DNA of 64,000 bases, taken from a bacterium (GTDB taxonomy: Bacteria; Bacillota; Clostridia; TANB77; RGIG9151). Below are positions 1 through 64,000 of the stretch, piece after piece. The stretch is from the NCBI GenBank assembly GCA_963635575.1, contig CAVHFU010000001.1, forward strand, positions 54,720 through 118,719. Direction: 5' to 3'. The notes beneath the pieces were generated by a model. That model did not search any database. It was not told the origin of the DNA and saw nothing but the letters and a program-made list of their open reading frames with translations. Positions within the stretch are counted from its first letter, which is position 1; each line of letters opens with the position of its first letter. The translations under genes were made by a program, and so were the position numbers.

Positions 1-28419: not shown

Positions 28420-30906
28420 CTAAAGTTTCTTTTCAATTTCAATAACAACATCATCTATCATTTCCGGTTCATCTACTATAGTTGTAGCTAGCTTTGAATT
28501 TTCACTGGCAAGTAAGTTTTGCATTTCTTCTCTTTCTTTCTCAATCTGCTTAATGTCTTCCTCGGAATTAATTCCGCTAATAGCATTATTCATCTCGATT
28601 TCACTATCAACAATGCTCTTTGCAACAGGCTTTTCACGCAATGTGCAATCGTTCGGATTATACTGTACATAAGGTTCAAAATCATATTCGCTAATATCGA
28701 ATTTCTTCAAATACTTTTTATCTAAGAAATCAGTTACACCCTTACCGAAAATCTGACTGCCTTTAGCATCTCTAGTTCTGTAAAATAGAGTCTTAAACGG
28801 CAATTCGGTTAAATGGAAAGGCTGTATGTTTTGTGTGAAATCTATACCCATACTTATGTTTTCTTTACTTGCCTCTTCCTTCTCAACGTTTGGTATCGGC
28901 TTGGAAGTTACACTGTTTCCTAAGTTCCAATATTCAAATTTACCAAATGCTGTACTCCAATATTCGCTATCTTCCCTATTTGTATCACCAAATACCAGCG
29001 CTGTTTTACTGTTTGATGTAACTACTTCCTTATAAAACTCCATAGATTTATTTCTCTCGAGTTGAGATAAGTTTTGAATTGCAATTGTCATTCCGCAACG
29101 ATATTTTCTAAATAATGTAAAACATGTTTCTGTTTCCTTATTTACAAAGTCAGGGAATTCATCTATGTACATAAAATGAGGTATTCTTGTATTCTCATCG
29201 CCAGGCCTACGTAGTACCGCATCTTGCATAGTCAAAATATAGAACATACCAAAAGGCTTTGAAAGTAGGGCACCTAATTCACCACGTCTTGTACATACAG
29301 ATACACATCCACCCTCAGCTAGTATTCTATCTAAATCTATATTATTGTCTCTACTACATAATATTCTTCTTACCATCTTGTTTCTCATTAAGTTATCAAG
29401 TTGGGTTGTAGCACCATATAAAAACAATTCTGTTTCTTTTCTGTTACTGCCAATAGACCCCATAACCGGTTTGCCATTTACATCAAGTGGTGGATTGTAA
29501 AAATTCTTTTCAAAGTACTTAATTAAAATTGCATGTCTTTCGCTAAGAATCGGATCAAGTTTCATCTCTTCGCACATATCTTCAACAATATTATAATTAT
29601 ATAAACATTCAAGCATATCTTCTAGCGTAGGAATTTGATTGTCATGCATTCTCGGATACATAACTTTAAGTAAAATAGCCAAGTTCTCTAATGCTTGTTG
29701 TGTAACCTGGCCAAAGAACAAGTTACTCGAATCTGGATTTTCACTCTCATACATTCCCTTTAATACAGTAGAGATTATACTTGCAACCTTAGCAGGGCTT
29801 TTATTTATAAATGGATTTATGCCATAAGAATTAGGGTCAATAGGGTCAATTTTATAAACCATAATTCCCAAATTATCAGCAACAACTCTAAAGTCATCAA
29901 TATAATTTCCATCAGGCTCTAATACAGTTATACCAACATCTCTAAATATAAGTTCCTTAGTAACAGGATCTTCACCCTTTATCATAGGTTTTAATATTTC
30001 CATAAATTCCTTTTCTCTTCCATAAATAGGACGTAAAAAGTTAAGAGAAAAACATTTGTTTAATGTTTCATTATCATATGGTGCATTAACATATGCACAA
30101 CCCGCAGTCAATGCTTTATAAGCTAATTCCTTAGCCTTCTCTCTAAAGAAATATTTCTTCTCCAAATCACTTGCACACATAGGCAAAAGTAATGTAGATG
30201 TTTTACCTGTACCGGTAGCACCTTGAACTAAAACTGTCTCCATACGTCTTGCTTCCGTAATCATAACAGGCTTGCCTGTCTTATAATCTTCACAAACCTT
30301 AACCTCGCAAGTCATTTCTCCGACCAATTCCGGATTTGTCTTTGAAGGAATTAAAGATAATTTTTTAAGTTTACCAACCGGATGCTCATTATCAAACAAA
30401 GCCACAACCGTTGTAGGCGTAACAGCAATAGTACAAACAGGAATGTATAAAGTTGCGTAGGCTAAAGCCTCCTTAAATTTATCTTCACCGAACTCCAATC
30501 CAACTCGTAAAATTTCTCCATTTCTAAAAAAGCTACAAAAATACAAAATAAACTCATTAGACCATTGAGCAAGCATTACAAAGCAAATTACAGCAAGTAA
30601 CGCATATGTAACTACATACATCTTCATTTTATTATTTGTATCTGCTGCATACTTTGAAGAACAAAAATATGCAAAACCGGCAAGTGGAAGTAAAAACGAT
30701 AGTGCATATTCTTCCGAGTACCAAAATAGCGATCTATACAATTCATCAGACGGAAGTCTTATACTTTTTCCGCCTAACGTCACGAGCAATGCAATAAGTC
30801 TATTCAAAATAACTAAAACCGTAGCACCATAAAAAATTTTAGTAAGTATTTCAGGTTTATTAAGTTTTTTCTTTATATCTTCAAACAAGGCTATTCCACC
30901 TTTCAT
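28420..30906 (-). CDS. VirD4/TraG/TrwB-like T4CP family ATPase, membrane-anchored, paralog 2
   Basis: Same motif set (VQGATGTGKTSTLLLP, YIDEFPDF, IAIQNLSQL). Colinear with paralog 1 and with longer acidic/coiled C-terminal tail. 828 aa. Confidence 0.55.
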   Translation of the reverse strand: MKGGIALFEDIKKKLNKPEILTKIFYGATVLVILNRLIALLVTLGGKSIRLPSDELYRSLFWYSEEYALSFLLPLAGFAYFCSSKYAADTNNKMKMYVVTYALLAVICFVMLAQWSNEFILYFCSFFRNGEILRVGLEFGEDKFKEALAYATLYIPVCTIAVTPTTVVALFDNEHPVGKLKKLSLIPSKTNPELVGEMTCEVKVCEDYKTGKPVMITEARRMETVLVQGATGTGKTSTLLLPMCASDLEKKYFFREKAKELAYKALTAGCAYVNAPYDNETLNKCFSLNFLRPIYGREKEFMEILKPMIKGEDPVTKELIFRDVGITVLEPDGNYIDDFRVVADNLGIMVYKIDPIDPNSYGINPFINKSPAKVASIISTVLKGMYESENPDSSNLFFGQVTQQALENLAILLKVMYPRMHDNQIPTLEDMLECLYNYNIVEDMCEEMKLDPILSERHAILIKYFEKNFYNPPLDVNGKPVMGSIGSNRKETELFLYGATTQLDNLMRNKMVRRILCSRDNNIDLDRILAEGGCVSVCTRRGELGALLSKPFGMFYILTMQDAVLRRPGDENTRIPHFMYIDEFPDFVNKETETCFTLFRKYRCGMTIAIQNLSQLERNKSMEFYKEVVTSNSKTALVFGDTNREDSEYWSTAFGKFEYWNLGNSVTSKPIPNVEKEEASKENISMGIDFTQNIQPFHLTELPFKTLFYRTRDAKGSQIFGKGVTDFLDKKYLKKFDISEYDFEPYVQYNPNDCTLREKPVAKSIVDSEIEMNNAISGINSEEDIKQIEKEREEMQNLLASENSKLATTIVDEPEMIDDVVIEIEKKL

Positions 30907-30926
30907 ATCTAATCACATACACTTAA

Positions 30927-30955
30927 ATTATCCTACATTTTGACAATAAAGTCAA
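30927..30955 (-). promoter_or_regulatory. Candidate promoter for the tandem T4CP-like genes, with the -35 element embedded in a palindrome
   Basis: Minus strand TTGACT, 17-nt spacer, GATAAT. The -35 lies inside the 16-bp palindrome TTGACAATAAAGTCAA (plus strand, 30939-30954). Confidence 0.4.
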
Positions 30956-31004
30956 TATAAAGCGAGAATTATGTAAATGTTTTCTATGGTTTACCAATAT
31001 CTTT

Positions 31005-31046
31005 ATCGGAAAAAAGCAACAGATTTTTAACAAAACCTGTTGCTTT
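31005..31046 (-). terminator. Rho-independent terminator after the murD-like gene
   Basis: AAGCAACAG-N14-CTGTTGCTT stem followed on the minus strand by TTTTTTCC, 4 nt after the stop. Confidence 0.55.
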
Positions 31047-31049
31047 AGC

Positions 31050-32312
31050 TTACTTTTTTATCAATTCCTTAAATTTATTGCCTCTCTCTTCAAAATTCTT
31101 AAAATATCCATAACTTGCAGCAGCCGGAGAAAGTAAGCAAACCTTGCCTTTTTCAGTCACTTCTTTAGCACGTTTTACAGCTTCCTCTAAATCATTTACT
31201 AAAATAGCCCTATTCGGGTTCATCTTGCTATAAATTATTTTACCGGTATCATATGCTAATATAATATTTCTAACATCAGAGTTCGTAAGATATGTTGCAA
31301 AATTATCATAATGTATTCCTCTATCTAAGCCACCAATAATCACAGTATCCACTTCTTTTAAGCTTTCAATTGCGTTAATAGTAGCCTCAGGGATTGTAGA
31401 AATCGAATCATTATAATATTTTATTCCATTAAATTTCCCAACAAACTCAAGTCTATGAGCTAGTCCGGAAAAATCTTTTACTGTCTTCCTAATTTCATCC
31501 TCGCTTATTCCTATTTCCATTGCAACTAGCCTTGCAGCCATAATATTCTTTTTATTATGTTCACCTATTAACTTAGTTTCCACATCATATTCATAAGGAA
31601 ATGCTAGTTTTTTCCCCTTCGCATACTTTTCTATATAGTTTTTAACTAGTTCATTTTCCCTGTTGTAAATCACAACATCATTTTCATCTTGGTGCCTAAA
31701 AATATTTACCTTAGCCAATTGATAATCTTCATAAGACTTATAGTGGTCTAAATGTTCTTCAAAAATATTAAGAATAACCGAAATATGTGGAGAAACGGTC
31801 AAATTCTCAAGCTGGTGAGATGACATTTCACACACAAGTAACGTATCATCCTTAATATCTTCTAAGCACGAAAGTGGCGGAACACCAATATTACCAATAA
31901 GTCTAACGTCAATTCCAGCTCTGCTTAAAATATTATAAATTAAAGTCGTTGTAGTGCTTTTACCCTTTGTGCCGGTAATCCCTATAATATTTTTACCATT
32001 AGCCTTCAAAAGCAAATCTGTTTGAGAAGTAACAATAGACTCCTCTCCCTCAATACCAAAAAAAGGTATCCCCGGAGACTTAATAATAACATCATAGCAT
32101 TTTACTGCCTCCAAATAATTATCCCCAAAGTAAACCTTTTCAGGTGCTTTAATCTCATTCTTATCAGCAATTCCAAGAGAAGCATATTTAACATATTTTT
32201 TTATAAATTCGTAAGTAGACTTACCCTCTCTTCCAAATCCTAGAATCAAAATATTCTTTTCATTTAACATTCCGGCAATTTCATTAATAACCCTCATACT
32301 TTTCCCTTCCAT
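31050..32312 (-). CDS. Mur ligase, UDP-N-acetylmuramoylalanine--glutamate ligase (MurD-like). Not in a division/cell wall (dcw) cluster context; candidate MurD2.
   Basis: GITGTKGKSTTTTL P-loop, Mur ligase middle and C-terminal domains, about 420 aa. Neighbours are a PP-loop protein and a transporter rather than mraY/ftsW. Confidence 0.7.
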   Translation of the reverse strand: MEGKSMRVINEIAGMLNEKNILILGFGREGKSTYEFIKKYVKYASLGIADKNEIKAPEKVYFGDNYLEAVKCYDVIIKSPGIPFFGIEGEESIVTSQTDLLLKANGKNIIGITGTKGKSTTTTLIYNILSRAGIDVRLIGNIGVPPLSCLEDIKDDTLLVCEMSSHQLENLTVSPHISVILNIFEEHLDHYKSYEDYQLAKVNIFRHQDENDVVIYNRENELVKNYIEKYAKGKKLAFPYEYDVETKLIGEHNKKNIMAARLVAMEIGISEDEIRKTVKDFSGLAHRLEFVGKFNGIKYYNDSISTIPEATINAIESLKEVDTVIIGGLDRGIHYDNFATYLTNSDVRNIILAYDTGKIIYSKMNPNRAILVNDLEEAVKRAKEVTEKGKVCLLSPAAASYGYFKNFEERGNKFKELIKK

Positions 32313-32316
32313 ATCA

Positions 32317-33549
32317 TTAAAATTCTCTTAAAAGATAAGGCAAATTATCCTTATACTTTTCTTTTAGTAAGCAAACAGCCTCATTAACCTCTGCCCTTGT
32401 ACCAACACATTCAAACGGCTTAGTCTTGTAAACACCCGTAAGTTCCTTATAGTATCTTTCAAGTTCTTTATCATCTAATAAATTATGTCCAAAAATATCA
32501 ATCATTTCTTGTTCTTCCAAAAAAGGTGCTAAAATAATATACACAAACAAGCATTTCGGACATTTACCACACCAGTCATTGCCACCATTTTTACTTCCAA
32601 CATTGCAACTTCTAAAAATCTTGTGATACTTTTTATACTCAGCAAATTTCTTAGCAATATCAATCTCGCGCATACCTCTAAGCAAACTAAAATAATGTAT
32701 ATATGACGTAATATTCCTCTCAACATACTTAACAAAATCAATTTCAAATTCTAATGACTTAGAATATTGATGATTAGCTCCTGTTTCCTCATCTGTACAC
32801 TCATTTGCACTACTTTCATTAGAAAGCACAACAAACTCACGTCCAGACACAAGTGCACAAAATATGCCTAAAAACGCAAGTGATGCCGAAAACGGCGTAT
32901 GTCCGTTTAAATATCCATTCTTATTTAACTCTAATAAAGTAGGATCAATCTTCCTAATAACTTCAACAGAATCAGCCATTGTATAACCGGCAGTAACCAC
33001 AGTATCAACAGTAGCACCACGCGGATTAACAATAAAGCATGTATTATCTGCATTTTGTGCCTTTAGTAATTCAATAGTAACAACAGAATCTTTACCGCCA
33101 CCAATAGGCACTAAGTTGCCGGAAAAATTATCTATCTTGGATTTCTTAAAAGTAAGAACGGTTGCATTTTCAAAATTAACAAACTCATCATACTGAGCTT
33201 TAATATTATTAACAAACCTAAACTCACCAAGTCCGTTAAAGAAAAGCTTTTTCCAAAATTCAATCTGTTCATCACTTAAGTGTCCAGCATTAATAATTAC
33301 TTTTTTAGGACAAGCACACTTATAATAGCTAATAAGTTCAGCCATTCCTAAATTAAACAGAAAAGCGTCTCTATCAACCAAATTATCCATAACAAAAAAA
33401 TGTTTTTTAATAACATTCAACTTATGTACAAATTTAATATCCCCAAGCGAATAAAAGAAATTTATTTCCAAATCATTTTCATTCTCCCTAAAGGAAAAAC
33501 TATCATAAGATATACTTTCATACTTTTCTCTTAATTCCTCAAAATTCAA
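32317..33549 (-). CDS. PP-loop ATP-pyrophosphatase-fold protein. Candidate UDP-MurNAc-L-Ala-L-Glu epimerase (MurL-like).
   Basis: LVPIGGGKDSVV is an SGGxDS PP-loop motif. C-terminal Cys cluster CGKCPKC. Separated by 4 nt from the MurD-like gene on the same strand. Confidence 0.45.
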   Translation of the reverse strand: MNFEELREKYESISYDSFSFRENENDLEINFFYSLGDIKFVHKLNVIKKHFFVMDNLVDRDAFLFNLGMAELISYYKCACPKKVIINAGHLSDEQIEFWKKLFFNGLGEFRFVNNIKAQYDEFVNFENATVLTFKKSKIDNFSGNLVPIGGGKDSVVTIELLKAQNADNTCFIVNPRGATVDTVVTAGYTMADSVEVIRKIDPTLLELNKNGYLNGHTPFSASLAFLGIFCALVSGREFVVLSNESSANECTDEETGANHQYSKSLEFEIDFVKYVERNITSYIHYFSLLRGMREIDIAKKFAEYKKYHKIFRSCNVGSKNGGNDWCGKCPKCLFVYIILAPFLEEQEMIDIFGHNLLDDKELERYYKELTGVYKTKPFECVGTRAEVNEAVCLLKEKYKDNLPYLLREF

Positions 33550-33555
33550 CTATAC

Positions 33556-34578
33556 TCACGCACCTTTTTTAAAAGCTCTTGACTTATTATGCCCAATAAT
33601 TAGCATTGCAATCAAAAAAATTCCGGCAACTCCCATATAAAAATACAATCCGGCAACAAGATTTGAAAAACCAGCCAAACTAAATAAATATGCAACAAAA
33701 CATATAAATCCAAACTTAAAATTATTTTTCTCAACTCTTGCATATACACCGTATAATGCCCCAACCGCAGTACTCAAGACCGCCAGTAAAAACATAAAGC
33801 CATATAGCAATCCATTTGTAGTACCCGCCAAAGTTGCAATAGGAATTTCCACACCTTGTATTTTATCATAATTTACTAAAAGTGCAAGGTAAATAATATA
33901 ACCCAAAATTCCAATTATAACTCCCGACAAAACACAAGTCACTCTTATTTCTCCCCTACTCTTACAAGCATTTCCCAAAGCCGGAAGAATAGAAAAACTC
34001 ATCACCAAATTATAAGAAACGTATATAATCGAAGAAATAATTGCAGCAATAACTCCATCATAATTAACCTCGTTAATAACACTAAACTTAACAATATCAG
34101 AAACATTAATAGAACGAACGGCTACAAAACAAGTAATAATAATCAAAAGAGGAATTTCGATAGAGCTAACCCCCATAATACCACGAATTCCAACAATAGT
34201 CACAAAAAAAGTAAGAATAGCAAAAATAGCCGCACCAACAGGAGCACTAATACCAAGAGTTTGCTCGAAAAATGCGCCACAACCTGAGAACATCGTCCCG
34301 GCAGTCGCAATTAAGAAAAATGCAAACAAAAAATCAACAAACTTTTTAAACTTGCACCTAAACGCATATCCCAGTGCCACCTCATACGAATCAGACTTGC
34401 TTGTATAACCCATAAGCATAAGTCTTTCACCAAAAATAACAAATAAAACAGACATAAGAATAATTCCAATTAAACCATAAACCCCATAATCAACAAAATA
34501 CTGCCTAATTTCCTGACCGGACGTAAAGCCGGCACCAACAACAGCACCAATAAACGTAAAAGCCAACATAAAAAACAC
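33556..34578 (-). CDS. YkvI-family polytopic membrane transporter-like protein
   Basis: GAGFTSGQEI N-terminal motif. 10-12 TM helices. RBS AAGGGG. Confidence 0.5.
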   Translation of the reverse strand: MFFMLAFTFIGAVVGAGFTSGQEIRQYFVDYGVYGLIGIILMSVLFVIFGERLMLMGYTSKSDSYEVALGYAFRCKFKKFVDFLFAFFLIATAGTMFSGCGAFFEQTLGISAPVGAAIFAILTFFVTIVGIRGIMGVSSIEIPLLIIITCFVAVRSINVSDIVKFSVINEVNYDGVIAAIISSIIYVSYNLVMSFSILPALGNACKSRGEIRVTCVLSGVIIGILGYIIYLALLVNYDKIQGVEIPIATLAGTTNGLLYGFMFLLAVLSTAVGALYGVYARVEKNNFKFGFICFVAYLFSLAGFSNLVAGLYFYMGVAGIFLIAMLIIGHNKSRAFKKGA

Positions 34579-34719
34579 CCCTTAAGCAAATATATTTACT
34601 TAAGGAGCGTTTTATTCCAACCAAAAAACCGCTTTGCCCCCATGTCAAACTTCAATCCATGCAATCATCTTCCAATACAGTTTACATGTTTTCTATTTAT
34701 AGGTATCTTATCTTTTAAG

Positions 34720-35238
34720 CTAATCGATATTATTATTTACTGCAAATAAAGCCGCCTTTGTTCTATCAGTAACATTAATCTTCTTAAAAATGTTATTCAA
34801 GTGATTTTTAACCGTTTTTTCGCTTAAATACAACGTTTTAGCAATATCTTTATTAGTAAGTCCATGAGCAAGTAACCCTAAAACCTCTCTTTCCCTATTA
34901 CTAAGGTGTTCCACTTTACTATTACTCATCTCATTCATTATTCCACCTAAAAGTAGCTTAACACCATATATTTCGCCTTTAACAGAAAATCCGGAATACT
35001 TAATTCCAAAATCAGAAGACATTTTTTCATTATCTTTATTTATGTCATTACTTGTTATCTCTATAACCTTATCAACGCCTAGTTCTTTGGCAACTTTTAA
35101 ATTATTCACAATATCCTTCCGGGTACACAAAAAAGCACAATCTTTTCCATTCAACTGTGCTATTTTGTAATTATCTTTAGTTTCGATTTTATCAAAAAAC
35201 TTTTCTAGTTCTGTATCTCCCATAATGGCTAAACTCAC
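34720..35238 (-). CDS. LuxR/GerE-type HTH transcriptional regulator with uncharacterised N-terminal domain
   Basis: C-terminal LSNREREVLGLLAHGLTNKDIAKTLYLSEKTVKNH (LuxR HTH). Confidence 0.6.
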   Translation of the reverse strand: MSLAIMGDTELEKFFDKIETKDNYKIAQLNGKDCAFLCTRKDIVNNLKVAKELGVDKVIEITSNDINKDNEKMSSDFGIKYSGFSVKGEIYGVKLLLGGIMNEMSNSKVEHLSNREREVLGLLAHGLTNKDIAKTLYLSEKTVKNHLNNIFKKINVTDRTKAALFAVNNNID

Positions 35239-35255
35239 TTTTCCTCAGCTCCCGG

Positions 35256-36206
35256 TTATAAATCTTCTGCAAGTAGAGCGTGATTAATTCCCTGTGAAAC
35301 AACATCCGCCACACTGCTAATAATTTCATCTATTTCCTTAGGGGTAACAACCAAATCTCCGACAAACGGCTTAATTACCTCTTTAATCAAATCATACTTC
35401 TCTTCTCCACTCATCGGCTTAATTTTATCATAATCATTAGCAGTTTGTGAAGATGTTTTTTCAATATTTTCTAACATTAATTCAATTGTATCATTCGCCA
35501 TAGTTGCAGCATCCACAACAGTCGGCACACCGATCGCAATAATAGGCACACCAAGAGTATCTTTTGATAGTGCCATTCTCTTATTACCTATACCCGAACC
35601 CGGATTAATTCCCGTATCCGCAATTTGAATTGTAGTACTTATCCTTTCTAGTTTTCTAGACGCCAAAGCATCAATTGCAATAACAAAATCAGGTCTTATC
35701 TTATCAATAACTCCACGGATAACCTCCCCAGTTTCCATGCCTGTTGTACCAAGAACACCGGGAGAAATTGCACTAATCGACCTTACAGGTCTAGACAAGC
35801 ACTCAGGCGCATATTGAAGGATATGTCTCGTAACCTCAATATCCGTAATTACCTTAGGACCTAATGCATCAGGAGTAACATTTTGGTTACCAAGTCCAAC
35901 AATTAAAACAGACTTGTTAATATCCATTCCTATAAGCTTCCTAAGTTCCTTCGCCAAAACTTTATAAATTTTTTCATTAGTATCTGGGTCATTATCCTTA
36001 ATTTTTGGAGCATCCAGCGTAATATAATTGCCAATAGGCTTATCAATATACATTGCCCCTTCCTCAGTTTCAACCTTAACTCGAGTTATCTTAACATCAT
36101 CAATATTCTCTTCCTCAGAAGAAACGCCAGGCATATCAACATTTTGTGCCTTTTTATACGCATCACGTGTTTCAACGGCTAAGTCAGTACGAAAAGAAAA
36201 ATTCAT
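35256..36206 (-). CDS. gpr: Germination protease (spore protease)
   Basis: MNFSFRTDLAVE N-terminus and GPR family body. Start placed at MNF with AAAGGAGG RBS. Confidence 0.8.
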   Translation of the reverse strand: MNFSFRTDLAVETRDAYKKAQNVDMPGVSSEEENIDDVKITRVKVETEEGAMYIDKPIGNYITLDAPKIKDNDPDTNEKIYKVLAKELRKLIGMDINKSVLIVGLGNQNVTPDALGPKVITDIEVTRHILQYAPECLSRPVRSISAISPGVLGTTGMETGEVIRGVIDKIRPDFVIAIDALASRKLERISTTIQIADTGINPGSGIGNKRMALSKDTLGVPIIAIGVPTVVDAATMANDTIELMLENIEKTSSQTANDYDKIKPMSGEEKYDLIKEVIKPFVGDLVVTPKEIDEIISSVADVVSQGINHALLAEDL

Positions 36207-36313
36207 AAACAAAAAACCTCCTTTATGGAGGTTAGTTTGTGCAAAGTTTTTCAATTCAATACAGCCTAGAACCATGGAACAATTTTATCATTTTTTGAAA
36301 AAATTTAGAAATT

Positions 36314-37195
36314 TTAAAGTAAACTCAAATCAAAATCAGGTATAAAACTCTCTTCCGCAGTTCCACCTTCCTGAATAAAAGCATTCTCAATTCCAAGACT
36401 TAACGCAAAATCCACAACATCATCATATTCCTCATCAGTAATCTTTCTATTAATCTCCGGAAACTGAAACACAGTTTTAAGAGGCGTATATTGGTTCATA
36501 ATACTTATAAAAATCTTATCTCTAAATAACTCATATATGTACTCAATAACCTTTTTTGAATCCTCGGTGCATCCCGGCAAAATCAAATGGCGTACAACCA
36601 TTCCGCGCTTAATCATTCCGTTTTCATCAAGTGAAAACTCGCCGACCTGCTTAAACATTTCGCAAATAGCAATAGACGCATTCTCAAAATAATCTAGTGC
36701 ACCGGAATACTTCTTAGCCAAATCATTAGAAAAATACTTAAAATCCGGCAAATATACATCAACATACCCATCTAACATCTTTATAGTTTGAACACTCTCA
36801 TAACCGCTACTGTTATAAACAATAGGAATAGAAAGTCCGTGAGTACGCGCAATCTTTATAGCTTCAATAATCTGTGGCACAAAATGAGTAGGTGTAACCA
36901 AATTTATATTATGTGCTCTTTCGTTTTGAAGCTTCAAAAATATATTGCTAAGCTCCTCAATGCTAACCTCTTTTCCATGATTTTCGTGACTTAACGCATA
37001 ATTTTGACAAAAAACACACTTTAGAGAACAGCCTGTAAAAAATACAGTTCCAGAACCATTCTCACCAGAAATACAAGGTTCTTCCCATTCGTGCAAAGCC
37101 GCCCTAGCAATCCTCACCTTATTACTCTCGCCACAAAAACCAACTTTATTCTCTCTATCCACATTGCAATGCCTCGGGCATAATTCGCAGCTCAT
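36314..37195 (-). CDS. Radical SAM protein (PFL-activase-like fold)
   Basis: CELCPRHCNVDR... plus a CSLKCVFCQN CxxxCxxC cluster. Confidence 0.6.
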   Translation of the reverse strand: MSCELCPRHCNVDRENKVGFCGESNKVRIARAALHEWEEPCISGENGSGTVFFTGCSLKCVFCQNYALSHENHGKEVSIEELSNIFLKLQNERAHNINLVTPTHFVPQIIEAIKIARTHGLSIPIVYNSSGYESVQTIKMLDGYVDVYLPDFKYFSNDLAKKYSGALDYFENASIAICEMFKQVGEFSLDENGMIKRGMVVRHLILPGCTEDSKKVIEYIYELFRDKIFISIMNQYTPLKTVFQFPEINRKITDEEYDDVVDFALSLGIENAFIQEGGTAEESFIPDFDLSLL

Positions 37196-37198
37196 AAT

Positions 37199-39547
37199 CT
37201 AAACACCTCTATAAAAGTGACCTGACGTTGAGTCAGCCACACTAACCTTACTACCACTCTTTAATGCACCTAAAATTCTTCTTCTCTCATCGGTACTTTC
37301 GTCTAAGAAATACGCTCTAAAATAGTCAACATCTCCCTTTAGCTCATCTATAACCTCCGGGGCAAATAGCACCTTTCCGTTTAATAACGTAGTCCTACAA
37401 GCCTTTCTCTCGGTTATAATAGGGAATTTTTCTCCGGTTCTATCCTCCAAATAATATTTCCCACTTTGACATAAATTGCAATTTATATGTCCCTTAACCT
37501 CTGAACCAATTGGACAATGCTCACTAACCATAAGAGGAAGTCTTCCATAAACAGTAACCTCAGTTTCAAGCATTGTATTAACCTGCTTTATTTCTTCTAG
37601 ATTAAGCTCAAAAGACAAGTTTATGCCCCTTGCACCAAGCTCCTCCAATTTGCGTGCAGAATAAGAATTAAAAACATTAAGCGAAAAATCACAATAAATA
37701 TTTTTAACATCCTTGCATAGCTCAAAATGTTCTAAATTACCAATAAGAACACTATTTATCTTAGACAAATCATACTTGTTTCCTCTAGTCGCAGTACCTA
37801 AATAGGGAATTACTTCTTTACCCTTAAACATATTTATAATCTCTTCATTAAAATCATCAATCGGCACATAAATCCTGTCTGCCAGTTCAAGCCCATCTAA
37901 ATTTCTAGTATCATATAAATAAACAGACAATTTAGGTTGAACATTCTTGTAAGTAGCACCAATTCTCTCAAAATCGTCACGACAACTTCTACCTAAAATT
38001 TCACTTCTCTTTTTATATAGCTTATCTGCAAGCTCTCTTCTAAGTTCATTTAAAACGGACACAGGCACAAGCACATTGCCGTTAATCTTAGCCTCAAGAT
38101 TTCTTAAACTAAACGGAGTATCCCCTAACTTACTAAGACTCGCCATAGCCGACTCAGATGTAAGAGGTTTATTTATAGCCTCTTTAGCAATGTACTCGCT
38201 TTTAGTCATAAACCTATTTCCGTCATCATCAACAATACTTAATTCTACATTTTCATTAACTCCACAGTGAAGTTCCATATCAACCGGTACTTTTCTATGA
38301 CACTTTCCATCCAATACCTTCCTTAGCGATAAATTCAAATTCTTATCCGAAATCTTGTAAACACTATCTCCTTTACTCATAATGCCTGTAATATCACCGA
38401 TGTACACAATATCTCCACTCTCGGCACTTTTTACTTGCACTCTGTTCTTCTCAATATATGTAACAATATTTCCGGGTAAATTCTCATTAACTATCTCAAC
38501 ACCATCACCCATATTTAAGCTGTCATCTAACTTAACTCTAACCAGTTTTCTCTTCCTATCGTAATCAATAACCTTTCCAAGGTATCTTCCCCAATGCTTA
38601 GGACGTTCACGGCAAATTAACTCACGACCTAATTTCCCATAATAATATCCCCTAGAAAATCCGCCACGATTAAACACCTGCTCAAGCTTTTTAATATCCT
38701 CCGGCTCAATTTTAAACTTATCTTCCTCCCCCTTTTCAATAAGTTCATAAGCCAAATCAATATACTTTCTGTAAATACTTGTAACACACGCAACATACTC
38801 AGGCGATTTTAATCTTCCCTCAATTTTAAGCGAAGAAACCCCAGCCTTAATAAGTCTAATTAAATCATATATTCCACATAAATCCTTAGGACTCATACAA
38901 TAATTCTTAACACATTTTTCATCATCCTTATAAATCGTATATTGTAGTCTGCAAGGCTGTGCACATTTCCCTCTGTTACCGCTTCTCTCCCCAACTAAAC
39001 TGCTAAGACGGCATTGACCTGAATAACATACACACAAAGCTCCATGCACAAACACCTCAATTTCTGTATCTGTATTCTTGCATATATTCTCAATTTCATC
39101 TAAAGTTAACTCCCTAGATAAAACAACTCTCTCAAAATTCAAACTGCTTACAGCCTTTACCCCTTCTAAGCTATATATAGTTCCTTGGGTGCTAAAATGT
39201 ATAACAATTTCAGGCATAACCTCTTTTAATAACTTAATCACACCCAAATCCTGAACAATAAAAGCATCAACCCCACTTTTATACGCATTTTTAGCAAACT
39301 TAATAACATCCTCAATCTCTCTATCATGAATTAGCGTATTTAATGTAAGATGCACCTTAACACCTCTAGCGTGTGCATACGCTATAACTTCTCTTAATTC
39401 CTCATCAGAAAAATTGCTTGCAGAATTTCTTGCATTAAAAGAAGTACCACCGAGATAAACAGCATCAGCACCACTCTCAACCGCCGCTATAAATTGTTCA
39501 TGTCCCCCAACAGGAGATAAAAGCTCTATCCTTTTCAATTGCCTCAC
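37199..39547 (-). CDS. Peptidase U32 family protein (collagenase-like PrtC/YhbU family), long form
   Basis: LLSPVGGHEQFIAAVESGADAVYLGG and E...CxxxC...C U32 core. 782 aa with extended C-terminal domains. Confidence 0.75.
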   Translation of the reverse strand: MRQLKRIELLSPVGGHEQFIAAVESGADAVYLGGTSFNARNSASNFSDEELREVIAYAHARGVKVHLTLNTLIHDREIEDVIKFAKNAYKSGVDAFIVQDLGVIKLLKEVMPEIVIHFSTQGTIYSLEGVKAVSSLNFERVVLSRELTLDEIENICKNTDTEIEVFVHGALCVCYSGQCRLSSLVGERSGNRGKCAQPCRLQYTIYKDDEKCVKNYCMSPKDLCGIYDLIRLIKAGVSSLKIEGRLKSPEYVACVTSIYRKYIDLAYELIEKGEEDKFKIEPEDIKKLEQVFNRGGFSRGYYYGKLGRELICRERPKHWGRYLGKVIDYDRKRKLVRVKLDDSLNMGDGVEIVNENLPGNIVTYIEKNRVQVKSAESGDIVYIGDITGIMSKGDSVYKISDKNLNLSLRKVLDGKCHRKVPVDMELHCGVNENVELSIVDDDGNRFMTKSEYIAKEAINKPLTSESAMASLSKLGDTPFSLRNLEAKINGNVLVPVSVLNELRRELADKLYKKRSEILGRSCRDDFERIGATYKNVQPKLSVYLYDTRNLDGLELADRIYVPIDDFNEEIINMFKGKEVIPYLGTATRGNKYDLSKINSVLIGNLEHFELCKDVKNIYCDFSLNVFNSYSARKLEELGARGINLSFELNLEEIKQVNTMLETEVTVYGRLPLMVSEHCPIGSEVKGHINCNLCQSGKYYLEDRTGEKFPIITERKACRTTLLNGKVLFAPEVIDELKGDVDYFRAYFLDESTDERRRILGALKSGSKVSVADSTSGHFYRGV

Positions 39548-39550
39548 CTT

Positions 39551-40696
39551 TTAAACTTCAGTATTCATAATTTCATTAAATAACTTCCAAAGAATCTCAG
39601 TAGAAAAATTCTCAGTTCTACTTATTCTATGTTGTGCCGCCAATTCATCAGTATAATCCTTTAGTTTGTATGTTGTGTAATAATCGTCTGTATAATGTGT
39701 CACAAGTGGAATTAAAGAATAATCTTTAATCTCAACATTTCCATCCTCATTTCTCTCCAACGTTATATCCGCCATACCACCAAGCAAAGTCGAAATTTTT
39801 CTTTGGTTAGAAATAAAGTTACCCAAAGAATAATAAACAAGTCCGGTATTCCCATTCTCAGTCGTAACCATTTTATATGGTTCTAAAACATGTGGATGTG
39901 CACAAATAACAATGTCTGCACCATTATCTATACACATATCAACATACTTTTTATGATACTTAGTAGGCTTATACACATACTCCGTACCTATATGCAAAAT
40001 AGCAATCATAACATCACTATTCTCTTTAGCAGTCCTCACATTCTCCTTAAGTTCCTCATCATCTCCAAGCAAATCAATCATATATCCTTTATCTTTAGGC
40101 AATGTAAAACCATTTAATCCGTACGTATAATTAACAAAAGAAAGTTTAATGTTATTCTTCTCTAAATACGAAATCTTGCTTTCGTCAGGGCTACTGTGAA
40201 TTCCCAAAACTTCTATTTCAGGATACTTTTCACGCCAAAACTCAAGAGTATCTGTTATTCCGCTAACTCCTTTATCTAACGTATGATTAGTTGCATGAGT
40301 AACAACATCAAATCCAGCCTTTACAACACTATCGCCAACCTGCATTGGGCTTCCGAAAGCCGGATACGAACTATATCTTTTTGGGTCTTTAACAAAAATA
40401 GTTTCTTGATTAATAATAGCAACATCAGCCTTGCTAATGTCGTCCCTAACATTATCAAAAAGCATATCAAAATCATAGCCGTCCTCTGTCCTAGCCGCAA
40501 AATAAATAGTATTGTGAATCAAATCATCGCCAACCATTTTTATATTAAGCCTGTCCGCTTTATCCTCAATAATTTCTTCATTCGGACTTGCCATAACTTC
40601 CTTATCAAAAAATCCGGCACATTTATAAATAGCCACAGTAATAAGCACAATAGCAAAAATTCCGGCACATATTAATATAATTCTCTTCCTATTCAT
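39551..40696 (-). CDS. CapA-family metallophosphatase (poly-gamma-glutamate synthesis-like) with N-terminal membrane anchor
   Basis: MVGDDLIHNTIY...HATNHTLDKG...HIGTEY...CAHPHV calcineurin-like motifs. Start taken at MNRKRII with GAGGTG RBS. Confidence 0.7.
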   Translation of the reverse strand: MNRKRIILICAGIFAIVLITVAIYKCAGFFDKEVMASPNEEIIEDKADRLNIKMVGDDLIHNTIYFAARTEDGYDFDMLFDNVRDDISKADVAIINQETIFVKDPKRYSSYPAFGSPMQVGDSVVKAGFDVVTHATNHTLDKGVSGITDTLEFWREKYPEIEVLGIHSSPDESKISYLEKNNIKLSFVNYTYGLNGFTLPKDKGYMIDLLGDDEELKENVRTAKENSDVMIAILHIGTEYVYKPTKYHKKYVDMCIDNGADIVICAHPHVLEPYKMVTTENGNTGLVYYSLGNFISNQRKISTLLGGMADITLERNEDGNVEIKDYSLIPLVTHYTDDYYTTYKLKDYTDELAAQHRISRTENFSTEILWKLFNEIMNTEV

Positions 40697-40706
40697 ACTC
40701 AGCACC

Positions 40707-41408
40707 TCATAGCATCTCAATATCTATATCATCCAAATCTGCGAAAATTTCAGCATTAGCCTTATCGTCACTCATTACTTCTTCCTTAACACCATTCACT
40801 ATAAACTCCTTTAAGTCAATCTTCATTCCACCAAAAAACAATATTCCATCCTGTATTTTAGAAAAATCATCATATCCGGGAAGAGTCTTGCACATTTTAA
40901 CCTTTTCCTCTAAACATAAATCATTATTAACTCTATTTACTTTCGCAAAATAGGTGACCATAACATTTTTAATTATCCCAGAACGATATTTTATATATGA
41001 TGTAAGTTTATCTTCAGGAATAGAAAAACACTTCCCATGCCAAAAAATTTTTCTATGTGCATCAAAATGATTAAAATAATCAAAAAAATACTGAGAAAAT
41101 AGCGCAATCAATTCCTGTGAATGTGTTGTCTTATCATTTGGCTCTAAGTCCTCAATTACAACATTCGGATTCGGTACAATAAAACTAATTTCATCAGAAC
41201 CAAAAATAGCATAGCAATGATATTTTTCAGTAAAAAATCTCGCTGTCTTTTCTAAACAATCAAAAAAACTACCATCATACTCATCAAGCAAATTAATATC
41301 CTTATTTTTAGTAATTTGCCTGCCGTCAAACCTAAACACCAACGGCATTTTGGTACTTATTCGCATATTGTATTTTTTCTGTAGCTGAAAAAAATAGCTA
41401 TTCCACAT
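40707..41408 (-). CDS. tRNA(His) guanylyltransferase (Thg1)-like protein
   Basis: MPLVFRFDGRQI resembles the Thg1 hallmark (R-x-D-G-R-x-F). About 233 aa. Start taken at MWNS with AAAGGAG RBS. Confidence 0.6.
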   Translation of the reverse strand: MWNSYFFQLQKKYNMRISTKMPLVFRFDGRQITKNKDINLLDEYDGSFFDCLEKTARFFTEKYHCYAIFGSDEISFIVPNPNVVIEDLEPNDKTTHSQELIALFSQYFFDYFNHFDAHRKIFWHGKCFSIPEDKLTSYIKYRSGIIKNVMVTYFAKVNRVNNDLCLEEKVKMCKTLPGYDDFSKIQDGILFFGGMKIDLKEFIVNGVKEEVMSDDKANAEIFADLDDIDIEML

Positions 41409-41453
41409 ACACATTTCTCCTTTAATTTTGCATGGAACGTTCCGCATATAAGT

Positions 41454-41487
41454 AAAAGGGTATCCTATAAAAAGGATACCTTTTTAC
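41454..41487 (-). terminator. Terminator hairpin downstream of yebC
   Basis: GGGTATCC-TATAAAAA-GGATACC with A/T runs on both sides. Confidence 0.45.
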
Positions 41488-41624
41488 TTATGTGTGCGAT
41501 AAACCGACATACATCGGTTCTACAATATAATTCGTGGATTTGTTCCAATACATAATATCGCATACATATATATTTTAGCAAAATAATAATCGTGTTTCAA
41601 GCCCTTATTCTAGACGCATACTAA

Positions 41625-42350
41625 CTATTCCTCATCCCAGTTTGTCCAAACATTTTGAACATCATCATTATCCTCTAATGCGTCAATTAATCTTTCTAGC
41701 TTAACAGCTTGCTCTTCTGTAACAGACACATAATTTTGAGGAACATATTTAATTTCAGCCTCTAAGAAATCTAATTTTTCAGCCTCTAACTTTTCTCTAA
41801 CAGAAGAAAAGTTCTCAGGAGAAGTTAAAATCTCATAGCATTCGTCATCAGCAGAAAAATCATCTGCACCTGAATCCAATGCTAACATCATTAAATCATC
41901 TTCAACTAAAGAATCATTCTTTTCAATTGCGATAACACCTTTTTTATCAAACATATAGCTAACAGAACCACTTTGGCCTAAGTTTCCGCCATGTTTATCA
42001 AATAAGTGACGCATATCTCCGGCAGTTCTATTTCTGTTATCTGTTAAAGCCTCAACAATAACAGCAACTCCGGCCGTGCCATATCCTTCATACATTAAAG
42101 ACTCGTAGTTAGTAGCATCTCCGTCACCGGCAGCCTTCTTAATACTTCTCTCAATGTTATCATTAGGAATATTAGCAGCCTTAGCCTTAGCTATAATATC
42201 TCTTAATTTAGAGTTAGCATCCGGATTAGCTCCTCCAGACTTAACCGCAACTGCAATTTCTCTACCGATTTTAGTAAAAATCTTACCTCTTGCAGAATCC
42301 GCTTTTTCCTTTTTATTTTTAATATTTGCCCATTTACTATGTCCTGACAT
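41625..42350 (-). CDS. yebC: YebC/PmpR-family DNA-binding regulatory protein
   Basis: [15 protein letters not shown]-terminus, full-length family match. Confidence 0.85.
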
Positions 42351-42436
42351 AAAAATACCCCTTTCAAAATCAATTAAGCATAGAGAATTATACAATATAA
42401 TTATAAATTTGTCAAAATACCCTAATTATCTCAAAC

Positions 42437-43549
42437 TTATAGTTTATCTATAATCCCCTTTAACTCATTTACGCAATAATTAACATCATCCTTAGTCGTC
42501 AAATCGCACAAACTAAACCTTATTGTACCACCAATTTCCTCCTTACTAAGTCCAATAGCCGATAAAACATGGCTCTCACCAAATCTATTAGAATGACAAG
42601 CAGAGCCGGTCGAAACATATATACCCCTTTCCTCCAGCGCATGCATAATGACCTCGCCCCTCTTTCCTACAAAAGAAACACTAAGAATATGAGGTGCCAA
42701 GTTTCCGTCATTATAGCAATTTATTTTAGCACAAGGTATACTGCTCACACCATCTTTCAATATATCCCTTAACTCTCTTACCCTCTCGTAATCTCCGCAA
42801 TGTTCAATAGCCTTGCCAAGCGAAGCAATTCCCACAACATTCTCCGTACCACTTCTAAAACCATTTTCATGTCCACCGCCAAGCATATACGGATTAATTT
42901 TAGTTCCCTTCTTTACAACCAAAGCCCCGATTCCCTTTAATGCATGAACCTTATGGCCACTAACACTAATTAAATCAGCCATATTAAACCTGTTATATGA
43001 TAACTTTGTATATGCCTGAACCGCATCAGTATGCAAAATAAAGTTATACTTTTTCTTAAGTTTCGCAATCTCAGAAATAGGCTCTATACTTCCAAGTTCA
43101 TTATTAACAGTCATAACACTAACAAAAATAGTCTTATCATTAATAGAGTTTTTAAGTTGTTGCATATCTATAATGCCATTTTTATCAACATCAAGATAAG
43201 TAACATTAAAACCTTCCTTTTCTAATTTCTCAAAACACATTAAAACAGCCGGATGCTCAATCTTAGAAGTAATAATATGATTTCCCCTTCTAGAATTAGC
43301 ATAAACAGAACCAAAAATAGCTGTATTATCCGACTCGGTAGCACCAGAAGTAAAATATACCTCATTCGTATTAACCCCTAAAGACTTAGCTATAACTTCT
43401 CTTGCATTCTTAACCACTCTCTCGGCTTGCAAACCGATAGAATGTAGAGAAGAGGGATTGCCATAAACATTTTCAGATATGTACCCAATCTCCTCAATAA
43501 CCTCCGGTAATAACCTTGTAGTAGACGCATTATCTAAATAAACTTCCAT
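42437..43549 (-). CDS. Cysteine desulfurase (NifS/IscS, aminotransferase class V)
   Basis: YLDNASTT, PLP-lysine SVSGHKVHALKGIGAL, and GSAC active-site cysteine (SGSACHS). Confidence 0.85.
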   Translation of the reverse strand: MEVYLDNASTTRLLPEVIEEIGYISENVYGNPSSLHSIGLQAERVVKNAREVIAKSLGVNTNEVYFTSGATESDNTAIFGSVYANSRRGNHIITSKIEHPAVLMCFEKLEKEGFNVTYLDVDKNGIIDMQQLKNSINDKTIFVSVMTVNNELGSIEPISEIAKLKKKYNFILHTDAVQAYTKLSYNRFNMADLISVSGHKVHALKGIGALVVKKGTKINPYMLGGGHENGFRSGTENVVGIASLGKAIEHCGDYERVRELRDILKDGVSSIPCAKINCYNDGNLAPHILSVSFVGKRGEVIMHALEERGIYVSTGSACHSNRFGESHVLSAIGLSKEEIGGTIRFSLCDLTTKDDVNYCVNELKGIIDKL

Positions 43550-43575
43550 AAAAAACCTCCATTAAACTATACCAT

Positions 43576-43648
43576 CCTATCTATCGCATCAGAAACAATA
43601 ACATATAAATCCTGAAGCGTTATAACATCGTACATTGTCTTGACATTA
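43576..43648. repeat. 73-bp direct repeat, copy 1 (orphan copy of the 3' end of the 45252..47339 gene)
   Basis: Identical over 73 nt to 45261-45333 (CCTATCTATCGCATCAGAAACAATAACATATAAATCCTGAAGCGTTATAACATCGTACATTGTCTTGACATTA). Confidence 0.7.
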
Positions 43649-43659
43649 GTGACACTCTA

Positions 43660-44496
43660 TCAGCCATATAGATTCAATATCATCTCCGATATTGTTTTTA
43701 TAACTTCGGAATATTGGATATTCCCCACGAAATAATTTTTGCTTTTAAATTGATTCCACATATTTTCCATCTCTTTACTTGTAGCTAAATTTTTAAGTTC
43801 TGTATCCACTTTTTCTTTCGAGAATATAGTCCCTCGTTTTTTACATGTCGAATCAAATGCCTCTCTATAAATATTCCATGAAAAGTCTAGTTTTTGGGCA
43901 ATTTCATATAAGTCATAAAAATCTCTCATTCTTGTATTTGCCAACCCTCGGCTTATAATTGTTTGAGATTTTTCAGCAAGAAGAGTCTCAATGTTATATG
44001 TATTTAAGGATATATTTCTTTCTTCAAACATTAAAGGATATTTATACTCTATTGCACCCATCGTAATAACATCATCCGTTGATACATCTATCTTTATAGG
44101 TTGTTTTAAATCTCCAAGCAATGCCTCTAAATGAATACGAATCCCAGGATAATCAAATTCATCCATGATTGTTTCTATATCTACAATTCTGAATGATATG
44201 TTATCTTCTACTGTTATTTCACATATTTCTAGTATTATTTCTCCCAATTTTTCTTTCGAAAGAGGAAGTGCTCTTACCGTAGCATCAATATCCATTGTTG
44301 TTCTTAAGTTTATTCCAATAAGTGAGGATACTAGCATCCCACCTTTAAGTACAAACCTTTCCTTATATTTTGATAATGAAATTCGTTCTAAAAAGCGTTC
44401 CATAAAAAATATTCTTATCATAGCTTGTGCTATCTTACTATCACCTTTAGAAATGTTCCTTACCTTTGCTTTAAGTCCGATAGCAGATTTTATCAT
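43660..44496 (-). CDS. AbiEii/AbiGii-family nucleotidyltransferase toxin (type IV TA / abortive infection)
   Basis: FVLKGGMLVSSL...RTTMDIDATV matches the GG...R-x-S/T-x-D-h-D nucleotidyltransferase motif of the AbiEii family. Overlaps the upstream partner by 4 nt. Confidence 0.7.
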   Translation of the reverse strand: MIKSAIGLKAKVRNISKGDSKIAQAMIRIFFMERFLERISLSKYKERFVLKGGMLVSSLIGINLRTTMDIDATVRALPLSKEKLGEIILEICEITVEDNISFRIVDIETIMDEFDYPGIRIHLEALLGDLKQPIKIDVSTDDVITMGAIEYKYPLMFEERNISLNTYNIETLLAEKSQTIISRGLANTRMRDFYDLYEIAQKLDFSWNIYREAFDSTCKKRGTIFSKEKVDTELKNLATSKEMENMWNQFKSKNYFVGNIQYSEVIKTISEMILNLYG

Positions 44497-45086
44497 AGCA
44501 TCACCTCAACATATTTCATTATTTCATCCCTTATTTTTAATTGCTCTCCGTACTGTATAAGTCTCGACATATTCTTTGACTTGTCACGCATGAATGTTTT
44601 CATAGCTGTTTGGAACTGTTGCACTTCAACATTTTTTCTGTTTTTAACAATATCGCAAATGCATCTTTCTTTATTATATGTCCTAACCATATTTCCGTAA
44701 TTTGTTTTAACTTCATCAACACCTAATCGATATATTGACTGTTTTTCCTGATGTATGATCACACCTTTATTTCTCAACCGCGTCTGATTAAAACGTGGGG
44801 GTACAGTAATATAAATATCTGTATACTCTCTGTCTAACATACCTTGCAAATACAAAGCTGTTTCTCCTGAATAAATAATATTCGGATTGCAAACTTGAAG
44901 AATATATAACTCATCCGCCCATGCATCCTGTGAAATGTAAATTCCTTTTGCTACTCTCTCTAAATGATTTTCAAACACAAATTTTGCCAAATATGCTCGT
45001 GAAATACCTGCTTTTTCGACTTGTGCTGTAAATAGATATCCATTATTCTCTTGTAACAATTCACTCATTTGCTCGTATTTATTCAT
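44493..45086 (-). CDS. AbiEi-family antitoxin/transcriptional regulator
   Basis: About 197 aa. N-terminal wHTH-like segment (GYLFTAQVEKAGISRAYLAKFV). Partner position upstream of AbiEii. RBS GGTGGTGA. Confidence 0.65.
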   Translation of the reverse strand: MNKYEQMSELLQENNGYLFTAQVEKAGISRAYLAKFVFENHLERVAKGIYISQDAWADELYILQVCNPNIIYSGETALYLQGMLDREYTDIYITVPPRFNQTRLRNKGVIIHQEKQSIYRLGVDEVKTNYGNMVRTYNKERCICDIVKNRKNVEVQQFQTAMKTFMRDKSKNMSRLIQYGEQLKIRDEIMKYVEVML

Positions 45087-45119
45087 AACTTCACCACCAC
45101 ACTATACAACAGTGTATAT

Positions 45120-45148
45120 ATTGTATTCATTATATACACCATTGTAAA
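45120..45148 (-). promoter_or_regulatory. Promoter of the abiEi-abiEii operon with a downstream inverted-repeat operator
   Basis: Minus strand TTTACA, 17-nt spacer, TACAAT. Inverted repeat TATACAACAGTGTATA (45103-45118) lies between -10 and the start codon. Confidence 0.4.
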
Positions 45149-45251
45149 CTTTTATTTTCCCAACTTATATGCCTTAGCATACTTACTATCAACATATTAT
45201 AACCAATTTAAAATAATACACTCAATCACAATGAGTTAATAACAAATTATT

Positions 45252-47339
45252 TTATACCAACCTATCTATCGCATCAGAAACAATAACATATAAATCCTGA
45301 AGCGTTATAACATCGTACATTGTCTTGACATTAACATTGTCAAAATGTCCATTTGCGCTAGCAATTAAATAAATTTCAAGATCACTAAATTCTTCATCAT
45401 ATTCCCCAAAAAGTTTAGAAATCATCCTTGACATAGTAATCATATTTAGTTCATCATTCGAACTAAAAGCCTTAATATCCTCAATAATTTCCTCTGAAAC
45501 ATCAAGTTTCATTCTCTTAATCATTTGAGTAATGCAAGTAACAGCATTCTTATTAATAGCAATATTATCAAGCTTAAAATCATTATCATATCCACCGGTA
45601 ATAATACCCAAATCAACAAATCTTTCAATCTTATCCTTATTGTATAATCCATTAAAAGGCCCTGGAATATCGTACTCAGGTAAATAAACACCTCGGCTTA
45701 CCAACAACTCGTTTATTTCCTCATTCATTTCAACGCTTCCGATAATACCTCGTGGCGTCACATCATTAAAAATAGAATACATTGAAATAATTCCAACAGA
45801 TTCGCCCATAACCATACCTGTCGGAACAACTCTAGCACTTCCGGCAGCAACAGAGCTAAACGAAGCAGCCTTTCCAACTATGTATAAATTATCGATCTTT
45901 TGAGGAACAGCACACCTATACGGTATAGAATACTGACTAGGAGCCAAAACAACATATCCGTAATTATCCTTGCTTGTCGACTGAATATCCACCGGATAAG
46001 ATCCCATAGCAATCTTATCCGAAAAATTTCTGTTATTAAGTAAATCACTCGCCTGTAAAACATACTCGCCTTGGATATGCCTGGTCTCTCTTACATAAAG
46101 TTCACTTGCAGTTCCAAGTAAGTACGCATTTTGGAAAGAATCAAGTCTTGTCTTTAGGTACTTAACAATATTTTGAGCCTCTCTTGTCCCATAATAAATA
46201 GCATCATTAACACTATTCTCATCTTCAATATTCACATTAAAAATCTGTAATGCGTTAAGTAAAATCGTTCCATCGTTTTGCCTTCCGAAGTTAGGACCTC
46301 TAAGACGCATATTATCAAACTCAGGAGTGTACTTATCATAGCACCATTTACCAAATCCCCAAGCACTATCCTCAGTAACACCACAACCGGTATCCCCTGT
46401 CTCGTCCATATACTTTTTCATATCATCCTTTAGCACTTCCCAGTCAACACCGCCAACCTTAAAGCAAAGCGTCACACACATTATATCATCAGAATTAATA
46501 TCTTCCATACCAACATAATACGGAACACCGGCATTCGCACAAACATCACCATCTTGAGTCGCATCTATAATACGTCTACCGTAGAATTCTTTAAGCACCG
46601 AATTCTCATCAAAAACCCTAATACCGGTAATGGTATTTCCCTCAATAATCGCCTCGCCAAACGAATAATTCTTTCTGTAATCGATATTCGGTTCATTCGC
46701 CACCATATCTTCAAAAATTTTCTTAACCTCATTTACATCAAAAGACTCTTTTCTTCCTTCTCGATTATAAAACTCTTCAAAAATACCCTTAGTAAGTAAT
46801 TCCCCATCTTTAGAATAACTCATATCTAAAGTATTTAGCATCCCAAAAGTAAAAAGTCCGCCAAGTCCATCCTCTTCACTAATTAATAACACCTTTCCGC
46901 CACTTCTCGCAGTGGCAATACTAGCCGCAATTCCTTCCGGATCTCCGCCCATAACTATAACATCATAAAAATTATCTGCATAAAACCTTTTGTGGAAAAA
47001 GCTAATAGGAAAATAAACCTTTCCGTCATCACCTAGAACAGTATTTCCAGCCAAAATATAATCTGCCTTAAAATCCATTTTCCTATCATTTATAAAAAAC
47101 GGATTAATATATGAACCAATCTTTACCTTATTAGTACCAATTTTAAAATAATAATTAGTATTATCAACATTAAAATTAACAATGCTAGAATTAGAATATA
47201 CCAAAACATCAGTATTCCATATCTTTCGAACTGCATCCTCAGATATATACCAAGTATCCTCTATCTTCTTTGTATCCTCCGCAAAAGAAAAACTAAACAT
47301 CATCAAAAAACAAACCAAAACGCTGATAAACTTTTTCAT
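45252..47339 (-). CDS. Secreted FAD-dependent oxidoreductase-family protein (paralog A)
   Basis: Signal peptide MKKFISVLVCFLMMFSFSFA. VIVMGGDPEGIAASIATARSGGKVLLIS is a GxGxxG-like dinucleotide fold. 695 aa. Confidence 0.55.
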   Translation of the reverse strand: MKKFISVLVCFLMMFSFSFAEDTKKIEDTWYISEDAVRKIWNTDVLVYSNSSIVNFNVDNTNYYFKIGTNKVKIGSYINPFFINDRKMDFKADYILAGNTVLGDDGKVYFPISFFHKRFYADNFYDVIVMGGDPEGIAASIATARSGGKVLLISEEDGLGGLFTFGMLNTLDMSYSKDGELLTKGIFEEFYNREGRKESFDVNEVKKIFEDMVANEPNIDYRKNYSFGEAIIEGNTITGIRVFDENSVLKEFYGRRIIDATQDGDVCANAGVPYYVGMEDINSDDIMCVTLCFKVGGVDWEVLKDDMKKYMDETGDTGCGVTEDSAWGFGKWCYDKYTPEFDNMRLRGPNFGRQNDGTILLNALQIFNVNIEDENSVNDAIYYGTREAQNIVKYLKTRLDSFQNAYLLGTASELYVRETRHIQGEYVLQASDLLNNRNFSDKIAMGSYPVDIQSTSKDNYGYVVLAPSQYSIPYRCAVPQKIDNLYIVGKAASFSSVAAGSARVVPTGMVMGESVGIISMYSIFNDVTPRGIIGSVEMNEEINELLVSRGVYLPEYDIPGPFNGLYNKDKIERFVDLGIITGGYDNDFKLDNIAINKNAVTCITQMIKRMKLDVSEEIIEDIKAFSSNDELNMITMSRMISKLFGEYDEEFSDLEIYLIASANGHFDNVNVKTMYDVITLQDLYVIVSDAIDRLV
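45261..45333. repeat. 73-bp direct repeat, copy 2 (in situ 3' end of the oxidoreductase gene)
   Basis: Identical to 43576-43648. Encodes the C-terminal ...LQDLYVIVSDAIDRLV. Confidence 0.7.
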
Positions 47340-47348
47340 TAGTACCTC

Positions 47349-64000: not shown

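Follow-up and report, generated by a model that had tools for sequence, protein, structure and literature searches.

In the Xanthomonas pathway for peptidoglycan D-glutamate, L-glutamate is added to the cell-wall precursor and is then epimerised to D-glutamate. The proteins involved, MurD2 (XOO_1320) and MurL (XOO_1319), are known from Xanthomonas oryzae, and orthologues occur in Micromonospora and Salinispora (Feng et al., 2017; reviewed in PMC8788868 and PMC5808125). Reviews state that MurL "lacks known conserved domains". In the ligase, replacing both E197 and R358, by D and K respectively, turns MurD2 into a D-glutamate ligase. For its part, E. coli MurD can accept L-glutamate when it carries the substitution K319T (PMC8788868). 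MurD2/MurL has been promoted as a narrow-spectrum drug target on the view that only Xanthomonas, Stenotrophomonas and a few further genera had it (PMC8788868). A literature search for MurL in Firmicutes returned nothing relevant, and MurL/MurD2 in Clostridia has not been reported in the literature searched.

Here, we describe a locus of this kind in a 64-kb stretch of DNA, referred to as the window, from an uncultured spore-forming human-gut Clostridium. We consider it largely right that this organism carries the Xanthomonas-type two-gene MurL/MurD2 pathway, a known kind of pathway in a group for which the searched literature does not report it. A ykvI-like permease gene, murL and a gene for a MurD2-type ligase probably form an operon that would supply the D-glutamate of peptidoglycan without free D-glutamate. 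Three tightly packed genes are found on the minus strand, transcribed in the order YkvI-family permease, 410-aa protein and 420-aa MurD-type ligase, and are followed by a strong terminator (-18.2 kcal/mol, z -5.0; RNA fold) (Table 1).

Table 1. Positions in the window of the genes, motifs and RNA hairpins of the putative operon
Feature	Position	Strand	Basis or remark
YkvI-family membrane permease	33556..34578 as listed ORF (GTG 34578)	-	first gene of the putative operon
murL homologue, 410 aa, TTG start	33549..32317	-	NF041275, BLASTP
MurD-type ligase, 420 aa	31050..32312 (probable true start ATG 32297)	-	TIGR01087
PP-loop GGGKDS, MurL residues 150-155, predicted ATP pyrophosphatase/adenylation site	33085..33102	-	invariance, fold
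Cysteine cluster C315, C327, C330, C333 (SCN ... WCGKCPKC), probable QueC-like Zn site	32551..32607	-	invariance, fold matches
KPFECVG motif, MurL residues 377-383, with invariant C381	32401..32421	-	alignment
Intrinsic terminator closing the operon, 15-bp hairpin then U-run	31010..31046	-	RNA fold
19-bp hairpin and U-run right before the permease ATG, enclosing the permease Shine-Dalgarno	34572..34613	-	RNA fold

An initial annotation of this DNA had placed a YkvI-like transporter gene after the MurL/ligase pair; the gene is instead the first to be transcribed and lies upstream of murL. The permease has no direct match to a Pfam or NCBIfam model. Its relatives at 32-36% identity (E about 1e-40) bear the name "YkvI family membrane protein" and a few of them carry PF03845; judged by these relatives, it is a divergent YkvI-family protein. 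Its probable start is ATG 34569, with AAGGGG ahead, and the gene would then span 34569..33556 and end 6 nt before murL. The permease gene immediately precedes murL both in the window and in the related loci L002, L003, L012 and L013, and for nine further pairs of MurL and permease matches the longest listed contig is equal in size for both partners. It is not beside murL in L004-L008. A role in substrate supply, for instance glutamate uptake, is speculative. Between murL and the ligase gene, the 4-nt gap first noted is correct for the distance from the stop of the 410-aa ORF to the first ligase ATG. However, ATG 32297, five codons downstream, has a far better Shine-Dalgarno sequence (GGAAGGG) and agrees with the start in L003, so the true gap is probably 19 nt.

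The hairpin preceding the permease gene (-24.6 kcal/mol, z -6.75; RNA fold) is found at the same place in L002 and L003, with base changes on both arms as seen by eye, and is absent from L012 and L013. Because it is retained only in the closest relatives, it is treated as the probable terminator of the upstream gene; it is possibly regulatory. A known riboswitch was rejected for this Shine-Dalgarno-enclosing hairpin, since Rfam gave no match at gathering thresholds anywhere in the window. No tRNA was detected in a scan of the whole window. Directly upstream of the operon are gpr and a gene for a GerE-type regulator, and the neighbourhood of L012 also holds spoIID, a SleB-like hydrolase and murA. 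The proteins encoded at the ends of the window are TruB and Lgt.

The 410-aa protein had been proposed to be MurL, and profile and BLASTP comparisons bear this out. Its sole NCBIfam match is NF041275 (MurL; E 3e-79, 266.6 bits, profile positions 66-396 of 447), and it is 35% identical to the PGAP-named MurL of Xanthomonas sacchari (E 2e-59). The motifs that had drawn attention to it, IGGGKDS and a C-terminal CGKCPKC, are present within PIGGGKDS (residues 148-155) and WCGKCPKC (residues 326-333). GGGKDS and all four cysteines of the cluster are invariant in alignments of 32 and of 9 family members, Xanthomonas MurL included. A total of 51 family-invariant residues are common to the window protein and X. 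sacchari MurL, among them GGG.DS, SNE.SA, NHQ.SK, SCN, WC..C.KC and KPFEC.G, and the KPFECVG motif is unchanged from Xanthomonas and Pseudonocardia to the window protein. From its sequence, the 410-aa protein is thus a MurL homologue.

The score of 266.6 bits falls below the equivalog cut-off of NF041275, which is set at 700 bits in a model named for Xanthomonadales; X. sacchari MurL scores 836.5 bits. Scores under 700 bits are likewise given by homologues from Pseudonocardia (323 bits), a Bacteroidetes MAG (283) and a Lactobacillales MAG (260), so the cut-off appears to delimit the order and not the family. The Pfam models PF26299 (MurL_N) and PF26298 (MurL_epimerase_C) match all 120 best homologues as well as P0001, a protein 98% identical to that of the window, from whose precomputed matches this architecture is read indirectly for the window protein. 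Relatives of MurL form at least 8000 clusters at 90% identity; the few that are named come from Clostridia, Bacteroidetes and Lactobacillales MAGs, and every named homologue among the matches listed is a "hypothetical protein". The remark that the pathway is rarely annotated in Firmicutes holds for names in the source records and for the 700-bit cut-off that excludes these proteins, but not for Pfam, whose MurL models already match.

QueC-like enzymes carry a C-terminal cysteine cluster and activate a carboxylate by adenylation. The AlphaFold (AF2) model of the 410-aa protein (pLDDT 94.7) displays a QueC-like PP-loop fold with the four-cysteine cluster, and a Foldseek search of the PDB returned QatC and QueC as top matches (E 5e-5 to 5e-4), followed by Cap9 and YcfA; TtuA, ThiI, MnmA, argininosuccinate synthase (ArgG) and NAD synthetase (NadE) were among the weaker matches. 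The PP-loop assignment made earlier is supported by these matches and by the family profile, whose GGGKDS segment aligns to SGGKDS of TtuA (E 0.0013). No solved relative of MurL turned up when the PDB was searched by sequence, and a literature search for MurL with PP-loop found nothing relevant. The PP-loop fold and the invariant GGGKDS are compatible with an ATP/Mg-dependent, unidirectional L-to-D epimerisation that releases AMP, and the QueC-like fold fits the published ATP-to-AMP stoichiometry. By analogy with the QueC-like enzymes, the cysteine cluster probably binds Zn, and the invariant C381 is a candidate proton-transfer residue. This high-confidence model provides a concrete structural hypothesis for MurL.

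The ligase is full length, as first proposed and at the same coordinates: it carries Mur_ligase_M and Mur_ligase_C and scores 327 bits on TIGR01087 (murD; cut-off 212). TIGR01087 also passes X. sacchari MurD2 (298 bits), for which the PGAP name is "D-glutamate ligase", so the model does not discriminate MurD2 from MurD. At the positions that set specificity, the window ligase has E186 (E. coli D182), I304 (K319), R331 (K348) and Y401 (L416), where X. sacchari MurD2 has E206, I339, R367 and F445. The alignment was validated with X. sacchari MurD2, whose residues at the four positions described in the literature come out as E, R, P and F. E186 and R331 align with the switch residues E197 and R358 of MurD2, and A399 differs from MurD2 P433. 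A lysine occupies the K319 position in four canonical MurDs (E. coli, S. agalactiae, T. maritima and P. aeruginosa), whereas it occurs in none of the 150 nearest cluster representatives at 50% identity (I in 133, L in 6, M in 1, Q in 1; motif not found in 9). Loss of K319 may be a defining trait of MurD2, as the K319T result suggests (PMC8788868). The two switch positions vary: the D182 position holds D, not E, in some MurL-linked ligases (L007, L008 and 15 of the 150 representatives), and R at the K348 position is also found in canonical streptococcal MurD.

Overall, subfamily profile scores place the ligase no nearer to Xanthomonas MurD2 than to the canonical enzymes (S. agalactiae MurD 325 bits, X. 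sacchari MurD2 263, T. maritima 258, E. coli 252), and it shares no excess of exclusive positions with Xanthomonas MurD2. A grouping of the two by overall similarity or exclusive residues was rejected on these scores and counts. It is the specificity residues and the linkage to murL that carry the assignment to MurD2.

This linkage is conserved. The ligase gene immediately follows murL in the window and in nine other loci (L002, L003, L004/L005, L006, L007, L008, L012, L013 and X. sacchari), an order kept in Clostridia, Bacteroidetes and Lactobacillales MAGs, and in 10 of the 150 nearest cluster representatives MurL and ligase are fused into one protein, in either order. The pairing and fusions across phyla, together with the E and R switch residues and the Ile that replaces K319 as in X. 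sacchari MurD2, uphold the reading of the ligase as MurD2. The locus had also been described as lying outside any visible dcw context, and the 45 window ORFs of at least 150 aa indeed include no dcw gene, nor murI (Asp_Glu_race) or a D-amino-acid aminotransferase (Aminotran_4); one further ORF, which encodes part of a cysteine desulfurase, was compared with NCBIfam alone. There is no second murD in the 64 kb. In two relatives whose MurL is 65% and 77% identical, the dcw cluster reads mraZ-rsmH-ftsL-spoVD-murE-mraY-ftsW/spoVE-polA without murD, and their sequences of about 37 kb and 27 kb each contain a single MurD-type gene, the one linked to MurL.

The operon would supply the D-glutamate at position 2 of the peptidoglycan stem peptide in two steps, and free D-glutamate would not be needed. 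The ligase would add L-glutamate to UDP-MurNAc-L-Ala while converting ATP to ADP and Pi; an acyl-phosphate mechanism is standard for Mur ligases. MurL would then spend a second ATP (to AMP and PPi) to adenylate the alpha-carboxylate of the terminal L-glutamate, which would acidify its alpha-proton. We infer these activities by homology with the characterised enzymes of Xanthomonas, Micromonospora and Salinispora (PMC8788868), and we infer likewise that MurD2/MurL would be the cell's main route to peptidoglycan D-glutamate.

Other explanations of the locus have to be weighed. The pair could be functional but auxiliary and serve a special condition, for example spore-cortex synthesis or D-glutamate limitation, while a canonical murD, together with murI or a D-amino-acid aminotransferase, is encoded elsewhere in the genome. 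A neighbourhood that is sporulation-flavoured and conserved in relatives (gpr and the GerE-type regulator, and in L012 spoIID, the SleB-like hydrolase and murA) would agree with such a role. Yet the 64-kb window holds no murI, dat or second murD, the dcw clusters of the two relatives run straight from mraY to ftsW/spoVE and no MurD-type gene other than the MurL-linked one is seen in these stretches (about 37 kb and 27 kb), and MurD2/MurL replaces rather than supplements the racemase route in all organisms of PMC8788868. We regard an auxiliary role as unlikely.

It is considerably less likely still that the ligase is an ordinary D-glutamate-adding MurD and that the MurL homologue has another job, such as correcting a mis-made L-glutamate precursor or acting on another carboxylate. 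Although the 327 bits on TIGR01087 are over the cut-off, the same model passes the bona fide MurD2 of X. sacchari, and although overall similarity to S. agalactiae MurD is at least equal to that to Xanthomonas MurD2, K319 is missing from the ligase and the E/R switch residues are in place. MurL homologues that stand alone, with no ligase, are known from Pseudonocardia plasmids and one Bacteroidales MAG, so members of the family may differ in function, but strict adjacency to MurL and fusion with it across phyla are hard to square with an unrelated function. A tRNA-modifying PP-loop enzyme of the TilS, TtcA or TtuA type that neighbours murD by chance has almost no likelihood. In the MurL family profile, the GGGKDS segment does align to TtuA SGGKDS (E 0.0013), and TtuA, ThiI and MnmA are among the weaker fold matches, but the sequence similarity does not extend beyond about 33 residues at the PP-loop; over its full length the protein matches MurL, no TilS/TtcA model of Pfam or NCBIfam matches at E<0.01, and the Mur-ligase linkage is conserved. 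The protein clusters with MurL, and a TilS/TtcA-type identity is effectively refuted.

If the locus is a MurL/MurD2 operon, two consequences follow. As the module is present in a gut Clostridium and its relatives make up at least 8000 clusters, inhibitors of the pathway could also hit gut commensals. Annotation is the other concern: MurD2 is named "D-glutamate ligase" even in Xanthomonas and MurL outside Xanthomonadales is left as "hypothetical protein", so metabolic reconstructions would wrongly report a missing source of D-glutamate. A wider proposal, which we hold tentatively and consider somewhat short of probable, is that spore-forming Clostridia of the gut, as a whole clade, and by the same token many MAG lineages of Bacteroidetes and of Lactobacillales-like bacteria, build walls without glutamate racemase, that their E/I/R ligases (at least 150 clusters at 50% identity, some fused to MurL) gained L-glutamate specificity independently of Xanthomonas MurD2, and that MurL is a QueC-like Zn PP-loop adenylating enzyme in which Cys381 transfers the proton.

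Compared with known enzymes, the ligase has the three-domain Mur-ligase architecture of canonical MurD (E. coli, S. agalactiae 3LK7, T. maritima 4BUC), is about 30% identical to it, passes the TIGR01087 cut-off and retains the P-loop GxxGKST, H183, the carbamylated-lysine position K198, N268 and R302. Unlike canonical MurD, it has Ile for K319, Glu for D182 and "SYG" for the "SLD" motif, and its gene is coupled to murL, whereas canonical murD sits between mraY and ftsW. The best structural matches to the MurL model, QueC (7-cyano-7-deazaguanine synthase, 3BL5), QatC (9Y01/9Y02), Cap9 (9NTO) and YcfA (9KQ6), are only 12-16% identical to it in sequence, which is negligible; MurL has in addition the N-terminal MurL_N (~135 aa) and its own motifs SNE.SA, NHQ.SK and KPFEC.G, and its product is an epimer where those of QueC-like proteins are an amide or nitrile. 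MurI (with D-amino-acid aminotransferase) reaches the same outcome as MurL, D-glutamate in the stem peptide, by an unrelated fold and chemistry: MurI is cofactor-independent and reversible and racemises free glutamate, whereas MurL acts on a nucleotide-linked dipeptide, consumes ATP and is unidirectional. The Xanthomonas module has, at the X. sacchari locus, the same order of murL and ligase with tight spacing; the two MurL proteins have all family-invariant motifs in common and the two ligases have E, I, R and an aromatic residue at the stereospecificity positions. The window differs from it in that the host is a member of Firmicutes, which is not listed in the published MurL/MurD2 distribution, that its MurL is shorter (410 vs 451 aa), 35% identical and without the C-terminal extension, that its ligase has Ala at the A414 position where Xanthomonas MurD2 has Pro and shows no specific overall relationship to it, and that the operon adds an upstream YkvI-family permease gene.

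Judged by its sequence, the 410-aa protein is a MurL, as the initial annotation had suggested. The HMM or BLAST comparison proposed there gives matches both to the profile NF041275 (MurL; E 3e-79, 266.6 bits, profile positions 66–396 of 447), its sole NCBIfam match, and to the MurL of Xanthomonas sacchari (35% identity over 317 residues, E 2e-59). The latter, encoded by a PGAP-named murL on a 508-kb replicon recovered by tblastn of plasmid records, scores 836.5 bits on NF041275 and exceeds its 700-bit cut-off. The non-Xanthomonadales homologues scored reach 260–323 bits; since the cut-off shuts out every one of them, missing it is no argument against family membership. Against the local Pfam copy the 410-aa protein matched only DUF6395, below threshold, and PF26299 (MurL_N) and PF26298 (MurL_epimerase_C) are precomputed on all of its best 120 homologues in a large protein collection, the top one being 98% identical. 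When nine MurLs are aligned (window, X. sacchari, Pseudonocardia, and Bacteroidetes, Lactobacillales and Clostridia MAGs), 51 positions are invariant, with motifs including GGG.DS, G-H-.-P, SNE.SA, NHQ.SK, SCN, WC..C.KC and KPFEC.G.

The MurD2/MurL pathway was first discovered in X. oryzae. Reports place it in Xanthomonadales, in some Alphaproteobacteria and in rare actinomycetes, and homologues of low similarity are described from cyanobacteria, a fungus and an amoeba (PMC8788868; PMC5808125). No mention of the pathway in Firmicutes or Bacteroidetes was found in the literature searched. The window MurL has at least 8000 homologues at E ≤ 1e-5 in the large protein collection, and the few that are named, from Clostridiales, Clostridia, Lactobacillales, Bacteroidetes and Bacteroidales MAGs, are all 'hypothetical protein'. 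To that extent the pathway is rarely annotated in Firmicutes, as had been supposed, although the Pfam MurL models already match these proteins; thus, the window MurL belongs to a known family and is not a new kind.

Features of the window and of related loci
Feature	Position	Strand	Description
MurD-type ligase	31050..32312	-	ORF, 420 aa
murL	32317..33549	-	ORF, 410 aa, TTG start
Permease	33556..34578	-	ORF directly upstream of murL; probable ATG 34569
Terminator	31046..31010	-	15-bp hairpin and U-run 3' of ligase stop; -18.2 kcal/mol, z -5.0
Leader hairpin	34572..34613	-	19 bp and U-run; -24.6 kcal/mol, z -6.75; ends 2 nt before permease ATG
glyA site in window	34629..34720		about 92 unrelated bases
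Tandem paralogues	26005..30906	-	798 and 828 aa, about 73% DNA identity; directly downstream of operon terminator
PGA_cap (CapA-family) gene	39551..40720	-	6 kb upstream
AbiEi/AbiEii pair	43660..45086	-	toxin-antitoxin (abortive infection); strong PADLOC matches
FAD-dependent oxidoreductases	45252..49313	-	two adjacent large paralogues, 695 and 654 aa, PF12831
HipA-like kinase	61041..61937	-	matches PADLOC candidate PDC-M03A
glyA, L002	2563..3818		serine hydroxymethyltransferase, 661 bits
Inverted repeat, L013	about 8700..8920		nearly perfect, arms about 90 bp
X. sacchari MurD2, L010 (NZ_CP010410.1)	6124..7560		beside named murL
Pseudonocardia alni MurL homologue, L011 (pPaSha1)	4764..6164		NF041275, 323 bits

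The gaps within the operon are small (6 nt separate the permease stop from the murL start, and 4 nt the murL stop from the first ligase ATG), and a hairpin with a U-run follows the ligase, so that the three genes look like a single transcription unit closed by an intrinsic terminator. The 4-nt spacing noted initially holds for that first ATG; however, ATG 32297 has a far stronger ribosome-binding site (GGAAGGG), is the start used in the 88%-identical MAG locus L003, and is more likely the ligase start. No convincing sigma-70 promoter was found in the 140-nt spacer upstream of the permease gene. The hairpin at the end of this spacer encloses the permease Shine-Dalgarno sequence and gave no Rfam match. 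L003 has a counterpart at the equivalent site in which, judged by eye, bases differ on both arms. The hairpin may act both as a terminator and as an attenuator of translation.

The window (G+C 33%, GC skew negative throughout) carries core chromosomal functions, with housekeeping genes (lgt, rseP, cdsA, uppS, frr, pilB/pilT-type ATPases, ribF, rsmD, infC, yebC and truB) alongside genes for a SpoVB/MurJ-like flippase, for the Gpr spore protease (gpr) and for several proteins with SLH domains. In a species-representative genome collection it is matched by two MAG contigs only. One, labelled 'uncultured Clostridia bacterium', comes from a Hadza gut metagenome (MurL 99% and DNA 95–98% identical, gene order the same); the other is labelled 'uncultured Eubacteriales bacterium' (MurL 88% identical). 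The products of the tandem paralogues are P-loop proteins, anchored in the membrane, that are distant relatives of the VirD4/TraG coupling proteins (TraG-D_C, T4SS-DNA_transf; NF045973 CD1115 family, E 1e-7 to 1e-10; weak PADLOC mad8 match); no other conjugation genes lie near them, and they are present in the near-identical MAG locus L002 and absent 3' of the ligase in L012 and L013. The PGA_cap protein weakly matches MslH (E 6e-11), a lasso-peptide C-terminal Trp epimerase, and is possibly another D-amino-acid-related enzyme; its gene adjoins a U32 peptidase gene and a radical-SAM activase-like gene. The AbiE pair lies amid housekeeping genes, and a small HTH gene adjoins the HipA-like kinase gene in L016.

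murL is directly followed by the ligase gene in the window, L002 and L003, in the closer relatives L012 and L013, in a Clostridiales MAG (L004/L005, MurL 63% identical), in one MAG each from Bacteroidetes (L006) and Lactobacillales (L007), on a 216-kb contig (L008), and in X. sacchari. Because the flanking genes vary between loci, the pair behaves as a module. Natural fusions were found in 10 of 150 ligase representatives, nine MurL–ligase and one ligase–MurL, and were confirmed by the MurL profile (E 1e-104 to 1e-192); these metagenomic proteins are 724–923 aa long (P0248, P0255, P0283, P0309, P0315, P0344, P0353, P0369, P0375 and P0389). One Bacteroidales contig has murL without an adjoining ligase. 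Lone MurL homologues with no adjoining Mur ligase also occur on three mobilizable Pseudonocardia plasmids, P. alni pPaSha1 among them, where a ParA-like gene and one for a WD40 protein are the neighbours; the substrate of these homologues might differ.

The ligase is a complete MurD-type enzyme, as first described (TIGR01087, 327 bits; Mur_ligase_M and Mur_ligase_C). X. sacchari MurD2 also passes TIGR01087 (298 bits), so this model cannot tell L-Glu from D-Glu specificity, and the PGAP label of that MurD2, 'UDP-N-acetylmuramoyl-L-alanine--D-glutamate ligase', is a systematic misannotation. The 508-kb X. sacchari 'plasmid' record holds core genes (lysA/aspartate kinase, ssb) and is thus probably chromosomal. 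Residues D182, K348, A414 and L416 of E. coli MurD correspond to E197, R358, P433 and F435 in MurD2, the double mutation E197D/R358K turns MurD2 into a D-Glu ligase, and K319T lets E. coli MurD accept L-Glu (PMC8788868). In a MAFFT alignment, validated by X. sacchari MurD2 having E, R, P and F at exactly the published columns, the window ligase was compared at these positions.

Switch positions of the ligase and their residues in the best-scoring 150 representatives of 50%-identity clusters
E. coli MurD	Window ligase	X. sacchari MurD2	Best 150 representatives
D182	E186	E206	E 126, D 15
K319	I304	I339	I 133, L 6, M 1, Q 1, K 0; motif not found in 9
K348	R331	R367	R 131, K 5
A414	A399	P443	
L416	Y401	F445	Y or F always

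Lys occupies position 319 in all four canonical MurDs compared (E. coli, S. agalactiae, T. maritima, P. aeruginosa). R at the K348 position is also found in canonical streptococcal MurD, and some MurL-linked ligases lack E at the D182 position. A profile of the ligase subfamily gives MurL-linked ligases 529–627 bits, S. agalactiae MurD 325, X. sacchari MurD2 263, T. maritima MurD 258 and E. coli MurD 252; overall similarity by these scores reveals no special tie to Xanthomonas MurD2, nor is there an excess of exclusively shared positions with MurD2 over single canonical MurDs. What supports assignment to L-Glu is therefore the switch residues together with murL linkage, not phylogeny, and an independent origin of the two MurD2 groups is possible. 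The pair probably performs L-Glu ligation followed by ATP-dependent epimerisation. The E/I/R signature with its natural fusions is a useful addition that was not found stated in the available papers.

Gene context bears on whether the pair serves as a housekeeping route. A Pfam scan of 45 window ORFs of at least 150 aa found no dcw genes, Asp_Glu_race (murI) or Aminotran_4 (dat), which agrees with the earlier placing of the ligase outside any visible dcw context; one more ORF, a cysteine desulfurase fragment, was covered by the NCBIfam scan only. The contig of P0034 (MurL 65% identical) reads gpr, gerE-like, permease, murL, ligase and one small gene, then mraZ, rsmH, a 160-aa ORF (presumed ftsL), spoVD-type PBP, murE (meso-DAP type, 599 bits), mraY, ftsW/spoVE and polA. 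On the 87.9-kb contig of P0005 (MurL 77% identical), the same short cluster, with mraY, ftsW/spoVE and polA, lies ~16 kb from murL. murD is absent between mraY and ftsW in both, and the only MurD-type gene seen on either contig is the MurL-linked ligase, which favours the pair as the housekeeping route. A second murD or a murI elsewhere is possible; on balance, the reading of the pair as the main D-Glu route is slightly favoured.

The permease had been placed after the pair; it is on the same strand and proteins 32–36% identical to it (E about 1e-40) bear the name YkvI family membrane protein, but it precedes murL. It has no Pfam or NCBIfam match, and a few relatives carry PF03845. The order permease–murL is shared by the window, L002, L003, L012 and L013, and for nine further pairs of MurL and permease matches the longest contigs listed are equal in size, down to about 65% MurL identity; at the more distant loci L004–L008 it is not present. 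A role in glutamate supply is conjecture. In L002 and L013, glyA lies between the GerE-type regulator gene and the permease gene; its absence from the window, despite the near-identity of L002, is due either to an indel between strains, in a gene that is normally essential, or to a difference between the assemblies. The L013 inverted repeat, between glyA and the permease gene, lies in a 296-nt region folding at -123 kcal/mol; it may be what is left of a mobile element, or an artefact of assembly.

The initial PP-loop reading of MurL is borne out by an AlphaFold2 model (32 homologues; mean pLDDT 94.7, pTM 0.93), which has a QueC-like fold. In a Foldseek comparison with the PDB the top matches are QatC (E 5e-5), from the QatABCD defence system, and QueC of B. 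subtilis (E 5e-4); next come Cap9, YcfA, TtuA, ThiI, argininosuccinate synthase and NAD synthetase. Every one of these is a PP-loop ATP pyrophosphatase, and the first group is QueC-like. The family profile 'lvpiGGGkDs', GGGKDS in the window protein, aligns with TtuA 'lvavSGGKDS' (E 0.0013). C315, C327, C330 and C333 are invariant, an arrangement that we take to resemble the QueC zinc site, and for the invariant C381, H217, H260 and K264 we infer proton-transfer roles. The QueC-like PP-loop assignment was not found stated in the available papers and is a useful addition. Published MurL, described as having 'no known conserved domains', uses one ATP, releases AMP and converts L to D unidirectionally (PMC8788868; PMC5808125), a stoichiometry that would be expected of a PP-loop enzyme adenylating the alpha-carboxylate.

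Follow-up and report, generated by a model that had tools for sequence, protein, structure and literature searches.

An AbiE toxin-antitoxin module flanked by copies of its neighbour's 3' end in an uncultured gut Clostridia bacterium

How did a two-gene toxin-antitoxin (TA) cassette come to lie between two copies of the 3' end of a neighbouring gene, and is the cassette itself intact? These questions are raised by a locus in the window analysed here, by which we mean the whole stretch of 64,000 nucleotides. Our overall account, which we consider quite probable, is that the locus carries an intact AbiE module, recently acquired by illegitimate recombination or single-crossover insertion and retained through the penalty associated with TA loss.

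The AbiE gene pair and its control region

The cassette comprises the following features:

abiEi, 44493..45086, minus strand: 197 residues, antitoxin and putative autorepressor, with an N-terminal winged HTH and a C-terminal antitoxicity domain (Pfam, PADLOC and PDB matches)
abiEii, 43660..44496, minus strand: 278 residues, DUF1814 nucleotidyltransferase toxin (Pfam, PADLOC and PDB matches)
abiE promoter, 45120..45148 (read 45148->45120), minus strand: TTTACA-17-TACAAT (promoter scan; hexamers conserved in homologous cassettes)
putative AbiEi operator, 45105..45146: 16-nt inverted-repeat arms at 45131-45146 and 45105-45120 (repeat search)

The original prediction named an AbiEi/AbiEii cassette and proposed HMM searches for AbiEi_4 and AbiEii as its check; both models matched above their Pfam cut-offs, and the identification is further borne out by strong full-length AbiE model matches and by the AbiEi:AbiEii structure from Streptococcus agalactiae. 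AbiEi matched Pfam AbiEi_4 (7.5e-8, 32.8 bits, cut-off 25) and AbiEi_3_N (1.9e-6, 28.3 bits, cut-off 26), and over its full length it matched PADLOC AbiEi (3e-61, residues 1-196) and the PDB entries 9HLO_A (2.1e-24) and 6Y8Q (4.9e-24, residues 3-196). For AbiEii, the corresponding values were 9.6e-41 and 140.7 bits with Pfam AbiEii (cut-off 22.5), 1.7e-92 over the full length with PADLOC AbiEii, and 3.9e-42 over residues 9-270 with PDB 9HLO_B. The predicted two-gene order with a 4-nt overlap was also found: the 3' end of abiEi shares ATGA with the start of abiEii, and the antitoxin gene lies upstream, in a bicistronic layout. By its predicted products, the 1.5 kb unit (45159->43655, minus strand) is thus an intact AbiE TA module. 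It is a further member of a known family, and its genes are nothing new as defence or TA genes; the family is common, with 7819 homologs at E<=1e-20 in the set of scored candidates and 636 plasmid records, and RefSeq labels the plasmid homologs 'AbiEii/AbiGii toxin family'.

The GG...R-T-x-D-I-D motif that had been read in the toxin is present, but the string was one residue short, the actual sequence being RTTMDID. The complete motif reads K-G52-G53-x11-R65-T-T67-M-D69-I-D71, with an x15 spacing from G-G to D-x-D as in DUF1814, and K176, R183, R191-D192-F-Y-D195 and R221 are also found, so that motifs I-IV are complete. All residues at which mutation abolishes the toxicity of S. agalactiae AbiEii (PMC3985639) are present here. 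In that system, AbiEi binds AbiEii and triggers auto-phosphorylation of the toxin at T65, which would make AbiE a type VII system (bioRxiv 10.64898/2026.01.19.700257); T67 aligns with this phospho-acceptor. While the AbiE identity holds, the 'type IV' label initially attached to the cassette is now contested by the same preprint. The AbiEi loop corresponding to the essential D85-E86-I87 of S. agalactiae is partly kept (D85-R86, so that of the triad D85 alone is retained) and two residues shorter. TA copies on chromosomes are often inactive, and this departure from the DEI triad would fit a decaying or domesticated remnant without toxin activity, such as a regulator with an inactive nucleotidyltransferase. 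We give this reading next to no weight, however: both ORFs are full length when compared to profiles and solved structures, the toxicity-essential residues are all kept, and homologs 79-84% identical stay intact as pairs of 197 and 278 residues in many genomes.

The promoter that had been assigned to the cassette was found as described, and both hexamers are conserved in homologous cassettes; across seven of these, the -35 hexamer is invariant and the -10 reads TAnAAT. Promoter-like matches were not enriched in this AT-rich DNA (16 found versus 18.1 expected). The arms of the putative operator are complementary at 14 of 16 positions, the outer one overlapping the -35 and the pair bracketing the -10. 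Across the seven cassettes, 84% of cells were paired in register, versus 12-55% when the partner was slid. One position varies on both arms, being T:A here, G:C in L033 and L030, and A:T in L015; with only seven sequences, covariation was not above that of shuffled controls. The inverted repeat originally proposed as the operator, TATACAACAGTGTATA at 45103-45118, does exist as a palindrome, but it amounts to arm B alone, and the homologous cassettes do not preserve its self-symmetry. This two-arm arrangement resembles the IR1/IR2 operator described for S. agalactiae (PMC7319586).

A recent acquisition between the FAD-oxidoreductase and desulfurase genes

On either side of the unit lie, in the direction of transcription:

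FAD-dependent oxidoreductase gene, 45252..47339, minus strand: 695 residues, one of two tandem paralogs (Pfam FAD_oxidored, 6.7e-91)
repeat copy R1, 45246..45333, minus strand: working 3' end of the FAD gene (...DAIDRLV), with the stop codon and 6 nt beyond (repeat search)
AT-rich spacer of about 90 nt, 45157..45245, minus strand: from R1 to the conserved unit, with a second promoter-like site, TTGAGT-18-TATAAT (promoter scan)
repeat copy R2, 43561..43648, minus strand: orphan duplicate of the FAD 3' end, which would read ...DAIDRMV and stop (repeat search)
cysteine desulfurase (class-V aminotransferase) gene, 42437..43549, minus strand: downstream neighbour (Pfam Aminotran_5, 4.6e-73)

The last 27 codons of the FAD-oxidoreductase gene are duplicated, and insertion at its 3' end, between copies of that end, is upheld. 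The stretch at 43576-43648, already described as an orphaned duplicate of the C-terminal codons, is identical to 45261-45333 at 73 of 73 positions, with the working copy at 45246-45333; a chance origin of a perfect 73-mer repeat in 64 kb is impossible, and in run SRR13434665 the independently assembled Logan contigs end right within this repeat. One mismatch followed by seven identical positions extends the repeat to 81 nt, and it reaches 88 nt at 95% identity (43561-43648 and 45246-45333), with a start-to-start spacing of 1685 nt. All four mismatches fall in the last 15 nt, versus none in the first 73, a clustering at one end that no simple model explains. R2 starts 11 nt past the abiEii stop and directly adjoins GGAGG, the desulfurase ribosome-binding site. 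Of the two copies, one preserves an intact FAD gene, while the other, an orphan, is non-functional. Relatives L003 and L023 have native tails that match the tail of R1, TTGGTATAAAATAAT. Since R1 and R2 share two SNPs that are seen in no relative, the duplicated segment was copied from the resident allele. The spacer has no homology to any fetched locus, and neither it nor the repeat core was found in JGI metagenomes.

Related Clostridia MAGs carry orthologs of the FAD-oxidoreductase at 80-95% identity, and AbiE is absent from this site in all eight related loci examined (L003, L004 and L023-L029 minus duplicates). Relatives whose FAD protein is 90-95% identical have at this position either a gene for a 194-residue membrane protein or a spacer of 133-255 nt. 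That spacer holds a promoter belonging to the desulfurase gene itself, and this promoter is missing here; upstream of the desulfurase gene, relatives have TTGTGGTAGAATATAATG and a terminator, whereas homology in the window begins only at AATGGAGG, and a terminator scan found no minus-strand terminator-like site between the FAD and desulfurase genes. Even the closest AbiEii found anywhere shares only 84% identity. The cassette is thus a recent acquisition in this lineage. Because the native stretch between the two genes is absent, together with the desulfurase promoter, and the duplicate carries lineage-specific SNPs, the event replaced that stretch and was not a simple insertion into the FAD gene.

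The 1.5 kb unit of promoter, operator and two genes recurs in four other chromosomal contexts at 80-84% nucleotide identity. Its boundaries are sharp in all five contexts, the window included (45152-45159 to 43655-43665), and no flanking repeats were found around the cassette in the other four. Duplication is thus not a general signature of the mobility of this cassette.

A second repeat-flanked cassette and the route of insertion

The window contains another TA pair between direct repeats:

second TA cassette including repeats, 60961..62474, minus strand: about 16 kb from the AbiE cassette
HTH gene, 61938..62354, minus strand: 138 residues (HTH_26, 2.4e-7)
HipA_C kinase gene, 61041..61937, minus strand (Pfam HipA_C, 2.3e-11)

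Its repeats are 64 nt long (60961-61024 and 62411-62474, three mismatches) and consist of a terminator, unrelated to the repeat at the AbiE site; relatives L039 and L040 have an empty site with a single terminator at this point. The window thus holds two independent repeat-flanked cases within 64 kb. The only unusual point of the AbiE pair is the insertion-site duplication of 64-88 bp, which it has in common with this second pair. We note that 64-88 bp corresponds to about 6-8 helical turns.

No integrase or transposase was detected between the repeats or in the Pfam scan, which covered 24 of the window's 47 ORFs with 150 residues or more and the 138-residue HTH ORF, and searches for tRNAs and Rfam elements returned nothing. 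The two inserts share no end sequences and neither has terminal inverted repeats above shuffled background, so that no transposon or IS ends were recognised at the AbiE insert. Duplications of 64 and 81-88 nt are also far longer than those that transposases generate. Given the lack of a recombinase among the ORFs scanned, of defined ends and of a shared target, together with the duplication of the host allele, the most likely route is end-independent (illegitimate) recombination with staggered target duplication, or single-crossover integration of a circularised fragment. The cassette was probably retained because loss of a TA module is penalised.

The single-crossover route can be made explicit as a circle that carried the cassette and one copy of the FAD 3' end, in which case a single RecA-dependent crossover of Campbell type would have duplicated the homologous segment, and the element could then pass from one close relative to another, excising and re-integrating by means of the host's recombination alone. 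The repeat-insert-repeat order with 73 nt of perfect identity is the product expected from such an event, a 1685-bp circle would also fit the Logan assembly graph, and a repeat of 64-81 nt may, we assume, suffice for RecA-dependent recombination. This version nevertheless requires an earlier step that made a circle already holding host sequence, it leaves unexplained both the loss of the native intergenic region with its promoter and the clustered mismatches at one repeat end, and none of the collections searched yielded the cassette at a second locus or as a free copy; we regard it as unlikely, with some real chance of being correct. A cis-mobilisable remnant of a site-specific integrative element appears very unlikely. 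The repeats would then be attL and attR, the element would have brought a replacement 3' end, as is usual for elements with such target sites, and its tyrosine or serine integrase would lie elsewhere. The position at a gene 3' end, the direct repeats, the reading frame restored by one copy and the strain-to-strain variation in the ends of FAD proteins (DRLI, DRLV, DRLM, DRLT, DRFDIK, DRLDIK), as at a recombination hotspot, all agree with this reading. Yet the Pfam-scanned ORFs hold no integrase, the lineage-unique SNPs in both copies mean that this same strain must have supplied the 'attP', the sequence duplicated around the second cassette is an unrelated terminator, the two inserts have no end sequences in common, and the unit occurs in four other contexts without repeats or a recurring att core.

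The contig is metagenome-derived, the exact proteins were found in one sample only, and a k=31 graph collapses the 73-nt core and yields the cassette as a contig of its own (1672 bp). These points could indicate an assembly artefact in which the real FAD gene joins the desulfurase gene directly and a cassette from another strain or molecule was threaded in. We find this highly improbable, as both junctions (cassette end to repeat and repeat to spacer) are present in reads of the independent SRR13434665 assembly, the repeat ends differ (T/A, AAA/GTT) as two physical copies would, and an 81-nt repeat is covered by ordinary 150-nt reads. Moreover, the repeats of the second cassette differ at three internal positions, and graph collapse therefore cannot account for them.

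The insertion is more informative than the AbiE genes themselves: it is seen at an early stage, close relatives offering occupied, alternative and empty sites, and it wedged a TA module into an operon-like array, leaving a housekeeping desulfurase gene without its own promoter. That both repeat-flanked inserts are TA modules fits the idea that addiction guards such inserts against deletion by recombination between the repeats. It is a doubtful but conceivable extension that, in this Clostridia lineage, small TA cassettes lacking both a recombinase and defined ends are inserted through some process in which 64-88 bp of target become duplicated; such a process would leave the neighbouring gene or terminator intact on each side, and to our knowledge this length far exceeds any transposase footprint. 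If dedicated trans-acting machinery or a regular repair pathway were responsible, rather than two accidents kept by TA addiction, this would be an undescribed route of gene-cassette integration.

Two kinds of known element resemble the site. In the minimal mobile elements of Neisseria, a fixed site between conserved genes holds alternative whole-gene cassettes depending on the strain, with no mobility genes, and exchange takes place by double crossover within the conserved flanks, without duplication. The alternatives here are similarly a 194-residue ORF, nothing, or AbiE, but one flank is duplicated (81-88 nt). ICEs and cis-mobilisable elements whose target is a gene 3' end, for example the ICESt1/ICESt3 family (at fda), carry their cargo between direct repeats there and leave the protein-coding gene intact; in contrast to these, no integrase was found among the ORFs scanned here, the repeats derive from the resident allele, and the target of the second cassette is unrelated.

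Proposed working and related systems

The sigma-70-type promoter is predicted to drive a bicistronic abiEi-abiEii transcript, and AbiEi would repress it through the two inverted-repeat arms. AbiEi would also neutralise AbiEii, which in S. agalactiae occurs by binding and auto-phosphorylation at the threonine corresponding to T67. Free AbiEii, a predicted Pol-beta-type nucleotidyltransferase, may add pyrimidine nucleotides to tRNA 3' ends and so stop translation, a reading based on the homologous S. agalactiae AbiEii and MenT toxins. The resulting growth arrest could serve as abortive-infection defence or as addiction to the cassette. The assignments of toxicity, neutralisation, DNA binding and phage defence all come from homologs of about 40% identity or less, and since S. 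agalactiae AbiE gave E. coli no protection against 32 coliphages, a defence role here is not guaranteed. The desulfurase gene probably now depends on transcripts that start at the FAD and abiE promoters and read through into it.

The closest parallel is S. agalactiae AbiE (PDB 9HLO, 6Y8Q), which also has the antitoxin first, a 4-nt overlap, proteins of similar size (196 and 287 residues, versus 197 and 278 here), toxin motifs I-IV, a threonine at the phospho-acceptor position and inverted repeats over the promoter. The proteins are clearly diverged, however, and identity to plasmid and phage homologs peaks at 35-44%. The operator arms are of 16 nt and 10 nt apart, whereas the S. agalactiae repeats are of 23 bp and 3 bp apart, and the antitoxin loop reads LDR-EY versus TDEIPQY. 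Unlike S. agalactiae, the host is an uncultured gut Clostridia bacterium.

Lactococcus lactis AbiE and AbiG belong to the same two protein families and have in common with the present pair a presumed abortive-infection role. They are plasmid-borne with demonstrated anti-phage phenotypes, whereas this cassette is chromosomal and lies between housekeeping genes. Mycobacterium tuberculosis MenAT (MenT1/3/4; Rv2827c-Rv2826c) likewise pairs a DUF1814 nucleotidyltransferase toxin with a COG5340 antitoxin; the MenT toxins were not matched by AbiEii in the PDB sequence search, being too distant. The likeness extends to control of the toxin by induced auto-phosphorylation and to modification of the tRNA acceptor stem as the likely toxic activity, while the Rv2827c operator differs in having four inverted repeats.

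Gene layout and identity of the AbiE pair

In the AbiE region every gene is encoded on the minus strand, and the antitoxin/toxin pair lies between an oxidoreductase gene and a desulfurase gene, the latter being followed by a gene of the YebC family:

47349..49313, minus strand: tandem FAD-oxidoreductase paralog (654 aa), preceding the 695-aa gene
45252..47339, minus strand: FAD-dependent oxidoreductase gene (695 aa), upstream of the cassette
44493..45086, minus strand: abiEi ORF (197 aa)
43660..44496, minus strand: abiEii ORF (278 aa)
42437..43549, minus strand: class-V aminotransferase / cysteine desulfurase gene, downstream of the cassette

The two cassette genes share an ATGA, in agreement with the 4-nt overlap that had been read from the sequence. 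The FAD paralogs are separated by 10 nt, display about 71-74% nucleotide identity across long stretches, carry signal-peptide-like N-termini and keep their tandem arrangement in all relatives. The rest of the window encodes housekeeping and cell-surface proteins; the gene for a 1274-aa surface protein with Flg_new_2 / Listeria-Bacteroides repeat domains (53992..57816) includes a 12-nt tandem repeat array of some 10 or more copies (57096-57253; plus-strand unit similar to TTGGCGAAGRRS).

The assignment to the AbiE families was confirmed for both proteins by HMM searches with Pfam cut-offs and PADLOC models. The 197-aa protein exceeds the thresholds of two Pfam families, AbiEi_4 and AbiEi_3_N, is covered end to end by a PADLOC AbiEi model (3e-61) and aligns along its whole length with AbiEi proteins of known structure (9HLO chain A, 2.1e-24; 6Y8Q, 4.9e-24). 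The 278-aa protein is recognized by the AbiEii models of Pfam (9.6e-41) and PADLOC (1.7e-92), and its residues 9-270 match chain B of 9HLO (3.9e-42), which is the AbiEi:AbiEii heterodimer of S. agalactiae (bioRxiv 10.64898/2026.01.19.700257).

Mutagenesis of S. agalactiae AbiEii showed that G49, R63, D67, D69, K173, R180 and D192 are essential (PMC3985639), and T65, the phospho-acceptor, as well as R220 were subsequently added to this list (bioRxiv 10.64898/2026.01.19.700257). All aligned residues are kept here (G52/G53, R65, T67, D69, D71, K176, R183, R191-D192-x-x-D195, R221), as is the x15 glycine-to-aspartate spacing, which is specific to the family. In S. agalactiae AbiEi the antitoxin loop D85-E86-I87 is essential, whereas the corresponding loop here is only partly conserved (D85-R86) and two residues shorter. 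In its operon layout and in the domains and motifs of its two proteins, the pair presents the sequence-level characteristics of AbiE membership; it belongs to a very common family, and its host is an uncultured gut Clostridia bacterium.

Promoter, putative operator and predicted function

The predicted TTTACA-17-TACAAT promoter is present (45148->45120), and is weak evidence when taken alone, such matches being equally common in shuffled sequence. A 1.5 kb AbiE unit recurs in four other genomic contexts at 80-84% nucleotide identity, and in all four the homology sets in about 70 nt before the abiEi start codon and ceases at the abiEii stop codon (45152-45159 to 43655-43665 in window coordinates). 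Ahead of abiEi, the cassettes have kept both promoter hexamers (the -35 and, as TAnAAT, the -10) as well as two arms of an inverted repeat, which in the window are complementary at 14/16 positions:

45131-45146: inverted-repeat arm of the putative operator
45105-45120: partner arm (arm B)

In register, the two arms pair at 84% of their positions across seven cassettes, as compared to 12-55% when the partner is slid by 1-3 nt. One position varies on both arms (T:A in the window, G:C in L033 and L030, A:T in L015, the latter three being loci with homologous cassettes); covariation among these seven cassettes, which are few sequences, is not significant, with no excess over shuffled controls. The palindrome originally proposed as operator (45103-45118) essentially corresponds to arm B, and its self-symmetry is not conserved in other cassettes. 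S. agalactiae AbiEi binds cooperatively to two arms over the core promoter, which are 23-bp repeats with 3 bp between them (PMC7319586); since the arms described here lie over the core promoter in the same arrangement, abiE is likely autorepressed through them.

By analogy with characterized relatives, the module is most likely functional: AbiEi would repress the abiE operon and neutralize AbiEii by induced auto-phosphorylation (as per bioRxiv 10.64898/2026.01.19.700257), and active AbiEii would act as a pyrimidine-specific nucleotidyltransferase on tRNAs, bringing translation to a stop. The original reading as an AbiE toxin-antitoxin cassette is supported, but its type IV label is contested, as the mechanism put forward in the preprint would mean type VII. 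The S. agalactiae AbiE system gave E. coli no protection against 32 phages. Three genes downstream of the cassette, an ORF kept in relatives (40707-41447) shows a sub-threshold match to Thg1, the tRNA-His guanylyltransferase (25.4 bits versus a cut-off of 29.2); its location close to a presumed tRNA-modifying toxin family is probably a coincidence.

Flanking repeats and acquisition of the cassette

The cassette is flanked by two copies of a direct repeat, R1 (45246-45333) and R2 (43561-43648). The 73 identical nt that had been noticed previously (43576-43648 and 45261-45333) are real and extend to 88 nt at 95% identity, with a start-to-start distance of 1685 nt; base by base, 73 identical positions are followed by one mismatch, 7 identical positions, three mismatches and 4 identical positions. 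R1 reads ...DAIDRLV*, with which the FAD gene actually ends, while R2, which would read ...DAIDRMV*, starts 11 nt past the stop codon of abiEii and runs straight into the GGAGG-N6-ATG of the desulfurase gene.

R1, together with the 6-10 nt past its stop codon (TTGGTATAAAATAATT in the window, CTTGTATAAAATAATT in the related locus L023), looks like the native end of the gene in relatives, which identifies it as the resident copy. Two substitutions (GTCAAG and TACGAT in the alignment) are present in both R1 and R2 but in 0/5 relatives, which means that R2 derives from the allele of this lineage and did not come in with foreign DNA. The proposal that 43576-43648 is an orphaned duplicate of the C-terminal FAD codons is thus borne out. 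The left repeat edge is sharp, and at the right edge four mismatches fall within 15 nt after 73 perfect positions. Under uniform drift the chance of all four lying in the last 15 nt is about (15/88)^4 = 0.001, so that these differences mark the junction and do not reflect age.

Among species-representative genomes, a scan picked out four MAGs of uncultured Clostridia / Eubacteriales that carry the FAD ortholog; its protein cluster at 90% identity comprises 32 members. AbiE is absent from the FAD-desulfurase site of every related locus examined: between the two genes lies a 194-aa membrane-protein ORF in L003, L023 and L027-L029, a spacer of 133-255 nt in L024-L026, and a stretch of 34 nt in L004, which is more distant. 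In close relatives the desulfurase gene is preceded by a terminator and by a promoter of the TGGTAGAAT type; the window aligns with this region only from AATGGAGG onward, and its native intergenic DNA is therefore gone. Remnants of the relatives' 194-aa ORF, 209-aa ORF and mscL were not detected in the window, and none of the fetched loci contains a homolog of the spacer of about 90 nt (45157-45252) leading from R1 to the conserved unit. The desulfurase gene has lost its native promoter, and the minus strand has no terminator-like site from the FAD gene down to it; its transcription therefore probably starts at promoters further upstream now, among them the abiE promoter with its predicted autorepression.

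The closest AbiEii in a collection of 5.8 billion proteins is 84% identical. In plasmid and phage collections the cassette DNA has no meaningful match, and at the protein level only distant homologs were found (at most 44% identity). Exact-pattern scans of JGI metagenome contigs for the repeat core and for the spacer gave no match, and exact-protein look-ups of the cassette and desulfurase pointed to one sample only. Base composition gives no sign of foreign origin (31% G+C for the cassette versus 34% for the window). Strains differ in the final 2-4 residues of their FAD protein (DRLI, DRLV, DRLM, DRLT, DRFDIK, DRLDIK; P0121, P0241-P0254) and in which genes they carry just downstream (194-aa membrane ORF, 209-aa ORF, mscL; L003, L023-L029), which makes the FAD-desulfurase-yebC neighbourhood a hotspot of small-gene turnover.

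A second repeat-flanked cassette and possible routes of insertion

A repeat search over the whole window identified a 64-nt direct repeat with three mismatches (60961-61024 and 62411-62474), which brackets a HipBA-like toxin-antitoxin pair:

61938..62354, minus strand: HTH gene (HTH_26, 2.4e-7)
61041..61937, minus strand: HipA_C kinase gene (HipA_C, 2.3e-11)

The repeat is made up of the final five codons of a gene for a 414-aa membrane protein (59732..60976) and of the bidirectional terminator that this gene has in common with truB. In L039 and L040, relatives whose 414-aa protein is 91% identical, the site is empty: the convergent genes lie 53 nt apart, separated by one terminator. Within 64 kb, both toxin-antitoxin cassettes are thus bracketed by insertion-site duplications of 64-88 nt, with the flanking genes keeping their ends.

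The AbiE insertion was most probably a recombination event independent of the ends of the incoming DNA, which would have been accompanied by a staggered target duplication and by loss of the native spacer. The main alternative is that single-crossover integration of a circular intermediate put the cassette in place; it would also leave a repeat on either side. A site-specific element served by an integrase encoded elsewhere is less likely. A Pfam scan of 24/47 window ORFs of at least 150 aa and the 138-aa HTH ORF revealed no integrase or transposase, and tRNA and Rfam families are likewise absent from the window. Neither insert has terminal inverted repeats, the AbiE and HipBA-like inserts have no end sequences in common, and duplications flanking homologous AbiE cassettes in other genomes do not rise above shuffled controls (exact 11-mers; local alignment). 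It is also less likely that the repeat-flanked structure is an assembly artefact. Contigs from an independent assembly of run SRR13434665 break 30 nt inside each repeat copy, which fits a true repeat longer than k.

Long direct repeats should promote precise loss of an insert; that both repeat-flanked inserts are toxin-antitoxin modules fits retention by addiction, which we infer for them. The long site duplications are the sole unexpected feature, and so far fall short of defining a new kind of element.

At L021/L022, a homologous AbiE cassette has ATC_hydrolase genes on both sides in opposite orientation (1953-2486, 5864-6484) as well as extra HTH and GNAT genes, suggesting a rearrangement or an inverted duplication. 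In the match list, many homologs of this AbiEii subfamily are located on contigs of only about 1.6-2.1 kb from short-read assemblies, which could often break at cassette borders due to repeats or strain variation.
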